DNA of 64,000 bases from the IMG/VR virus record IMGVR_UViG_3300047557_002876, positions 7,158-71,157 of that record. The stretch is one strand, 5' to 3'. Every line of letters begins with the position of its first letter. Positions within the stretch are counted from its first letter, which is position 1. Positions 1-64,000 of the stretch are shown here, piece after piece. A program made the position numbers and the translations under genes. The DNA comes from a virus. The notes under the pieces are model-generated. The model was given only the letters and a program-made list of their open reading frames with translations. It had not been told where the DNA came from and searched no databases.

Positions 1-3000
1 TGGTCTTACCATAAGAGAAGAGGGTTTTATTGTTGGTTCTGCAAATAGTATATCTCAATTAGATTTTGTTGGACCAAACATAACTGCCACTGCTTCTGGG
101 AATATTTCTACGGTAACTGTTGCCGATTATGTTTCTAATGCAGGAGTTGCAACTGGATTAACAACAACTTCTAATGTCAATACATCTGGTATTATTACTG
201 CAGCATCATTTTCTGGATCTGGGGTAAATCTAACATCTTTAAACGCCTCTAATTTATCTTCCGGTGTAGTTCCTTCTGATAGAATTACTGCATCTAGCGG
301 AGATTTTACGGTAGGAAATGATCTTTATGTAAACGGCAATTTGAGTATTGGTGGTACTTCAGTTATACTGAATGCCGCCACTTTAGTTATTAATGATAAA
401 GATATTGTTGTTGGTTATACTACAGATATTAATGGTAATGATGTTTCTAATGATGTAACTGCCAATCATGGTGGTATTTCTGTTGCATCGACAGTTGGAT
501 CTCCCATTATCAATATACCACTTCAAGTAGGTGTTAATAGTAGACCTTCCACATATAAGCAAATAATGTGGATTAAGGAAGGTAATTACTCGGGAATGGG
601 CACGGATGCTTGGGTATTTAATTATGCAGTTTCAATTGGTAATACCTCATCAGTCAAAAATAACAGCAGATTGACTGTTGGAACTGGGTTTACTGTATTT
701 GATAATTATGTAGAATTGATAGATATTCGATCTAGAAATATTTTTAGTTCTGGTATTATAACAGCTTCTTCTTTTGATGGAAATTCTACTACAGCAACTT
801 ATGCTTCTAATGCTGGTGTAGCAACTTACGCTTCTAATGCTGGAATTTCTACGAGTGTTATTGGTGGAATTTCTTCAGTATCTCAACTTAGAGTATCTGG
901 GATTTCTACATTGGGATTTGTAACTGCAACTAGTTTATATTCTGTTGGAGTTATCACTGCCTCATCTTTTGTTCCTTCTAGTGGATTTATTAAAGCCCCA
1001 GATGGAACTAATTCATTTTACATTTATGGTGGAACTGGAAATGTAGCATTCCAAGGAACAATAGGTGCTAGTAAAATTAATAATGCATCTGGTTATCTTG
1101 CAATTGATTTTTCTAGTTCTACTACTCCCACGGTTTTAGTTCCTAATAATCTTGGAGTCACTGGAATTGTTACAGTAAGTGATAAACTTGGTATAGGAAC
1201 GACAGATCCAACATCAAAAATTCATGTTATTGGTGATGGTTTGTTTACGGGCATTATTACTGCTAACTCATTTAGTGGAAATGCGACAAGTGCCAATTAT
1301 GCTCAGAATGCTGGCGTGGCAACTTATGCGTCTAACTCTGGAGTAGCGACCTACGCTTCAACTGCAGGTGTAGCAACAGGTTTAACAACCACTTCTAGTG
1401 TTAATACTACTGGCATTATTACTGCTTTAAGATTCATTGGAGATGGATCTCAGTTAACAGGTCTCGTTGCTCCCAGTTCTGGAATTGGTATCAATTCTGA
1501 TGGAATATCAGTTGGAGTTGCTGCAACAATACTTAACTTTTCTAGTGGTATTTTAGTAACTCCAATTTCCTCTGGTATTGCTACGATTTCTGTAATAACT
1601 GGTAATTATGCGTCCAATGCTGGAGTAGCAACTTATGCAGATTCGAGTGGCATTTCTACTTATGCTTCAACTGCAGGTGTAGCAACTTATGCGTCCAATG
1701 CTGGAGTAGCGACCTACGCTTCAACATCAGGTATTGCTACTTATGCTTCAACTGCAGGTGTAGCAACCTATACACCTAATGCTGGAATAGCAACTTATGC
1801 AGATTCAAGTGGCATTTCTACTTATGCACCTAATGCTGGAGTAGCAACTTATGCAACTAGTGCTGGTATTGCTACTTATGCACCTAATGCTGGAGTAGCG
1901 ACTTACGCTTCAACATCAGGTATTGCTACTTATGCTTCAACTGCAGGTGTAGCAACCTATACACCTAATGCTGGAATAGCAACCTATACACCTAATGCTG
2001 GAGTAGCAACCTATGCTTCAACATCAGGTATTGCTACTTATGCAACTAGTGCTGGAGTAGCGACCTACGCTTCAACATCAGGTATTGCTACTTATGCAAC
2101 TAGTGCTGGTATTGCTACTTATGCACCCAATGCTGGTCTCTCTACAGCACTTAAAAATTCAAGAACTTTTGAAATTACCGGGGATATCGTTGCATCACCA
2201 GTAAGTTTTGATGGAACTGGTAATGTATCTTTAGCGGCAACAATTCAACCAAATTCTGTTGCTCTTGGTGGAGATACAACTGGAGATTACATCCAATCAA
2301 TTTCTGGAACTGCAAATCAAATTACAGTAACTGGAGGAACTGGTGAAGGATCAACCCCTGTCATTTCTATTCCATCAAATCCAACATTACCTGGAAATGT
2401 AACAATTGCGAATGATCTTCAAGTCAATAATAATTTAAATGTAACTGGAAATATTACTGTTGGAGGAACAACTGGTTATCTAATTGTTCAAGATTTTAAA
2501 GTCAGTGATGCTGATATTATTGTAGGATTTACTACCGATGCATTTGGGCAAGATGTCTCTACTGATACTACTGCAAATCATGGTGGTATTGCTGTTGCAT
2601 CTACTGAAGGTAGTCCATTAGTTGATCTTGTAAATGTTGCAATTGGAGAAATAAATCCCACAACATATAAGAAAATTATGTGGTTCAAGTCTGGCGCTTT
2701 TGCCGGACTGAATACCGATGCTTGGTTATTTAATTATGGTGTTGGTATTGGAAGCACTCAATTTCCATCAGGGACAAGATTGGCAGCGGGGTCAGTTCAA
2801 TTTACTGAAAATGATTTAGCAGTTGTAAGGAATATCAATGCTTCTGGCATTTCAACTTTGGGATCGGTTCAAATATCTTCTGGTATTGTCACCGCAACTT
2901 CTGGTGTTGTAACATATTATGGTGATGGATCTAAATTAACCGGAATAACTGTTGAATCTTTGGGTGCAATTAGTGGGATCACAGTTAGAGAAGAAAATTC

Positions 3001-4873
3001 TATTGTTGGAACTGCAGGAAGTATTTCCTCTATCAATTTTGTTGGTCCAAATGTTACTGCTACTGCAGCAGGTTCTGAAGCAACTATTACTATTGCAGAT
3101 TATGTATCTTTAAGTGGAGTATCTACCTATGCTTCAACAGCAGGTGTAGCGACTTATGCACCTAATGCTGGAGTAGCAACTTATTCTGATACTGCAGGAG
3201 TATCTACAAGGGTTTCTGGTGGTACAGCATCAATTACTCAACTTAGTGTTTCTGGTGTTTCTACAGTTGGGTTATTAACAGCAACGAATATTGGTATAGG
3301 AACTGATAATGCATCTTCACCACTTTATGTTGTGGGTGATACATTTATTACTGGAATTTTAACTGCAAATAGAATTTTCAGTAATGTTTATGGTGAGTTT
3401 ACTGGAGGTGGTATTACTGGAACTGATATAGTTGGAACTGCATTAAGTATTTCTGGAATTTCAACTTTTAGTAGCGGACCAGTATTAATTGGATCAGTAG
3501 CACAAACTGGAACCGTATCTCAATTGCTTCAGGTAACTGGTGGTGCTTATATTTCAACCAGTACTGGTATAGGAATCACTAATCCATCACAACTCTTACA
3601 TGTTGAAGGTAACGCTAGAATTAGTGGCGCAATTTACGATTCTACAAATTCTGCAGGAATTTCGGGGCAAGTTTTACAGTCAACTGAAACTGGTACGCAA
3701 TGGACTACTCCTGCTAGTGGTGGTGGAAGTGGGATCGCTGCTAAATTTGATACAAATATTGATAATGTCTTTTATGTAACACCAACTGGCACACTAGATA
3801 GAGTTGGAGTTGGAACTACAACGACACAAATTACATCATTCCCTTCAACATCTGGTCTTGATTATATCGTTCATTCTATTCACGTAACTAACATATCGAA
3901 TGGTGATGCTGAAATTACAGCAGCATTTGACCTTGATGCTTTAAAAGTTCCAGCAGTTGTAAGTGCTGGAACATCTGGTATTCATACTTGCAGAGTTTCA
4001 AGTGCAAGTAGTATTACCGTTGGCATGGCGTTTACAGGAACTAATGTTGATTTTAATACACTAGTAACTGATGTTTCTGGAACTGTAATATTCTTAAGTA
4101 AACCTCTTCTTGGACCTATGTCTGGAACAGGATTCTTTACACCAGTATCGAAAGTTGTATCTAGACTTCCAGTTCCTGTTGGATCTGCTGTTGAAATAAT
4201 GAAACAACCATTTGTTTTATACCCAAGTGACAGTGTTCGTGTACAAGCGACTGGGTTAGGAACAGTTGGCGTTGCCCTTAGCACAACTGCATCTGCACCA
4301 GTTGGATTTGCAACAATTGGTGTTTCTACTTTTTCTGGAATCGCTGCGGGACAACTAGTTGTTGGATCTGGAATTGCTACAAATACTTACGTTGGTGTTG
4401 GTTATACGCCAGGTACATTGGTTGTACCGATCACTAAGGCAGTAAGATCTGCTTTAAGTGCTACTCCTGTTCAATTTATTGATGCAATTGTTCCTCAAGA
4501 TGGTTCATTGCAGACTACAATTGTTTATCAGGCAACAACAGATACTGCATATTTAAATGGAAGTAGTAGAGGAGTTGGTGTTGGAACTACAGCAACAGTT
4601 TATTATGGGACTGGTAATACTTATCCTTCTGTGGTACAATCAATTAGAGTTTCAAACATTAGTGATTCTGGTGATTATCCAGTTTGGGTTGGAATTGGAA
4701 ACTCTGATACAATCTTTACCTACTTAGCCTATAACTTAATTGTTCCTAAAAATTCAACGATTGAATTATGTGAAGCACCAAAACGATTAGGAATAGGTCA
4801 ATCAATTTTTGCATTCTCAGATACATTAAACTCAATAGAAATACAAATCGCAGGAAAACAAAAGATTCAATAA
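1..4873 (+). CDS. Large tail fibre / virion structural protein, 5' truncated by the window
   Basis: The frame is open from nt 2 (GLTIREEGFIVGS...), upstream of the listed start at 341. It is G/S/T-rich with GIGTT motifs, AGVATYA repeats and an internally duplicated ANHGGI...TYK.IMW..DAW.FNY module. Confidence 0.8.
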   Translation, partial: GLTIREEGFIVGSANSISQLDFVGPNITATASGNISTVTVADYVSNAGVATGLTTTSNVNTSGIITAASFSGSGVNLTSLNASNLSSGVVPSDRITASSGDFTVGNDLYVNGNLSIGGTSVILNAATLVINDKDIVVGYTTDINGNDVSNDVTANHGGISVASTVGSPIINIPLQVGVNSRPSTYKQIMWIKEGNYSGMGTDAWVFNYAVSIGNTSSVKNNSRLTVGTGFTVFDNYVELIDIRSRNIFSSGIITASSFDGNSTTATYASNAGVATYASNAGISTSVIGGISSVSQLRVSGISTLGFVTATSLYSVGVITASSFVPSSGFIKAPDGTNSFYIYGGTGNVAFQGTIGASKINNASGYLAIDFSSSTTPTVLVPNNLGVTGIVTVSDKLGIGTTDPTSKIHVIGDGLFTGIITANSFSGNATSANYAQNAGVATYASNSGVATYASTAGVATGLTTTSSVNTTGIITALRFIGDGSQLTGLVAPSSGIGINSDGISVGVAATILNFSSGILVTPISSGIATISVITGNYASNAGVATYADSSGISTYASTAGVATYASNAGVATYASTSGIATYASTAGVATYTPNAGIATYADSSGISTYAPNAGVATYATSAGIATYAPNAGVATYASTSGIATYASTAGVATYTPNAGIATYTPNAGVATYASTSGIATYATSAGVATYASTSGIATYATSAGIATYAPNAGLSTALKNSRTFEITGDIVASPVSFDGTGNVSLAATIQPNSVALGGDTTGDYIQSISGTANQITVTGGTGEGSTPVISIPSNPTLPGNVTIANDLQVNNNLNVTGNITVGGTTGYLIVQDFKVSDADIIVGFTTDAFGQDVSTDTTANHGGIAVASTEGSPLVDLVNVAIGEINPTTYKKIMWFKSGAFAGLNTDAWLFNYGVGIGSTQFPSGTRLAAGSVQFTENDLAVVRNINASGISTLGSVQISSGIVTATSGVVTYYGDGSKLTGITVESLGAISGITVREENSIVGTAGSISSINFVGPNVTATAAGSEATITIADYVSLSGVSTYASTAGVATYAPNAGVATYSDTAGVSTRVSGGTASITQLSVSGVSTVGLLTATNIGIGTDNASSPLYVVGDTFITGILTANRIFSNVYGEFTGGGITGTDIVGTALSISGISTFSSGPVLIGSVAQTGTVSQLLQVTGGAYISTSTGIGITNPSQLLHVEGNARISGAIYDSTNSAGISGQVLQSTETGTQWTTPASGGGSGIAAKFDTNIDNVFYVTPTGTLDRVGVGTTTTQITSFPSTSGLDYIVHSIHVTNISNGDAEITAAFDLDALKVPAVVSAGTSGIHTCRVSSASSITVGMAFTGTNVDFNTLVTDVSGTVIFLSKPLLGPMSGTGFFTPVSKVVSRLPVPVGSAVEIMKQPFVLYPSDSVRVQATGLGTVGVALSTTASAPVGFATIGVSTFSGIAAGQLVVGSGIATNTYVGVGYTPGTLVVPITKAVRSALSATPVQFIDAIVPQDGSLQTTIVYQATTDTAYLNGSSRGVGVGTTATVYYGTGNTYPSVVQSIRVSNISDSGDYPVWVGIGNSDTIFTYLAYNLIVPKNSTIELCEAPKRLGIGQSIFAFSDTLNSIEIQIAGKQKIQ
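1607..2140 (+). repeat. About 19-20 tandem 27-nt (9-aa) coding repeats, consensus YAxxAG(V/I)AT
   Basis: Recurring gctggagtagcaacttatgc / ggtattgctacttatgc units, visible directly. Confidence 0.9.
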
Positions 4874-4875
4874 TT

Positions 4876-5529
4876 ATGAGTATTCTTATATCATTACCTT
4901 GTTATGGTGGTTTGGTTAGTGAAAAAACTTCAACTTCACTATTCAATCTAGGTAAACTTTTGGTTCGTAATAACATTGATCATGGTATTATGACTGTTGC
5001 TAATGAATCCATGATCTCAAAAGGTAGATCAAGAATTGCAAATTTCTTCATGAATAATACTGAGTTTGAGTATTTGTTTTGTTTGGATGCTGATGTTGCA
5101 TTTCGGGCAGAAGATGTATTGAAGTTATATTCATATCAAAAACCAATAGTATCTGCCGCATATCCAATGAAAACAATTCCATTAAGGTATTGTTATGATG
5201 TATGCAATCCAATAAAATTGTGCGGCAATCTAATTAAAATTGGTGGAATAGGTATGGGATTTGTGATGATTCATAGAAGTGTCTTTGCTAAACTAAATAA
5301 GTATTATAGTGAACTGAAATATTTTCCTTCATTAAATAATTCAAATTATCCAATTACAGAAAAAGAATACGATAATTCATATCATTACTTTGCAGAAATG
5401 TGTGAAAATGGCAAGTATCTGGGAGAGGATATGAGTTTCTTTAAAAGACTTAATGAAGTTGGATATGATGTTTGGTTAGATACAAGTATAGAATTACAAC
5501 ATATCGGTTCTCACGTATTCGGTAAATAA
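4876..5529 (+). CDS. Putative GT-A fold glycosyltransferase
   Basis: N-terminal ILISLPCY strand, FCLDADV (DxD motif), GMGFVMI, GEDMSFF and HIG motifs. Confidence 0.7.
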   Translation: MSILISLPCYGGLVSEKTSTSLFNLGKLLVRNNIDHGIMTVANESMISKGRSRIANFFMNNTEFEYLFCLDADVAFRAEDVLKLYSYQKPIVSAAYPMKTIPLRYCYDVCNPIKLCGNLIKIGGIGMGFVMIHRSVFAKLNKYYSELKYFPSLNNSNYPITEKEYDNSYHYFAEMCENGKYLGEDMSFFKRLNEVGYDVWLDTSIELQHIGSHVFGK

Positions 5530-5530
5530 A

Positions 5531-7390
5531 ATGGCGACAGGGGTATTTGGTTTAGGTCAAACTTATAACTTAAAAAGAACTGAAACTTATACCACTTTAA
5601 ATTCTTATGGTTGGTTTGGTGCTGGAAGAGTTCTTTCTACTCCTACACCTATATCACATTCTACGGTTGATCGTATAGATTTTTCTAATGATTCTTCAAC
5701 AACATCGCCAAGAGGTTCATTAAGTTCAGCAAGATACAGTTTGGCAGCAACTGGAAATTCTAACTATGGATGGTTTGGTGGTGGCAGAACTAATGCAGTA
5801 TTTTTTTCAACAGTAGATCGTATTGATTTTTCAAATGATTCTACGACCGCATCAGTTAGAGGACCATTGAGTTTAGCAAAAGATGGTTCAGGAGCAGTAA
5901 AAAATTCTAACTATGGGTGGTTTGGTGCTGGTGGTGTATCAGCAGCAGTAATATCGACAGTAGATCGTATTGATTTTTCAAATGATCTAACAACTGCACC
6001 ATTAAGAGGATTTTTAAGTATTTCAAGAACTCCTCCCGCAGCAACTGGCAACTCTAACTATGGATGGTTTGCTGGTGGAAGTGCGCCAGTATCAACAGTA
6101 GATCGCATTGATTTTTCAAATGATTTTACGACCGCATCAGTTAGAGGACCATTAAGTTCAGCAAGAGGTGGTTCAGGAGCAACTGGCAACTCTAACTATG
6201 GATGGTTTGGTGGTGGACTTCCCGGTCCAGTGTCAACAGTAGATCGTATTGATTTTTCAAATGATTTGGCAACTGCATTAGTTAGAGGACCATTAAGTTT
6301 AGCAAAAAATGCTCCAAGAAGTTCTGGGAATACTAATTATGGTTGGTTTGGTGGCGGAAATACTCCTGGTCCAGTAGTATTGTCCACAGTAGATCGTATT
6401 GATTTTTCAAATGATTTGGCAACTGCATCAGTTAGAGGTTCATTAAGTTTAAGTAGAGATTTTTCTTCGTCTACATCTGGACAAGCAAAACCCCCAAGTA
6501 TTCTTCCACAAGCGTCAGGTAATTTTGGTTGGTTTGGTGGTGGTTATTATCTTATTCCTCCATCTTCGATATTTTATTATGCTGTAGTTGATCGAATTAA
6601 TTTTTCTAATGATCTAGCGTCAGCATCTCTAAGAGGGTCTTTATCATTTGGAAGAGGAGGAACTGCTGCATCTAGTAATAAAAATTATGGTTGGTGGAGC
6701 GGAGGTAATGCAGCACCTGGAACTTCTAATTTAGTTGATAGAGTAGACTTTTCAAATGATACCCGAACAGCGATTCCTAGGGGAAGACTCATATCACCAA
6801 AAACTTACATTTTTTCAACTTCAAATGCAAATTATAATTGGATTTCTGGAGGTTCTTCATCAAATACTGTAGTAGAAAGAATAGATTTTTCCAATGATAA
6901 CGTTACATCATCAAGAAGGGGAAATTTATCTACATCTAGAGCTAGATTATCGGCAACAGGAAATTCTGACTATGGTTGGTTTGGTGGAGGAACATCAAGT
7001 TCTAGAGTAGATAGACTAGATTTTTCTAATGATAGTTCAATAGCATCGGTTAGAGGTAACTTATCTGTTAATAGAGATTGGTCTGCTGCTACAGGAAACT
7101 CTAATTATGGTTGGTGGTGTGGTGGAACTACACGTTCATCAATAGATCGTATAGATTTTTCTAATGATTCTGCAACAGCATTACTAAGAGGAATAATGCC
7201 ATCTATTCGATATTCTCATGGAGGGACTTCGGACAAAAATTATGCTTGGTGGGGCGGAGGTTATACTACTGTTTATACCAGTAGCGTAGTAAAAAGTAAT
7301 TTTTCCAATGACTTAGCGACAGCTGCATCAAGATCTATACTATCTCAGATTAGATCTAGACTGTCTGCTTGTTCTAATGCAATAAAATAA
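5531..7390 (+). CDS. Kelch-like repeat (double beta-propeller) protein 1, probably virion-associated
   Basis: 12 repeats of ~48 aa (GNSNYGWFGGG..STVDRIDFSND..RGPLS) and an N-terminal GVFGL motif. Confidence 0.75.
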   Translation: MATGVFGLGQTYNLKRTETYTTLNSYGWFGAGRVLSTPTPISHSTVDRIDFSNDSSTTSPRGSLSSARYSLAATGNSNYGWFGGGRTNAVFFSTVDRIDFSNDSTTASVRGPLSLAKDGSGAVKNSNYGWFGAGGVSAAVISTVDRIDFSNDLTTAPLRGFLSISRTPPAATGNSNYGWFAGGSAPVSTVDRIDFSNDFTTASVRGPLSSARGGSGATGNSNYGWFGGGLPGPVSTVDRIDFSNDLATALVRGPLSLAKNAPRSSGNTNYGWFGGGNTPGPVVLSTVDRIDFSNDLATASVRGSLSLSRDFSSSTSGQAKPPSILPQASGNFGWFGGGYYLIPPSSIFYYAVVDRINFSNDLASASLRGSLSFGRGGTAASSNKNYGWWSGGNAAPGTSNLVDRVDFSNDTRTAIPRGRLISPKTYIFSTSNANYNWISGGSSSNTVVERIDFSNDNVTSSRRGNLSTSRARLSATGNSDYGWFGGGTSSSRVDRLDFSNDSSIASVRGNLSVNRDWSAATGNSNYGWWCGGTTRSSIDRIDFSNDSATALLRGIMPSIRYSHGGTSDKNYAWWGGGYTTVYTSSVVKSNFSNDLATAASRSILSQIRSRLSACSNAIK

Positions 7391-7413
7391 ATAATTGAAA
7401 TTAGATTATTTTT

Positions 7414-8025
7414 ATGAGGCAAAATATTATCATTGTTGATAACTTTTATGAAAACCCATATGAAGTTCGTCAATATGCACTAAATCTAGAGTATCCACAA
7501 CCTGAAGATGGGTATACTTATCCCGGAAGAAATTCAAAAGGAACATTTTATAACAAAGAAATTCATAATAAGTTTGAACTGCTTTTAGGAAGATCTCTTA
7601 TTCCTGCACAAGAGGGAAATCATGGCGACTTTAGGTTGTCATTGGAGAATGATACATTTCAGCAAGATATTCATATTGATCCAATCTGGGACTGGGGCTG
7701 CGTTCTTTATATGAATCTACCAAACCAATGTATTCCTGAAGCAGGAACATCTTTCTGGAGGCATAAAAAACTTGGTTGGGAAAGATGCCCTGAACATCAC
7801 GAAGCAAGTTGGTTTGGTTATACCTCTTATGATGAGATAAGGGAAGGTATTGTATATGGTGATGGTTTAGATCGTTCTAAGTGGGATAGGTATTGTCTTG
7901 CAAATATGCAGTATAATAGAGCAGTAATATTTGATCCAAAACTTTGGCACTCTCATGGAGAAAACTTTGGAGATTGTTTAGAGAATGGTAGACTAGTTCA
8001 GTTATTCTTTTTTACGAATGGATAA
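7414..8025 (+). CDS. 2OG-Fe(II) oxygenase-like protein (DUF6445-like)
   Basis: IIVDNFY..P start, YPG.., HID (HxD), GTSFWRH, YNRAVIF..WHS and RLVQLFF. Confidence 0.65.
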   Translation: MRQNIIIVDNFYENPYEVRQYALNLEYPQPEDGYTYPGRNSKGTFYNKEIHNKFELLLGRSLIPAQEGNHGDFRLSLENDTFQQDIHIDPIWDWGCVLYMNLPNQCIPEAGTSFWRHKKLGWERCPEHHEASWFGYTSYDEIREGIVYGDGLDRSKWDRYCLANMQYNRAVIFDPKLWHSHGENFGDCLENGRLVQLFFFTNG

Positions 8026-8848
8026 AGTATATTTTTTTGAGAGTGGATTACCTCGTTCTGGTTCTACTTTACTATCTGCGATTTTAAATCAAAATCCAGA
8101 TATTCATTGTGGTGCTATATCCCCTGTATTGGAGATTATGTATTATACTGAACAGTATTTTGGGACGTCAGAGCAAGCACTTGCATACCCAAAACCAAAA
8201 CAGCATCATAAAATTATTTCAAGCGTAATTGATAATTATTATAGTGATATTGATAAACCGATTGTGATTGATAAATGTCGTGCTTGGCCTAATAACATTG
8301 ATAGAATACAAGAATATATCACAAAAACACCGAAGATTCTTTGTCCAGTAAGAGATGTATTAGAAATTCTTGCATCTTTTATTCAGATGATTCATCGTAA
8401 TCCAAACCAATTATCTTTTGTAGATAAAGTACTTAAAGATCGTGGGTATGAATTAAATGATGATAATCGATGTGATTATTTAATGTGTCCTGAAGGAATT
8501 GTAGATCAATCTTTATATGCTTTTAGTCAAGGATTTGAAAAGGGTTGTGGAAGATATATGCATTTGATTGAATATAATGATCTAGTGTATCGACCAGAAG
8601 AAACTTTTAGAAAAATATATCAATTTTTAGAATTGCCTTATTATCAGCATGATTTTGATAATGTGGATCATAAATACCGTGAGAGAGATAATGAAGTTTA
8701 TGGTTTGAGTGATATGCATCAAGTTCATAAACAAGTCAAAAAAACTTGTCGAAAACCAGAAGAAATTTTAAGTGATTATATATTGAACAAATATTCCAAT
8801 ATGGAATTTTGGAGACAACCAAAACAACCCATTCAATTATTCATTTAA
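8018..8848 (+). CDS. Sulfotransferase family protein
   Basis: PAPS-binding loop SGLPRSGSTLL, plus DKCR, PVRD..ILAS and YNDLV..PEE motifs. Confidence 0.85.
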   Translation: MDKVYFFESGLPRSGSTLLSAILNQNPDIHCGAISPVLEIMYYTEQYFGTSEQALAYPKPKQHHKIISSVIDNYYSDIDKPIVIDKCRAWPNNIDRIQEYITKTPKILCPVRDVLEILASFIQMIHRNPNQLSFVDKVLKDRGYELNDDNRCDYLMCPEGIVDQSLYAFSQGFEKGCGRYMHLIEYNDLVYRPEETFRKIYQFLELPYYQHDFDNVDHKYRERDNEVYGLSDMHQVHKQVKKTCRKPEEILSDYILNKYSNMEFWRQPKQPIQLFI

Positions 8849-8852
8849 GTAA

Positions 8853-10763
8853 ATGCCTGTAGGAAATAATAGTGTATTTGGAGTATTTGGTTTAAATGAA
8901 GTTCGATCTGCGAGAGTGCAGAATGTATGGTTAAATAAAGAATCAGTTGCAAATCATGGTTGGTTTGGTGGTGGTCTTACTCCAACACCAGCAAATGTAT
9001 CAACTATAGACCGTATAGATTTCTCTAATGATTCCGTAACAGCGCAATCAAGGGGTTTATTAAGTTCAATAAACCGAAGCATGGCAGCAACAGGAAACTC
9101 TAACTATGGGTGGTTTGGTGGTGGATTTCCTTCAGTATCGACAGTAGATCGTATAGATTTTTCTAATGATTCTGCAACAGCAACCCCAAGAGGTTCATTA
9201 ACTTTAGCAAAAGCTGATTTAGCAGCAACAGGAAATTTCAATTATGGTTGGTTTTGTGGTGGTTCTATTGCAACTCCTGCAGTAGTATCGGCAGTTGATC
9301 GCATAGATTTTTCTAATGACTCTACAATAGCATTATCTAGAGGTCTATCAAGTTTAGCAAGAGAAAGATTTGCAGCAACTGGTAATTCCAACTATGGTTG
9401 GTTTGGTGGTGGATATGTGGCACCTACTGTTTATTCGACAGTAGATCGTGTGGATTTTTCAAATGATTCTGCAATAGCATCACCAAGAAGTCCATTAAGT
9501 TTGGCAAGGCAAAAATCTACGGCAACTGGTAATTCTAACTATGGTTGGTTTGGTGGAGGTCTTATACCTGGTCCCGCAGCAACAGAAACAGTAGACCGTA
9601 TTGATTTTTCTAATGATTTAGTAACAGCATCTGTTAGAGGTTCATTGGTATCCGCAAAAGCAACTGCAGCAGCAACTGGTAATTCTGACTATGGATGGTT
9701 TGGTGGAGCAGAATTTCCAGCAGCAACATCGGCAATAGACCGCATAGATTTTTCTAGTGATTTAGTAGCAGCATCTCCAAGAGGTTTATTATTTACTGCA
9801 AGAGGAAATTTAGCAGCAACTTCAGGCGTTCTTAATATTCGTAGACAAAAAGGTGGAAATTTTGGTTGGTTTGTTGGTGGAGGTTCTAATCCAGGAACTG
9901 GATTAATAGCAACAAATAGAATAGATCGTATTGATTTTTCCAATGATTCTATAACTGCTTCTACGAGAACTAATTTTACTTCGAGTAGATTAACGATGGC
10001 ATCTACCGGAAACTTTGATTATGGTTGGTTTAGTGGTGGACATAGTGGATCTAGTCCCGCTTCAACGTCTCAGGTTGTTAGACTAAATTTTAATAATGAT
10101 TCCGCTTCTGCTTTAGTTAGAGGACCTCTAATAGATAATAGATATGGTGCCGCTGCCACTGGAAATTCTAATTATGGATGGGTGGGACAAGGCGCAAAAG
10201 ACCCGAGCACAGTATCTACAGTTTATCGTATTGATTTTTCAAATGATCTTACGGCAACTTCTCTAAGAGGACCTCTAGCAAATACTTATTTTATGGTTTC
10301 CGCAACAGGTAATTCTAATTATGGGTGGTGGGGAACTGGTGCATCTGGTGGGGTTACAAGATCCACTATTGATCGTATGAATTTTTCAAATGACCTCGCA
10401 GCTTCATCAGTGAGATCTCCTGTTTCAGCAACAAATAAAGCGGCTGCGACTGGAAACTCTAATTATGGATGGTGGGCAGGAGGTTATTCTGGAGGGTTCT
10501 TACGATCTGTAAGTAGGATAAATTTTTCTAACGACCTCAGTGCATTTTCTCCAAGAGCATTTTTATCGACATTTAAAAGTGCTCATAGTGCCACTGGTAA
10601 TTCTAACTATGGATGGTTTGGTGGTGGTTACTTTAGTTCATTTACAATGTATTCTATAGTCGATAGAATTAATTTTTCAAATGATAGTTCAACTGCAACT
10701 ACTAGAGGAGTTTTAAGTGCAGCTAGATATAGTTCTTCTGCAGCATCAAATACAATAAGATAA
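8853..10763 (+). CDS. Kelch-like repeat protein 2
   Basis: 12 GW(F/W)GGG...DRIDFSND repeats and GVFGL near the N-terminus. Confidence 0.75.
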   Translation: MPVGNNSVFGVFGLNEVRSARVQNVWLNKESVANHGWFGGGLTPTPANVSTIDRIDFSNDSVTAQSRGLLSSINRSMAATGNSNYGWFGGGFPSVSTVDRIDFSNDSATATPRGSLTLAKADLAATGNFNYGWFCGGSIATPAVVSAVDRIDFSNDSTIALSRGLSSLARERFAATGNSNYGWFGGGYVAPTVYSTVDRVDFSNDSAIASPRSPLSLARQKSTATGNSNYGWFGGGLIPGPAATETVDRIDFSNDLVTASVRGSLVSAKATAAATGNSDYGWFGGAEFPAATSAIDRIDFSSDLVAASPRGLLFTARGNLAATSGVLNIRRQKGGNFGWFVGGGSNPGTGLIATNRIDRIDFSNDSITASTRTNFTSSRLTMASTGNFDYGWFSGGHSGSSPASTSQVVRLNFNNDSASALVRGPLIDNRYGAAATGNSNYGWVGQGAKDPSTVSTVYRIDFSNDLTATSLRGPLANTYFMVSATGNSNYGWWGTGASGGVTRSTIDRMNFSNDLAASSVRSPVSATNKAAATGNSNYGWWAGGYSGGFLRSVSRINFSNDLSAFSPRAFLSTFKSAHSATGNSNYGWFGGGYFSSFTMYSIVDRINFSNDSSTATTRGVLSAARYSSSAASNTIR

Positions 10764-10767
10764 AATT

Positions 10768-12501
10768 ATGAAATCAGGAGCAAGTGAAAGTTCTTATTAT
10801 TTTCTTGAGGAATATTATAAATTTCCAGAAAATATTATAGTTTCTCATTTACCACAAGAACTTCAACAATCAAATAAACAATTTAAGGTTTTATGGACTC
10901 AGCATTCATATGATCAACCTCATTATGTAAATTTTGACTTTTCAATTTGTGATTTAATTGTATCTCCATCAAACTGGTGTCGAGAACAATTTATTCATTA
11001 TCATCAAATTCCAGAAGATAAAATTGTCGTAATTCCAACTGGAGTATCAAAAAAATTTACTTACTCTATTAAAAAATCAAAAACTTTTATATACACTTCG
11101 ATCCCATACAAGGGTTTGGAAGTTTTAGCACAAATTATTCCTCACGTTCCAGAAGCAACATTTAAGATTTTTTCTGCAATGAATCTATATGATATTGCAG
11201 AAGATCCATACACTGAACTTTATGAGTATCTCAAATCACTTCCAAATGTGATTTATTCGCCAGCAGTGGATCAAGAGGAACTTATTGAGCATTTACAAGA
11301 TGCTGCATTTTTTATTCACCCAAACATCTGGGAAGAAACATTCTGCGTTTCTCTTGCAGAGGCAATGGCATGTGGTTGCTACCCTATTATTACTGATATC
11401 GGTGCAATACCTGAAGTGTCAAATGAGATTGCAACCATAGTGCCAATGGAAGGAATAAGAACCACCAAAGGTTATGAAGTTACTGATAACTTCCTAAATA
11501 ACCTTATAAGTGCCTGCAAGTCAGTATTATATTTTTTTGATAATGACAGGCAATATTATGATCAAATTTCACAATCAGTTTCAAATTATGCAACTGAAAC
11601 TTATGATTGGAAAAAAATTGCAAACGTTTGGAAACAAACATTAGATCCATTCACTAAAAAGACTATGACTGAAAACTGTAATCAATTGCAAATTGTTACT
11701 CCAGAAGAAGCAGTTAATAACGAAGAATATCTTCAACAAGCATTTAAGGAAGTTCTTCGTTGGGAAGAAGCAGATAAAGAACTGGCACAAGGAAGAACTA
11801 ATTTTCAAATTGAGAAGTTTTTCCTTTTAGAGCAATATACAGTTCCTGCAGCTTTTCAAGCAGCAATTAAGAATCGTCGTATTCTTGCTGAGGGGTATAT
11901 GACTAAACTTATTGAGATGAAAGAAAGAGTTCGTGAATTTGAATATCGTTGGGAAGGAAAAGACAAATCAAAACCAGTTGAATGGCATACTTCAGGTCCT
12001 AATGGTTCTTCAACAAAACTTTATTGGTATGATTTGGATTCATTATCTCTTCAAAATTATCTAAAATCGTGCGAACTTGAAATTCGTGATCGTATTCAAC
12101 AAATGAATTTCTTTGATAAGATCATCAATAAACTCATTGAACTTAATGGCGGTAAGACAGTTACTCGTGAACAATTTGAAGCAGAAGATCATGTTTATTG
12201 GGAAAGAAGATTTGCAGAGCAATCTTTAGATGAAATGATTAGTTCTAAAACTGGTATCAGTATTGGCAATTTACATTCGATGAGAAGAGGAACTGCTCCA
12301 ACTTTGGTAAGTGATGATACTAATCGTATTAAGAATGGATATGGTTCTCTTGCAGATGCTCTTAATGATCCAGACAGATTCTTAAATACTTTACAAGAAA
12401 AAGTTCTTCGTGGTATTGAAGAAGTTACAAATACCGATCTTGGTCTAATTGCCCCTGGAACTGAACAACATCAACAACTTTTAGAAACCAGAAATCCATA
12501 A
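10768..12501 (+). CDS. GT-B (GT4-like) glycosyltransferase fused to a helical C-terminal domain
   Basis: YTSIPYKGL and EETFCVSLAEAMACGCYPIITDIGA (ExF...EAMA.G motif). The last ~280 aa are charged and helical. Confidence 0.8.
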   Translation: MKSGASESSYYFLEEYYKFPENIIVSHLPQELQQSNKQFKVLWTQHSYDQPHYVNFDFSICDLIVSPSNWCREQFIHYHQIPEDKIVVIPTGVSKKFTYSIKKSKTFIYTSIPYKGLEVLAQIIPHVPEATFKIFSAMNLYDIAEDPYTELYEYLKSLPNVIYSPAVDQEELIEHLQDAAFFIHPNIWEETFCVSLAEAMACGCYPIITDIGAIPEVSNEIATIVPMEGIRTTKGYEVTDNFLNNLISACKSVLYFFDNDRQYYDQISQSVSNYATETYDWKKIANVWKQTLDPFTKKTMTENCNQLQIVTPEEAVNNEEYLQQAFKEVLRWEEADKELAQGRTNFQIEKFFLLEQYTVPAAFQAAIKNRRILAEGYMTKLIEMKERVREFEYRWEGKDKSKPVEWHTSGPNGSSTKLYWYDLDSLSLQNYLKSCELEIRDRIQQMNFFDKIINKLIELNGGKTVTREQFEAEDHVYWERRFAEQSLDEMISSKTGISIGNLHSMRRGTAPTLVSDDTNRIKNGYGSLADALNDPDRFLNTLQEKVLRGIEEVTNTDLGLIAPGTEQHQQLLETRNP

Positions 12502-12512
12502 GGAGAAAGTAG

Positions 12513-14780
12513 ATGCCGGGAGATGTATTTGGACTTGATGGGATTTATTTCAGTAAATCAAATCCTGTTACAGTTTCTACTATACAAATTAATCAGGCAA
12601 CTTCTGGCGCTGGTATTGCGATTACGGGTGCAACTTTAGACACCTCTGTAGGAATTGCAACTCTTACACTTTCTTCTGCTGCTGGACTTTCAACGACACC
12701 TTTTTATGTAGGTTCTAAAATTGCAGTTTCAGGTCTTGGAGATGCCACTGGAACTGCATACACTGGTTATAATGGCACTTTTATTGTCACTGGATTTGCA
12801 GGAACTACAACAGTTTCTTATGCAACGACTGGATATTTGGGTTCTGTTACTCCAGGTATTACGACAACTGGTTTAGTAATGTTAGTGACTGATAGTCCTG
12901 TTACTAGCACAACTTGGAGTAGTTCTCAAACTCATGGTTGGTTTGGTGGAGGATCACCTCCCTCACCAAGCCCCAATTCATCTTCAATAGATCGTATAGA
13001 TTTTTCTAATGATTCTATATCAGTATCATCAAGAAGTTCATTTAGTGCAGTAAAAGGTAGTTCCGGAGCAACAGGAAATTCTAACTATGGATGGTTTGGT
13101 GGTGGTGCTTCTACAGTAACAATATCAACAGTAGATCGTGTAAATTTTTCTAATGATCTTACTTCTCCCATATCTAGGGGACCATTAAGTTCAACAAGAA
13201 GTAGTTTAGGGGCAACAGGAAATTCTAACTACGGTTGGTTTGGTAGTGGCAATTCTATTATTGGATTACAATCAACAGTAGATCGTATAGATTTTTCTAA
13301 TGATTCTGCAACTGCATCAGTTAGAGGTCAATTAACCTTATCAAAATGGAATGTCCAATCAGCAGGAAATATAAATTATGGTTGGTTTGCTGGTGGTAAT
13401 ATACCTCCTCTTAACTCAATATCTACTGTAGATCGTATAGATTTTTCTAATGATTCTTCAACATCATCTGTTAGAGGATCATTAAGCTCCGCTAAAGAAT
13501 CTATTGGTGCAGCAGGAAACTATGACTATGGTTGGTTTGGTGCAGGTGTAAGATTTCCAACTCCAGCAGTACAGTTATCAACCGTAGATCGTATAAATTT
13601 TTCCAATGATTTGACAACTGCATTGGTCAGAGGTCCTTTAAGTTCTACCAGATATGGTTTAGGGGCGACTGGAAATTTTAATTATGGTTGGTTTGGTGGC
13701 GGAACGACAGGCACTCCAAGATTATCAACAGTAGATCGTATAGATTTCTCTAATGATTCCGTAACTGCATCAATTAGAGGTTCATTAAGTGAATCTAAAT
13801 GGGCTACGGCAGCGACATCTGGACAAGCAAAGTCTTCTAGTATTCTTAACCAACAAACAGGTAATTTTGGTTGGTTTGGAGGTGGAGGATCTTTCCCTGG
13901 AGTAGCAACATCTGCAGTTTCAAGAATAAACTTTTCTAATGATTCTGTAACTGCATCCCCAAGAGGACCGTTAAGTTCGTCAAAATTTACCATGGCTGCA
14001 TCCAGCAATTCTGCTTATGGGTGGTTTAATGGGGGAGTATCAACCTTTCCTGGCACTACCCTGAGCACGACGGATCGTATAAATTTTTCTAACGATTCTG
14101 TGGCAATGATCACCAGAACTGCACTTAGACTTAGATCTCGGTTTGCTTCAGTTGGAAACTCTAATTATGGTTGGTTTGGTGGGGGATTTATTTCCCCTGC
14201 AGTAACTTCAATAGTAGATCGTATAAATTTTTCCGATGATTCTATGGTTAATTTGCTTAAAGGACCTTTATCGTTAGCAAGAAGAAATTTAGCGGCAACA
14301 GGAAACTCTAACTATGGTTGGTTTGGTGGCGGATATATTAGCAGTGTAAACAGGGTATCATTAATAGATCGTGTAGATTTTTCTAATGATTTTTTGACTG
14401 CATCAACAAGAGGTTCATTAAGTTCACAAATATATGACTTAGCAGCAACAGGAAATTCTAATTATGGTTGGTGGTGTGGAGGTGTAGGTCCTGGAGGGGT
14501 ATTTCAATCCACAGTAGAACGTTCTGATTTCTCTAATGACTCTGCATCTACATCTATTAGGGGACCATTAAGTACAGCACGAATTACTTTTGCTGGAACC
14601 GGCAACTCTAACTATGGTTGGTTTGGTGGAGGTTATACTCCGGCTACGCCTAGTACTACCACAAGAAGTTCAGTTGATAGAATAAATTTTTCTAATGATT
14701 TAGTTGCAGCAATTCCCAGAGGAACTTTGCATTACAGTCCATTAAGTAAACCAACGGCAACTTCAAATACTACAAGATAA
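12513..14780 (+). CDS. Kelch-like repeat protein 3 with an extra N-terminal beta domain
   Basis: 12 repeats, a DVFGL N-terminus and a ~120-aa insertion (..YNGTFIVT..). Confidence 0.75.
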   Translation: MPGDVFGLDGIYFSKSNPVTVSTIQINQATSGAGIAITGATLDTSVGIATLTLSSAAGLSTTPFYVGSKIAVSGLGDATGTAYTGYNGTFIVTGFAGTTTVSYATTGYLGSVTPGITTTGLVMLVTDSPVTSTTWSSSQTHGWFGGGSPPSPSPNSSSIDRIDFSNDSISVSSRSSFSAVKGSSGATGNSNYGWFGGGASTVTISTVDRVNFSNDLTSPISRGPLSSTRSSLGATGNSNYGWFGSGNSIIGLQSTVDRIDFSNDSATASVRGQLTLSKWNVQSAGNINYGWFAGGNIPPLNSISTVDRIDFSNDSSTSSVRGSLSSAKESIGAAGNYDYGWFGAGVRFPTPAVQLSTVDRINFSNDLTTALVRGPLSSTRYGLGATGNFNYGWFGGGTTGTPRLSTVDRIDFSNDSVTASIRGSLSESKWATAATSGQAKSSSILNQQTGNFGWFGGGGSFPGVATSAVSRINFSNDSVTASPRGPLSSSKFTMAASSNSAYGWFNGGVSTFPGTTLSTTDRINFSNDSVAMITRTALRLRSRFASVGNSNYGWFGGGFISPAVTSIVDRINFSDDSMVNLLKGPLSLARRNLAATGNSNYGWFGGGYISSVNRVSLIDRVDFSNDFLTASTRGSLSSQIYDLAATGNSNYGWWCGGVGPGGVFQSTVERSDFSNDSASTSIRGPLSTARITFAGTGNSNYGWFGGGYTPATPSTTTRSSVDRINFSNDLVAAIPRGTLHYSPLSKPTATSNTTR

Positions 14781-14804
14781 ATATCTAAAAATACATTATT
14801 CAAA

Positions 14805-15455
14805 ATGAATTTATTATCAAATATTTTGATTGCCCCAAAAGTCATCAGTCCAGAAGGAATTGATGCTTTGGTTCATCATATGAAAACGTCAAAGACAGAA
14901 GATCTTTCAGTATTTGACCCAGACAAATCCAATCAAACTAGACAGACTGAATGGATTACTGATAAGAAGACTAGAGATACTCAAATTGCACCAATTGAAC
15001 CTGTGTTTCCTCAGGTCAATGAATTAATGCATAACATTGTAAAGCAGGTTATTAACCCGTTTTATCAGTTTGAGGTTGATAGTAGTGAGGTTCCACAACT
15101 ACTTTGCTATGGTGTAGGGGGTCATTACCAACCCCACATTGATGGTGAAGGTATGTGGACTGCTCCAGATCAAACTCAGGTGTGGAGAAAAACCATAGAT
15201 CGAGATTTGTCTATGGTCTTATATTTGAATGATGATTTTGAAGGCGGTGATTTTGTATTTCCAAATCTTCATATTCGTATTCGCCCAGAACCTGGTCTTT
15301 TAGTTTGCTTCCCCTCAAACAGATATTATCTACATGGAGTTGAACCTGTAACTAAAGGTGATAGGTATTCTATGGTAACTTGGATGACTGTTAAAGGATT
15401 TGAGAGCATGGAAACTCAATGCAATAATCTCAAATCTAAATATGGAGTCTGCTAA
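14805..15455 (+). CDS. Prolyl 4-hydroxylase-like 2OG-Fe(II) oxygenase
   Basis: Y..GGHY.PHID, RDLSMVLYLNDDFEGG, HGVEPVTKGDRY (HxD...H...R). Confidence 0.9.
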   Translation: MNLLSNILIAPKVISPEGIDALVHHMKTSKTEDLSVFDPDKSNQTRQTEWITDKKTRDTQIAPIEPVFPQVNELMHNIVKQVINPFYQFEVDSSEVPQLLCYGVGGHYQPHIDGEGMWTAPDQTQVWRKTIDRDLSMVLYLNDDFEGGDFVFPNLHIRIRPEPGLLVCFPSNRYYLHGVEPVTKGDRYSMVTWMTVKGFESMETQCNNLKSKYGVC

Positions 15456-15483
15456 TAAATATCAAAAGTTAAATTAATTTTTT

Positions 15484-15747
15484 ATGTACATCAAGCACTA
15501 TTGGGTAATTTATCCAAGTTTAGATAGATTTTTAATTGAAGCAAACGAAGTTCCTAAAACTCATCCGCCAATCAAAGGTTTAGATGTTAAATACTGGTTG
15601 ACGGATGATAATGGAGTTGATTATTGTTTATCTGTCTGTGATGATGATGCAGTTCTTCCTGGAGGAAATGGTGTAACTCAACTAACAGAAGAAGAATGGA
15701 TTACTCTTACAACTCCACTCATTGAATCTTCTCAAGAAAATACTTGA
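15484..15747 (+). CDS. Hypothetical protein
   Basis: ORF in the co-oriented block, downstream of a TAAATA motif. Confidence 0.6.
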   Translation: MYIKHYWVIYPSLDRFLIEANEVPKTHPPIKGLDVKYWLTDDNGVDYCLSVCDDDAVLPGGNGVTQLTEEEWITLTTPLIESSQENT

Positions 15748-15771
15748 CATTTCTAGGGATTTATTTTAATC

Positions 15772-15779
15772 TATAAATA
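15772..15779 (+). promoter_or_regulatory. T4-type late promoter TATAAATA
   Basis: Exact consensus in an intergenic gap. Related (A/C)TAAATA motifs precede many late genes (about 7386, 14778, 15456, 26412, 46863, 48219, 49032, 54460, 57563). Confidence 0.65.
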
Positions 15780-15803
15780 ATTTCGCAGCGCACATGAATT
15801 GCA

Positions 15804-16010
15804 ATGACAGAACAAAGACAGCATTTACAATCTATTATTCAGCAACAAAAAACTTTACTTGATGAAATTCAAGATCTTAATAATAAAATTTTAGAAAAGA
15901 AGGAAATAGTTTTAAAAATGCAAGGCGTAATTGAATATCTTCAGCAGATTGGAGTATCACTGGAAGAACCCCCTTCAACTGAAGAAGCACAAACTTCTGT
16001 GGAAGAATGA
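15804..16010 (+). CDS. Small coiled-coil hypothetical protein
   Basis: Heptad-like Q/L/K/E pattern. Confidence 0.6.
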   Translation: MTEQRQHLQSIIQQQKTLLDEIQDLNNKILEKKEIVLKMQGVIEYLQQIGVSLEEPPSTEEAQTSVEE

Positions 16011-16011
16011 T

Positions 16012-16248
16012 ATGAATTTTGCAGTATATTCTAAAGAAGGTTGTCCATATTGCTATAAAGTTAAGCAAGTTCTGGAGTTGACTGGAAGTAAGTTCGTGGT
16101 GTATAATCTCAATGAGCACTTCACCAAAGACGAATTTTATGCCGAGTTTGGTAAGGGTGCTACATTTCCTCAGGTGGTTTGTGATGACAAAAAACTTGGG
16201 GGGTGTACAGACACCGTAAAATATCTTAAAGAACAACAAATTGTCTAG
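16012..16248 (+). CDS. nrdC: Glutaredoxin
   Basis: MNFAVYSKEGCPYC...TFPQV...LGGCTD. The true start is ATG 16012. Confidence 0.9.
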   Translation: MNFAVYSKEGCPYCYKVKQVLELTGSKFVVYNLNEHFTKDEFYAEFGKGATFPQVVCDDKKLGGCTDTVKYLKEQQIV

Positions 16249-16456
16249 TAAAAACATAAATAATAATAACCACATGAATCGTGGTGTTGAAGTTCTTTTA
16301 CATGGAGGAAAAAGAAAGCAAACCTATCCATTTCACATCATATTTGAGAAAATGGTTTGCTTTCTCAATCGGGAAGTAACCATTTATTTTGAATTTTCCT
16401 TCAAATCAAGGAAAACAAAAGTAGTTTCCCGGAGAAAAAGAAATGTTAGCAACTAG
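16241..16456 (+). CDS. Conserved cyanophage hypothetical protein
   Basis: Overlapping ORF in the operon, with an NRGVE.LL motif. Confidence 0.55.
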   Translation: MSSKNINNNNHMNRGVEVLLHGGKRKQTYPFHIIFEKMVCFLNREVTIYFEFSFKSRKTKVVSRRKRNVSN

Positions 16457-16673
16457 TTTGGTATTTGGTTGTTTTTTAACTATCCTATTTCTTATAGTAG
16501 GTCTTGTTACAGGTTGGGTTGCTAGAGAGTATATGATGAATTATCAAGATAAACCAAAACTTCACCCTGAATTTTTTGATAATAATGGAAATGTTATTCC
16601 AGATGAAGTTTTAGCAATTAGTTTCAATCCAGATTATTTTGATGATGATGAACTTGAAGATGATGAAGATTAA
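16443..16673 (+). CDS. Small membrane protein (single TM, acidic tail)
   Basis: N-terminal hydrophobic helix, HPEFFD.NGN motif, D/E-rich end. Confidence 0.7.
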   Translation: MLATSLVFGCFLTILFLIVGLVTGWVAREYMMNYQDKPKLHPEFFDNNGNVIPDEVLAISFNPDYFDDDELEDDED

Positions 16674-16709
16674 CTAAATACCATAAATCATTTTAGATTT
16701 TGAATTGAT

Positions 16710-17327
16710 ATGACAACAACAACGAAGAAAGCAACAGCGACAACAAAAGCAAAAACGGTTCAAGCAAAAAAACCTGCTTCAACTCCTGTTGCAGATAACC
16801 TTCCAAAAAATCCTTTTATTTTTGAGGTATTGGATCTTGCTTCACGGCAAAGGTCTAATGCTAAAAAAGTAGAGGTTCTTAAAAAATACGAAGATCCTTC
16901 ATTGAAAGCAATTTTTATTTGGAATTTTGATGAAAGTGTAATTTCTATGCTACCTGAAGGACCAGTCCCTTATTCAGAGTTTGACGATCAAACTGTGAAT
17001 AGTGGTACTCTTTCTACAAAAATTACGGAAGAAGTTAGGAAGATGCATGAGACTGGATCATTTTCTATGGGGTCATCCGATAAGCAAGGTCATACCACTA
17101 TTCGTAAGGAATATAAAAACTTTTATCATTTCATTAAAGGTGGAAATGATGGGATGAGCAATATTCGTAGAGAATCAATGTTTATTAATCTTTTGCAAGG
17201 TCTTCACCCATTAGAAGCAGAAATTCTATGTCTTATAAAAGATAAAAAACTTGATACCCGATACAAAATTACTAAAGAAATTGTTTCCGAATCTTATCCT
17301 GATATTACTTGGGGAGGTCGTTCGTGA
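16710..17327 (+). CDS. Conserved T4-like phage hypothetical protein
   Basis: WNFD...LPEG.VPY and RRE.MFI.LL.GLHP.EA motifs. Confidence 0.75.
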   Translation: MTTTTKKATATTKAKTVQAKKPASTPVADNLPKNPFIFEVLDLASRQRSNAKKVEVLKKYEDPSLKAIFIWNFDESVISMLPEGPVPYSEFDDQTVNSGTLSTKITEEVRKMHETGSFSMGSSDKQGHTTIRKEYKNFYHFIKGGNDGMSNIRRESMFINLLQGLHPLEAEILCLIKDKKLDTRYKITKEIVSESYPDITWGGRS

Positions 17328-17668
17328 GTACAGTTAGTAGTGTAAAAAAGGAGACACTAAAAGTGGAATGGACACCTGAAGAAAAAAAAGATATTCCTCC
17401 TCTTTATGGTTGTGAAATTCTACTTGAAAATACAACAATGGATCTGGTTAAAGACCCATCATTCCCAAATGATGCTTACATTGTAGTCTATCAAGTTAAT
17501 AATAAAAAGTATATTGATCTTTGTAGAGGAAATAGAATTCGTATTTTTGACTTATACTACGATAAGTTTGGACCAGGATCAGTGCAAAAAATTGACTGGG
17601 GTTATGGTAGAGTCAACCCTAGAATTTGGGGATACAAGGCATCCCCCAAAACCAAAAAGCGTAAGTGA
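17324..17668 (+). CDS. Conserved cyanophage hypothetical protein
   Basis: IFD.YYD and GYGRVNPRIWG motifs; start uncertain. Confidence 0.65.
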   Translation: MSTVSSVKKETLKVEWTPEEKKDIPPLYGCEILLENTTMDLVKDPSFPNDAYIVVYQVNNKKYIDLCRGNRIRIFDLYYDKFGPGSVQKIDWGYGRVNPRIWGYKASPKTKKRK

Positions 17669-17727
17669 TTTCCCGGAGTGTCAAAAAAATTTTTCAGTAA
17701 AATTTTTATGTAAAGGTTTTTTAAAAT

Positions 17728-17743
17728 TGTATCCTATTTTACA
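17728..17743 (+). promoter_or_regulatory. NtcA-binding site (TGTA-N8-TACA), probably repressive
   Basis: tGTAtcctatttTACa, 13 nt upstream of a TAN3T -10 (TAAATT, 17756-17761) and 25 nt upstream of the riboswitch. Confidence 0.6.
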
Positions 17744-17767
17744 AAAAAACTTTTATAAATTTATATA

Positions 17768-17863
17768 CGTTCATCGCTTATAGCGACGGAAGTAAGCCGA
17801 CGCGGAACGGATCGTTCATTCGCTATTTCGAAATAGCGAACGCAAACGCCGACTGAAGGAACG
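17768..17863 (+). ncRNA. Tandem glutamine riboswitch aptamers (glnA / Downstream-peptide type)
   Basis: Two units, 17768-17809 and 17813-17863, each CGTTCA-hairpin-ACG(G/C)AA..GCCGAC..GGAACG with a closing CGTTC/GAACG stem, directly 5' of a YRG-peptide ORF. Confidence 0.8.
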
Positions 17864-17894
17864 CAAATTTACTTTTAGTAAAGGAGCAAACCTA

Positions 17895-18023
17895 ATGTCT
17901 CAAGTAGTATATCGTGGTGTCCCATACGACACCCAAGTTCGTCGTCAACAACAGGTTCAACAACAACCTCAACAATACAACGAAACCTATCGTGGTGTTA
18001 AGTTTGTAAAGGAGGTAAAGTGA
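17895..18023 (+). CDS. DUF4278-like 'downstream peptide' (42 aa, two YRG motifs)
   Basis: MSQVVYRGVPYDTQVRRQQQVQQQPQQYNETYRGVKFVKEVK, with SD AAAGGAG at 17880-17886. Confidence 0.8.
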   Translation: MSQVVYRGVPYDTQVRRQQQVQQQPQQYNETYRGVKFVKEVK

Positions 18024-18118
18024 TGAAAAAACTCAATGTTCTTCAACTTATTAAAGAGCAAAAGCAAAAAGAAAGTCGTCGTCATAAAGCACTTCTTATA
18101 AACGCAGGAGCAAAATAA
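18023..18118 (+). CDS. 31-aa basic peptide
   Basis: MKKLNVLQLIKEQKQKESRRHKALLINAGAK; TGATG overlap with the previous ORF and an AGGAGG SD. Confidence 0.65.
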   Translation: MKKLNVLQLIKEQKQKESRRHKALLINAGAK

Positions 18119-18201
18119 TGTTAGTTCTTGCACAAATCACAGTTGGATCTGCCGCTTTAATTGCACTTCTATCATTGTATATTCAGTGGATTTACAAATA
18201 A
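18118..18201 (+). CDS. 27-aa single-TM peptide
   Basis: MLVLAQITVGSAALIALLSLYIQWIYK; TAATG overlap and an AGGAG SD. Confidence 0.6.
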   Translation: MLVLAQITVGSAALIALLSLYIQWIYK

Positions 18202-18211
18202 ATTTGATTTT

Positions 18212-18240
18212 AGGGAAGATTGACTTCTTCCCTTTTTTTG
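18212..18240 (+). terminator. Rho-independent terminator with an overlapping sigma70 promoter (TTGACT 18220, 17 nt, TAAAAT 18243)
   Basis: agggaaga-ttgact-tcttccct followed by a T run. Confidence 0.75.
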
Positions 18241-18269
18241 TGTAAAATGTTGAGAGAGAACTATGAGGT

Positions 18270-18428
18270 ATGGACAGGGAAAAACTAAAACTTATTGTTC
18301 GTAATCTTGAGTTGCTTGTAGATTCTCTGAAAGCGGAAGTCTATTCTGATGCTAAAGCATACAAGTATGATGACATTAAACCAAAATACCTTGATTACGA
18401 CGAAATCTTTGAAGAGGACAATGACTAG
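18270..18428 (+). CDS. Conserved cyanophage hypothetical protein (52 aa), absent from the ORF track
   Basis: MDREKLKLIVRNLELLVDSLKAEVYSD...DYDEIFEEDND. Confidence 0.7.
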   Translation: MDREKLKLIVRNLELLVDSLKAEVYSDAKAYKYDDIKPKYLDYDEIFEEDND

Positions 18429-18588
18429 TAGGGCAAAAAAACTTGTAAAATTGCTTGAGAAACTTACCAAGCAAGATCATCTCTATACTGGAGAACAACT
18501 TAAAGAAATGAAATCACAACTGCGAGTAGTTAAAAAAGAACTTGCAGAACTTGAAGCACAAACATCAAAGGGATTTGGAAAGAAATGA
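18421..18588 (+). CDS. Small coiled-coil hypothetical protein ending KGFGKK
   Basis: Overlaps both neighbours; MTSRAKKLVKLLEKL... Confidence 0.65.
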   Translation: MTSRAKKLVKLLEKLTKQDHLYTGEQLKEMKSQLRVVKKELAELEAQTSKGFGKK

Positions 18589-19220
18589 GCGTAAAACTTA
18601 TTAGTGTTACTCCTGATGCAGAAAAAACAATGGCATATGTTGCTAGAGTTAGCAATCCAGCGAATCAAGACAACGAAAACTATGCCAAGTTGCTTGCTTA
18701 TTGTATTAAGCATAATCATTGGTCTGTGTTTGAACAGTCTTTTATGACTCTTGAAATTGAAACGAATCGTGGTATTGCTGCTCAAATTCTGCGCCATCGG
18801 TCATTCACATATCAAGAATTTTCACAACGTTATGCAGATTCTTCTCTGCTAGGTGAAACAATTCCTGTTCCAGAACTTCGCCGTCAAGATACGAAGAATC
18901 GTCAGAACTCTATTGATGATCTTTCTGAAGAACTTAAAGCGGATCTATGGTTGAAAATTAATGATCATTTTAAGGCAGGTATGGAACTCTACAAGGAACT
19001 TCTTGATGCTGAGGTGGCAAAGGAGTGTGCAAGGTTTGTATTGCCTCTAGCAACACCAACAAAAATTTATATGTCTGGTTCGTGCAGGTCGTGGATTCAT
19101 TATATTAATCTTCGCTCTGCAAATGGTACTCAAAAAGAGCACATGGATATTGCACTTGCTTGTAAAGAAGTCTTTAAGCAACAATTTCCTTCAGTTTCAC
19201 AAGCACTGGAGTGGATCTAA
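18585..19220 (+). CDS. thyX: FAD-dependent thymidylate synthase
   Basis: HWSVFE, ThyX motif RHRSFTYQEFSQRY, ARFVLP and Q.EH. Confidence 0.95.
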   Translation: MSVKLISVTPDAEKTMAYVARVSNPANQDNENYAKLLAYCIKHNHWSVFEQSFMTLEIETNRGIAAQILRHRSFTYQEFSQRYADSSLLGETIPVPELRRQDTKNRQNSIDDLSEELKADLWLKINDHFKAGMELYKELLDAEVAKECARFVLPLATPTKIYMSGSCRSWIHYINLRSANGTQKEHMDIALACKEVFKQQFPSVSQALEWI

Positions 19221-19246
19221 ATAAATTATCTTGATTTCATAACTTT

Positions 19247-19495
19247 ATGGCAACTTACCCAGTAGTGAATACAGTCACTGGAGAACAAAAAGAAGTGGAG
19301 ATGAGCATCCACGATTGGGACCAGTGGAAAAAAGACAATCCAGAATGGATTCGTGATTGGTCTGATCCATCAACTTGCCCACAACCTGGTGAAGTGGGCG
19401 AGTGGAGAAATAAGCTCATTAATCGTAATCCTGGATGGAATGATGTCCTTGAGAAAGCAAGTAAAGCACCAGGTTCAACTGTAAATAAACTCTAA
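19247..19495 (+). CDS. Conserved cyanophage hypothetical protein
   Basis: MATYPV.N..TGE..E...W...NP.W; typical position upstream of phoH. Confidence 0.7.
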   Translation: MATYPVVNTVTGEQKEVEMSIHDWDQWKKDNPEWIRDWSDPSTCPQPGEVGEWRNKLINRNPGWNDVLEKASKAPGSTVNKL

Positions 19496-19496
19496 T

Positions 19497-20249
19497 ATGG
19501 CTAGAAGAAAAAGAGCAGAGCAACCAATTGGGGTTGGTCTTACTACTCGTCAAATGAAGCGTAGAAAGCCACTCAGTCAAGAATATCTACTTGATATTGA
19601 CCCACTCACAGAAAATCAAAGAAAACTTTTTGAATCCTACGCAGACCATAAACACATTGTTGCTTATGGTTGCGCTGGAACGGGTAAAACTTTTATCACT
19701 CTTTATAATGCATTAAAAGATGTTCTTGATGAAAGAAGTCCCTACGAAAGAATTTACCTAGTTCGTTCTTTGGTTGCCACAAGAGAAATCGGATTCCTCC
19801 CAGGAACACATGATGATAAGGCAGACATTTATCAAATTCCATATAAGAATATGGTGAAGTATATGTTCCAGATGCCTTCTGACGCTGATTTTGAAATGCT
19901 TTATGGCAATCTTAAATCTCAAGAAACAATCAAGTTCTGGAGTACTTCATTTCTTCGCGGAACAACTTTAGATAACGCAATTGTAATTGTTGATGAATTC
20001 CAGAACCTTAATTTTCATGAACTGGATAGTATCATTACCCGCGTTGGTGAAAATACAAAAATTTGTTTCTGTGGAGATGCTACTCAGTCAGACTTACAGA
20101 AGACAAATGAGCGTAATGGCATTGTAGATTTTATGGCAGTCTTGCGTAAAATGCCCTCATTCGATATAATTGAATTTGGTGTAGACGATATCGTTCGTTC
20201 TGGACTTGTTAAAGAGTATATTTTGGCAAAAATGGAAGCAGGTTTTTAA
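19497..20249 (+). CDS. phoH: PhoH-like ATPase
   Basis: GCAGTGKT, IGFLPG, LRGTTLDN, DEFQN, GDATQSDL and DIVRSGLV. Confidence 0.95.
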   Translation: MARRKRAEQPIGVGLTTRQMKRRKPLSQEYLLDIDPLTENQRKLFESYADHKHIVAYGCAGTGKTFITLYNALKDVLDERSPYERIYLVRSLVATREIGFLPGTHDDKADIYQIPYKNMVKYMFQMPSDADFEMLYGNLKSQETIKFWSTSFLRGTTLDNAIVIVDEFQNLNFHELDSIITRVGENTKICFCGDATQSDLQKTNERNGIVDFMAVLRKMPSFDIIEFGVDDIVRSGLVKEYILAKMEAGF

Positions 20250-20929
20250 TGTTTAATCACGTTGATATTGAACTCCCTAAACTTAATAGAACTACAATTG
20301 ATGGGGTCAGATATTATGAAGTTCCTGATAATGAAGAACTACTAAAATTAGTCTCTATAACCTCTGTAACAAGTCACAAAAATCGCCAGTTCTTTATGGA
20401 CTGGCGTAAAAAAGTCGGAGAAGAAACTGCGGATAAAATCACAAAGCAGGCAACCAGTCGTGGAACTGATATGCATACTTTGGTAGAACATCATCTAAAA
20501 AATGAAGAACTACCAGAAGTTCAACCTCTTTCAGAGTTTCTCTTTAAAATTTCTAAAGGTGAATTAAATCGTATAAATAATATTCATGCTCTTGAAGGTT
20601 CACTTTATAGCAAACAATTAGGAATTGCTGGAACCGTAGATTGTATTGCCGAGTTTGATGGCGAACTGTCGATAATCGATTTCAAAACATCCAAAAAACC
20701 AAAACCACGTGAGTGGATTGAACACTATTTCGTACAGTGCATGGCATATGGTTGTATGCTGTATGAACTTACTGGTGTTTCTGTTAAAAAACTTGTAATC
20801 ATTATGGCTTGCGAAAATGGAGAATGCGTCGTTTATGAAGAAAGAGACAAATCAAAGTACATCAAACTACTCACCGAATACATTAGAGAGTTTGTTAGAG
20901 ATAAATTGGAACTCTATGGAACCAAATAA
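20249..20929 (+). CDS. PD-(D/E)XK exonuclease
   Basis: SITSV, RGT.MH, AGTVDCI, IIDFKTS and Q..AY motifs. Confidence 0.85.
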   Translation: MFNHVDIELPKLNRTTIDGVRYYEVPDNEELLKLVSITSVTSHKNRQFFMDWRKKVGEETADKITKQATSRGTDMHTLVEHHLKNEELPEVQPLSEFLFKISKGELNRINNIHALEGSLYSKQLGIAGTVDCIAEFDGELSIIDFKTSKKPKPREWIEHYFVQCMAYGCMLYELTGVSVKKLVIIMACENGECVVYEERDKSKYIKLLTEYIREFVRDKLELYGTK

Positions 20930-21176
20930 AGAATTAGAACAGGTTATAGAAAATAAGTTTCTTACTCCATCAAGGTTTGCTTTGGAGATTGAAAAAATTG
21001 TAGTTGATGAAAATCTAAATTATATTGACGCAATTGTTCATTATTGCGAAATCAATAATCTTGAAGTTGAATCAGTTACAAAACTTATTTCAAAACCATT
21101 AAAAGAACGATTAAAGTGGGACGCAATTCGTCTCAACTTTATGAAGAAAACTTCACGCGCTAAACTTCCTTTATGA
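20916..21176 (+). CDS. gp33: Late-transcription coactivator gp33
   Basis: F..EIE..V...NYIDAI..YCE...KLISKPLKE.L motif; syntenic with gp59 and gp32. Confidence 0.85.
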   Translation: MEPNKELEQVIENKFLTPSRFALEIEKIVVDENLNYIDAIVHYCEINNLEVESVTKLISKPLKERLKWDAIRLNFMKKTSRAKLPL

Positions 21177-21769
21177 TCGTGACTCCTTTTGAAACTTATC
21201 AGCATTATTTGTCACTTAAAAATCATTTCACAAATCCAAAATACGACTTCTTTAAATATGGTGCTAAGACTCGCGCCAGTATAACCTCATTCAATAAGAG
21301 GCGAGATAAATACTGGTTTGAAAAAACAAGTCGAAAGTACTCAGATAAAGAAGTTGTAGATTTTCTTGTATCAAACTTTGTGTCCGCAGATAACCCACAG
21401 AACTTATGGATTGGAGAAATTATCAATTCTGGAGAAAGGACTTACGCCGATTGGATGCGAAGACAACAGAGTTTGACTTACTTGTTCAAAGAACAATCGG
21501 AGGAATTGTTTTACGAAACAAAATTAGACGATGCGCTGAGTTGTTCCAAAGGACATCCAACGATTTTAAAAAAGTTACTAAGCGGGAAATTATCACTAGA
21601 AACTTTCGTAATCTACGAAAAAATATTCAATTTTTCAAAAGATTTTGATAAAAAACTTTTAGACCCAGTGTGGGAAACCGTAAGTTTGAAAATTAAAAAA
21701 TATAATCCATTTCTAAATATTGATGTATTCCACTTTAAAAAGATTTTACGGGAAATCGTAAATGAGTAA
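21173..21769 (+). CDS. gp59: Helicase loader gp59
   Basis: YL.LKNHF...YDFFKY...F.KR.D.Y.FEK motif; synteny. Confidence 0.85.
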   Translation: MIVTPFETYQHYLSLKNHFTNPKYDFFKYGAKTRASITSFNKRRDKYWFEKTSRKYSDKEVVDFLVSNFVSADNPQNLWIGEIINSGERTYADWMRRQQSLTYLFKEQSEELFYETKLDDALSCSKGHPTILKKLLSGKLSLETFVIYEKIFNFSKDFDKKLLDPVWETVSLKIKKYNPFLNIDVFHFKKILREIVNE

Positions 21770-22091
21770 ATTTTTTGATTCAGAACTAATACAAAAAGAA
21801 CTCAAAGAAATCAATGAACTTCAAGAGTTTCTTTATGGTAGCATTATGACTTTTGGTATGATGACCCGTGAAGATAAACTGGAACACATTGAAAAAATGT
21901 CTAGACTTCTTGAAAAGCAACGTATCATGTATACTAGACTTTCTCTTTCTGATGACCCAGCAGCGGTAGAAATGAAAGAGAATCTAAAAAAATCAATTGC
22001 TCTGATGGGTTTCCCACCAGAGACTGACATTGGCATTCTATTTAATAGCATGGGTAAGACCATCGAGTCTCTCAAGAAATTTCTTGACTGA
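21762..22091 (+). CDS. Conserved cyanophage/cyanobacterial protein (DUF1825-like)
   Basis: FFDSE...RL.LSDDP.A motif. Confidence 0.65.
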   Translation: MSKFFDSELIQKELKEINELQEFLYGSIMTFGMMTREDKLEHIEKMSRLLEKQRIMYTRLSLSDDPAAVEMKENLKKSIALMGFPPETDIGILFNSMGKTIESLKKFLD

Positions 22092-22112
22092 GCGGGTTTT
22101 CTCTGCTAGAAT
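22084..22112 (+). promoter_or_regulatory. sigma70-like promoter for gp32
   Basis: TTGACT-17 nt-TAGAAT with an extended TGn. Confidence 0.7.
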
Positions 22113-22155
22113 ATCCAAGTCAATCCCCCAAATCCAAACTATCCGAGGTAATCTA

Positions 22156-23079
22156 ATGGGCTTTGCCGATCTTAAAAAACAATCTAAACTTGGTTCCCTG
22201 ACCGCCAAACTGGTCAAGGAAGTAGAAAAAATGAACACTACCAGTGGGTCTTCTGATGACCGTCTCTGGAAACTGGATGTAGATAAGAGTGGTAACGGTT
22301 ATGCTGTTATTCGCTTTCTTCCTGCACCAGAGGGTGAAGATCTACCTTTCGTAAAAGTATATTCTCACGCCTTTCAAGGTCCTGGTGGTTGGTATATTGA
22401 GAATTCTCTAACCACTCTTGGACAAAAAGATCCTGTTTCTGAGCACAATACTCTACTCTGGAACAACGGTACTGATGCTGGTAAAGAGCAGGCACGTAAG
22501 CAGAAGCGTAAACTAACCTATATCAGCAATATTTACGTTGTAAAAGATCCCGCTAACCCACAGAATGAAGGAAAAGTATTTCTCTTCAAGTATGGTAAAA
22601 AAATCTTTGATAAACTCACTGCCGCAATGCAACCTGAGTTTGAAGATGAGGAAGCAATCGATCCATTTGACTTCTGGAAAGGTGCTAACTTCAAACTGAA
22701 GGCAAAGAACGTTGCCGGTTATCGTAATTATGATTCTAGCGAGTTTGCCGCTGCTGGCGCCCTTCTAGACGATGATGACGAACTCGAATCGATCTGGAAA
22801 AAACAATATTCTCTCTCAGACTTTGTTGCCCCTGATCAGTTTAAATCTTATGATGAACTGAAAAAGCGCCTTGATTATGTTCTTGGTAGCAAAGGCACTC
22901 CACGATATCAAGATCCTGAAGATATCGAAGAAGAAGAATATTCTCGCGGTCCTGCGCCTAGTCTTGATGAAAATCTTCGTAATGAACTAAATAATCTTCA
23001 ACCAACTCGTCGGGTTGCTGTTGAAGAAGATGAAGATGATGATGCGCTATCTTATTTCGCTCGTCTAGCAGAAGACTGA
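22156..23079 (+). CDS. gp32: Single-stranded DNA-binding protein gp32
   Basis: D.RLWK...GNGYAVIRFLPA, GKVFLFKYGKKIF, NYD.S.F and an acidic C-terminus; start ATG 22156 after GAGG. Confidence 0.95.
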   Translation: MGFADLKKQSKLGSLTAKLVKEVEKMNTTSGSSDDRLWKLDVDKSGNGYAVIRFLPAPEGEDLPFVKVYSHAFQGPGGWYIENSLTTLGQKDPVSEHNTLLWNNGTDAGKEQARKQKRKLTYISNIYVVKDPANPQNEGKVFLFKYGKKIFDKLTAAMQPEFEDEEAIDPFDFWKGANFKLKAKNVAGYRNYDSSEFAAAGALLDDDDELESIWKKQYSLSDFVAPDQFKSYDELKKRLDYVLGSKGTPRYQDPEDIEEEEYSRGPAPSLDENLRNELNNLQPTRRVAVEEDEDDDALSYFARLAED

Positions 23080-23090
23080 TCATATCAATC

Positions 23091-23115
23091 AAAGGGCGAG
23101 TTCTCGCCCTTTTTT
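23091..23115. terminator. Bidirectional intrinsic terminator between convergent gp32 and gp53
   Basis: aaagggcgag-tt-ctcgcccttttt. Confidence 0.8.
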
Positions 23116-23126
23116 AGTTTAAATTA

Positions 23127-23780
23127 TTATGGGTTTGACTGTGCAGTATTTTCTGTTTTAATCAATTTACCATTCACATATTGAGATGACTTATCATAAG
23201 TCATTAATTTTCTGGTATCGTTTAGAACTTGCTGCAAGTATCTTGGTTTGAGAACGTATATACTTCTTTTTTCATTATTTTTTCTAGTTTCATATTCATA
23301 ATTCGATATGCCTATAACAGGTGAAGGACTTAAGTTCTGAATAGGGTTATCTGGATCAGTAATAGTAAAGTTTGCATCAACGACTTTACCGGATGGTAAA
23401 ATTAATCTATTTTTAGAATCTCTAACTTCTACTGTTTCATAATGATGAATTGAGTTTAATTCTGAACCATAAATTGATTCTGCATAATCATATACATCTT
23501 TATCAGATAGTGGCCACTGATCTCTAACTCTTGTTATTCCAGCACAAACCAATACAACCCAATCATATTGGGAACTACCGTATAATTCATCTGCAACTAA
23601 ATCTGGTCTAGAACCATCAGGTATTTGATACTTATCAAATACTGTAAAAACATTTTTTAAATCATCACGAAGTTTAACTCTACGAAATAAATTTTTTATA
23701 ACTATATACTCATCAGATGATTTTTTATCCGATAAAAATGATTGATATTCTAAATTTGGAAGTTCTCTAAAATAAGTCAT
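23127..23780 (-). CDS. gp53: Baseplate wedge subunit gp53
   Basis: YF..LP, NLFRR, RPD.VA..LYG....W, HHYET and NE.KR.I motifs. Confidence 0.85.
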   Translation of the reverse strand: MTYFRELPNLEYQSFLSDKKSSDEYIVIKNLFRRVKLRDDLKNVFTVFDKYQIPDGSRPDLVADELYGSSQYDWVVLVCAGITRVRDQWPLSDKDVYDYAESIYGSELNSIHHYETVEVRDSKNRLILPSGKVVDANFTITDPDNPIQNLSPSPVIGISNYEYETRKNNEKRSIYVLKPRYLQQVLNDTRKLMTYDKSSQYVNGKLIKTENTAQSNP

Positions 23781-24694
23781 TAGTAACCTGTACCGACTGC
23801 ATTTTGATAATCTTCATTATAAATTGGTGTCAGTTCTTGGAATGTAAGTGATAATTGCATGTGAACTGGTGTTCCGTCAGAGTAAGTCGTGTAAGTATTA
23901 GAACTAGTAAAATTGACGGAGATGCCGTTTAATGCGCAAATTTTAAATCTATTTAGATATGGATGTGGGTTTCCACCACTCATATACTGTATTCTAAAAA
24001 CACTAGGTGCTGTAAGAAATAGACCTGCAGCAGCACCAGAAGTATTTCCTTTTTTTGCAGACATCTCTTGTTTCAGAAACACAATCATTTCTTTAACAAC
24101 TTGAGACTCTTCTTTAAATCTTGGTGATATATTGAATACAAATGAAAATGGATCTCTAAGTGTAATACCTCTGAAAAGAAGTTCTACGTTTTCATTAAAA
24201 ACTGCACCTGTAGTTCTTCCTAAAATAGTTCCAAATAAGTCACCATCTTGACCAAGTAATTGTTCTGTAGCTTTAGCTGCAAAAAATGTTTGAGTCATTT
24301 TTTGCCCTCTTCCAGTTTGCAGAGCATTAATACCAGTTGTGGCTGCAGTTTTTAAAGCTTCTATACCTTTAACAAAACCACCTTCTATAGCATTTTGACC
24401 AACGCCCAACGCTGTAGTTTGTAAAGCTCCTAATTTACTTTCACCCCAACTTACGGTATTTCCATTGATTGGGAGATTTTCTGGAATTGGGAGTATGATA
24501 GTTCCTCTTATATCCTTAGTTCCAGAAGAAGGGTAATTTTGATTATCTGAATTTGGCTGTGCAAAACTAGTTAAATCTTCATTAATTCCTGGCGGAATAT
24601 ATTCTAGGCATTCTATTTTTAGATAATCTTCATTACTCTCAAGTTTTTTATATGGATAGCGAAATATCTTTAAATTTTTTGTTGCGGTCGCCAT
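23780..24694 (-). CDS. gp48: Baseplate tail-tube cap gp48
   Basis: I.LPIP, ELLF.G..LR.FSF.F...PR...ES and L.F.EL motifs. Confidence 0.8.
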   Translation of the reverse strand: MATATKNLKIFRYPYKKLESNEDYLKIECLEYIPPGINEDLTSFAQPNSDNQNYPSSGTKDIRGTIILPIPENLPINGNTVSWGESKLGALQTTALGVGQNAIEGGFVKGIEALKTAATTGINALQTGRGQKMTQTFFAAKATEQLLGQDGDLFGTILGRTTGAVFNENVELLFRGITLRDPFSFVFNISPRFKEESQVVKEMIVFLKQEMSAKKGNTSGAAAGLFLTAPSVFRIQYMSGGNPHPYLNRFKICALNGISVNFTSSNTYTTYSDGTPVHMQLSLTFQELTPIYNEDYQNAVGTGY

Positions 24695-24704
24695 CTATCT
24701 TTTT

Positions 24705-25082
24705 CTAACTATTTAGACGGATATTGCCAAAAGGTATTCTTCTTAAATCAGATAATTCTTCCTGATAAACTTCATACATACCACCAGCAACTTCATCCCA
24801 AGTATATTGTCTAACTTCTCCCCAATGATAGTTAAGACCTCTGAATCCCCAAGTAAATACGTCAGTTACAGCAACTAGTGGATTCTGGTCATATCTAACA
24901 TTTGGAGTTTTAGCATTATATACAAAGATATAAAATTTACCAGATTCTGGAGGATTTCTAGTTTCTTCTAAAATACTCATTAACTCGATCATCAAATCGT
25001 CAGCAGATTCTGTCCCGATTAACTTTTTTACAATCGGTGAGATTCGATTTATTTTTCGCTGTTTAAGAGTTTTTCTGGGCAT
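24705..25082 (-). CDS. gp2: DNA end protector gp2-like protein
   Basis: FVY.AKT...YD..PL and GF.GLN.H motifs; adjacent to gp4. Confidence 0.65.
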   Translation of the reverse strand: MPRKTLKQRKINRISPIVKKLIGTESADDLMIELMSILEETRNPPESGKFYIFVYNAKTPNVRYDQNPLVAVTDVFTWGFRGLNYHWGEVRQYTWDEVAGGMYEVYQEELSDLRRIPFGNIRLNS

Positions 25083-25519
25083 TATTTAATACCTAATTCG
25101 TCTTCAGTAATTACTTTAAATTCGTATCCTCTGTCAGCACACCATTCTCTTGCTGCTTCCCACTTTGATTGATTTTTAGCATACTCATAAACTTCAGTGA
25201 TGTATCTTTTCGTTTGTCTCTGAGGTTTTTGTGGTGGAACAGTTTGTTTTTTTGGTTTGATTTCTATTAGATATTTTTTTGTCGTGCCATTTGCCTCTTG
25301 AACTTTTATATAAAAGTCTGGAAAATATCTATGTGGTTTACCATCTATGGGTGAACGATACCAGATAAACATTTCTTCACTGCCCCATTCTAATATCTTT
25401 TCATTAGTGTCACAGTATACACAAAACTTACGTTCCCACAAAGATCTATAAACAATATTTGTAGGGTCTCCCTTATATTTTTTTGGGAATGATGGTTTAT
25501 ACTTTCCTTTGTAAGACAT
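25082..25519 (-). CDS. gp4: Head completion nuclease gp4
   Basis: YKG.Y.P..P.KYKGDP..I.YRS.WE, YFPDF, EIKP and KW.AA. Confidence 0.92.
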   Translation of the reverse strand: MSYKGKYKPSFPKKYKGDPTNIVYRSLWERKFCVYCDTNEKILEWGSEEMFIWYRSPIDGKPHRYFPDFYIKVQEANGTTKKYLIEIKPKKQTVPPQKPQRQTKRYITEVYEYAKNQSKWEAAREWCADRGYEFKVITEDELGIK

Positions 25520-25560
25520 CTAAATAATTAATACTATAAAACTCATATAAGGTATTTAGA
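25520..25560. promoter_or_regulatory. Divergent late promoters
   Basis: CTAAATA on + (~25520) and TATTTAG (TAAATA on -, ~25553) in the gap between divergent genes. Confidence 0.55.
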
Positions 25561-26406
25561 GTGGCAGTAAGACCCCGTAGAATATCGGATATTAAACCAT
25601 TACTTACAAACTTAGCACAAACATCTCATTATGAGGTGCAGTTTGGTTCTCTTCCTAATGAGTTAGTTTCCTTTCTTTCAAGGAAAGGAATAGATAGAAG
25701 ATTTATTGCTGAAAGTGCAGGTCTTCTTTGCTATAGTGCCGTCCTACCAACAACACAATTGGCGACAACCACTATCGATGGCAACTATATGGGAATTCAG
25801 GAGAAATTTGCACATAGTAGATTGTATCAAGAAATAACCCTTGATTTTTATGTTGATAGAGATTATAAGATGCTCAACTTTTTAGAGTATTGGATGGAGT
25901 TTATTGCAAGTGGTTCTTTCAATCAAATTGGAATAACTGGCGAAAATCGACCAATTAATCAAAATGATGATGCATTTTTTGTTAGGATGCAATATCCAGC
26001 ATACTATAAATCAAATTCAACTAAAATTATAAAATTTGATAGAGACTATAGGAGAGAAATAGAATATAATTTTAGAGGTCTTTTTCCATTAAATATTTCA
26101 TCAATACCAGTTACCTATGCCAATTCAGATACTCTAAAAGTTTCGGCAACATTTCAGTATGATAGGTATATTTCTGGGAAAACAAATAGTTTTAATCAGA
26201 TTATTACTGGAGATAGTAACAATCAAGACCCAAGACAGTCTAAATCATCTACAGACTCTATACAGTCTTCAGATGATCTTTTAAGGCAGAGTCAAGAATC
26301 TTTTAATTTTGCCATGGAGACTGGTTCAGCAATGACTTCTGCACAAAATCCATCTCAACAAGCAAATACTGATAATTCTCAATTAAGAGATGAACCACTT
26401 TGGTGA
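25561..26406 (+). CDS. Tail-tube-like baseplate tube initiator (gp54/gp19 family)
   Basis: C..A.LP, L.FYVD.Y...F.E.W and FP..I...SY...K..V.F.Y motifs; synteny. Confidence 0.7.
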   Translation: MAVRPRRISDIKPLLTNLAQTSHYEVQFGSLPNELVSFLSRKGIDRRFIAESAGLLCYSAVLPTTQLATTTIDGNYMGIQEKFAHSRLYQEITLDFYVDRDYKMLNFLEYWMEFIASGSFNQIGITGENRPINQNDDAFFVRMQYPAYYKSNSTKIIKFDRDYRREIEYNFRGLFPLNISSIPVTYANSDTLKVSATFQYDRYISGKTNSFNQIITGDSNNQDPRQSKSSTDSIQSSDDLLRQSQESFNFAMETGSAMTSAQNPSQQANTDNSQLRDEPLW

Positions 26407-26444
26407 TTGCCATAAATAAAATTACTGAAGTTCTATAGGTTATC

Positions 26445-27164
26445 ATGCCTTTACCAAAAATTGCCACGCCAACTTACGAGTTGGAAATACCTTCTTTAAA
26501 AAAGTCTGTCAAGTATCGTCCATTTCTTGTAAAGGAAGAAAAAATATTAATCATTGCAATGGAGAGTGAAGATCCTAAACAGATTTCGGAAGCTGTTAAA
26601 ACAGTCATCTCTAATTGCATCTTAACTCGCGGCATCAAAGTTGATCAACTGGCAACATTTGACATAGAGTACCTTTTTCTCAATATTCGCGGAAAATCTG
26701 TAGGTGAGAGTGTAGATATTCTTTTGACTTGTCCAGATGATGGAACAACACAGGTTCCAATAAGTATCAATCTTGATGAAATTCAAGTAGAATTTAGAGA
26801 AGATCATTCTAGAGATATTAAATTAGATGATAATCTAACTCTTAGAATGAGATATCCATCAATGAACGAATTTGTTAAAAATAATTTCTCTACAGAAAAT
26901 CAAATTTCGGTTGATGATACATTTGATATGATTTGTTCATGTGTTGAACAAATTTATAGTGAGGAAGAGTCTTGGTCTTCTTCTGATGTCACTAAAAAAG
27001 AACTTAAAGAATTTCTAGAGCAATTAACTTCACAACAGTTTAAAGATATTGAAAAGTTTTTTGAAACTATGCCTAAACTTTCACATACAGTAAAAATAAA
27101 AAATCCAAATACTGAGGTTGAAAGTGAAGTTGTTTTGGAGGGCCTGACAAGTTTTTTCGCCTAG
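26445..27164 (+). CDS. gp26: Baseplate hub subunit / assembly chaperone gp26
   Basis: MPLPKI..P.YEL, YRPFLVKEEK, FDIEYLFL.IRGKSVGE, FF.TMP.L and LEGL.SFF. Confidence 0.9.
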   Translation: MPLPKIATPTYELEIPSLKKSVKYRPFLVKEEKILIIAMESEDPKQISEAVKTVISNCILTRGIKVDQLATFDIEYLFLNIRGKSVGESVDILLTCPDDGTTQVPISINLDEIQVEFREDHSRDIKLDDNLTLRMRYPSMNEFVKNNFSTENQISVDDTFDMICSCVEQIYSEEESWSSSDVTKKELKEFLEQLTSQQFKDIEKFFETMPKLSHTVKIKNPNTEVESEVVLEGLTSFFA

Positions 27165-27166
27165 CG

Positions 27167-27340
27167 ATGGTGCATGAAGATCTTGCATCATACTACAAAA
27201 CTAATTTTGCCCTTATTCAACATCATAAATACTCATTGACAGAGTTGGAAAATATGATTCCTTGGGAAAGGGAAGTTTATATTAGTCTTCTCCAACAGTA
27301 TATTGAAGAAGAAAACCTGAAGAACCAATCGAATGGCTAG
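27167..27340 (+). CDS. gp51: Baseplate hub assembly catalyst gp51-like (57 aa), absent from the ORF track
   Basis: MVHEDLASYYKTNFALIQHHKYSLTELENMIPWEREVYISLL. Confidence 0.8.
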   Translation: MVHEDLASYYKTNFALIQHHKYSLTELENMIPWEREVYISLLQQYIEEENLKNQSNG

Positions 27341-28976
27341 ACTTTCTCCGCCACCACTTGCGGGACAGATTATAAATATTAATTCACGAACCATCAGCAG
27401 GGAAGTTATTGGTGGTGGTGGAGGTAGAGGAGTTGACGCTGGCGGATCTGGCGGTGGTGGAGGAGAAACTGAAAGAGGAGGGGCAATTATTGTAAGACCC
27501 CAAACAAGTTTGATTGATAGATCCCAGAATTTACAAATACAAACTACACAACAATCTGTAGGTTATCTTCAACAAAGTCTAGACTTTATAAGAGTAAACG
27601 TACAAGTTTTATCAGAAGGAATTAATAATCTTGGCAAACAACTTCAAGCAGAAGGTGTTATTGAGCAAAGAAATCTTAAAGAGCAACAAGAATCTGAAAG
27701 AAGATTATCTGAAAGGCAAATTAGATTAGGCAGAGAGTCTCAACTTGAAAGAAAGATAACAGCAGCTCTTTCAAGACCTATTGTCGCTATACAAAAAAAT
27801 ATTACAAGTTTATTTGATCGAATAATGGGGGCAATGACAACCCTATTTTTCGGTTGGCTTACAAATCAAGGAATTGAAACTCTTAAATCTCTTGCTTTAG
27901 GAGATAGTAAAAAACTTGAAGAGATTAAAAATAACGTTATAAAAAATATATTATACAGTATAGGTGCTTTTGCAGCTATTAATGTTGGTTTTGGTCTTGT
28001 AATGCGAACTCTTAGGGGTTTGACATTCAGAATTATTAGTTTAGGTGCTAGACTTGCTTTAGCTCCATTTAGATCTTTAGGATCGGCAATTGCTAGAATT
28101 TTTGGAGGCAAACCTGTAACACCAAAAGCACCTAAAGTTCCAATTACTACAAGTGGAGGAAAGACTCTATCTAAAAGTTCTGGATTTTTTGGAAAGTTTT
28201 TTGAGGGTGTTAAAGGTTTAGGTAAAAGTTTTGGAGCGGTAGGAAAAGGTGCTTCTAGACTTATACCTTTTGTAAACATTGGAGCTGCCGCTGCGGCAAC
28301 AGCTTATGATGTTAGTCAAGGAAATTATGTAGGTGCAACTTTAAGCGCAGCATCTGCACTTCCTGGACCTTTTGGTTGGGCAGCTTTTGGTGGAAGACTA
28401 CTTTATGGCGCTACAACTGGTGAATTTGGTGGAAAACAACCGTCTCAACAGTCACCGACCCCTCAGCAATCTCAAACAAAACCGAGATCTTCAACTGAAC
28501 CAACGAGAGTAGTATCACCAACCCAAACAAAACCACAAAAATCGCAACCACAAGAAGCAACACCTTCAATTCAACCTCAAGTAAGTGCTACTCCACAATT
28601 GAGTGAAATTACGATGAGTTCAAATGCAATGAATAATGCGACTGGCATTACACCAACTCAACAATCAGCAACTTCTTTTGATGGTTTATCATCTTATAGT
28701 ATGCCAGAGTTTACAGAAAATGCCGATAATAAACCACAACCTACAAAAGTTGCAACACCATCAAATATTCAGTCACCACCAAAACCAATTACACCAGTTG
28801 GAACATTACCAGAACCCAAACCAAATATAATTATCGCTGGTGGTGGTCAAAACAAACCACAAGTTATGTCATCGCCTCAACAAGAACCACTCACTGATGT
28901 ACCATTTATTCCATCAGGCAACACTGACAATTTTTATGTTTTATATTCTCAACTCAATTACAATGTAGTAATGTAA
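27333..28976 (+). CDS. Putative tape-measure-like / baseplate hub protein
   Basis: Coiled coil, hydrophobic G/A-rich segments and a P/Q/S/T-rich tail; located after gp26/gp51. Confidence 0.5.
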   Translation: MARLSPPPLAGQIININSRTISREVIGGGGGRGVDAGGSGGGGGETERGGAIIVRPQTSLIDRSQNLQIQTTQQSVGYLQQSLDFIRVNVQVLSEGINNLGKQLQAEGVIEQRNLKEQQESERRLSERQIRLGRESQLERKITAALSRPIVAIQKNITSLFDRIMGAMTTLFFGWLTNQGIETLKSLALGDSKKLEEIKNNVIKNILYSIGAFAAINVGFGLVMRTLRGLTFRIISLGARLALAPFRSLGSAIARIFGGKPVTPKAPKVPITTSGGKTLSKSSGFFGKFFEGVKGLGKSFGAVGKGASRLIPFVNIGAAAAATAYDVSQGNYVGATLSAASALPGPFGWAAFGGRLLYGATTGEFGGKQPSQQSPTPQQSQTKPRSSTEPTRVVSPTQTKPQKSQPQEATPSIQPQVSATPQLSEITMSSNAMNNATGITPTQQSATSFDGLSSYSMPEFTENADNKPQPTKVATPSNIQSPPKPITPVGTLPEPKPNIIIAGGGQNKPQVMSSPQQEPLTDVPFIPSGNTDNFYVLYSQLNYNVVM

Positions 28977-28977
28977 C

Positions 28978-30846
28978 ATGGCAATTTTATCTTCGCCTCT
29001 TAATTTTCAAAGAATAACTAAAACAGCAGGTGAAGCAAAAAGAAATGTTGCGTCTGCTGGAAGATCTATAAAAAATATTACTCAAGTTGTTTTTAGAAGA
29101 ACTAAAGTAAAAAGAGAATTATTTGCCTCTTCTAAAATGATGAGAGATAGAAGAGTTGAAAATGAAAGAAGAAAACAAGTTGAAGATGAAATAGAATCTC
29201 CAAGTGTGGCAATTAAACCAGATGGTCCACAAAAATTAGTTCAATCCAGTACAAGTAAAGGTTTTTTTGATAGAATTTTGGGGTTTATTGGTTATCTAAC
29301 TGCAGGTTGGATAATGAATAATTTGCCAACTTTAATTGGAATTGGTAAAGAATTTATAGCAAGACTTCAAAGAGCTGGGCAGATTCTTTCTGGGTTTTTT
29401 AGTAATACAATACAATTGTTTGTTGGGTTTGGTAATATCTTAAGTGCATATGGTCAGAATTTGATGAGTTTTGATTTTTTCGATAGTTCAAAAAGAATAA
29501 AAAATTCATTTGATGGTTTGAATCTTACCATAGAAAATATGGGGAGACAAATTGAAGAGGCATTGAGTCTTGTTACCACCCCACTTACTGAAGGAAAGTA
29601 CAGTGGAGAACAAATTCCTAGTTTTGGAACAGAACAGCAAGGTGAGGGTGCTTATGAGACTCAACCTTCAACAGGAGGTATGGGGGGAGGAGGCAGATGG
29701 AAACCTTTATTAGATTTGATTGCATCAGTAGAATCTTCAACGGATAAAAAAAATAATGGTTATGATGCACAAAATGGTGCTCCTGGTGGAGTAAGACCAG
29801 GTTTAAGTCAAATGACAATTGGGGAAATTGCTAGATCTGCACCTGGTGCTTCTGGTAGATATCAACAAATGCCTCAATTTCTTCTTGGGAGAGCAAAAGC
29901 TGCAGGTTTTAATGAAAATACGGTTTTTAGTCCAGCAGTTCAAGATACTTTGGCAATTAAACAGATAGAAGGTAGAGGTGGAAAATCTTGGTTGTCTGGA
30001 AAAATTTCTACAGAACAATTCATGCAAGGTCTGTCTCAAGAGTGGGCAGCATTACCAAATGCTTCTGGTAACTTCTATTATCGAGGTCAACGTAGTTCTC
30101 TAAGACCAGAAGCAGTTAAGTCTGCACTGGACCAGGTTAAAAAAAGTTCAGAAGTTCCAACATCTCAATCACAAGCACAAATAGAACAAGTTCCTGTAGG
30201 AAAAGTTAAACCTATCTTAACTAGCAGATTCGGTGCCCAGAGAGGATCTAGAATGCATGGAGGGACTGATTTATCTGTTCCTTACGGAACACCATTAAGG
30301 GCAGTTGCAGATGGTAGAATTGTTGAAACAAATTGGCAAGATGGGTGGGGTTACTTTTTAGTGTATCAAGATACTGCAGGTTTATATCATCTATATGGGC
30401 ATATGCCTAAAGGATCATATAAAACTAGTGGAACAGTTAAAAAAGGTGAAGTAATTGGTAAAGTTGGAAGCACTGGAAGAAGTAGTGGTCCGCATTTACA
30501 CTGGGAAATTGGTAGAAGTTGGAATGGTACTATTGGTGGAAAATTTGATCCATTAAGTCTCTATAGTCCCAATGCACCTTTTAATACCCCATCGGGACCT
30601 GGAGTTGCGCCTGGAGCACCAGCACAAATATCTGCGCCATCAAGACAAAGTAGTTCTTATCAATCTGGGTTAACACCAGAAAGAAGAGGTCAAGATATTA
30701 TAATTGCTCAACCACCATCACAGCAAAATATTTCAGTGAGTGGTGATGGTGGGTCTAAAGATATTGGTCCAAATCCAATAACTAATTTTGATATGTTAAA
30801 TAACTTTATTAAGAATAAACTTCTTCTCGATTTAGCGTATCTATAA
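28978..30846 (+). CDS. Tail-associated lysin: lysozyme-like domain plus M23 peptidase
   Basis: LLDLIASVES...ASGRYQ..P...QD.LA...EWAALP (lysozyme-like); HGGTDL, LYGHM and STGRSSGPHLHWE (M23). Confidence 0.8.
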   Translation: MAILSSPLNFQRITKTAGEAKRNVASAGRSIKNITQVVFRRTKVKRELFASSKMMRDRRVENERRKQVEDEIESPSVAIKPDGPQKLVQSSTSKGFFDRILGFIGYLTAGWIMNNLPTLIGIGKEFIARLQRAGQILSGFFSNTIQLFVGFGNILSAYGQNLMSFDFFDSSKRIKNSFDGLNLTIENMGRQIEEALSLVTTPLTEGKYSGEQIPSFGTEQQGEGAYETQPSTGGMGGGGRWKPLLDLIASVESSTDKKNNGYDAQNGAPGGVRPGLSQMTIGEIARSAPGASGRYQQMPQFLLGRAKAAGFNENTVFSPAVQDTLAIKQIEGRGGKSWLSGKISTEQFMQGLSQEWAALPNASGNFYYRGQRSSLRPEAVKSALDQVKKSSEVPTSQSQAQIEQVPVGKVKPILTSRFGAQRGSRMHGGTDLSVPYGTPLRAVADGRIVETNWQDGWGYFLVYQDTAGLYHLYGHMPKGSYKTSGTVKKGEVIGKVGSTGRSSGPHLHWEIGRSWNGTIGGKFDPLSLYSPNAPFNTPSGPGVAPGAPAQISAPSRQSSSYQSGLTPERRGQDIIIAQPPSQQNISVSGDGGSKDIGPNPITNFDMLNNFIKNKLLLDLAYL

Positions 30847-32201
30847 TGTCAATTACAAAATCAATATACGAAGAGTTAATTTTAGAATCTAATGATCGTA
30901 GTAGGACGATTGATATTACAACGGGTGCAATTTCCGTAGATTATTATGAAGATATTTTTTCTCCTACAATTACTGCAAAAATTAAAGTTGTAAATACTGG
31001 AAATACAATTACAGCAGAAGAAGGTACAAATAAGCAATCAATATATAATGGTCTTCCTCTAAGAGGAGGAGAAAGAGTTTCAATGAAAATTGCTGGAAAT
31101 TCTACAACTAATCCTGGTCTAGACTTTTCAAAAAAAGTAGAAGATTATCTTTATGTATCAAGTATTACTGATGTAATTTCAGAAACCAATCAAGAAAGTT
31201 TCACCTTACATTTAGTATCGAGAGAAGCAATTACAAATGAGACAGTTAGAATTGGTAGAAAATATCCAACCAGTTCAAAAATTAGTGAATCAGTAAATGA
31301 TATTTTGACAAATTATTTAAAAACTAATAAACTAGGTTTAATTGATAGTACATCAAACAAATATGGGTTCATAGGAAACTTAAGAAAACCTTTTACTGTT
31401 TTAGTTTGGCTTGCATCAAAAGCAGTTCCAGAAAGTTCAGGAAGTGCTACTGCAGGGTTTTTATTCTATCAAACTCAAGATGGGTTTCAGTTTAGATCAG
31501 TTGATAAACTAATTAACCAATCACCAAGAACAGATGTAAATGGTAATAAAGTAATCTATACGTATAGTCAAGCAAACGTTTCTTATGATGAAGGTGAGAA
31601 AGTTAACAATGACTTTAGAATTCTTAATTATTTTGTCGAAAAAAATCAAAACCTGATTGAAAAACTAAAACTTGGCACTTACGGCAGTCATAGAATGTTT
31701 TTCAATCCGCTAGACTTTTCATTTTCCAAACCAGAAGAAGGAATATTTAAATTAGAAAATTATGCTGGAAAAACCAAAAATCTTGGTGAGCAATTAAAAC
31801 TTCCACCTTTATCAGAAGGTTCTAATAAAACCCTAGGTGATGTGCCAACAAGAACTATAACAGCAATATATGACGTTGGTACAATGGATAAGGGAATTTC
31901 AAAAGAAATTAATTCTGACCAAACTCAATATCAATCTCAATCATTAATGAGATATAATATTCTTTTTACCCAGACTCTGAGCATTATAGTTCCATCTAAT
32001 ACCAATTTGAGAGCTGGTGATGTAATTGAATGTCGATTCCCAAAAATTACGCAAACAAAATCAAAAGAATATGACACAGAAACTAGTGGTCTATATATGA
32101 TAAAGGAATTATGTCATCACTTTGACTCTAATTATTCATACACTTCAATGAAGCTAGTCAGAGACACTTTTGGCATCAATACAGAAGCAAGAGAAGAATA
32201 A
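30846..32201 (+). CDS. Baseplate hub/tail protein (gp27-like position)
   Basis: YYEDIFSP, FLFYQT.DGF.F.S, L.AGD.I and SG.Y.I..L.H motifs; upstream of gp5. Confidence 0.6.
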   Translation: MSITKSIYEELILESNDRSRTIDITTGAISVDYYEDIFSPTITAKIKVVNTGNTITAEEGTNKQSIYNGLPLRGGERVSMKIAGNSTTNPGLDFSKKVEDYLYVSSITDVISETNQESFTLHLVSREAITNETVRIGRKYPTSSKISESVNDILTNYLKTNKLGLIDSTSNKYGFIGNLRKPFTVLVWLASKAVPESSGSATAGFLFYQTQDGFQFRSVDKLINQSPRTDVNGNKVIYTYSQANVSYDEGEKVNNDFRILNYFVEKNQNLIEKLKLGTYGSHRMFFNPLDFSFSKPEEGIFKLENYAGKTKNLGEQLKLPPLSEGSNKTLGDVPTRTITAIYDVGTMDKGISKEINSDQTQYQSQSLMRYNILFTQTLSIIVPSNTNLRAGDVIECRFPKITQTKSKEYDTETSGLYMIKELCHHFDSNYSYTSMKLVRDTFGINTEAREE

Positions 32202-34148
32202 ATGTTAGATCAGTCATTACTTCAAAGTCATTTCATAGGCAGAGATGGTTTTCGTTGGTGGATAGGTCAAATTCCGCCAATAGGTTCTATGGGAGAACAG
32301 GTAGAAGGTGGAGGATGGGGAAATAGATTTAAGGTAAGAATTCTTGGATATCATCCATATAGCGAAGCTGAGTTGCCAAATGAAGATCTTCCTTGGGCAC
32401 AATGCTTAATACCAACTACTGCTGGAAGTGGTGCTGCAAATGTTTCAACTGGAATTCAACTCCAGCAAGGTGATGTTGTACTTGGTTTCTTTTTAGATGG
32501 CGATAATGCTCAAATACCAGTAATATTAGCGACGTTTGGGAGAAGTGATTCGGTTCCATCTGCAGATTATCAATCTCCATTTACTCCATTTACTGGGTTC
32601 TCCAGTTTGATGCAAAAGAATAAAGTTACTCCCAGCGAAAGTAATGAAGTAAAGACAAATTCTTTACCATCGCCGCAAGATGTTTCTCCTGAACAAGCAA
32701 AACAATTATCTCCTATTTTTGGTTATCAAGTCGTATCAACTAACTCTGCAATAGGAGATATTGTTCCACTTGCAAATACAGTTCAGAATACAAAAACGTC
32801 TAAAATTAAATCCATAATTACAAATTTATTAAAGAAATTAAAAAAAATTCAGGGTGATATACAAAGAATTCGCAATGAAATAAGAAAAGCAGCGCAAAAA
32901 ATTGTAGCATTATGCAATGAATTTGTTGGTTTATTGATGAAAAAATTAATCAATACTTTGAAGAGTCTATTGAAAAAGGGGTTAGATTTATTATATAAAC
33001 TAGTGTATAATACCGTGCTTGCTGCTACAGGAAATCCAGCTGCAGCGCATCTTGCTGGAGTTGCAGCACAAAAAGCAATGGTCGGACCAGTCAAAGCGTT
33101 AGAAAATGCTTTTAGTTGTGTTGCAGGAGAAGTAATTAATAAATTAGTGGGTGTAGTAACTGATATTATTACATCTGTAGTTGATAACGTTGATAGATTC
33201 GTATCATGTGCAGCAGATCAATTTGTTGGTTCTCTTCTTAATACTATTATTGATACTTTAGAGTTTTTAATGTCTGGTCCTCTTGCAGGTGTTGAAAAAT
33301 TACTTCAGTTCTTTTCAGATTTCAGTGTAGGTGGTTTAATGCGTTCCGTGATTGATGGTCTTGCTTCGGCTGGGGCAGCTTTTGATTGCAATCAAAATTT
33401 TGATAAATTTAAGGGTCTGGTAAATGAATGGGTTGTAGGCGGTGGACCAAAATATGGAAATGCTAATCCATATGAAAGTATTAAAAATATAGTAAACATT
33501 CAAAATTCTGGCATCGATCCAAATAAAGTTCTAGAATGTTTTTCTGGAGCACTTCAGTTTGCAAACCCACCAACCATTAATATTTTTGGAGGTACTGGTT
33601 CTGGTTGCAGCGCAATTCCAATTTTTGGCAATTTGATAACTAGAGAGGATGGTGCTGTCACTGCAAGTGTAATTGGAGTTCAAATCACAAATCCAGGTTC
33701 TGGTTACACTTTCCCACCTTTTGTTGAAATTGTAGATGATAATGATCAAGGTTATGGTGCTATAGCAAGATCAATAATCAACGAAAATGGTGAGGTTGAA
33801 TCAATCTATATTGTATCGGAAGGAGAAAATTATTCTGTGGGAGAAATTGGCAATTACTCTGTTATTGATGTAATTGTTGAAGAGGGTGGTTCTGGTTATG
33901 TTGATGGAGATATTGTTGTAGATAATCTTGGTAATGAATATATTACAGAAGTTGTTGACGGTAGAATTTATAAAGTCACTCCACTAAATAATGTAGTTCA
34001 GACAATCCCAATTTTAATTGCTGATCCTCGAGCTTCAAAAGAATCAAATAATAATTTGGGAGGAAGTGGCGCAATTCTTAGACCATTATTAGGATCTCCT
34101 AAATTTACAGGGGAAGTTAAAACGATTGTAGATTGTATTACTAAGTAG
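32202..34148 (+). CDS. gp5: Baseplate hub spike gp5, N-terminal OB-fold part, no lysozyme domain
   Basis: WWIGQI, R.KVRILGYH....LP..DLPWA and V.GFFLDG..AQ.PVI. Confidence 0.8.
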   Translation: MLDQSLLQSHFIGRDGFRWWIGQIPPIGSMGEQVEGGGWGNRFKVRILGYHPYSEAELPNEDLPWAQCLIPTTAGSGAANVSTGIQLQQGDVVLGFFLDGDNAQIPVILATFGRSDSVPSADYQSPFTPFTGFSSLMQKNKVTPSESNEVKTNSLPSPQDVSPEQAKQLSPIFGYQVVSTNSAIGDIVPLANTVQNTKTSKIKSIITNLLKKLKKIQGDIQRIRNEIRKAAQKIVALCNEFVGLLMKKLINTLKSLLKKGLDLLYKLVYNTVLAATGNPAAAHLAGVAAQKAMVGPVKALENAFSCVAGEVINKLVGVVTDIITSVVDNVDRFVSCAADQFVGSLLNTIIDTLEFLMSGPLAGVEKLLQFFSDFSVGGLMRSVIDGLASAGAAFDCNQNFDKFKGLVNEWVVGGGPKYGNANPYESIKNIVNIQNSGIDPNKVLECFSGALQFANPPTINIFGGTGSGCSAIPIFGNLITREDGAVTASVIGVQITNPGSGYTFPPFVEIVDDNDQGYGAIARSIINENGEVESIYIVSEGENYSVGEIGNYSVIDVIVEEGGSGYVDGDIVVDNLGNEYITEVVDGRIYKVTPLNNVVQTIPILIADPRASKESNNNLGGSGAILRPLLGSPKFTGEVKTIVDCITK

Positions 34149-34149
34149 C

Positions 34150-34713
34150 ATGGCAGGAAGAAATAAAAATCTTTTCAAAAGACAACTAATAAGTTTTAAT
34201 CCAAATTTTAGAATAGACACTGCAAATCCCCAAATGGGATTATCCGGCACTGATGTCTATAAAATTTATGGAGTAACAGATAATGGTGATAATCAATCTT
34301 CAATTTCTTTAAGTAGTGGTGGCATATTTTCGATTTATAATGATAGAACGATTCAAATTTCTGGAGGAACAGAGAATCAAGGAGAAAGTGAAGATGTTAT
34401 TATTATGGGTAATAATGGTAACGTTTCAATTACTGCGAATGGAATGGTTCGCATCAGAGCAACCTCAATTATGTTGGAGGCAGATGAAGATATTCATCTA
34501 AAAGCAGGTAGAAATATAGACATCAACGGTGGTTCTGGAAGAGTTCTATTGAATGGAAATAAAATAGATGTTTCTGCACCGACTGGCAGTTTAATCGAAG
34601 AACTTGGGAAAGGATTTTTAAATGAAGTTTTTGATGGTAGTTTTGTAGGTGGAGATTTTATTAGTGGATTTATTGGCGGTCTTGCAAGCACTGTTTTAAA
34701 TACAATTTTCTAA
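34150..34713 (+). CDS. gp5 C-terminal-like beta-helix spike protein
   Basis: GNVSITANG..I.A..I.LEA..DI.LKAG.NI.I beta-helix pattern. Confidence 0.55.
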   Translation: MAGRNKNLFKRQLISFNPNFRIDTANPQMGLSGTDVYKIYGVTDNGDNQSSISLSSGGIFSIYNDRTIQISGGTENQGESEDVIIMGNNGNVSITANGMVRIRATSIMLEADEDIHLKAGRNIDINGGSGRVLLNGNKIDVSAPTGSLIEELGKGFLNEVFDGSFVGGDFISGFIGGLASTVLNTIF

Positions 34714-34714
34714 A

Positions 34715-37700
34715 ATGGCAGACATCACTGTTTTTGGCAATAAATCTAAATTTAATGAAGATGCTGAATTTTTCAAAGATGTTTACATTTATGGAAAATT
34801 ATATTACGATGATCTCATTGGAAAAGGGGCATTTGATAATTTAAGAGTAAATGGTGATGGTTATTTTGGTGGTGATGTATATATTGAAGGCAATTTAAAT
34901 GCAGGCATCATAACTGCAAGAGAAAAGTTAGATGTTGGTGTAGGTGGAACAATATTAACAACTTCTGATGGAAGGATTGGTATAGGAACAACAAATCCAT
35001 CACAAAATTTTGAAGTTATTGGGAGTGCTTTCGTAAGCAACAGTGTTGGAATTGGTAGCACTTTACCTGAAAGAAAACTCGATGTTGCTGGAAGTGTAAA
35101 AATTGCTCAGGATATCTATGATGCAGCAAATAACCCTGGTGTAGTTGGTGCTTTCTTAACAAAAGATGCTCAGGGTATCAAGTGGACTGCATTTGAGCCT
35201 TCTTTTACTGAAGGTATTTTTGTCTATAATGATGGTGTATTAGTTGGCCCTGGTTCTTACAGAGGTTTAAATCTTAAGACTGGAAACATTGCCACTGAAG
35301 GAATTAGAAATTCATCTCCAGGGTTAAATGTAGGAATTGTAACAGATACTATACAAACTTTTGTAAGTCCATTAAATCCAGACATTGCAGACATTTATGT
35401 TTTTGATGCTTGGGAAATAGATCCAGTTTCATTTAATGTTTATAGAAACTCTAGAGTTGGAATTCAAAATCCAAACCCAGTATATGATTTGGATGTTAAT
35501 GGGACAGTTTATATCAATGAAACTTTAGATGTAAATGGTGCTACATCTCTTAATGATACTCTTGATGTAGATGGAGCCACTACATTAAATAGCACTCTTG
35601 ATGTTGATGGCGGCACTACACTTAACAGTACATTAGATGTTGATGGTGCTACTACCCTGAATAACACATTAAACGTTTCAAGTTCAACAACTCTTTCAAG
35701 TACCTTAGTTGTAAGTGGTTCTACCTCGATCAATAATACTTTAGACGTATCTGGTCAAACTACACTCAGTAGTACTTTGGATGTTGGTTCTTCTACTACA
35801 TTAAATAGCACTCTTGATGTTGATGGTGACACTACACTTAACAGTACATTAGATGTTGATGGTGCTACTACATTAAATAGCACTCTTGATGTTGATGGCG
35901 GCACTACACTTAACAGTATATTAGATGTTGATGGTGCCACTACACTTAATAGTACATTAGATGTTGATGGTGCCACTACAATTAATAATACATTAACAGT
36001 AAGTAGTGATACTGCTTTACAGACAACACTTAAAGTTGGGGCAGCTGGAACAGTTATTACTACTACAAATTCCGGATTTATTGGGTTAGGTACAAATAAT
36101 CCATTAAAACCAATTGATGCAACATCTGATTTGATTATTAGAAAAAGGCTATATGACTCAAATGAAAATGTAGGTTATGATACTAGTTTTTATAAACCAC
36201 CTAGAGCAGTATTAACTCAGGTTGGTATTGGAACAACTGGTGAAATAATTGGGGGTAGATTCTTTGATGCTGCTAATATGATTCGTTTGAATTTAGACTT
36301 CATTGCAGCAGAAGCTGTTGGTTTTATAACAAGTACAGATTACAAAAATCCTGCTTTTATAGTTCCAGGAAGTGGTGGAGTTTCAACATGTAGAAGTGAT
36401 ATTAAAAAGATTTTAAAAGCAATCACATTAGATATTACAAAAGGTGGAAATTCTCAGTCTGTTGGTGCAGGTTTATCATATTACAATGGAGGATCATTAA
36501 TTCATATTACTGGAAATGATATCAACGGTTATTCGATTAAAACTGCAACAATTGATGCAATAAAAAAAGCAGCAGAATTTTCAAGATATGTAATTAACAA
36601 TGTTTCTTTACCAAAATCTTATCAATCTGGTGTAACTAGTGTTCGTCAAATTAAAGATCTAACTCTACAAAATGATCCATCTGTTGGAGTAAATACGAAT
36701 CTAAATGGTTGCGCAAATGTAACATCAGCAATATATACGTGCGCTGGAATTGTAACCACAATTATTGGCAATGGACCATCTGCCGCACCAAATATTACAT
36801 ATCCCAATGGTAGAATTGTTTGGGCGCCTCCAGGTGCCGATTCAAGAAATTTAATTTGGGTTTCAAAATATGGCAACGATGACAATACGGGTAGCACTGA
36901 AGGAGACGCAAAACTAACAATTGGTGCTGCATGTGCCATAGCTGAACCTGGTGATACTGTTATGGTTCGCTCTGGTGTTTATTATGAAAATAATCCCATT
37001 GGTTTGAGATCGGATGTCACAGTTTCTGGACAAGATTTAAGATTAGTAACAGTTGTACCACTTAACCCAAATAGAGATGTATTTCATGTAAGAAGAGGTT
37101 GCTTAATAGAAAACTTAAATTTTGCTGGATCAGATATTTCAGTAGATCATAGTGGTTGTGGTGCCGTAGCATTCCCCCCAACACTAACTGATATAAACGC
37201 TGGAAAGGCATTTAGAGCAGTTACAGGATATACTGCTTTGGGTCCAGCAAATGAAGGTCCTACTGGAAGATGGAGATCACCTTATGTGAGAAACTGTACA
37301 AATTTCATGACCAAGAGTATTGGCATGAAGATTAATGGTAATCACTCAGTTTCTTCAACAATTGGTGCAGATTTGAAATGTATGGTTTGCGACTCATTTA
37401 CACAATATAATGAGGCTGGCATAGGTGTTTCAATTACTAATAATGGTTACGCTCAACTTGTATCCATTTTTACAATTAACTGTGATATAGCAATTTATTG
37501 TGATACTGGTGGACAATGCGATCTTACAAACTCAAACTCTTCTTTTGGAAATTATGGATTATATGCAGTTGGTCTAGGTGCAACAGAATTTACGGGAAAA
37601 GTAAATACAACAACTCTATCTGAAAGTGATGTTATTGTATTTAAAGACGTGAGTGATGGTTCTCAACCAAGAAGACCATATGATGGTCAAGCACTTTATT

Positions 37701-38431
37701 TCAAAATAAATCTAGAAAATTATACCACTGGTCAAACAGGTATTCTTACTTCTCCATTACGAAGATTAAAAGCAATTAATGTTATTAATGGTGGGTCTGG
37801 TTATAGCCCATCTTCTCCACCAGATATTACATTATATGATTATAATACTGGCGATACAGTTCCATTAGGACCTGAAGGAATTATTGCAGAGGTTTCACCG
37901 ACAATAGACCCAATTTCTGGAGCAATTACAGTAGTTGACATTATTAATAGTGGAAGAAATTATCTTCCCACGCAAGATATGAGAGTAAGACTCAACGGTA
38001 TACCGACAAATGACCTAGTTGCTGTTATGGAACCAATTTATTACACTGTCGGATCTGCAACTTCTGTAACTTCTGCTGGTATCACTACTGTTACATTAAA
38101 TGAATTCGTTCCATATTTTGTCTATGAAAATGATGAAATTGAAATGAGAAGGATTAGTAGAATTTTAACTAGTGGACATTCCTTTGAGTATATTGGTACT
38201 GGTACAGATATAAATACCTCAACACCTCTAAAAGGTGCTGTTCCTATTAAAGAAAATGAAATTGTTTATTTAGACGGTGCTCAAATACCTTACACAAGTA
38301 CAGATCAGCAAGGTAATTTTAATATTGGTGAAGGAATTCAAATCAACCAAAATACATCAACAATTACTGGAAGAGATTTTAGTAAGGCGATACAAGCAGA
38401 AGTTACACCCTTAATTCTTGCATTGAGATAA
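34715..38431 (+). CDS. Tail fibre / tailspike-like protein with 12-aa repeats and a beta-helix domain
   Basis: GIGTT motifs, LNSTLDVDGATT repeats, and a pectin-lyase-like segment (WVSK.G.D...TI..A...PGDTV.V..G.Y.E). Confidence 0.7.
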   Translation: MADITVFGNKSKFNEDAEFFKDVYIYGKLYYDDLIGKGAFDNLRVNGDGYFGGDVYIEGNLNAGIITAREKLDVGVGGTILTTSDGRIGIGTTNPSQNFEVIGSAFVSNSVGIGSTLPERKLDVAGSVKIAQDIYDAANNPGVVGAFLTKDAQGIKWTAFEPSFTEGIFVYNDGVLVGPGSYRGLNLKTGNIATEGIRNSSPGLNVGIVTDTIQTFVSPLNPDIADIYVFDAWEIDPVSFNVYRNSRVGIQNPNPVYDLDVNGTVYINETLDVNGATSLNDTLDVDGATTLNSTLDVDGGTTLNSTLDVDGATTLNNTLNVSSSTTLSSTLVVSGSTSINNTLDVSGQTTLSSTLDVGSSTTLNSTLDVDGDTTLNSTLDVDGATTLNSTLDVDGGTTLNSILDVDGATTLNSTLDVDGATTINNTLTVSSDTALQTTLKVGAAGTVITTTNSGFIGLGTNNPLKPIDATSDLIIRKRLYDSNENVGYDTSFYKPPRAVLTQVGIGTTGEIIGGRFFDAANMIRLNLDFIAAEAVGFITSTDYKNPAFIVPGSGGVSTCRSDIKKILKAITLDITKGGNSQSVGAGLSYYNGGSLIHITGNDINGYSIKTATIDAIKKAAEFSRYVINNVSLPKSYQSGVTSVRQIKDLTLQNDPSVGVNTNLNGCANVTSAIYTCAGIVTTIIGNGPSAAPNITYPNGRIVWAPPGADSRNLIWVSKYGNDDNTGSTEGDAKLTIGAACAIAEPGDTVMVRSGVYYENNPIGLRSDVTVSGQDLRLVTVVPLNPNRDVFHVRRGCLIENLNFAGSDISVDHSGCGAVAFPPTLTDINAGKAFRAVTGYTALGPANEGPTGRWRSPYVRNCTNFMTKSIGMKINGNHSVSSTIGADLKCMVCDSFTQYNEAGIGVSITNNGYAQLVSIFTINCDIAIYCDTGGQCDLTNSNSSFGNYGLYAVGLGATEFTGKVNTTTLSESDVIVFKDVSDGSQPRRPYDGQALYFKINLENYTTGQTGILTSPLRRLKAINVINGGSGYSPSSPPDITLYDYNTGDTVPLGPEGIIAEVSPTIDPISGAITVVDIINSGRNYLPTQDMRVRLNGIPTNDLVAVMEPIYYTVGSATSVTSAGITTVTLNEFVPYFVYENDEIEMRRISRILTSGHSFEYIGTGTDINTSTPLKGAVPIKENEIVYLDGAQIPYTSTDQQGNFNIGEGIQINQNTSTITGRDFSKAIQAEVTPLILALR
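35480..36010 (+). repeat. Tandem 36-nt coding repeats (LNSTLDVDG(A/G)TT)
   Basis: About 14 units; nearly the same unit recurs at ~53850-54075. Confidence 0.9.
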
Positions 38432-38432
38432 T

Positions 38433-39098
38433 ATGGCAATTGCACCAGTTAATAAGTTTATAACCATTGCAGTCCCTGTTGCTCCAGGAGAGCAGACCAT
38501 ATATTCCACCCCCACAGGTGTATCTGCCATTATTCTTTATGCTCAAGTATCAAATGTTGCAACAGCAACAACTTACCCATCAATAACTTTCACACATAGA
38601 AGAAAGTCAAATAGGACTGGAAATGTTAGAAATATTAGAATTTTAAGAGGAACAGAAGTTCCTCCAAATGATAATTTAATCATCATTGATGGTAGATTAG
38701 TATTAGAAAGAACTGCTCTTATATCAGATTCTGTTGTAATTGAAGGAACACAGGCAGGAATAGTCACCGTCACAAATTGTCTTTATGATAATAACACTGG
38801 TATCACAACAGTAACAACTTTAACTCCTCATAATTTTTCTGCAGGAAGTGAAATAACAATGAGTGGTTTAGCTTTTACCTGCTCCCCTGGCACTAGCGGT
38901 GTAACAACAACAATCTATCCCTCACCACAAGCTTCATTTACAGTAACATCTATTACTGGGAATGTCGGAACTTCACTAACATTCACAACAAATACTGGTT
39001 CTATTGCAGGTATTGCACATACCTATGTGAGTGGGGGGAAAGTCGCACCACTCCAAATGGAGTTTATTTGTAGTATTCTAGAGAACAGTACAGTATAA
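38433..39098 (+). CDS. Virion structural protein
   Basis: MAIAPVNKF.T start, YD..TG.TT...H module and SILE end; within the fibre operon. Confidence 0.6.
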   Translation: MAIAPVNKFITIAVPVAPGEQTIYSTPTGVSAIILYAQVSNVATATTYPSITFTHRRKSNRTGNVRNIRILRGTEVPPNDNLIIIDGRLVLERTALISDSVVIEGTQAGIVTVTNCLYDNNTGITTVTTLTPHNFSAGSEITMSGLAFTCSPGTSGVTTTIYPSPQASFTVTSITGNVGTSLTFTTNTGSIAGIAHTYVSGGKVAPLQMEFICSILENSTV

Positions 39099-39099
39099 A

Positions 39100-42000
39100 A
39101 TGGCAAAATACGGAAGCGGAAGTAAAAAAGTAACACCTAATTCTGGTCTACGCACTAGTAGATATCAATATCTAACACTTGAAGATGCTGAACCAAACTT
39201 AGGATTTACCACTGAAAAAGTATTACCGTTAAAAGAAAATTACTATCAATTGGTATCTTTTGATGGTGGCACAGTATATGATAGATATTGGCAAGTAGCT
39301 CCTGCAGGAATTATTACAGGAATCTCCATTTTTGATGAAGGTTTGATTGTAGGAACTGGAAACAGTATTAACAAAATAGATTTTCGTGGCAATATTATCA
39401 CAGCAACTGCAAATAATTTTGGCACAATCTCTACGATAACTGTTGCCCCACCAGGTAATGACACTCAATTAATTTATAATAGTGGTGGAAATTTTGCAGC
39501 ATCTGCAAGTTTGACATTTAGTTCAAATACGCTATCAGTTATTGGTCTTGGAAGTTTTTCTGCTGGTTCATTAAACCAAAGAGTTAAAGTTGGTATATCT
39601 AGTAACAATGTAATTGATACCACATCTGGGAACCTAGTTCTTGATGCAAATAGTGGAATCACATCTATCAAAAGTGTATTAGTCGCAGGAATAAGTACAT
39701 TTATTGGTTCCAATCAATCAAATTTAATTACACTATCACAAACTGGTAGTGGAAATGCATTATTTGCAAATGGAACTGTAATTAGTGGATTAGGTTCAAT
39801 TGGCGTTGGAACAACAAGACCAACACAGGAACTTGATGTTAATGGCGATATTCGATTAAGAGGAACAATATACGATTTTAATAATGACCCTGGATCACCA
39901 ACTCAAGTTCTTATAAAAAATATTTTAGGTGGATTAGAGTGGGTAAGTCAATCAACTCTAGTCACTGGCGCTGGTGGAACATTTACCAATATTCAGTTCC
40001 AAAACAATGCTGGATTATTAGATGGTGCTGATAATTTTGTATATGATCCCGTAACAAGTAGAGTTGGTCTTGGTAGCACAAGACCCAATTATCTACTAGA
40101 TGTTCTCGGTTACTCTAGATTTACTGGTCAAGTAGAAATAAGTAACTTAAACGTAACCGGTATTGCCACTATTGCTACCTTAGGGGTGAGTGGACTTGCA
40201 ACTACTAAAGATTTCAGAGTTACTGGAATTTCTACTATTGCAAATTTAGAAGTCACTGGTCTCACAACTTCACGAAATTTAATAATATCTGGCGTATCCA
40301 CTCTTTCATCTTTAGGTGTATCTGGTCTAACAACAACAAGAGACTTTAGAGTAGTTGGTGTTTCAACTCTTGGTATCACTACAACAACCAATTTAACATC
40401 TCAGCAATTATTAGTTTCAGGGATAAGCACACTAGGTCAAATAGGAATTAGTACTAATAAAGTTAGTTCCACATTCGGAAATATTATTATTGATTCGACC
40501 GGAGGAACAACTCAAGTAAATGATGTTCTTTTTGTAAATGATTCAACCCCTTCCACGACAACAACTGATGGTGCTCTAGTAGTTAGTGGTGGGGTAGGCA
40601 TTAAGAGTGGGGTTAACATTGGTGGAAATTTATCGATAGATGGAAATCTCCAAATTGATGGGGCTTCTACATTTTCATCTTTAGGTTCATTTGGTAGTGG
40701 GTTGACTGTTAGTGCAGGAACTTTAACCGTTTTAACTACAACAGAATCAATAAGTAAAGATACTGGTTCTGTTATCATAGATGGTGGTGTTGGCATCGAG
40801 AAAAATCTATATGTTGGCGGGTTGTTATCTGTTACTGGAATTGCTTCTTTTAGTGATCATATACTGCCTACCGCAAATGAGTCTAAAGATATAGGAAGTA
40901 TCGCAAGAAAATGGAATAAAATTTATGCTTCTGATATAACTGCTACAACTTTTAATGGTTCTTTTCTTGGAAACGCGGATACTGCAACCTATGCAATAAA
41001 TGCAGGTATTGCAACTAACTTAAAAGGTGGATCTTCAGGACAAATACCATATCAATCGGATATAGGAAGAACTTTATTCACTGCAACTGGAACTTCTGGT
41101 TTTCTCCTAAGATCTAATGGAATTGGAGCACCTTCTTGGATCGATCCAACTACACTGCTAGTTGCATATGCAGTGAATGCTGGTATCGCTACAAACCTTA
41201 GAGGTGGAGCAGGTGGTTCAATACCTTATCAAACATCGGCAAATTCTACGGCGATGTTATCAAATGGAACTGCCGGTCAATTACTTCAATCTAATGGTGG
41301 CACTGCAGCACCTTCATGGGTAAATGCCGCACTTCTTTCAGTTTCGTATGCAAATAATTCTGGAATTTCTACAAATTTAAAAGGAGGTTCGGCGGGTCAA
41401 ATACCTTATCAATCCGATTTAGACAAAACTTCATTTACTGCGACTGGAACTTCTGGTTTCATTTTAAGATCAAATGGAACTTCAGCACCATCATGGATCG
41501 ATCCTGGTACTTTATCGGTCGCATATGCAGTAAACGCAGGTATCGCTACAAACATTAAAGGTGGATCAGGTGGTTCAATACCTTATCAAACAGCAGAGAG
41601 CACCACGGCTTTATTGGCAAATGGATCTATAGGTCAATTACTACAGTCTAATGGAGGAACTAATGCTCCAAGTTGGGTAACACCATCAAATCTTACAGTA
41701 TCTAATGCAAATTTTTCTAACATTGCTGGAGTAGCAACTTACTCATCAATCGCAGGTGTTGCAACATACGCAACAAATGCAGGTATCACTACAAACCTTA
41801 GGGGTGGCGCTGGCGGTTCAATCCCATATCAATCTTCAGCAAATAATACAACTTTCCTATCTAATGGAACTATAGGACAAATACTTCAATCAAATGGTGG
41901 TACTGCAGCACCGAGTTGGATATCCCCTGGCAACTTAACAGTTCAGTTTGCAACCTATGCAACAAATTCTGGTATCGCTACAAACATTAAAGGTGGTACT

Positions 42001-45000
42001 GGTGGTTCAATCCCATACCAATCTTCAGTAGATACAACCGCTTTACTGTCGAATGGAACTGCAGGTCAACTGCTACAGTCTAATGGTGGAACTCTTGCCC
42101 CAAGTTGGGTATCTCCAGGCGGTCTAACTGTACAATTTGCAACCTATGCAATAAACGCTGGTATTGCTACAAATATTAAAGGTGGAGCAGGGGGACAAAT
42201 AGTATATCAGTCTTCTGCAAATAACACTGCTCTATTAAATAACGGTTTAAGTGGACAATTACTACAATCAAATGGAGGCACTGCAGCACCAAGTTGGGTA
42301 TCTCCAAGTGGTTTGAATGTTCAGTTTGCAACCTATGCAACAAATGCTGGTATTTCCACTAATCTTAAAGGTGGTTCAGGTGGTTCAATACCTTACCAAA
42401 CAGCAGAGAGCAGCACAGCGATGCTTTCTAATGGTTCTATTGGACAATTACTTCAATCAAATGGAGGATCTGAGGCACCAAGTTGGGTAACACCATCAAA
42501 TCTTACCGTATTACGTGCAAATTATGCAGATAATGCTGGGATTTCGACAAACATCAAAGGTGGCGCTGGTGGTGCAATACCTTATCAGTCATCAACAAGT
42601 ATAACTACATTTTTAGCGAACGGTTCAGCAGGTCAAATACTCCAATCAAATGGAGGAATTGCAGCACCAAGTTGGGTAAATCCAACAAATCTTACGGTAT
42701 CTAATGCTGCATATGCAGTAAATGCAGGTATTGCAACAAATATCAAAGGTGGAGCAGGAGGTTCAATACCTTACCAAACAGCAGAAAGTAGTACGGCTTT
42801 GTTAGCAAATGGAACTGCGGGGCAATTACTACAGTCTAATGGCGGTTCTAATGCACCAAGTTGGATAAGTGTAACTAATCTCACTGCAGGGAATGCAAAT
42901 TATGCAGTAAATGCAGGTATTGCAACAAATATTAAAGGTGGAGCAGGAGGTTCAATACCATATCAAACTGGAGATAGTAGAACTGCACTATTATCAAATG
43001 GAGTCTCAGGTCAATTACTACAATCTAATGGAGGAACTTTAGCGCCTTCGTGGGTAAGTTTAAATAATCTCACTGCAGGAACTGCAAATTATGCAGTAAA
43101 CGCTGGTATTGCCACTAACCTAAAAGGTGGTGCGGGAGGATCTATACCATACCAAACAACACCGGATTCTACCGCAATGTTGGCAAATGGATCTGCAGGA
43201 CAACTATTGCAGTCTAACGGAGGCACTGCAGCACCTTCATGGGTAAGTTTAAATAATCTCACTGCAGGAATTGCTAATTATGCAGTAAATGCAGGTATTG
43301 CTACAAATATCAAAGGTGGCACGGGGGGGTCAATACCCTATCAAACTGCTGCAAACGCAACATCTTTATTGGCAAATGGAACTGCCGGTCAAATACTACA
43401 GTCCAATGGTGGAACTTTAGCGCCTTCATGGGTAAATCCATCTGCGATTTCAATATCATATTCACAATATGCAGATAATGCAGGTATCTCTACGAATATT
43501 AAAGGGGGTTCTGCAGGAAGAATACCATATCAAACAGCGTCAAATGTGACTGCATTTATACCAACTGGAACTAATGGATTTTTCCTCAGGTATAATGCAA
43601 CAACAAATACCCCATATTGGTCAGATATTACTGCAGATGTAAATGTCCAAAATGCAGTATACGCAACAAATGCAGGTATTGCCACCAATTTGAAAGGTGG
43701 AGGAGCAGGTTCTATTCCATATCAATCTGGAGTAAATCAAACAGCAATGTTGGCAAATGGAACTGCCGGTCAAATACTCCAATCTAATGGTGGCAATAAT
43801 CCCCCAACTTGGGTAACTGTATCTAATCTTACTGCAGGAAGTGCTGCTTATGCAGCAAACGCAGGTATTGCTACTAACATTAAAGGTGGATCAGCAGGTT
43901 CTATACCATATCAAACTGGAACAAGTGCAACTGCGTTATTGCCAAATGGAACTGCTGGCCAATTACTACAATCTAATGGAGGAAATTTAGCACCATCATG
44001 GGTATCACCAAGTGGGTTGACTGCTTCAAACGCTGCTTATGCAGCAAACGCAGGTATCGCTACTAATATTAAAGGTGGATCAGCAGGTTCTATACCATAT
44101 CAAACTGGAACAAGTGCAACTGCGTTATTGCCAAATGGAACTGCTGGCCAATTACTACAATCTAATGGAGGAAATTTAGCACCTTCATGGGTAAGTGTAA
44201 CTAATCTTACTGCAGGAAGAGCCAATTATGCGGTAAACGCTGGTATTGCGACAAACCTAAAAGGTGGTAGAACTTACTCAATACCATATCAGTTATCTGC
44301 AGATAATACCACTATGTTGGCGATTGGTTCTGCGGGTCAAATACTTCAGTCAAATGGAACATCAAATCCCCCAAGTTGGGTAAGTCCATCTAGTATTTCT
44401 GCGGCAGCTGCTTCTTATGCTGCAGTTGCGGGCATTGCAACAAATATTAGTGGTGGTTCTGGTGGTCAAATACTGTACCAATCTTCTGCAAATAATACCG
44501 CAAGACTTCCAAATGGTACTTCTGGTCAGTTACTGCAATCTAATGGAGGTTCTTCCGCACCATCATGGGTAACACCATCAAATCTTACAGTATCTAATGC
44601 GACAAATGCAACAAATTCAACAAACTCAACTAATCTTTCCGGAGGTTCTGCAGGATCTGTTCCATATCAAACCCAGACCGGTTCAACTGCATTTGTTTCT
44701 CCTGGACAAACTGGGCAATTATTACAATCAAATGGTTCTTCCGCACCATCATGGGTAAATCCAACAAACCTCACAGTATCTAATGCGACAAATGCAACAA
44801 CAGCATCAAATCTTGGGGGAGGATCTTCGGGTTCTATTCCTTATCAAAATAGTTCCGGTTCAACAAGATTTGTATCTCCAGGAAGTTCGGGTCAAGTTTT
44901 ACAATCAAATGGTTCCAATCCACCATCATGGGTAAATTTACCAGCAGCAATTAAGTCTTCAGTATCCTTTAGCAATAGTAATTCAGATCAGTACCTAGTA

Positions 45001-45525
45001 TTTACTTCAGGTTCTGGTGAACAATCATTAAATATTGATTCAAATCTTGTATACAATCCAGGAACTAATTTAATTTCTGGACAAGCAGTAACAATTAATT
45101 TCTTAGGTGTTGGTGTTGTCCCTGGATCAACTAGTGGCGAAATACGTGCCTCAGGGAACATTATTGCATATTATTCTGATGAACGTTTAAAAGAAAATAT
45201 AAACATAATTGATAATGCACTATCAAAAGTTTTATCACTCAAAGGAGTTACCTTTAACTCAAATTCAGTTGCAGAAAAATACGGTTATGTCGATAAAAAA
45301 GAACAAGTTGGCGTGATAGCTCAAGATGTTGAAAAAGTTTTACCGCAGATAGTTATTCCCGCACCATTTGACATTGGGAGAGATGATAATGGAAATGAAT
45401 ATTCAATAAGTGGAGAAAATTATAAAACAGTACAATATGATAAGATTATTCCACTATTGATTGAAGCAATTAAAGAGCAACAAAAAATAATTGAAGATAT
45501 TAAAAAACAAATAGGAGATATTTAA
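39100..45525 (+). CDS. Long tail fibre with ~21 x 63-aa repeats and a C-terminal intramolecular chaperone (peptidase S74)
   Basis: YYSDERLKENI...GVIAQDVEKVLP...V.YDKIIPLLIEAIKE; repeat YAVNAGIATNIKGG.GSIPYQ...GQLLQSNGG..PSW. Confidence 0.85.
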   Translation: MAKYGSGSKKVTPNSGLRTSRYQYLTLEDAEPNLGFTTEKVLPLKENYYQLVSFDGGTVYDRYWQVAPAGIITGISIFDEGLIVGTGNSINKIDFRGNIITATANNFGTISTITVAPPGNDTQLIYNSGGNFAASASLTFSSNTLSVIGLGSFSAGSLNQRVKVGISSNNVIDTTSGNLVLDANSGITSIKSVLVAGISTFIGSNQSNLITLSQTGSGNALFANGTVISGLGSIGVGTTRPTQELDVNGDIRLRGTIYDFNNDPGSPTQVLIKNILGGLEWVSQSTLVTGAGGTFTNIQFQNNAGLLDGADNFVYDPVTSRVGLGSTRPNYLLDVLGYSRFTGQVEISNLNVTGIATIATLGVSGLATTKDFRVTGISTIANLEVTGLTTSRNLIISGVSTLSSLGVSGLTTTRDFRVVGVSTLGITTTTNLTSQQLLVSGISTLGQIGISTNKVSSTFGNIIIDSTGGTTQVNDVLFVNDSTPSTTTTDGALVVSGGVGIKSGVNIGGNLSIDGNLQIDGASTFSSLGSFGSGLTVSAGTLTVLTTTESISKDTGSVIIDGGVGIEKNLYVGGLLSVTGIASFSDHILPTANESKDIGSIARKWNKIYASDITATTFNGSFLGNADTATYAINAGIATNLKGGSSGQIPYQSDIGRTLFTATGTSGFLLRSNGIGAPSWIDPTTLLVAYAVNAGIATNLRGGAGGSIPYQTSANSTAMLSNGTAGQLLQSNGGTAAPSWVNAALLSVSYANNSGISTNLKGGSAGQIPYQSDLDKTSFTATGTSGFILRSNGTSAPSWIDPGTLSVAYAVNAGIATNIKGGSGGSIPYQTAESTTALLANGSIGQLLQSNGGTNAPSWVTPSNLTVSNANFSNIAGVATYSSIAGVATYATNAGITTNLRGGAGGSIPYQSSANNTTFLSNGTIGQILQSNGGTAAPSWISPGNLTVQFATYATNSGIATNIKGGTGGSIPYQSSVDTTALLSNGTAGQLLQSNGGTLAPSWVSPGGLTVQFATYAINAGIATNIKGGAGGQIVYQSSANNTALLNNGLSGQLLQSNGGTAAPSWVSPSGLNVQFATYATNAGISTNLKGGSGGSIPYQTAESSTAMLSNGSIGQLLQSNGGSEAPSWVTPSNLTVLRANYADNAGISTNIKGGAGGAIPYQSSTSITTFLANGSAGQILQSNGGIAAPSWVNPTNLTVSNAAYAVNAGIATNIKGGAGGSIPYQTAESSTALLANGTAGQLLQSNGGSNAPSWISVTNLTAGNANYAVNAGIATNIKGGAGGSIPYQTGDSRTALLSNGVSGQLLQSNGGTLAPSWVSLNNLTAGTANYAVNAGIATNLKGGAGGSIPYQTTPDSTAMLANGSAGQLLQSNGGTAAPSWVSLNNLTAGIANYAVNAGIATNIKGGTGGSIPYQTAANATSLLANGTAGQILQSNGGTLAPSWVNPSAISISYSQYADNAGISTNIKGGSAGRIPYQTASNVTAFIPTGTNGFFLRYNATTNTPYWSDITADVNVQNAVYATNAGIATNLKGGGAGSIPYQSGVNQTAMLANGTAGQILQSNGGNNPPTWVTVSNLTAGSAAYAANAGIATNIKGGSAGSIPYQTGTSATALLPNGTAGQLLQSNGGNLAPSWVSPSGLTASNAAYAANAGIATNIKGGSAGSIPYQTGTSATALLPNGTAGQLLQSNGGNLAPSWVSVTNLTAGRANYAVNAGIATNLKGGRTYSIPYQLSADNTTMLAIGSAGQILQSNGTSNPPSWVSPSSISAAAASYAAVAGIATNISGGSGGQILYQSSANNTARLPNGTSGQLLQSNGGSSAPSWVTPSNLTVSNATNATNSTNSTNLSGGSAGSVPYQTQTGSTAFVSPGQTGQLLQSNGSSAPSWVNPTNLTVSNATNATTASNLGGGSSGSIPYQNSSGSTRFVSPGSSGQVLQSNGSNPPSWVNLPAAIKSSVSFSNSNSDQYLVFTSGSGEQSLNIDSNLVYNPGTNLISGQAVTINFLGVGVVPGSTSGEIRASGNIIAYYSDERLKENINIIDNALSKVLSLKGVTFNSNSVAEKYGYVDKKEQVGVIAQDVEKVLPQIVIPAPFDIGRDDNGNEYSISGENYKTVQYDKIIPLLIEAIKEQQKIIEDIKKQIGDI
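40985..44945 (+). repeat. About 21 tandem ~189-nt coding repeats
   Basis: 21 P(S/T/Y)W-ending units counted; a near-identical pair starts at 43843 and 44032. Confidence 0.85.
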
Positions 45526-45526
45526 A

Positions 45527-46855
45527 ATGCCATTACCTTGCCCTGGTCCTGCACCAATCAGTCTTTTAGACATCCAAAATGAATTTGGTGGAGATCCATT
45601 TTTTAATTCTTATACCAGAATTGATGAATATTATCGTGGAGGTCAATATGTTGAAAATAATGAAACTAATTCAAGAATACCAACCTCCGGACAGATAAGT
45701 TTTGCTGACTTTTTCTGTTCTTCCGGAGAAATAGTAGTATTTTTAGATGGCAAATATGAAAATTTAATTGTTAGCAACGTATTTGGAACTTTATGGTCCT
45801 CTGTTAGAAGAAAAAAGTTAATCTTGGGTAGTAATGCAATTGTGTATAGTTCAAATGCTTCAAAGTATGCTCTAACTGCCTCTTCACCCAATGGAGGTCC
45901 ATTAACTATAGAAAATAGGGGAAAAATTATTGGAGCATCTGGATCTGGTGGTAATGCGGGAGTAGGTGGAAATGGCGGAAGTGCAATTAAATTTAATTCA
46001 GGTAATCAAAAAATAACTTTTATTAATACCTCTGGTGGTTTAATTGCTGGAGGTGGTGGAGGAGGTGGTGCTGGTGGTAAAGGAACTGATGTCCGCATAA
46101 GTTCTGGGGCAAGTGGATTTGGGATAAATGGAACTGTGATTGCTTATGGAGGATCAGGTGGAAGTGGAGCTGGTTATATTGGAGCAAATTATACGGATGG
46201 AACATCAGGAACATCATCTAATCCAGAATTTACTGGTCAATTCAATAATTCATACGGGGTAAATTTATACGCATCTCTAGCAAGACTTGGTGCGACTCAA
46301 GTTACCAATTCAGGATCTATGAATTTGAATTTTTTTACTGGAGAATTTTCTTCAGCTATACAAATAACTAATTCAGGATCCATAAATATTGACTGGTATA
46401 TTGCAAATAATACAAGTGTTGCTAACCTTTCTAATTCCGGGAGCATGAATGCTAACTTATATCTTCCAGGTCCAAACATATTTGCAACTGTTAGCAATTC
46501 TGGCACAGCAAATATTGATATAAGAGGTAATGTTACTGCAGTTAATTCAACAAGAGTTTCTAATAGTGGTGCCGCTACCATTAATAGATATTACGAAACT
46601 ATAACTTATTCTCCAAGAGTAGATAGTTATTATATTAGATATAACTTGCAAAATGGTTATAGAGAAGAATTTACTATTATACCATCTGGAGCAGGAAGAG
46701 GAGGATCTGGAGGTTATCTTGGAGAACCAGGAAAACGTGGAAATGATGGAACAACATCAACTGGATTTAATGGTGGCGCCGCAGGATTTTCTATTGATGG
46801 GGTCAATAATATTACGGGTTCTAATAGTGGAACAATATATGGTCCAATTAAATGA
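45527..46855 (+). CDS. Glycine-rich fibre-tip adhesin (gp38-like)
   Basis: ISL.DI..EFGG...EYYRGG...IP.SG.IS..DF N-terminus and AGGGGGGGAGG motifs; follows the S74 fibre. Confidence 0.65.
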   Translation: MPLPCPGPAPISLLDIQNEFGGDPFFNSYTRIDEYYRGGQYVENNETNSRIPTSGQISFADFFCSSGEIVVFLDGKYENLIVSNVFGTLWSSVRRKKLILGSNAIVYSSNASKYALTASSPNGGPLTIENRGKIIGASGSGGNAGVGGNGGSAIKFNSGNQKITFINTSGGLIAGGGGGGGAGGKGTDVRISSGASGFGINGTVIAYGGSGGSGAGYIGANYTDGTSGTSSNPEFTGQFNNSYGVNLYASLARLGATQVTNSGSMNLNFFTGEFSSAIQITNSGSINIDWYIANNTSVANLSNSGSMNANLYLPGPNIFATVSNSGTANIDIRGNVTAVNSTRVSNSGAATINRYYETITYSPRVDSYYIRYNLQNGYREEFTIIPSGAGRGGSGGYLGEPGKRGNDGTTSTGFNGGAAGFSIDGVNNITGSNSGTIYGPIK

Positions 46856-46891
46856 CATTATAATAAATATTTCTGTTCTATCAATTAAATT

Positions 46892-47470
46892 ATGAATATG
46901 TCTTCTTATATTTTAGAAAATAGTTCTTTTGCCAGTGACATAGAATATGAATGGATAATTACAGAATTGCAAGTTTTATCTGAACCATTAAATGATTTCC
47001 ATAATATTGTTAGAAGAATTAAATGGAGTCTGTTTGCAAATCTAAAAGTATCAGAAGAAATTTATAGTGAAATGATAATGGGCGAAAATACTATTAATAT
47101 TTCAGAACTAAATTTAGATAATAATACATTCATTTCTTATGAAAATTTAACTCCAGATATTGTAATTTCTTGGGTTGATCAGATGAATCCAGAAGTCAAA
47201 GAAACAATAAAAAATAAGTTGTTAGATAGAAAGATATATAAAGTAAAAACTATGAGTCTTCCATGGGATTCATTTAATCCATTTTCAAATCAAGAAGAAG
47301 TTGCTGTAAATAATTCAGAGACTGAAGAAATTATTTCCACCTCAGAACCAATCGACATACAAAATTTTTCCCAAGATAATGTGAATTTAACTCAGAGTAC
47401 AGTTTATGAAGACCCCCCTGAAAATTTCATATATGAAGGTCCTTTAATGGGATCAACCCAAACCGCTTGA
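46892..47470 (+). CDS. Hypothetical protein (possible fibre assembly chaperone)
   Basis: W.I..L...V..I.W...FI.YE.LT...VI.WV...LPW pattern. Confidence 0.55.
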   Translation: MNMSSYILENSSFASDIEYEWIITELQVLSEPLNDFHNIVRRIKWSLFANLKVSEEIYSEMIMGENTINISELNLDNNTFISYENLTPDIVISWVDQMNPEVKETIKNKLLDRKIYKVKTMSLPWDSFNPFSNQEEVAVNNSETEEIISTSEPIDIQNFSQDNVNLTQSTVYEDPPENFIYEGPLMGSTQTA

Positions 47471-47495
47471 CATCCTGACCCAGATGCCCTATAAT
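47467..47495 (+). promoter_or_regulatory. Consensus sigma70 (early) promoter
   Basis: TTGACA-17 nt-TATAAT. Confidence 0.85.
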
Positions 47496-47520
47496 ACTGG
47501 GGTAATCACGAAACGACCTG

Positions 47521-47712
47521 ATGCCCGCTGAGACAGAAGATTTCCTGACCCGTTGCGTAGTCGATACTCTTGCCCGTAAGTTTTATCTTTACTCTAGCGA
47601 AGGAAACGAAAGGATGGTAGAATGTGAAACGGTAGAGCAGTTTATGAATGTTTTAGAGGTCGTTCGTAGTCAGGTTCACGAAGACAATCTTGCTTATTCA
47701 AACCCTTTCTAA
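47521..47712 (+). CDS. Conserved cyanophage hypothetical protein
   Basis: VVD...R.FYLYS..G....V.C.T..QFM.VL motif. Confidence 0.65.
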   Translation: MPAETEDFLTRCVVDTLARKFYLYSSEGNERMVECETVEQFMNVLEVVRSQVHEDNLAYSNPF

Positions 47713-47713
47713 G

Positions 47714-47896
47714 ATGAAAACACTCACGATTGAAGAATTACAAGCAGACTTTGATGCTATTATATCCCGTGTTGAGGGAGGTGAGTCCTTTCTCATTAAA
47801 AGCGAACATGGTGATGCTATGTTGATTCCTTATGGTGAGTATAAAGAAGTTGACGACCTGATACGAATACATACGGATCACGAAGAAGGTTGTTGA
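47714..47896 (+). CDS. Phd/YefM-like antitoxin-fold protein
   Basis: MKTLTIEELQADFDAIISRVEGGESFLIKSEHGDAMLIP resembles the Phd N-terminal pattern. Confidence 0.55.
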   Translation: MKTLTIEELQADFDAIISRVEGGESFLIKSEHGDAMLIPYGEYKEVDDLIRIHTDHEEGC

Positions 47897-47921
47897 CTTA
47901 AATCTCTAAATCTGCTATAAT
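47893..47921 (+). promoter_or_regulatory. sigma70 promoter for tRNAs, embedded in an inverted repeat
   Basis: TTGACT-17-TATAAT; arms aaatctctaaa / tttagagattt flank the -10. Confidence 0.7.
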
Positions 47922-47939
47922 AGGTTTAGAGATTTTTAT

Positions 47940-48011
47940 GGGAGCATAGCTTAATGGTCAGAGCGGGCCCCTTATAAGGGCTTAGTCTGGGTTCAACTCC
48001 CAGTGTTCCCA
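47940..48011 (+). tRNA. trnI: tRNA-Ile (anticodon UAU)
   Basis: Acceptor GGGAGCA/TGTTCCC, anticodon arm GGCCC-CTTATAA-GGGCT, T-arm CTGGG-TTCAACT-CCCAG; no encoded CCA. Confidence 0.85.
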
Positions 48012-48013
48012 TC

Positions 48014-48086
48014 GCTCCTTTAGCAATCTGGTGAATGCAGCGAACTCATAATTCGCCTGAGGCGTGTTCGATCCACGCAAGGAGCA
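48014..48086 (+). tRNA. trnM: tRNA-Met (anticodon CAU; Ile2 not excluded)
   Basis: Acceptor GCTCCTT/AAGGAGC, anticodon arm GCGAA-CTCATAA-TTCGC, T-loop TTCGATC. Confidence 0.85.
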
Positions 48087-48087
48087 C

Positions 48088-48120
48088 TTGACTATTATAA
48101 TTCTTTAAGTTATAATAGTC
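48088..48120 (+). promoter_or_regulatory. sigma70 promoter for tRNA-Leu, embedded in an inverted repeat
   Basis: TTGACT-17-TATAAT; arms gactattataa / ttataatagtc. Confidence 0.7.
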
Positions 48121-48125
48121 TTATT

Positions 48126-48200
48126 GGCGGTGTAGCCCAATTGGCAGCAGGCACTCGACTTAAAATCGACACAGTGCGGGTTCGAATCCCGCCACCGCTA
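48126..48200 (+). tRNA. trnL: tRNA-Leu (anticodon UAA), short variable arm
   Basis: Acceptor GGCGGTG/CACCGCT, anticodon arm TCGA-CTTAAAA-TCGA, T-arm GCGGG-TTCGAAT-CCCGC. Confidence 0.8.
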
Positions 48201-48248
48201 CTTAAAAGGCATATTAATATAAATAATAGTCAGTTTTCCTTTTAATAT

Positions 48249-48710
48249 ATGTCTAGGCGTAAATATACTGACGAGCAGTTTGTAGAAGCGGTTAAAACTT
48301 CTACAAGTATTAGACAAGTTTTATCTAAATTAAACTTAAAAGAATCTGGCGGAAATTATACAGTTGCTCAAAAAAGAATAAAAGCATTAAACCTTGATGA
48401 TTCACACTTTACTGGTCAAGCACATTTAAAAGGAAAAACTCACAATTATAATAAAAAACCCATTGAGTATTATTTTACAGAAAACTCCTATCATCAATCA
48501 TATAAACTCAAAAATCGCTTATTATCAGAAGGTCTCAAAGAACACAAGTGTGAGTGTTGTGGTATAACTGAATGGAATGGCAAACCAGCACCTATTGAGT
48601 TAGACCACATTAATGGAAATCATCAAGACAATCGTTTAGAAAATCTTCGTATTTTGTGCCCCAACTGCCACGCACAAACTGATACTTATAGAGGTAGGAA
48701 TAAAAAATAA
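48249..48710 (+). CDS. HNH endonuclease (free-standing homing type)
   Basis: CECCG...ELDHINGNHQDNRLENLRILCPNCH. Confidence 0.92.
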   Translation: MSRRKYTDEQFVEAVKTSTSIRQVLSKLNLKESGGNYTVAQKRIKALNLDDSHFTGQAHLKGKTHNYNKKPIEYYFTENSYHQSYKLKNRLLSEGLKEHKCECCGITEWNGKPAPIELDHINGNHQDNRLENLRILCPNCHAQTDTYRGRNKK

Positions 48711-48732
48711 ATAAGACAACGGCAAAGACCAA

Positions 48733-49035
48733 ATGTCTTATAAAATTACAAAAGAATATTGTTGGTATAATGAAGGAACTCAAATAGTTCTTATGTATTT
48801 TATCAACAATATTCCTTTTACTTTTGATGAATTGCCAGAGGGTCATTTGTATGACCAAGAATTAATTAAACTCGCTGATCAACAACGTCAATATAATCCA
48901 GAAGATCTATATAAATCATCATTCTATCTTATAGATGAAGAGGCACATCCACTTCTATTTACGGTTGATTTAGAAAACCCAGAAGATCTTCCAGAAGATG
49001 TTCCCGAGTTTGATGAGGAAGATTTGAGTTCATAA
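48733..49035 (+). CDS. Conserved cyanophage hypothetical protein
   Basis: MYFI...PFTFDE and YL..EE.HP motifs; acidic. Confidence 0.7.
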   Translation: MSYKITKEYCWYNEGTQIVLMYFINNIPFTFDELPEGHLYDQELIKLADQQRQYNPEDLYKSSFYLIDEEAHPLLFTVDLENPEDLPEDVPEFDEEDLSS

Positions 49036-49067
49036 ATAAAAGATAATGAGAACTCAAAAATAGAAAA

Positions 49068-52000
49068 ATGCCTCTTAATAAGCTGGATAATTTTATTAAG
49101 AATACTGAAGGTCGTATTTTATATGTAAATCCAAATGACCTTGATGCAACTGATGCAATTACAAATCAAGGAAACTCTCTTGCACAACCTTTTAAAACAG
49201 TACAAAGAGCACTTTTAGAAGCAGCAAGATTTTCATATTTAAAAGGAAAGAATAATGATATTGTAGAGAAGACTACAATTCTTTTATTTCCAGGGGAGCA
49301 CTTAATTGATAATAGACCTGGTTATGCAATATATGATAATGGTGGTGCTGCATATGCAGTAACTAGAGCTGGTGGTGTTGGAGTTCTAGCATCATCAGTT
49401 CTTTCTCTTGGTCTAGATGCTAATTTTGATTTAACTCAAGAAGATAATATTTTATATAAATTTAACAGTTTTTATGGTGGGGTTGTAGTTCCAAGAGGAA
49501 CTTCTATTGTTGGTCTAGATCTTCGTAAAACTAAAATTAGACCAAAATACGTCCCAAACCCAACAGATCCTGCTGTAGATAAATCAGCAATTTTTAGAAT
49601 TACTGGTGCATGTTACTTCTGGCAGTTTTCTTTATTTGATGGTGATGAAACTGGTTTAGTTTTCACTAACCCAGATAATTTTGGTTCAGAATATAGATCT
49701 GTTCCTCTATTTTCACACCACAAATTAACGTGTTTTGAATATTGTGATGGCGTGAACAATATTGGTTCATATGGTCTTACAGACCTTGACATGTACTACA
49801 GTAAAGTATCAAATGCTTTTAATGTAGTTAGAGATATTGATCAAAAGTTTCCAGCAGATGCCGCAGGTTTTGCAAAGCGTCGCCCAGAATGGGAGATTGT
49901 TGGTGCATTTGCATCTGACCCAATTAGCATTTCTGAGATTATTTCTGGCAACGGCGCCACGGCAACAGCAGTTGTTACTGTAACTACTGCAACTGCACAT
50001 AACTTGAACATTGGAACTCCAATTAAAATAAAGGGAGTTTCAGGTTCTGGTGTAACCGCACCATTCAATATTTCAACAAAGGTTCAAAATATCATAAGTG
50101 ATTTCCAATTTACTTACGTAATTCCAGGTTTTAGTTCATATCCAAATTTAAATCCAAGTCCAAGTGCATCTTCAGCAACAGTAACTGTAGAGACTGATAC
50201 TGTTTCTGGCGCATCTCCTTATATTTTCAACTGTTCCCTAAGATCTGTATGGGGAATGAATGGAATGCACGCTGATGGTTATAAAGCATCAGGATTCCGT
50301 TCAATGGTCGTTGCGCAGTTTACTGCAGTATCTCTACAGAAAGACGATCGTGCTTTTGCAAAATATGATCCATCTTCAAGAACTTATAAGGTTGTAAATT
50401 ATCAAACTGTTTATGGTGCTAAACTTCCGGAAGGAGCATCACAGACTGACTCTACAAAAGCATATCATTTAGATCCAAGAGCAGTTTATAGGCAAGGTTG
50501 GGAGTCTAGTCACATTAAGTTTACCAATGATGCGTTTATACAGATTGTTTCTGTGTTTGCAATTGGTTTCAATAAACATTTTGATGGAGAAACTGGTGGT
50601 GATGCTTCAATCACAAACTCTAACTCAAACTTTGGGCAAATTTCTTTAAACTCCAGTGGATTTAAGAAAGATGCTTTCGTTAAAGATAATAATGCTTTTA
50701 TAACATCTATTATTCCACCAAGATCTTTTGATGAAAATTTAGAGGATAGAATCGATTGGCTTTCTTTAGATGTTGGTCTAACAACCTCAGTTGGAATCAC
50801 AAGTCATTTATATCTCTACGGTTACAATTCTAGAGATAATATACCAACTTCATTAACTCAAGGTTATAGAATTGGTGCAAGACTTAACGATAAGTTATAT
50901 TTTGTTGGCGCAGGAGTTACATATTCTGCAGACATTTACATGTGTGATAATGTAATTACTGATACTCAAATAGCAGCAACTGGAACAACAAGTGCTCAAA
51001 AAGTATATGACGTAGATTCTGGCCCAACAAATAACGTATTTACTATAGGTTCACATAATTTACAAACTGGAGAAAAAGTAATCATCATCAGCGATGATGG
51101 AGATCTTCCAGAAAATATTATTGAGCACATTGTCTATTATACAATTAGTGTAAACTCAACACAAATTAAATTAGCAGCATCTTATAGTGATGCTCTAGCA
51201 GGAATTGAACTTGAAGTTTATGGTGGAACAAATTTACACATTATCAGTAGAGTATCTGATAAAAATTCTGGTGAAATTGGTTCCCCAATTCAGTATGATG
51301 CTATTAACTCAAATTGGTATGTTCATACAAATATAGGTAGTGAAATTTATAATGCACTTAACACTCTTGGTGTTAATGGGTTATCTGAAACTACCGATCT
51401 TGCATATATTAATAGAATTTCTGACACAAGAAGTTTAGATGAAAAACTTTATAAGGTTAGAGTTGTAATTCCAAAAGATCTTCCAAACGCAAAAGATCCC
51501 CAAACTGGATTCGTTATTCAAGAATCCAGTTCAACAGGTGCTAGAAACAATGCAGATTTTACTAGAACTAGTATTGGAACTACAGATTATGGTTATAAAA
51601 AGAACCCAAGATTTATTAGTACATGTACAGTAGCAAGTGAAACTGTAACTGTAGTTTCAGAATTACCTCACGACATTCAAGTTGGAGAGCGTGTCTATAT
51701 TAGAAATGTTATAAGCACAACAAATGCAACTGGATTAGATAACCTAGGATATAATGGTCTATTTGAGGTTACTGCAGTAACAGATGATGTAACATTTAAA
51801 TATTCAACTACTGATATTTTTGGCGTAGTTCATACTCCTGGAACATTTACTAGTAACCCTCACAGTAGAACTATTTCTCTACCTAGATTTGAGAGAAATG
51901 ATTGGAGAGGAAATCTATACATTTATAGAAATGAGGTAATTTCACCTTACATTGAAGGATCTCAAGATGGTGTTTATCATCTTTATGTTCTCAATTCCAA

Positions 52001-54467
52001 TAATGCAATACAAAATGAATTCACCAATTTAAAATTTAGCCAATTAAAGAAAGATCTTTACCCACAATTAGATAGAGATAATCCTAATTCTAACCCACAA
52101 TCCGCAAAGACATACGCAAAGCGTTCTCCAATTGGAGCAATCGTTACAAATGATCTTAAGAAGAGTATTACCAGAGAGTCTGCCGATTTACTATTAAAAG
52201 AAGTTGGTGTAGGACTTACTATTTCTTCAGTTTCTTCATCTACAAGTAGTGCAACAATTACTTTTGGCAGAAATCATGGGTTATCTGGAATTGTAACCTA
52301 CAGTAATACAACTGCTGGCAGTTTCCCCTTAACAGGTGGAAATAGTTACACCGATGGTACTTACTATAACGTAAAACTCTATAGTAACTCTGGTCTTACA
52401 ATTTGGAAAGGAGCAACCGCTAAAGTTGTAGTTTCTGGTGGTGCAATTTCTTCCGTCGATATTACTGCTCCAGGTTCTGGTTATGCTAATGGCGATGTTC
52501 TTTATTTTGATATTGCTGTAATTGGTGCAGGAAATAATGGCAAATTAACGTTATCTACTGCTGGCATTTCAACAAATATCGGTGATGTTGTTCAGTTTAC
52601 TGGTGTAGGTACAACTGATGATGGTTACTATAGAATTACTTCTGTTCCAGCAGTAAATCAAATTTCTATAGCAAAAACTGCTGGTGATCCTACAATATTA
52701 CCATCACAATATGGTTTTGTAATTGCACCTTCAGTGAGGATTAGTTCAACTTCATATAATTCATCATCTAAGGTATCAACCTTTACTTGCATCTCTGCTC
52801 ACGGTTTAGTTTCTGGCAATAAATTTAGAGTTCTTGACTCATCAAACAATAATCTTGGAGACTTCACTGTTCTTGATAGAACTAGTGCTACAGTATTCAC
52901 TGCAACTACAAATAAGTCATTGTCTGCAAACAGTGGGTATGTTTTAAGGCATGGTTTATCTTCAAATGAAGGAGTATCTGATAATACTTCTGAAAATCTT
53001 GGTGCAAGATCAATTACGTTCTATGATAATAGTACTTTAAGACTAACTTCTACCATTACTACTGAGACAACTTTACCTATAGCATTTTCTGGCATCTCTA
53101 CTGCAACTAGATTGCCACTAGGTTCTTATATTCAGATTGATAATGAGATAATGCGAGTTATTAGTACTGGAAGTCAATCACAGTTTACAGTTCTTCGAGG
53201 TGCTCTTGGAACTCTGCAAGAAGGTCATGATGAAAATTCATTAGTTCGAAAGATTAATCCAATCGCTATTGAATTCAGAAGACCATCTATTCTCAGAGCT
53301 TCTGGTCACACATTTGAATATCTTGGTTACGGACCAGGAAACTACTCCACAGGTTTACCTCAGGTTCAGGTAAAAACCAATACTGATACTGAAGATTTTC
53401 TTGCACAATCTCAGCAAAGATCTTGTGGAACAGTGGTATACACTGGAATGAATAATAATGGCGATGTATTTTCTGGTAATACAAAAACATCATCTTCAAG
53501 TGGAGAAGTTGTATCTTTCGATATTCCAAACCCAACTGTAACTGGTCAAGATCCTTCAAAATTAAGTGTAGTATTTGATGAAGTTACGGTTAAAGAAAGA
53601 CTGTTGGTTGAGGGTGGTGGTTCTGGTGCAGTTCTTTCTCAATTTGATGGTCCAGTATCATTCAGTAAACAAATCAGAGCAAAAGATAGAGTAACTTTCA
53701 GTTCAACTGTAAAAATTTCTGATACAAGATCAACACAATCAAATAGTATAACTAGTGGTTCTTTAATAGTAAATGGTGGAGTTGGTATTGGTAAAAATCT
53801 ATATGTTGGCGGCAATATCAATGTCCTTTCAAATACCAATCTTACAGGAACTCTGAATGTTGACGGTGGTACTACACTTAATAGTACATTAGATGTTGAT
53901 GGTGGCACTACACTTAACAGTTCTTTAGATGTTGATGGCGGCACTACACTTAATAGTACATTAGATGTAGATGGAGCTACTACATTAAATAGTACTCTTG
54001 ATGTCGATGGTGGCACTACACTTAATAGTACATTAGATGTTTCAGGTGCTACCACAATTAATAATACATTAAATATTAGTGGAACAATTAGATCTACTGG
54101 ATCATTAATCACTTTAGATGACAATGTTCAAGTCAATGGTGATTTAAATGTAACTGGCGATATAACAGCATTCTTCACATCAGACCAGAGACTTAAAGAT
54201 AATATTACTCCAATTGAAGACCCACTTACTAAGGTTCTTTCAATTAGTGGTAATACTTATGTTTGGAATGAGAAGTCTGGAAAAGAAGGTAATGATGTTG
54301 GTGTAATCGCTCAAGAAGTTCTAGAAGTTCTTCCTGAAGCGATTACTACTAGAGATAATGGTTATCTTGCGGTTAGTTATGAAAAACTAGTTCCACTACT
54401 CATTGAGGCAATTAAAGAACTCTCTAGTAAGGTAGAAAATCTTGAACAACGACTCTCAGATAAATAA
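49068..54467 (+). CDS. Long tail fibre / virion protein with a C-terminal S74 chaperone
   Basis: MPLNKLDNFIKN..G.ILYV.P...PFKT.QRAL.EAARFSY start and FTSDQRLKDNI...GVIAQEV...YEKLVPLLIEAIKEL end. Confidence 0.85.
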   Translation: MPLNKLDNFIKNTEGRILYVNPNDLDATDAITNQGNSLAQPFKTVQRALLEAARFSYLKGKNNDIVEKTTILLFPGEHLIDNRPGYAIYDNGGAAYAVTRAGGVGVLASSVLSLGLDANFDLTQEDNILYKFNSFYGGVVVPRGTSIVGLDLRKTKIRPKYVPNPTDPAVDKSAIFRITGACYFWQFSLFDGDETGLVFTNPDNFGSEYRSVPLFSHHKLTCFEYCDGVNNIGSYGLTDLDMYYSKVSNAFNVVRDIDQKFPADAAGFAKRRPEWEIVGAFASDPISISEIISGNGATATAVVTVTTATAHNLNIGTPIKIKGVSGSGVTAPFNISTKVQNIISDFQFTYVIPGFSSYPNLNPSPSASSATVTVETDTVSGASPYIFNCSLRSVWGMNGMHADGYKASGFRSMVVAQFTAVSLQKDDRAFAKYDPSSRTYKVVNYQTVYGAKLPEGASQTDSTKAYHLDPRAVYRQGWESSHIKFTNDAFIQIVSVFAIGFNKHFDGETGGDASITNSNSNFGQISLNSSGFKKDAFVKDNNAFITSIIPPRSFDENLEDRIDWLSLDVGLTTSVGITSHLYLYGYNSRDNIPTSLTQGYRIGARLNDKLYFVGAGVTYSADIYMCDNVITDTQIAATGTTSAQKVYDVDSGPTNNVFTIGSHNLQTGEKVIIISDDGDLPENIIEHIVYYTISVNSTQIKLAASYSDALAGIELEVYGGTNLHIISRVSDKNSGEIGSPIQYDAINSNWYVHTNIGSEIYNALNTLGVNGLSETTDLAYINRISDTRSLDEKLYKVRVVIPKDLPNAKDPQTGFVIQESSSTGARNNADFTRTSIGTTDYGYKKNPRFISTCTVASETVTVVSELPHDIQVGERVYIRNVISTTNATGLDNLGYNGLFEVTAVTDDVTFKYSTTDIFGVVHTPGTFTSNPHSRTISLPRFERNDWRGNLYIYRNEVISPYIEGSQDGVYHLYVLNSNNAIQNEFTNLKFSQLKKDLYPQLDRDNPNSNPQSAKTYAKRSPIGAIVTNDLKKSITRESADLLLKEVGVGLTISSVSSSTSSATITFGRNHGLSGIVTYSNTTAGSFPLTGGNSYTDGTYYNVKLYSNSGLTIWKGATAKVVVSGGAISSVDITAPGSGYANGDVLYFDIAVIGAGNNGKLTLSTAGISTNIGDVVQFTGVGTTDDGYYRITSVPAVNQISIAKTAGDPTILPSQYGFVIAPSVRISSTSYNSSSKVSTFTCISAHGLVSGNKFRVLDSSNNNLGDFTVLDRTSATVFTATTNKSLSANSGYVLRHGLSSNEGVSDNTSENLGARSITFYDNSTLRLTSTITTETTLPIAFSGISTATRLPLGSYIQIDNEIMRVISTGSQSQFTVLRGALGTLQEGHDENSLVRKINPIAIEFRRPSILRASGHTFEYLGYGPGNYSTGLPQVQVKTNTDTEDFLAQSQQRSCGTVVYTGMNNNGDVFSGNTKTSSSSGEVVSFDIPNPTVTGQDPSKLSVVFDEVTVKERLLVEGGGSGAVLSQFDGPVSFSKQIRAKDRVTFSSTVKISDTRSTQSNSITSGSLIVNGGVGIGKNLYVGGNINVLSNTNLTGTLNVDGGTTLNSTLDVDGGTTLNSSLDVDGGTTLNSTLDVDGATTLNSTLDVDGGTTLNSTLDVSGATTINNTLNISGTIRSTGSLITLDDNVQVNGDLNVTGDITAFFTSDQRLKDNITPIEDPLTKVLSISGNTYVWNEKSGKEGNDVGVIAQEVLEVLPEAITTRDNGYLAVSYEKLVPLLIEAIKELSSKVENLEQRLSDK

Positions 54468-54484
54468 CTAAAAAACCATATAAG

Positions 54485-56443
54485 ATGGCAAATTATAGAA
54501 AGTCATTTAATTTTAGACATGGTGTCCAAGTTGACTATGATAATTTTATCGTAAATGCAAACGGTTTGGTGGGAATTGGAACATCCATTCCCACCGAGTT
54601 TTTAGATGTTAGGGGTAACGCTAAAGTAATTGGGTTATTTACTGCAACATCTGTCAGTGCTCAAAATTTAAGTGTGAGTGGGGTTACCACTTTTACTTCA
54701 TTAGACAATGGAAGAATTTTAATTAATTCTGGGATTATAACAGCATCTTCTGGGGTTGTAACATATTATGGCGATGGAAGTAAACTAACTAATTTAGCGT
54801 CATCGCAGTGGGTAGATGTCAACCCAGGAACTGGGTTTTCTAGCATTTATAATTCAGGGACAGTTGGCATTGCAACATCGATGCCAAATTATTTTCTACA
54901 AATTGGTAACGACCCACAAAATTCAAGTGGAACTGGTATAAGTTCTACTGGAAATATCAGAGCGAGTGGAGTTATAACCGCAGCATCTTTTGATGGTTCT
55001 GGTGCTCAAATAACTCAAATTAATGCATCAAATATCTCATCCGGAACATTATCTAATTCAAGACTTCCATCTAGCATTAATATTTCGGGAATTATTACTG
55101 CACCATCGTTTAATGGAACTCTTAACGGAAATGTAAATTCTGGAGTTGGAACTTTCAATAATGTTGTCATTGGCGGAGCAACTACATCACTAATTGTAAA
55201 TGGCAATTCTAGAATTAATGGCGTAGTAACTGCAATAACTTTTGTAGGAAATCTTACCGGAACTGCGAGCACAGCACAATCATTAACTGGAACTCCGAAT
55301 ATAACTGTTGGAAGTATAACTGCATCATCAATTGGGGTTGGATTAGTAACATCTGGTATTACAACTTCGTTCTCGACATTACATGTCGGAACTGGTGGAA
55401 CTGCATTTGCAGCATTAAATTCTGGAAGAATTGGTATAGGAACTGCATTACCAACATCAGATCTTCAGATCAGAAAAACCAGTTCAACACTCTTTGAAGT
55501 TATTAGTAGCTCTGAAGATTCTAGAATTAGTATTGGTCAGTCTGTCGGTGTTGGTAGAAGCACTGCAGTTTTAAGATTTGGAAATATTTCAAAAACTTTT
55601 GATATCCTCAATAATGACACTGGTAATTTTAATTTATACCTACATGCCGGTGCTGCTGGCATAGGAACTGGTAGATTTGCTTGGATTTATGGTCAGACAA
55701 ATACAGAACTTGCTTCATTAACTTATGATGGCAAGTTGGGTATTGGAAAAACAAATCCAGATAATACTATTCATGTAGTTGGAACTTCAACAGTAACTGG
55801 AAATGCTTGGTTTGGTAATAATGTAACTATTAGTGGAAATTTATCTGTAGGGTCTATTGACTTACCATCCGTTATAAACGATACAAATTTATTTAATTTA
55901 TCTGGTATTTCTACGGTTTATGATTTAAGGGTAACAAATAGTTTTATTGTACCAACTGGTTCAAAAATTGGCGTAGGAACAGACACACCAATCACATCTT
56001 TCGATGCTCGTGGTCAAAATGGTTTATTTGGTTCAATTGGAATAGGAACCACATCATTTAATCAAAGTTTAAGAGTAAATGGTCTTTCTTTACTATCAAG
56101 TGTTGCTATTGGTAATACCAATTTAGATGATGGAAGTGGTGTTGCTATAGTTGGGGGAACTACTACACTAAACTCTAATTCAGTTTCGGGTATTAACTCT
56201 TCTATTGTTATTTTAGATGATACGTGTGCTCTTGGGGTTGGAACTACTTCATATCGTTCCGCAGTAGATTTTGCTGACGCTGGAAAAAATCATTATGGGG
56301 GAGTCGGTGCTTTCATGGTCGTCCCAAGATTGACTAATTCTCAAAGAACAGGTTTATCTACAGTCGGTGGTGCCATTATTTTTAATACTGATACTGGCAA
56401 ATTTCAAGGATACACTGGTATTGCCTGGACAGATTTTCATTAA
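54485..56443 (+). CDS. Tail fibre-associated protein
   Basis: MANYRKSFNFR start, repeated IGIGT motifs, VPRLT..QR...GAIIFNTD..KFQGY.G..W end. Confidence 0.7.
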   Translation: MANYRKSFNFRHGVQVDYDNFIVNANGLVGIGTSIPTEFLDVRGNAKVIGLFTATSVSAQNLSVSGVTTFTSLDNGRILINSGIITASSGVVTYYGDGSKLTNLASSQWVDVNPGTGFSSIYNSGTVGIATSMPNYFLQIGNDPQNSSGTGISSTGNIRASGVITAASFDGSGAQITQINASNISSGTLSNSRLPSSINISGIITAPSFNGTLNGNVNSGVGTFNNVVIGGATTSLIVNGNSRINGVVTAITFVGNLTGTASTAQSLTGTPNITVGSITASSIGVGLVTSGITTSFSTLHVGTGGTAFAALNSGRIGIGTALPTSDLQIRKTSSTLFEVISSSEDSRISIGQSVGVGRSTAVLRFGNISKTFDILNNDTGNFNLYLHAGAAGIGTGRFAWIYGQTNTELASLTYDGKLGIGKTNPDNTIHVVGTSTVTGNAWFGNNVTISGNLSVGSIDLPSVINDTNLFNLSGISTVYDLRVTNSFIVPTGSKIGVGTDTPITSFDARGQNGLFGSIGIGTTSFNQSLRVNGLSLLSSVAIGNTNLDDGSGVAIVGGTTTLNSNSVSGINSSIVILDDTCALGVGTTSYRSAVDFADAGKNHYGGVGAFMVVPRLTNSQRTGLSTVGGAIIFNTDTGKFQGYTGIAWTDFH

Positions 56444-56462
56444 TTAAGAGGTATAGGGGTTA

Positions 56463-57566
56463 ATGTCTGAATCAGTAACTAAAGCAGGTCCTTATTTTTC
56501 ATCTGGTTCTATTTCTTTTAGTTCACTTAGAAATGCTTTCAAAGAAACAACATCTGGTTCAATTAAAGCATCGGAACTAAGAAGAAATACTGATACTGAA
56601 AATAGAAATCCCATTGTGCCTGATGCCACGGAAAATTCTCCGATTTCTACTGGAAGTAACTTAAAAGTTTCTCAATTTAGAAATTCAATTAAGTATTATT
56701 ATATCACACAAAGTGGGACTGACGAAAATCTAATCATTAATGACTTATCTTGGAATTTAAATTTATACAAATCTATCAGAAAATGGGTATATATTGGAGG
56801 GAATGTTGGTTCTAACACTACTTCAGTTGCTGCAGCTAGACTTACTGCTACAGCATACAACCTAACAATTGATGTAACTGGAAATATCTTTGGTGCTGGA
56901 GGAGCAGGAGGAACAAGTGGTAATATCAGTGGAGGTACAGGTGGTGCGGCACTGAGACTTTCTAGTCCATCAGGATCAAATATCGTAGTAAATGTTTCAC
57001 AATCTGGGAAAATTTATGGTGGTGGTGGAGGAGGAGAGAAAGGAGCAACAGGCGCCAATGGAGTTGATGGAACTTGCACAGAATCTTTTACTCAACAAGG
57101 TCCCTGCGGAGAATGCCCAAGTTGCCCAGATGGATATACTGTGTCAAGAGGTTGTTATGAAGGTAGATGTTGTCAAAGCTATAGTTATTGTTGTGGTCTA
57201 TTTAACTGCGCATGTGAAGCTTGTAGCAAAAAAATTAAATATGTTGATTGCACAAGATCTTATCCTGCCGCAGGAGGTTTAGGAGGAGAAGGTGGAGATG
57301 GAGGACCAGGAAGAGGATATAATAACCTCACAGGGTCTTTATCAGGCGCTAACGGGTCTCCTGGCGGTTCTAATAACGGTTGCCAATCTACAGACGGAAA
57401 ACCAGGAAACCGTGGCGGGGATGGGGGAGATTGGGGGTTACCCGGCAATAACACAACCAATACTGGTAATGGAGGTTCTGCTGGAAGAGCAATAGAAGGA
57501 TCAAATTATTCGGTTGTTGGAACAATTAATTCAACAACAATTAAAGGTCTATATAACCCATCATAA
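56463..57566 (+). CDS. Second glycine-rich adhesin-like protein with a Cys-rich insert
   Basis: SG.ISFS.LR N-terminus, IYGGGGGG, a 13-Cys segment, GG.GG.WG.PG. Confidence 0.65.
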   Translation: MSESVTKAGPYFSSGSISFSSLRNAFKETTSGSIKASELRRNTDTENRNPIVPDATENSPISTGSNLKVSQFRNSIKYYYITQSGTDENLIINDLSWNLNLYKSIRKWVYIGGNVGSNTTSVAAARLTATAYNLTIDVTGNIFGAGGAGGTSGNISGGTGGAALRLSSPSGSNIVVNVSQSGKIYGGGGGGEKGATGANGVDGTCTESFTQQGPCGECPSCPDGYTVSRGCYEGRCCQSYSYCCGLFNCACEACSKKIKYVDCTRSYPAAGGLGGEGGDGGPGRGYNNLTGSLSGANGSPGGSNNGCQSTDGKPGNRGGDGGDWGLPGNNTTNTGNGGSAGRAIEGSNYSVVGTINSTTIKGLYNPS

Positions 57567-57594
57567 ATAAAAAAGTTATTGACTTTGTTAACCT

Positions 57595-57927
57595 ATGTCT
57601 GAAGAACAGCAATATCCTACAATAATTCAGCAAGGAAAAAATTTAGCAAAATTTTCTTGGGATTTAATCAAGCATCTTCAACAAAATCAAAATCATACAC
57701 GATTATTCGTTAGTGATAAGACTTATGAAGAAAGAGTCATGACTTGTAGAAGTTGTGAAAAGTATAACGAATTAGAGAATCGTTGTAAAGAGTGTGGTTG
57801 CTTTGTTCCAGCAAAAGCAAAAATTATTTTGGATTCTTGTCCATTAGGTAAATGGAAGGAAGAAACTGATAACTGGGAAAATATATTTAATGAAATTGTT
57901 TCTGAAATAGAAGACAAAAACACTTGA
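57595..57927 (+). CDS. Small Cys-rich protein (DUF6171-like)
   Basis: R...CRSCE...RCKECGCF..AK.....CPLGKW. Confidence 0.65.
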   Translation: MSEEQQYPTIIQQGKNLAKFSWDLIKHLQQNQNHTRLFVSDKTYEERVMTCRSCEKYNELENRCKECGCFVPAKAKIILDSCPLGKWKEETDNWENIFNEIVSEIEDKNT

Positions 57928-58013
57928 CACATCATTAAAAATCACCTAGACTACCTTTGTCTGGGTTGAAGATGGGAATCTAAGCTTCTATAGGACACTT
58001 ATAGAACTGTCAC

Positions 58014-58038
58014 AGGGGTCTCTCCGGAGACCCTTTTT
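58014..58038 (+). terminator. Intrinsic terminator hairpin
   Basis: gggtctc-tccg-gagaccc followed by ttttt. Confidence 0.7.
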
Positions 58039-58062
58039 ACTGCTATAATATTCCTATATTCA

Positions 58063-59298
58063 ATGAGACCTGTGATTCAACTTCGCCCTCACCAAGAACG
58101 TGCTCTTGACGCCCTTGCTAAGTATGCGAAGGGTCAAATTGTCATTCCTACTGGCGGTGGTAAAACTCTTGTCGGTGCCTGTGATGCTATTCGTGAGTTT
58201 CTCAATAGCGCCCCTCAAACGATTGTTGTAGTTGCTCCTCGCATTCTGCTTGCTGAGCAACTCTCTTCTGAGTTTCTTGAGTTTATCACCAATGCCTCTG
58301 TGCTTCACATTCACAGTGGTGAGACTCATCACCAGAGCACCACTCGTCCCAGTGAGATTCGTAACTGGGTCAATCAGACTCAGGGTCACAAACTGATTTT
58401 CACCACTTACAACTCTCTTCAGCGTCTGCAACAGGCAGACGTTGAAGTCAATACGATTTACTTTGATGAAGCACACAATTCTGTTCAACGTAATTTCTTT
58501 CCTGCCACCGAGCATTTCGCTTCTACTGCTGACCGCTGCTATTTCTTCACTGCTACTCCTAAGCATTCTGCCACTATTTCAAAGCCTGGTATGAATGATG
58601 CTGCTGTTTACGGTAACGTTATTTGTAACGTTCCTGCTCCTGAACTGGTGGATGGTGGTTTCATCGTTCCTCCTAAGGTTGTAGTTCAGCAGTTTGATAT
58701 GGTCAGCAAGGGTCAGATTGTTGCTGATGTGGACTGTGAGAACCTGATTGCTACCATCGATGCTCAGGAGGTTGAGAAGGTGCTGATTTGCGCCAAGGCA
58801 ACCAAACAGATCATGAATCTGGTTTCTCAGACTGATTTCTGCAAGCAACTGGAGGACCGTGGTTTCTCTTGGATGTATATCACTTCCAAGACTGGCGCTA
58901 TCATTGACGGTCAAAAGGTCAACCGTGAGGTGTTCTTTGACACCCTGAGTGCTTGGGGTAAGGATGACAGCAAGAAGTTTGTGGTTCTGCATCACAGCAT
59001 TCTCAGCGAAGGCATTAACGTGTCTGGTCTTGAGGCAGTGCTGTTCATGCGTTCTATGGATTACATCGGCATCTCTCAGACCATCGGGCGTGTGATCCGT
59101 CTTCACAAGGACGACGCAGAGGGTCTCAGGAGCGGTCGTATCGCCCCTGGTGCCCTTGGAGAGTACACTAAGTCCTTCGGTCTGGTCTGCATCCCCGTCT
59201 ACTCTTCTGTGGGCGTCAGCACGGCACGTAAGGTGCAAGCGGTGGTGGACACCGTGTTCGAGCAGGGGATGCCCGCTATCAGCGTTGTCAAACGCTGA
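58063..59298 (+). CDS. Superfamily 2 DExH helicase (ResIII-like)
   Basis: LRPHQ, PTGGGKT, DEAH, TATP, ILSEGI and Q.IGR..R motifs. Confidence 0.9.
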   Translation: MRPVIQLRPHQERALDALAKYAKGQIVIPTGGGKTLVGACDAIREFLNSAPQTIVVVAPRILLAEQLSSEFLEFITNASVLHIHSGETHHQSTTRPSEIRNWVNQTQGHKLIFTTYNSLQRLQQADVEVNTIYFDEAHNSVQRNFFPATEHFASTADRCYFFTATPKHSATISKPGMNDAAVYGNVICNVPAPELVDGGFIVPPKVVVQQFDMVSKGQIVADVDCENLIATIDAQEVEKVLICAKATKQIMNLVSQTDFCKQLEDRGFSWMYITSKTGAIIDGQKVNREVFFDTLSAWGKDDSKKFVVLHHSILSEGINVSGLEAVLFMRSMDYIGISQTIGRVIRLHKDDAEGLRSGRIAPGALGEYTKSFGLVCIPVYSSVGVSTARKVQAVVDTVFEQGMPAISVVKR

Positions 59299-59338
59299 GT
59301 TTTCTGCTAAACTACCTACACACAAGGAGAACCCCCCA

Positions 59339-59482
59339 ATGCGCTGCAAAGTTCAACTCTACGTTGCTGGTAAAGTTTTTGATGAAATTGTAGAGGCAAG
59401 AGATTATGATGACGCAAAACGTACTGCAGTCGCACGTAATCCGAGTGCCAAAGTTCTCAATGTAACCGCAGTATTCGGATGA
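59339..59482 (+). CDS. Small conserved cyanophage protein (47 aa)
   Basis: MRCKVQLYVAGKVFDEIVEARDYDDAKRTAVARNP, after an AAGGAG SD. Confidence 0.7.
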   Translation: MRCKVQLYVAGKVFDEIVEARDYDDAKRTAVARNPSAKVLNVTAVFG

Positions 59483-59712
59483 ATATTCAAAACGAAACCA
59501 TTTTAAATCCCGTTGTTGGTGATCCAAACGGGTATGTAACAAAAGATGAAATGTGGGCTGCTGTCCCATTTGGTAAAAAATTTGTAGTCATTCACAATGG
59601 ACTTCAAGTTCATACTGCAAATAACCTTACCACTGCAAAGTCTTTTATTCAAAAACAAATTAAATCTACAAAGAAAAAAGCGTCTTCTTCCTTAGATAAA
59701 TTTTTGAAATGA
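59479..59712 (+). CDS. Hypothetical protein
   Basis: ATGA overlap; WAAVP...IHNG motif. Confidence 0.65.
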   Translation: MNIQNETILNPVVGDPNGYVTKDEMWAAVPFGKKFVVIHNGLQVHTANNLTTAKSFIQKQIKSTKKKASSSLDKFLK

Positions 59713-59912
59713 AGAAATTAATCATTGCTGCAATTTTCGTTGCAATTTCAACTCCAGCATACGCTGAAGACATGATGATTCGTGTGAATGTAAATCGTGT
59801 TTGTGCTAAAATTGTTGGTATTCCATATGCATCGGATAATTTTTCTGATGCTGAATGGGAAAAATTCAAGAGTTGTGTTCGGTTCATGAGGAAGTTTGAT
59901 GGTATTGAATAG
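59709..59912 (+). CDS. Small secreted protein with a signal peptide
   Basis: MKKLIIAAIFVAISTPAYA signal; two Cys. Confidence 0.7.
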   Translation: MKKLIIAAIFVAISTPAYAEDMMIRVNVNRVCAKIVGIPYASDNFSDAEWEKFKSCVRFMRKFDGIE

Positions 59913-60108
59913 TTTTTCAGTCACTTCAAAAGAACCCTACGATAGACATAGTTATGAAATCGTTCTGAAAAATCGTAAAAATGTAATTTTTGATGATTGG
60001 GAGGACGCTCAGGCATATTGGTTCACCCACTGCCAGATTCCAGACTTTTTAGATCTTATAATCGTAAAAGATAAACAAAAAGTAAAGGGGTTGGGATTCG
60101 GGAAATAA
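59896..60108 (+). CDS. Hypothetical protein
   Basis: PYDRH.Y motif, ends KGLGFGK; start uncertain. Confidence 0.6.
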   Translation: MMVLNSFSVTSKEPYDRHSYEIVLKNRKNVIFDDWEDAQAYWFTHCQIPDFLDLIIVKDKQKVKGLGFGK

Positions 60109-60132
60109 ATATTAAAATCATAGGAAATTCCT

Positions 60133-60321
60133 ATGGGAACTCTATTCCTAACCACAGTTATAACCTGTCGCCAGTTATTGGGAATTGCAAGTCGTATAAC
60201 AAATTCAAGCGTTCTTACATCTCAACAAAAAACAGAGATTGTGATTGAGTTACGTAATTTTGTTCCATCCTGCCCAATCATTATCAAACCTTATGACGCA
60301 AAAAGAACTCCAGGCAATTGA
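60133..60321 (+). CDS. Hypothetical protein
   Basis: ORF after a TAAATA motif and an AGGA SD. Confidence 0.55.
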   Translation: MGTLFLTTVITCRQLLGIASRITNSSVLTSQQKTEIVIELRNFVPSCPIIIKPYDAKRTPGN

Positions 60322-60448
60322 TCTTATGCTTGAAGACTTGCATACAAGTCACCATGAAATTAGAACAACTGCAAAGCAACTAAATTGTGAAAAAGAACTT
60401 GAAGAGTTAAAGATAAATCTTATTGATTACCTATATTCATTAAAATGA
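60293..60448 (+). CDS. Hypothetical protein
   Basis: MTQKELQAIDLMLEDL..., coupled to the next gene. Confidence 0.5.
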   Translation: MTQKELQAIDLMLEDLHTSHHEIRTTAKQLNCEKELEELKINLIDYLYSLK

Positions 60449-60720
60449 CCACATATTATTTTTGGTTTTTTCTATTGGCAATTCTTGTCTATCTTGCTGC
60501 AACTGACTTAAGTGTTGCAAGATTGATTGATTTGACTATTAAACTTGGTCAATTTCAATATGAAAAAACCAAATGGTGGTTAATTCATAATCCAAGAAAT
60601 CCGATTGTTAAATATCTGATGTGGCGTCGAGCATGGAAACTTGCAAAGGAATTGCAAAATGAAATCGAAATGGAACGTCAATCCAGAATCGGCAACGACG
60701 ATAGCACGGTTGTTAAGTGA
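60445..60720 (+). CDS. Hypothetical membrane protein
   Basis: N-terminal TM and a HNP.NPIVK motif. Confidence 0.6.
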   Translation: MTTYYFWFFLLAILVYLAATDLSVARLIDLTIKLGQFQYEKTKWWLIHNPRNPIVKYLMWRRAWKLAKELQNEIEMERQSRIGNDDSTVVK

Positions 60721-60832
60721 ATTAGAAGGTACGTCATATATTTTGGATTGTTTGGGCGAAGAAGAGGATTATAATATCATCTGTGAGATGAAAAAGAAAT
60801 ACTACAAAGAATACTTTCGTAGAAATAAATAA
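60659..60832 (+). CDS. Hypothetical protein
   Basis: MKSKWNVNPE..ARL.SELEG..YILDC..YYK.YF. Confidence 0.5.
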   Translation: MKSKWNVNPESATTIARLLSELEGTSYILDCLGEEEDYNIICEMKKKYYKEYFRRNK

Positions 60833-60852
60833 CACTACATCTGCTGAAAATT

Positions 60853-61173
60853 ATGTTATCTACACAATATCGGCTGCGTCTTGAAGGGATTTGTAAGCGC
60901 ATTGAAAACCAAGAGGAAGTAAGTTTACAAGATATTATTTGGGCGGAAAAACTAGCAAAAGCAAATCGCACAGCAGCAACAATGCTTCGCCAAGCACGTA
61001 GAAAAGCAGCAAATCCTGATATGGTTGAAGACAGTTTAGATGGATTTCTGAATGCACTCGATATTGGTGGTATTGGGCACGAAGGAAAGGGAATTTCTGG
61101 GTTCAATAGCGTTGATGATATTATTGATTTCTTTAAAGAAGATCGCCCAGATGACTGGAGGCAGAGGGACTGA
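60853..61173 (+). CDS. Conserved cyanophage hypothetical protein
   Basis: MLSTQYRLRLEGIC...WAEKL...DWRQRD. Confidence 0.75.
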   Translation: MLSTQYRLRLEGICKRIENQEEVSLQDIIWAEKLAKANRTAATMLRQARRKAANPDMVEDSLDGFLNALDIGGIGHEGKGISGFNSVDDIIDFFKEDRPDDWRQRD

Positions 61174-61367
61174 TGAAATCTTTTAGGGATTTTCTTACAG
61201 AAGAGGAAAAAGTCGCAAAATCAACCGCCGACTACCAGGACAGTCCTAAGGGGCAGCAACGTTGCGACAAATGTACAATGTGGAGACCACCTGCTGGATG
61301 TACGGCAGTTCGTGGTAAAATAGCAGCAGATGGTTGGTGTAAGTATTACGAAAAGAAAAATGGATGA
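61173..61367 (+). CDS. High-potential iron-sulfur protein (HiPIP)-like
   Basis: YQ..P....C..C..W.....C..V.G.I...GWC..Y, the four-Cys HiPIP signature. Confidence 0.75.
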   Translation: MKSFRDFLTEEEKVAKSTADYQDSPKGQQRCDKCTMWRPPAGCTAVRGKIAADGWCKYYEKKNG

Positions 61368-61479
61368 CAATACGCAGATAGCAATTGAACTTGCTTCTAA
61401 CTTTCTTTATACATTTGTTGCTTTTATGTGTGGTGTTGTGATTGGCGTTGTGGTTGGCAGAACAGAGGACGATATGTAA
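61360..61479 (+). CDS. 39-aa TM peptide, absent from the ORF track
   Basis: MDDNTQIAIELASNFLYTFVAFMCGVVIGVVVGRTEDDM. Confidence 0.5.
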   Translation: MDDNTQIAIELASNFLYTFVAFMCGVVIGVVVGRTEDDM

Positions 61480-61494
61480 ACCGTCCATGGACCC

Positions 61495-61523
61495 TTGACT
61501 TTTTACGTCGGGGGTTTTATAGT
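61495..61523 (+). promoter_or_regulatory. sigma70-like promoter
   Basis: TTGACT-17-TATAGT. Confidence 0.7.
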
Positions 61524-61552
61524 ATTCTCATGATCATGAAAAGAACTTCATT

Positions 61553-61735
61553 ATGAAACCAAAAACCTTTGCAATACTTGAAATCGCAATTGAAGATGGG
61601 GTAAAGCAAGGATGGCATCGTGCTCACAAGTACGTAGAAAACCCAGACCCAGAAAATGCTAAAGAGCATATTGTAGATGCTGTGATGTCTGCTATTCACG
61701 AATACTTTACTTTTGATGAGAATGAGTATGTCTAA
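61553..61735 (+). CDS. Hypothetical protein
   Basis: ILE.AIE.G...GW.RAHK...P motif. Confidence 0.7.
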   Translation: MKPKTFAILEIAIEDGVKQGWHRAHKYVENPDPENAKEHIVDAVMSAIHEYFTFDENEYV

Positions 61736-61946
61736 CAAAGCACTGATTAAAAAATTGAAGAACGCTTATGTTACTTGTTTCGATTGTGGTAACAAATATG
61801 GTGTTTATTCTGTAGGATGCTCTTCAGTATGGGAAGGTAAATGTGATGTTTGTGGTGAAAAAAAGAGTATCACTGAAACAAGAGATTTTGCTTATTTCAT
61901 AACTGGTATTCGCAAACTTACCAAAGAAAATAATGAAGGAATTTGA
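61728..61946 (+). CDS. Small zinc-ribbon protein
   Basis: CFDCG...CDVCG. Confidence 0.65.
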   Translation: MSNKALIKKLKNAYVTCFDCGNKYGVYSVGCSSVWEGKCDVCGEKKSITETRDFAYFITGIRKLTKENNEGI

Positions 61947-62394
61947 CTATTCTCTTGATTACAAATCTTTAGACTTTACTGATTTTAACACAAGAAAACT
62001 ATATAGAATTGGTAGGGGTGAGCAAGGCGTTCTTTTAGTTAGACCATATACCGAAGATATTTGTAGGTATTGGAGATTCAAAGATGAGATTACTGCTCGC
62101 AAATCTTCTTCTAAAATATACGAAATGTTCCTTGCATACTCAAGGGATGATGATTTCGTTGGTATGGACATGGCCCGCAAATTCCTTGAGATGGGATTTA
62201 CGCGGGCTAGAAGGTACGCGAATCATTCTGACGGAAGAAAATACTCTAAAACTGGTGAAGTATTACCCCAGAGTGAAGATGCACTTACATGCACAAAAGC
62301 AAAAGCAGCAAGAATCTTTAAAGAATTAAGAGACAAGGTTGCAAAAGACCCAAAATATGTTAAAATGCGAAAAGAATGGAGAGCAAGTGAGTGA
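61933..62394 (+). CDS. DUF4385-like protein
   Basis: YRIGRGEQGVL.V.PY, DFVGMDMARKFLEMGFTRARRYANH..G.KY. Confidence 0.75.
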   Translation: MKEFDYSLDYKSLDFTDFNTRKLYRIGRGEQGVLLVRPYTEDICRYWRFKDEITARKSSSKIYEMFLAYSRDDDFVGMDMARKFLEMGFTRARRYANHSDGRKYSKTGEVLPQSEDALTCTKAKAARIFKELRDKVAKDPKYVKMRKEWRASE

Positions 62395-62591
62395 CTGAAC
62401 GAGCACAGGAATTTATGAATAAGGTGTGGGAGTCTAGGGATAATGGTGCTGATACTGAAGAAAAACTTGTAGCATATGTTCTTAGATGTGCGGCAGAAAC
62501 AATTAGATTTTATACTGCACAAAATGATCTGATTGTCTTAGATAAAAATGATCTGATTGAACTTGCAAATGAAGTGGAGAATTTGAAATGA
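62391..62591 (+). CDS. Hypothetical protein
   Basis: GTGA-coupled ORF. Confidence 0.6.
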   Translation: MTERAQEFMNKVWESRDNGADTEEKLVAYVLRCAAETIRFYTAQNDLIVLDKNDLIELANEVENLK

Positions 62592-62833
62592 AACTTGTAG
62601 ATTTTGCACTCAAAGAAGATTTTGGTAAAGACTTTTATTTCTTCTTCTTTAAAACAAAAAAATATACCCTTGTTCAAGGTTCATTTGGTTGGTATGACTA
62701 TCCTTCTTGGCCTTATGTCCAAATCAACTTTGGAATGGGTAGGATATTCAGTATTCTTCTTCAAGTTTATAAGTTTGGATTTGATATTGAATTTTGTGGA
62801 ACAACTTACAATCTGAATTATCTTAACGAGTGA
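62588..62833 (+). CDS. Hypothetical protein
   Basis: ATGA-coupled, aromatic-rich. Confidence 0.6.
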   Translation: MKLVDFALKEDFGKDFYFFFFKTKKYTLVQGSFGWYDYPSWPYVQINFGMGRIFSILLQVYKFGFDIEFCGTTYNLNYLNE

Positions 62834-63048
62834 TGAAAGTAACCGAACACAACATTACCGACTGGGAACTTACTGAAGAACAAGTTAACAGTTTGATTCA
62901 TTTAACTAAACTTGAAATCAAACGATGTGAAGGTGATAGTACAACACAAACTTACTATGGTGTAATTCTTGGAAAACTTTTAATTCTGAGATACAATTGT
63001 GCCACTTCAGAATGTGGCACAGAAGAGACCACAATCACTGACCTTTGA
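62830..63048 (+). CDS. Hypothetical protein
   Basis: Coupled ORF; start uncertain. Confidence 0.5.
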   Translation: MMKVTEHNITDWELTEEQVNSLIHLTKLEIKRCEGDSTTQTYYGVILGKLLILRYNCATSECGTEETTITDL

Positions 63049-63076
63049 CCTATAATACCCACAGTTGCAACAAACG

Positions 63077-63385
63077 ATGAGTTTCTCCAAGACAATTTCA
63101 GTTTTTGCTGCTCTTGCAAGTATCTTCGGTGCTGGTGCTGCTGGGTTCAAACTTGCACAAGATAATCAAGTAAAACCTGCAGAAGAAGTAAATACCAAGT
63201 ACGAACAACATATTACAGAACTTCAACAGCAAATTTCTGGTCTTCAACAACAACTTGCTAATACTAATCCACCTCCTGCTGCTAGTCTTCCAGAACAAAC
63301 TCAAGTAAAACAAATTGCTCCAGTAACTCCACAACTTCCTCCACCTCCTGCCCCAAATCCCCCTGCCGCTGGCAACTTTGAATGA
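63077..63385 (+). CDS. Membrane-anchored/secreted protein with a coiled coil and Pro-rich tail
   Basis: MSFSKTISVFAALASIFGAG hydrophobic N-terminus; PPPPAPNPP tail. Confidence 0.65.
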   Translation: MSFSKTISVFAALASIFGAGAAGFKLAQDNQVKPAEEVNTKYEQHITELQQQISGLQQQLANTNPPPAASLPEQTQVKQIAPVTPQLPPPPAPNPPAAGNFE

Positions 63386-63795
63386 TTCCTGATAATTTTC
63401 TTCAACTTGCGATTGAAACTGCAAAGTCTTCCCCCTCCCGTCGCAAGGTGGGGGCAGTTTTGCTTAAAAAATCAAAAGTCGTTGCAACTGCTGTAAATCT
63501 GGAACAAAAGTCTCATCCATTACAAGCACGACTTGCTAAGAAAGTTGGATTGTGTGAGAAAATCTATCTTCACGCTGAAATCGCAGCACTTATCAAAGCA
63601 AAGGAAGATGCTGATACGATCGTTGTTGCAAGAGTGAATACCAGAAATAAACTGAGAATGGCGAAACCTTGCCCCATTTGTACTCTTGCACTGGAGCAAG
63701 AAGGAATCAAGAACGTTTACTATACAACTAATGAAGGTTTTATGTATAAGTACAACCTTGAAGAGGACAGTTTGGAAATTCATGAAACTACCTGA
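63382..63795 (+). CDS. CMP/dCMP-type zinc deaminase
   Basis: VGAVL, HAE..A and KPCPIC motifs. Confidence 0.88.
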   Translation: MIPDNFLQLAIETAKSSPSRRKVGAVLLKKSKVVATAVNLEQKSHPLQARLAKKVGLCEKIYLHAEIAALIKAKEDADTIVVARVNTRNKLRMAKPCPICTLALEQEGIKNVYYTTNEGFMYKYNLEEDSLEIHETT

Positions 63796-63970
63796 TAAGA
63801 AAACACTGGATATTATGTGGGCGGTAGCGACCTCAACCAGTATTGAAACTGGCACAAGACCCCACCATATCTTTGCTAAACTGCTGTATAATGACTTCAC
63901 AAACACAAAACCGCTTGTAGGACTTTGCGATGACTTTGAAAGAAAAGAAGGCACTACTCAAAAAACTTGA
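63782..63970 (+). CDS. Hypothetical protein
   Basis: MKLPDKKTLDIMW..., overlapping both neighbours. Confidence 0.45.
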   Translation: MKLPDKKTLDIMWAVATSTSIETGTRPHHIFAKLLYNDFTNTKPLVGLCDDFERKEGTTQKT

Positions 63971-64000
63971 ACAGGCAGGCACTACCTGTATGGATTGTGG
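63930..64000 (+). CDS. Partial zinc-ribbon protein, paralogue of 61728..61946
   Basis: MTLKEKKALLKKLEQAGTTCMDC versus MSNKALIKKLKNAYVTCFDC. Confidence 0.55.
   Translation, partial: MTLKEKKALLKKLEQAGTTCMDC

Follow-up and report, generated by a model that had tools for sequence, protein, structure and literature searches.

How could a virus of cyanobacteria tell whether its host is rich in nitrogen? Cyanophages are known for carrying host-derived metabolic genes, but far less is understood about how they sense the nutrient state of the host. We analyzed a small cassette in a 64,000-nucleotide stretch of viral DNA (the window). The source is a freshwater T4-like cyanophage of the family Kyanoviridae, with S-SRM01 as the nearest isolate. 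The cassette is followed by thyX, and thymidylate synthase adjoins the cassette in S-SRM01 and S-PM2 as well. An initial annotation, made from the sequence alone, had listed an NtcA box, a -10 element, two aptamer-like folds, three tiny ORFs with their Shine-Dalgarno (SD) sequences, and a terminator. When we inspected the sequence, we found every one of these elements within a single promoter-to-terminator unit at 17728-18240, with the two folds as glnA cores and the three ORFs coupled:

17728-17743, no strand assigned: NtcA-type palindrome TGTA-N8-TACA, TGTATCCTATTTTACA, with its GTA-N8-TAC core at 17729-17742 (TAC end at 17742)
17754-17761, + strand: -10-like element TATAAATT, which contains TAAATT (TAN3T) at 17756-17761 and TATAAAT at 17754-17760
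17768-17863, + strand: doublet of glutamine-I riboswitches (glnA RNA, RF01739), with core 1 at 17768-17809 and core 2 at 17813-17863
17795-17802, + strand: strand X (AGCCGACG) of the inter-core helix, pairing with 17847-17854
17805-17817, + strand: junction GAACG-GAT-CGTTC, made up of two P1 strands (3' for core 1, then 5' for core 2) or else forming an alternative hairpin
17847-17854, + strand: strand Y (CGCCGACT) of the inter-core helix, pairing with 17795-17802
17868-17886, + strand: linker hairpin TTTACT/AGTAAA (17868-17873 with 17877-17882), abutting the ORF1 SD AAGGAG at 17881-17886
17895-18023, + strand: ORF1, a 42-aa, Gln-rich YRG...YRG peptide (DUF4278-like, phrog_5049; from Pfam, PHROG and pN/pS)
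18023-18118, + strand: ORF2, a basic helical peptide beginning MKKLNVLQLIKEQKQKE, 31 aa from ATG or 32 aa from the GTG at 18020 (from pN/pS and phrog_545)
18118-18201, + strand: ORF3, 27 aa, with a single hydrophobic span and ending in LSLYIQWIYK (from pN/pS)
18212-18240, + strand: intrinsic terminator, a stem-loop at 18212-18233 and a T run, whose loop holds the TTGACT of the next promoter

We favor, with some confidence, the view that this cassette joins a promoter predicted to be blocked by NtcA, an interlocked glutamine riboswitch, and three coupled peptides (one Gln-rich and DUF4278-like, one a basic helix, and one for the membrane). With such a cassette, the virus would be able to read the host's glutamine directly and, via the NtcA-type box, its 2-oxoglutarate as well. 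The closest known systems are gifB of Synechocystis sp. PCC 6803 and the IF17-like DUF4278 genes of picocyanobacteria, as described in the available portions of Klaehn 2018 (PMC6212724) and Bolay 2018 (PMC6316151). Features shared with our cassette are a GTA-N8-TAC site that covers the core promoter (in the window, a predicted one), a glnA aptamer of type 1 in the 5' UTR, and a small DUF4278-type protein downstream; the expected logic is the same too: low 2-oxoglutarate AND high glutamine. In the gifB model, NtcA represses transcription and the riboswitch raises the synthesis of IF17, and the same logic was proposed for a Prochlorococcus IF17-like gene with an NtcA site over the start (PMC6212724). 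In contrast to gifB, our cassette is phage-borne, and its sensor has two interlocked cores instead of one aptamer. Its first product is a 42-aa DUF4278-like peptide that lacks the IF7-like part that binds glutamine synthetase (GS), and two coupled micro-ORFs follow. Also, most of the related phages have the box upstream of a full sigma-70 promoter.

Is the RNA a glutamine riboswitch? The initial annotation had called the two folds tandem glutamine riboswitches and had suggested checking them with the Rfam glnA model. The RF01739 score of core 2 (the fold at 17811-17867) is 35.5 bits, which exceeds the gathering score of 35 by 0.5 bit. Core 1 scores 23.5 bits over 17768-17809 or 32.6 bits over 17766-17813, both under the cut-off of 35. 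Both folds are closed by CGTTC...GAACG, and each core has a P1 and a P2. P2 (17774-17777 with 17783-17786) covaries at 4 of 4 pairs, and P2' (17819-17827 with 17832-17840) covaries at 8 of 9. Across the alignment of doublets, 94.2% of all cells are paired, versus 84.5% in shuffles, and none of 500 shuffles reached 94.2%. The two glnA cores are real, but they are not simply in tandem: they are interlocked by a covarying helix, X:Y, that joins core 1 to core 2, so the two aptamers are not independent.

The evidence for this helix comes from 37 doublets, in which 80.9% of the X:Y cells are paired, versus 74.3% in shuffles (none of 500 reached the observed value). Controls with the strands slid against each other gave just 6.7-35.6%. 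The terminal pair is GC in 13 cases, UA in 9, AU in 3, and unpaired in 0, and it is kept in all 19 of the distinct X/Y combinations. Deletions occur jointly in both strands, either of 3 nt or of 2 nt. X:Y also contains two mismatches that recur. One is C.A, seen in 27 of 37 rows; the other is A.C, seen in 21 of the 26 rows that have letters there.

Alternatively, the two aptamers could be independent glutamine sensors that lie side by side, as in an ordinary pseudo-cooperative tandem, with X:Y as a tertiary contact at most. Rfam does score the cores one by one in linear order, and the P1 strands are compatible with either pairing. Tandem glnA RNAs were noted by Weinberg 2010 (PMC2864571), and for glutamine riboswitches, Sherlock 2022 (PMC9481103) lists 157 doublets and 4 triplets, which are classed there as pseudo-cooperative. 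Like our doublet, these have two RF01739-like units head to tail before one gene. However, the window's units are each incomplete. Core 1 has no GAAG and no 3' strand for P3, while core 2 has no 5' strand for P3 and has ACGCAAA at the position where ACGGAAGUA is expected. (ACGGAAGUA is found in core 1 only, and GAAGGAACG is found in core 2 only.) If we combine ACGGAAGUA of core 1, GAAGGAACG of core 2, and X:Y as P3, we obtain one full RF01739 consensus junction. Furthermore, in the short variants (X = AGTCG or GGTCG), a local P3 hairpin cannot form at all. Independent tandems have complete aptamers with their own expression platforms, while this doublet has a single linker and a single SD. Given also the covariation and the joint deletions in X:Y, we consider independent sensors to be unlikely. 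In the available portions of PMC2864571 and PMC9481103, we found no description of a helix between the aptamers of tandem glutamine riboswitches.

The preferred, interlocked reading implies a nested fold, in which the first CGUUC would pair with the last GAACG, X:Y would stand in for P3, and the junction GGAACG-GAU-CGUUC would close a second, degenerate core. Judging from the Rfam consensus and nearest-neighbor energies, this fold would rebuild the complete canonical glnA junction, CGGAAGUA-P3-GAAGGAACG. Over 17767-17865, its energy is -21.5 kcal/mol, versus -16.7 kcal/mol for the side-by-side fold (a difference of 4.8 kcal/mol, which is another point against independent sensors). The unconstrained minimum free energy over the same range is -27.5 kcal/mol, for a structure in which the outer P1 and the junction hairpin form as well; this hairpin appears in the minimum-free-energy folds. 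Because the P1 and junction strands do not vary across the doublets, covariation cannot separate the nested pairing from the side-by-side pairing. The interlocked architecture, which is a new way to build a riboswitch from known parts, accounts for the scores of the two cores under the standard models, which do not rise beyond the threshold region or fall short of it.

The first CGUUC is able to pair with both copies of GAACG, so the RNA might flip from the nested to the side-by-side arrangement and back. This leads to a more speculative possibility: the sensor could be a single two-core switch, with a canonical glnA junction around a circularly permuted second one and a helix shared between them, that flips between the two folds, and the three peptides could be an effector set (a soluble pair and a membrane peptide) that reprograms the host's nitrogen uptake or assimilation in nitrogen-rich cells only. 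We hold this extended scheme tentatively and think that it is probably not correct in full, but the flip, if true, would give a sharp threshold response.

By analogy to gifB, glutamine binding would switch on the translation of ORF1. Of 92 distinct linkers, about 30 have an anti-SD arm, CTCTTTA(A), that pairs with (T)TAAGGAG. The linker of the window is of another kind: its GGAG is unpaired, and the SD is not clearly sequestered.

We then considered transcription. As the initial annotation had claimed, a perfect TGTA-N8-TACA site at 17728-17743 lies upstream of a TAN3T element (17756-17761), and TAAATT begins 13 nt past the box, as counted from the TAC end. The GTA-N8-TAC motif is more common in the window than expected (26 sites versus 12.1 expected, and 0 of 100 shuffles reached 26). 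But 24 of the 26 sites are inside ORFs of at least 80 aa; the only sites outside such ORFs are the cassette's box and a site at 16497. A single box is therefore not significant by count, and its significance rests on conservation instead. (We rejected the idea of a window-wide NtcA regulon because those 24 sites are in long ORFs, and several are in repeated coding sequence.)

Among 85 distinct related loci, 64 have an exact GTA-N8-TAC within 110 nt upstream of core 1, and 78 have a box with at most one mismatch. Elsewhere in the same loci, the background rate of the box is 0.0003 per position, or 0.029 expected per stretch. In the alignment of boxes, the GTA and TAC columns have the highest information, and the interior of the N8 is variable. 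The spacing is also conserved: 47 of the 64 loci with exact boxes have a TA-rich hexamer (TAnAwA) at the same 13-nt gap. So the box and its spacing are indeed conserved in homologous phage loci, which was another of the checks that had been suggested.

The promoters come in two forms, and the 13-nt gap is kept in both. In the short form, which includes the window and accounts for 12 of the 64 loci with exact boxes, there is no -35 element, and the box (at about -32) overlaps the -35 region. In the window, the center of the box would be at about -32 if transcription starts at about 17767, which is 7 nt past the -10-like element. The other 52 of the 64 loci have the long form: a gap of 8 nt separates the box from the -35 of a consensus sigma-70 promoter (TTGACT-17-TATAAT) downstream of it, so that the box is centered near -50.5 relative to the predicted start, and 44 of the 64 loci have TTGMM at the 8-nt gap. 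The initial annotation had assumed that NtcA would bind as a repressor over the core promoter. That placement is predicted for the short form, as in the window, but not for the long form: a site at -50.5 does not overlap the core promoter, and it does not coincide with -41.5, the canonical activating position, either. For comparison, NtcA represses gifA and gifB from sites centered at -30.5 and -7.5, and the corresponding position in Anabaena is -28.5, according to the available text of PMC6316151.

For the window, we propose that transcription would begin at about 17766-17768, at the first strand of the aptamer, from a predicted promoter with just a -10 element. The palindrome near -32 would occupy the -35 region of that promoter, and by analogy to gifA and gifB, NtcA that has been activated by 2-oxoglutarate would block the promoter in nitrogen-starved hosts.

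Because most of the relatives have the box near -50 of a sigma-70 promoter, repression is not the sole reading. The palindrome might activate or tune a sigma-70 promoter from upstream, or it might bind a factor other than NtcA, or it might be kept for some other reason such as DNA bending. Besides the conserved 8-nt gap to the -35 and TTGMM in the long form, two reports fit this idea: NtcA sites upstream of -41.5 are described as activating (PMC6316151, available text), and Sullivan 2010 (PMC3037559, likewise) viewed the NtcA sites of cyanophages as promoters that drive phage genes under nitrogen stress. On the other hand, the short form, as in the window, lacks a -35, with the box overlapping the -35 region, and the 13-nt gap to the TA-rich hexamer in both forms fits a unit of a box plus a -10, as in gifA (-30.5). 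Activation under nitrogen stress would also oppose a riboswitch that needs high glutamine. We doubt that the palindrome has a role other than repression here, although this has a realistic chance of being true.

Another idea is that the phage's late machinery transcribes the cassette from TATAAAT. In that case, transcription would depend on the timing of infection rather than on NtcA, and nitrogen would act through the riboswitch alone. The exact TATAAAT at 17754-17760 is the core of the T4 late promoter, which Sullivan 2010 used as a query (PMC3037559, available text), and TAAATA or TATATA follows TTGAC in most of the long-form loci. However, most of the relatives have a full sigma-70 promoter instead, and the hexamers of the short form are not uniform (two related loci, L050 and L069, have TGGTATAAT). 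Late transcription would also leave the conserved palindrome without an explanation, so we think it is quite improbable.

Because both an NtcA motif and a glutamine-sensing RNA precede the ORFs, the virus probably makes the three peptides only in a nitrogen-rich host. The initial annotation had proposed that the phage carries the whole two-layer logic of gifB. The glnA aptamers and the conserved box support that proposal, but with the box near -50 in most relatives, repression by NtcA is not the only way to read the upper layer.

What are the peptides? The initial annotation's three ORFs (42, 31, and 27 aa) are present, with the overlaps TGATG (18021-18025, ORF1/ORF2) and TAATG (18116-18120, ORF2/ORF3) and with a GGAG-type SD 7-10 nt upstream of each start (17881-17886 for ORF1, 18011-18015 for ORF2, and 18106-18110 for ORF3), and all three are conserved coding genes. 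ORF1 has a pN/pS of 0.14 (30 distinct DNAs) and ORF2 has a pN/pS of 0.23 (15 DNAs), which indicates purifying selection. ORF3 has a pN/pS of 0.36 (8 distinct DNAs), and its differences by codon position number 74, 55, and 128. On these values, we rejected the idea that ORF2 or ORF3 are chance ORFs. Translation of ORF2 and ORF3 would follow that of ORF1 by coupling via the two overlaps. The predicted terminator was also found (a stem-loop at 18212-18233 and a T run).

ORF1 had been likened to the N-terminus of IF17, which is a DUF4278 domain. It does match Pfam's DUF4278 (PF14105) with E = 6.5e-4, but its score of 20.5 bits is below the gathering score of 25.3. It matches phrog_5049 with E = 6.4e-13. 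All 29 of its aligned relatives match DUF4278 at E <= 0.01 (the best at 5.5e-5), and P0103, a protein with two helix+YRG units, scores 38.8 bits. ORF1 is thus likely to be a divergent relative of DUF4278 and not a certified member.

The ORF2 peptide is basic: it contains many lysines and an RR pair. A profile search with ORF2 gave 71 cluster representatives. In phrog_545, ORF2 aligns to positions 1-20 of the profile and ORF1 aligns to positions 25-54, and ORF2-like helices are fused to YRG modules in natural proteins (L003, L012, L025, and P0103). Because the helix is a natural fusion partner of YRG modules elsewhere, the products of ORF1 and ORF2 probably act together. A complex prediction for ORF1 with ORF2, made without controls, scored 0.00 and gave no verdict either way. 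We found no match for ORF2 in Pfam, NCBIfam (0 for all five peptides searched), or a PDB sequence search (0), and no usable match in the ESM Atlas. We also searched with L025, a natural fused relative of 43 aa, and its matches were all close relatives labeled "hypothetical". ORF3 belongs to no Pfam or PHROG family, and a tblastn search against phages found no match, possibly owing to the low-complexity filter.

Our best guess, which is not a finding, is that the peptides act on the host's nitrogen assimilation. A specific version is that they form a split viral analog of IF17 and IF7 that binds and inactivates the host's GS in nitrogen-replete cells. ORF1's similarity to the N-terminus of IF17 and a control logic like that of gifB (PMC6212724, available text) would fit, as would the basic ORF2, given that binding by IF7 depends on arginines (PMC6316151, likewise). 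But IF17 can inactivate GS without its DUF4278 part (PMC6316151, likewise), so GS as the target is not supported. At 42 aa, versus 149 aa for IF17 (PMC7760959), ORF1 lacks a C-terminal IF7-like extension and has no room for an IF7-like GS-binding region with its three essential arginines. ORF2 has no match in Pfam, NCBIfam, or the PDB. Finally, the available text of PMC6316151 reports that control of GS by inactivating factors has been ruled out in streamlined marine picocyanobacteria that have DUF4278 genes. We consider a split GS inhibitor to be improbable. Even so, the three micro-proteins, one of them without any family, could be small viral proteins that regulate the nitrogen metabolism of the host, and their tight control offers an experimental handle.

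How much of this was already known? As the initial annotation stated, glutamine riboswitches in cyanophages have been reported: a glnA RNA is annotated in S-CREM1 (PMC9964418). S-CREM1 has the same cassette, with the box, a compact doublet, and the terminator, but it encodes a single fused YRG+helix protein, in contrast to the window's three ORFs. The S-CREM1 paper annotates the RNA only (44 bits) and mentions NtcA 0 times. Conversely, Sullivan 2010 gives 1-16 NtcA sites for each cyanomyovirus genome, and the available portion of that paper (PMC3037559) mentions riboswitches 0 times. The parts are known from cyanobacteria and cyanophages; in the literature as available to us, we found no published description of the conserved phage cassette, the interlocked sensor, or the membrane peptide.

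The cassette is widespread: the junction motif GAACG-GAT-CGTTC alone is found exactly in at least 120 viral contigs. The window's own stretch is present in metagenomes from freshwater, a reservoir, an estuary, and groundwater (11 studies); among the sequencing runs listed for it, none is an RNA run. When we scanned genome contigs for the 15-base junction, we found chance matches only. The sole match that was labeled as a cyanobacterium (L129) is GC-rich coding DNA without a glnA match, and RF01739 had matches in 0 of 151 genomes (that genome and 150 others from the same phylum).

The initial annotation had singled out the combination of NtcA and three peptides as under-described. All parts of the cassette are found again in related cyanophage DNA, but the three-peptide layout is a minority variant, seen in just 6 of the 71 operons that are complete. 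Of these 71, 10 encode a membrane-type peptide. The ORF2-like helix is a separate ORF in 25 of the 71 and is fused in 8. One further operon with a separate helix (L050), whose helix variant was overlooked by our sorting, comes on top of the 25.

Positions 17728-18240 form a single promoter-to-terminator unit in the window sequence:

17728-17743: NtcA-type palindrome TGTATCCTATTTTACA (the box)
17756-17761: -10-like TAAATT, 13 nt past the box, within TATAAATT at 17754-17761
17768 onwards: RNA-like part, opening with CGTTCA
17768-17809: core 1, match to the glutamine riboswitch model (glnA, RF01739), 23.5 bits; 17766-17813 at 32.6 bits in the genome-wide run
17811-17867: core 2, RF01739 match, 35.5 bits in cmscan (gathering score 35)
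17895-18023: ORF1, 42 amino acids, YRG/DUF4278-like
18023-18118: ORF2, 31 amino acids (or 32 from GTG at 18020), basic and helical
18118-18201: ORF3, 27 amino acids, membrane-type
18212-18233: terminator, then a T run

The ORFs overlap as TGATG (ORF1/ORF2) and TAATG (ORF2/ORF3), and each has a GGAG-type Shine-Dalgarno sequence 7-10 nt on its 5' side. The initial annotation had described TGTA-N8-TACA 13 nt upstream of TAN3T, two adjacent aptamer-like folds, three overlapping ORFs of 42, 31 and 27 amino acids with Shine-Dalgarno sequences, and a terminator. All of these were borne out, and checking the folds against the Rfam glnA model gave the two RF01739 matches. The terminator loop (window 18212-18248) carries TTGACT, and TAAAAT follows 17 nt on, past the T run, so the cassette's end and the following operon's promoter (ORF at 18270) overlap. 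Many related contigs also have a terminator with TTGAC.

The RF01739 matches are real, but they are not the simple tandem of riboswitches that had been proposed, because a covarying helix links two incomplete cores. Core 1 contains ACGGAAGUA and lacks GAAG and the 3' strand of helix P3. Core 2 contains GAAGGAACG, has ACGCAAA where ACGGAAGUA is expected, and lacks the 5' strand of P3. Neither core is complete alone. The strands missing from each core, X (17795-17802) and Y (17847-17854), pair with each other.

For comparison, we gathered viral contigs that contain the 16-base sequence joining the two cores (at least 120 have it); the matches listed, the window and four isolates make up 125 loci in all. 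In an alignment of 37 distinct compact doublets, the P1 strands are invariant, and covariation is seen at 4/4 pairs of P2 and 8/9 pairs of the core 2 hairpin (P2'). Over all cells, 94.2% are paired, versus 84.5% when shuffled. For X:Y, 80.9% of cells are paired (74.3% shuffled; 6.7-35.6% in slid controls), with a covariation score of 0.172 (0.092 shuffled). None of these three values was reached in 500 shuffles. The terminal X:Y pair is GC (13), UA (9) or AU (3) and never unpaired, and it is kept in all 19 distinct X/Y combinations (117 parsed of 124 junction loci, among the matches listed). X and Y also shorten jointly, by 3 nt (AGTCG with CGACT) or 2 nt (GGACGG with CCGCCC); recurrent mismatches are C.A and A.C.

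We infer a nested fold, in which the first CGUUC would pair with the last GAACG, X:Y would serve as P3, and GGAACG-GAU-CGUUC would form an inner hairpin. This arrangement reproduces the Rfam consensus order exactly (CGGAAGUA-P3-GAAGGAACG). Its nearest-neighbour energy is -21.5 kcal/mol, versus -16.7 kcal/mol side by side, and the free minimum (-27.5 kcal/mol) likewise contains the outer P1 together with the junction hairpin. The covariation is compatible with either P1 pairing. Tandem glnA RNAs are known (excerpts of PMC2864571) and have been counted among pseudo-cooperative doublets (excerpts of PMC9481103); we found no report of an inter-aptamer helix in the literature searched.

In the window, both cores are compact. 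In relatives (L001:1875-2042, L002:1299-1451 and many of L005-L124), entire small genes sit inside the hairpin loops of both cores. Inserts of at least 150 nt are in core 1 at 34/124 and in core 2 at 57/124 junction loci (among the matches listed). The insert in core 2 codes for a conserved protein of ~50 amino acids ending in ..C.IDAKAD; the annotations of phages S-SRM01 and DSL-LC02 list it as a hypothetical CDS.

A lone GTA-N8-TAC is poor evidence: the window has 26 (12.1 expected), of which 24 are within ORFs of at least 80 amino acids. (Identical copies of TGTAGCAACCTATACA lie 189 nt apart at 1759-1774 and 1948-1963 within the long ORF 341-4873; this coding repeat inflates the count.) The case for the box rests on comparison across loci. 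We kept the 87 loci (85 distinct) in which core 1 has its 5' strand at most 90 nt from the junction, and set aside the other 38. Both the site and its spacing, which the initial annotation had proposed to check, are conserved: among the matches listed, 64/85 distinct loci match GTA-N8-TAC exactly in the 110 nt upstream (78/85 with at most one mismatch), and 47 of the 64 have a TA-rich hexamer (TAnAwA) 13 nt past the TAC. The background rate elsewhere in these loci predicts 0.029 boxes per stretch. Conservation is highest in the GTA and TAC columns, and the eight interior bases vary.

The promoter has two forms, both with this hexamer. Among the matches listed, the long form (52 loci) reads box, 8 nt, TTGACT, 17 nt, TATAAT, 7 nt, CGTTCA, and the short form (12 loci, including the window) has no TATAAT segment, with the box ending 24-31 nt before CGTTCA. 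The claim that the box lies over the core promoter would hold for the window's short form, where its predicted centre is about -32 (from the hexamer position), but not for the 52 long-form loci, where the centre is about -50.5, assuming a transcription start one base ahead of CGTTCA. NtcA represses gifA and gifB from sites centred at -30.5 and -7.5, and represses from -28.5 in Anabaena, while the canonical activating position is -41.5 (excerpts of PMC6316151); in Prochlorococcus, an NtcA site lies over the start of an IF17-like gene (excerpts of PMC6212724). Since the window's box is near known repressing positions, repression by NtcA would fit the window, by analogy, and is one possibility for the more common long form. 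The window hexamer also includes TATAAAT, the T4 late core with which Sullivan 2010 searched (excerpts of PMC3037559), so a late-type phage promoter counts as a rival, which we consider improbable. In most long-form loci (L005-L124, among the matches listed), a short inverted repeat, such as GGTC-TATAAT-GACC or GTGTTAGTATTAACAC, has the -10 hexamer in its loop. Such a repeat could act as a DNA operator or, should transcription begin further upstream, as a 5' hairpin.

No terminator separates the aptamer from ORF1. About 30/92 distinct linkers (among the matches listed) have an anti-Shine-Dalgarno arm, CTCTTTA(A), paired to (T)TAAGGAG, and in another group GAAGGAA pairs with TTTCTTT. The window's linker has a 6-bp hairpin (17868-17873 with 17877-17882) that adjoins the Shine-Dalgarno sequence and does not clearly hide it. 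Glutamine raises IF17 synthesis, and Klaehn 2018 described the gifB switch's mode of action as unclear (excerpts of PMC6212724), so translational ON control of ORF1 would be an analogy.

ORF1 had been likened to the N-terminus of IF17. It does match DUF4278 (E = 6.5e-4), but at 20.5 bits, below the 25.3 cut-off. All 29 aligned relatives match DUF4278 at E ≤ 0.01, and ORF1 matches phrog_5049 at E = 6.4e-13. ORF2 and ORF1 match positions 1-20 and 25-54 of phrog_545; fused helix+YRG proteins occur in L003, L012, L025 and others; and a protein of 127 amino acids (P0103) has two helix+YRG units (DUF4278, 38.8 bits). A profile search with ORF2 gave 71 cluster representatives, mostly of 27-45 amino acids. 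For ORF3, no family was found in Pfam or PHROG; in other contigs, the operon is followed by related membrane peptides. All three are under purifying selection, with pN/pS of 0.14 for ORF1 (30 distinct DNAs), 0.23 for ORF2 (15) and 0.36 for ORF3 (8); differences in ORF3 are mostly at third codon positions.

ORF1 (window 17895-18020) is very glutamine-rich (QQQVQQQPQQ) and lies under a glutamine sensor. In the alignment of 29 relatives, eight columns are Q in 90% or more of the sequences, one of them without exception. Translation of ORF1 might itself depend on glutamine supply.

Layouts of 71 complete distinct operons among the matches listed (Y, YRG peptide; H, helix; TM, membrane peptide); 46/117 that run off the sequence end were left out
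Y alone: 27/71
Y-H: 17/71
Y+H fused: 8/71
Y-H-TM, including the window: 4/71
Y-H-TM-Y: 2/71
Y-TM: 2/71
Y-TM-Y: 2/71
Other: 9/71

Operons of L053, L059, L063 and L074 have a fourth coupled ORF of ~51 amino acids (MDNYKYHYDDMDKDNRPPACYQLTYRGCNYWSCY...), with a YRG motif, several cysteines and no Pfam match.

DUF4278, the N-terminus of IF17, promotes stability and is dispensable for inactivating glutamine synthetase, so ORF1 is not evidence for inhibition of that enzyme; binding requires three arginines of the IF7-like part (excerpts of PMC6316151). Our best guess is that the small proteins are effectors acting on host nitrogen handling, gated by glutamine and probably by NtcA, and that ORF1 and ORF2 work jointly. 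In Synechococcus WH7803, RS10040 (a DUF4278 gene) and its hypothetical neighbour RS10045 respond together to podovirus infection (excerpts of PMC7885011), which suggests that hosts may have a two-gene DUF4278 operon too. Earlier work has described glnA RNAs from cyanophages (PMC9964418), NtcA sites of cyanomyoviruses (excerpts of PMC3037559), and, in cyanobacteria, NtcA-plus-riboswitch logic and its association with DUF4278 (excerpts of PMC6212724). In the literature searched, we found no description of the conserved phage cassette as a unit, of the inter-core helix or of the ORF2 and ORF3 families.

The window comes from a 71-kb IMG/VR virus record. The isolate closest to it is S-SRM01, a freshwater Synechococcus phage of the Kyanoviridae (73% identity across 66% of a 1.3-kb query), whose genes run in the same order as far as thymidylate synthase. 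The cassette is also present in S-PM2, DSL-LC02 and S-CREM1, and among these isolates the RNA is annotated only in S-CREM1. The window's cassette stretch was found in freshwater, reservoir, estuary and groundwater metagenomes (11 studies, with no RNA run among them). The window also has three consecutive tRNA genes at 47940-48200 (68.1, 52.5 and 56.9 bits); such rows are usual in T4-like cyanophages.
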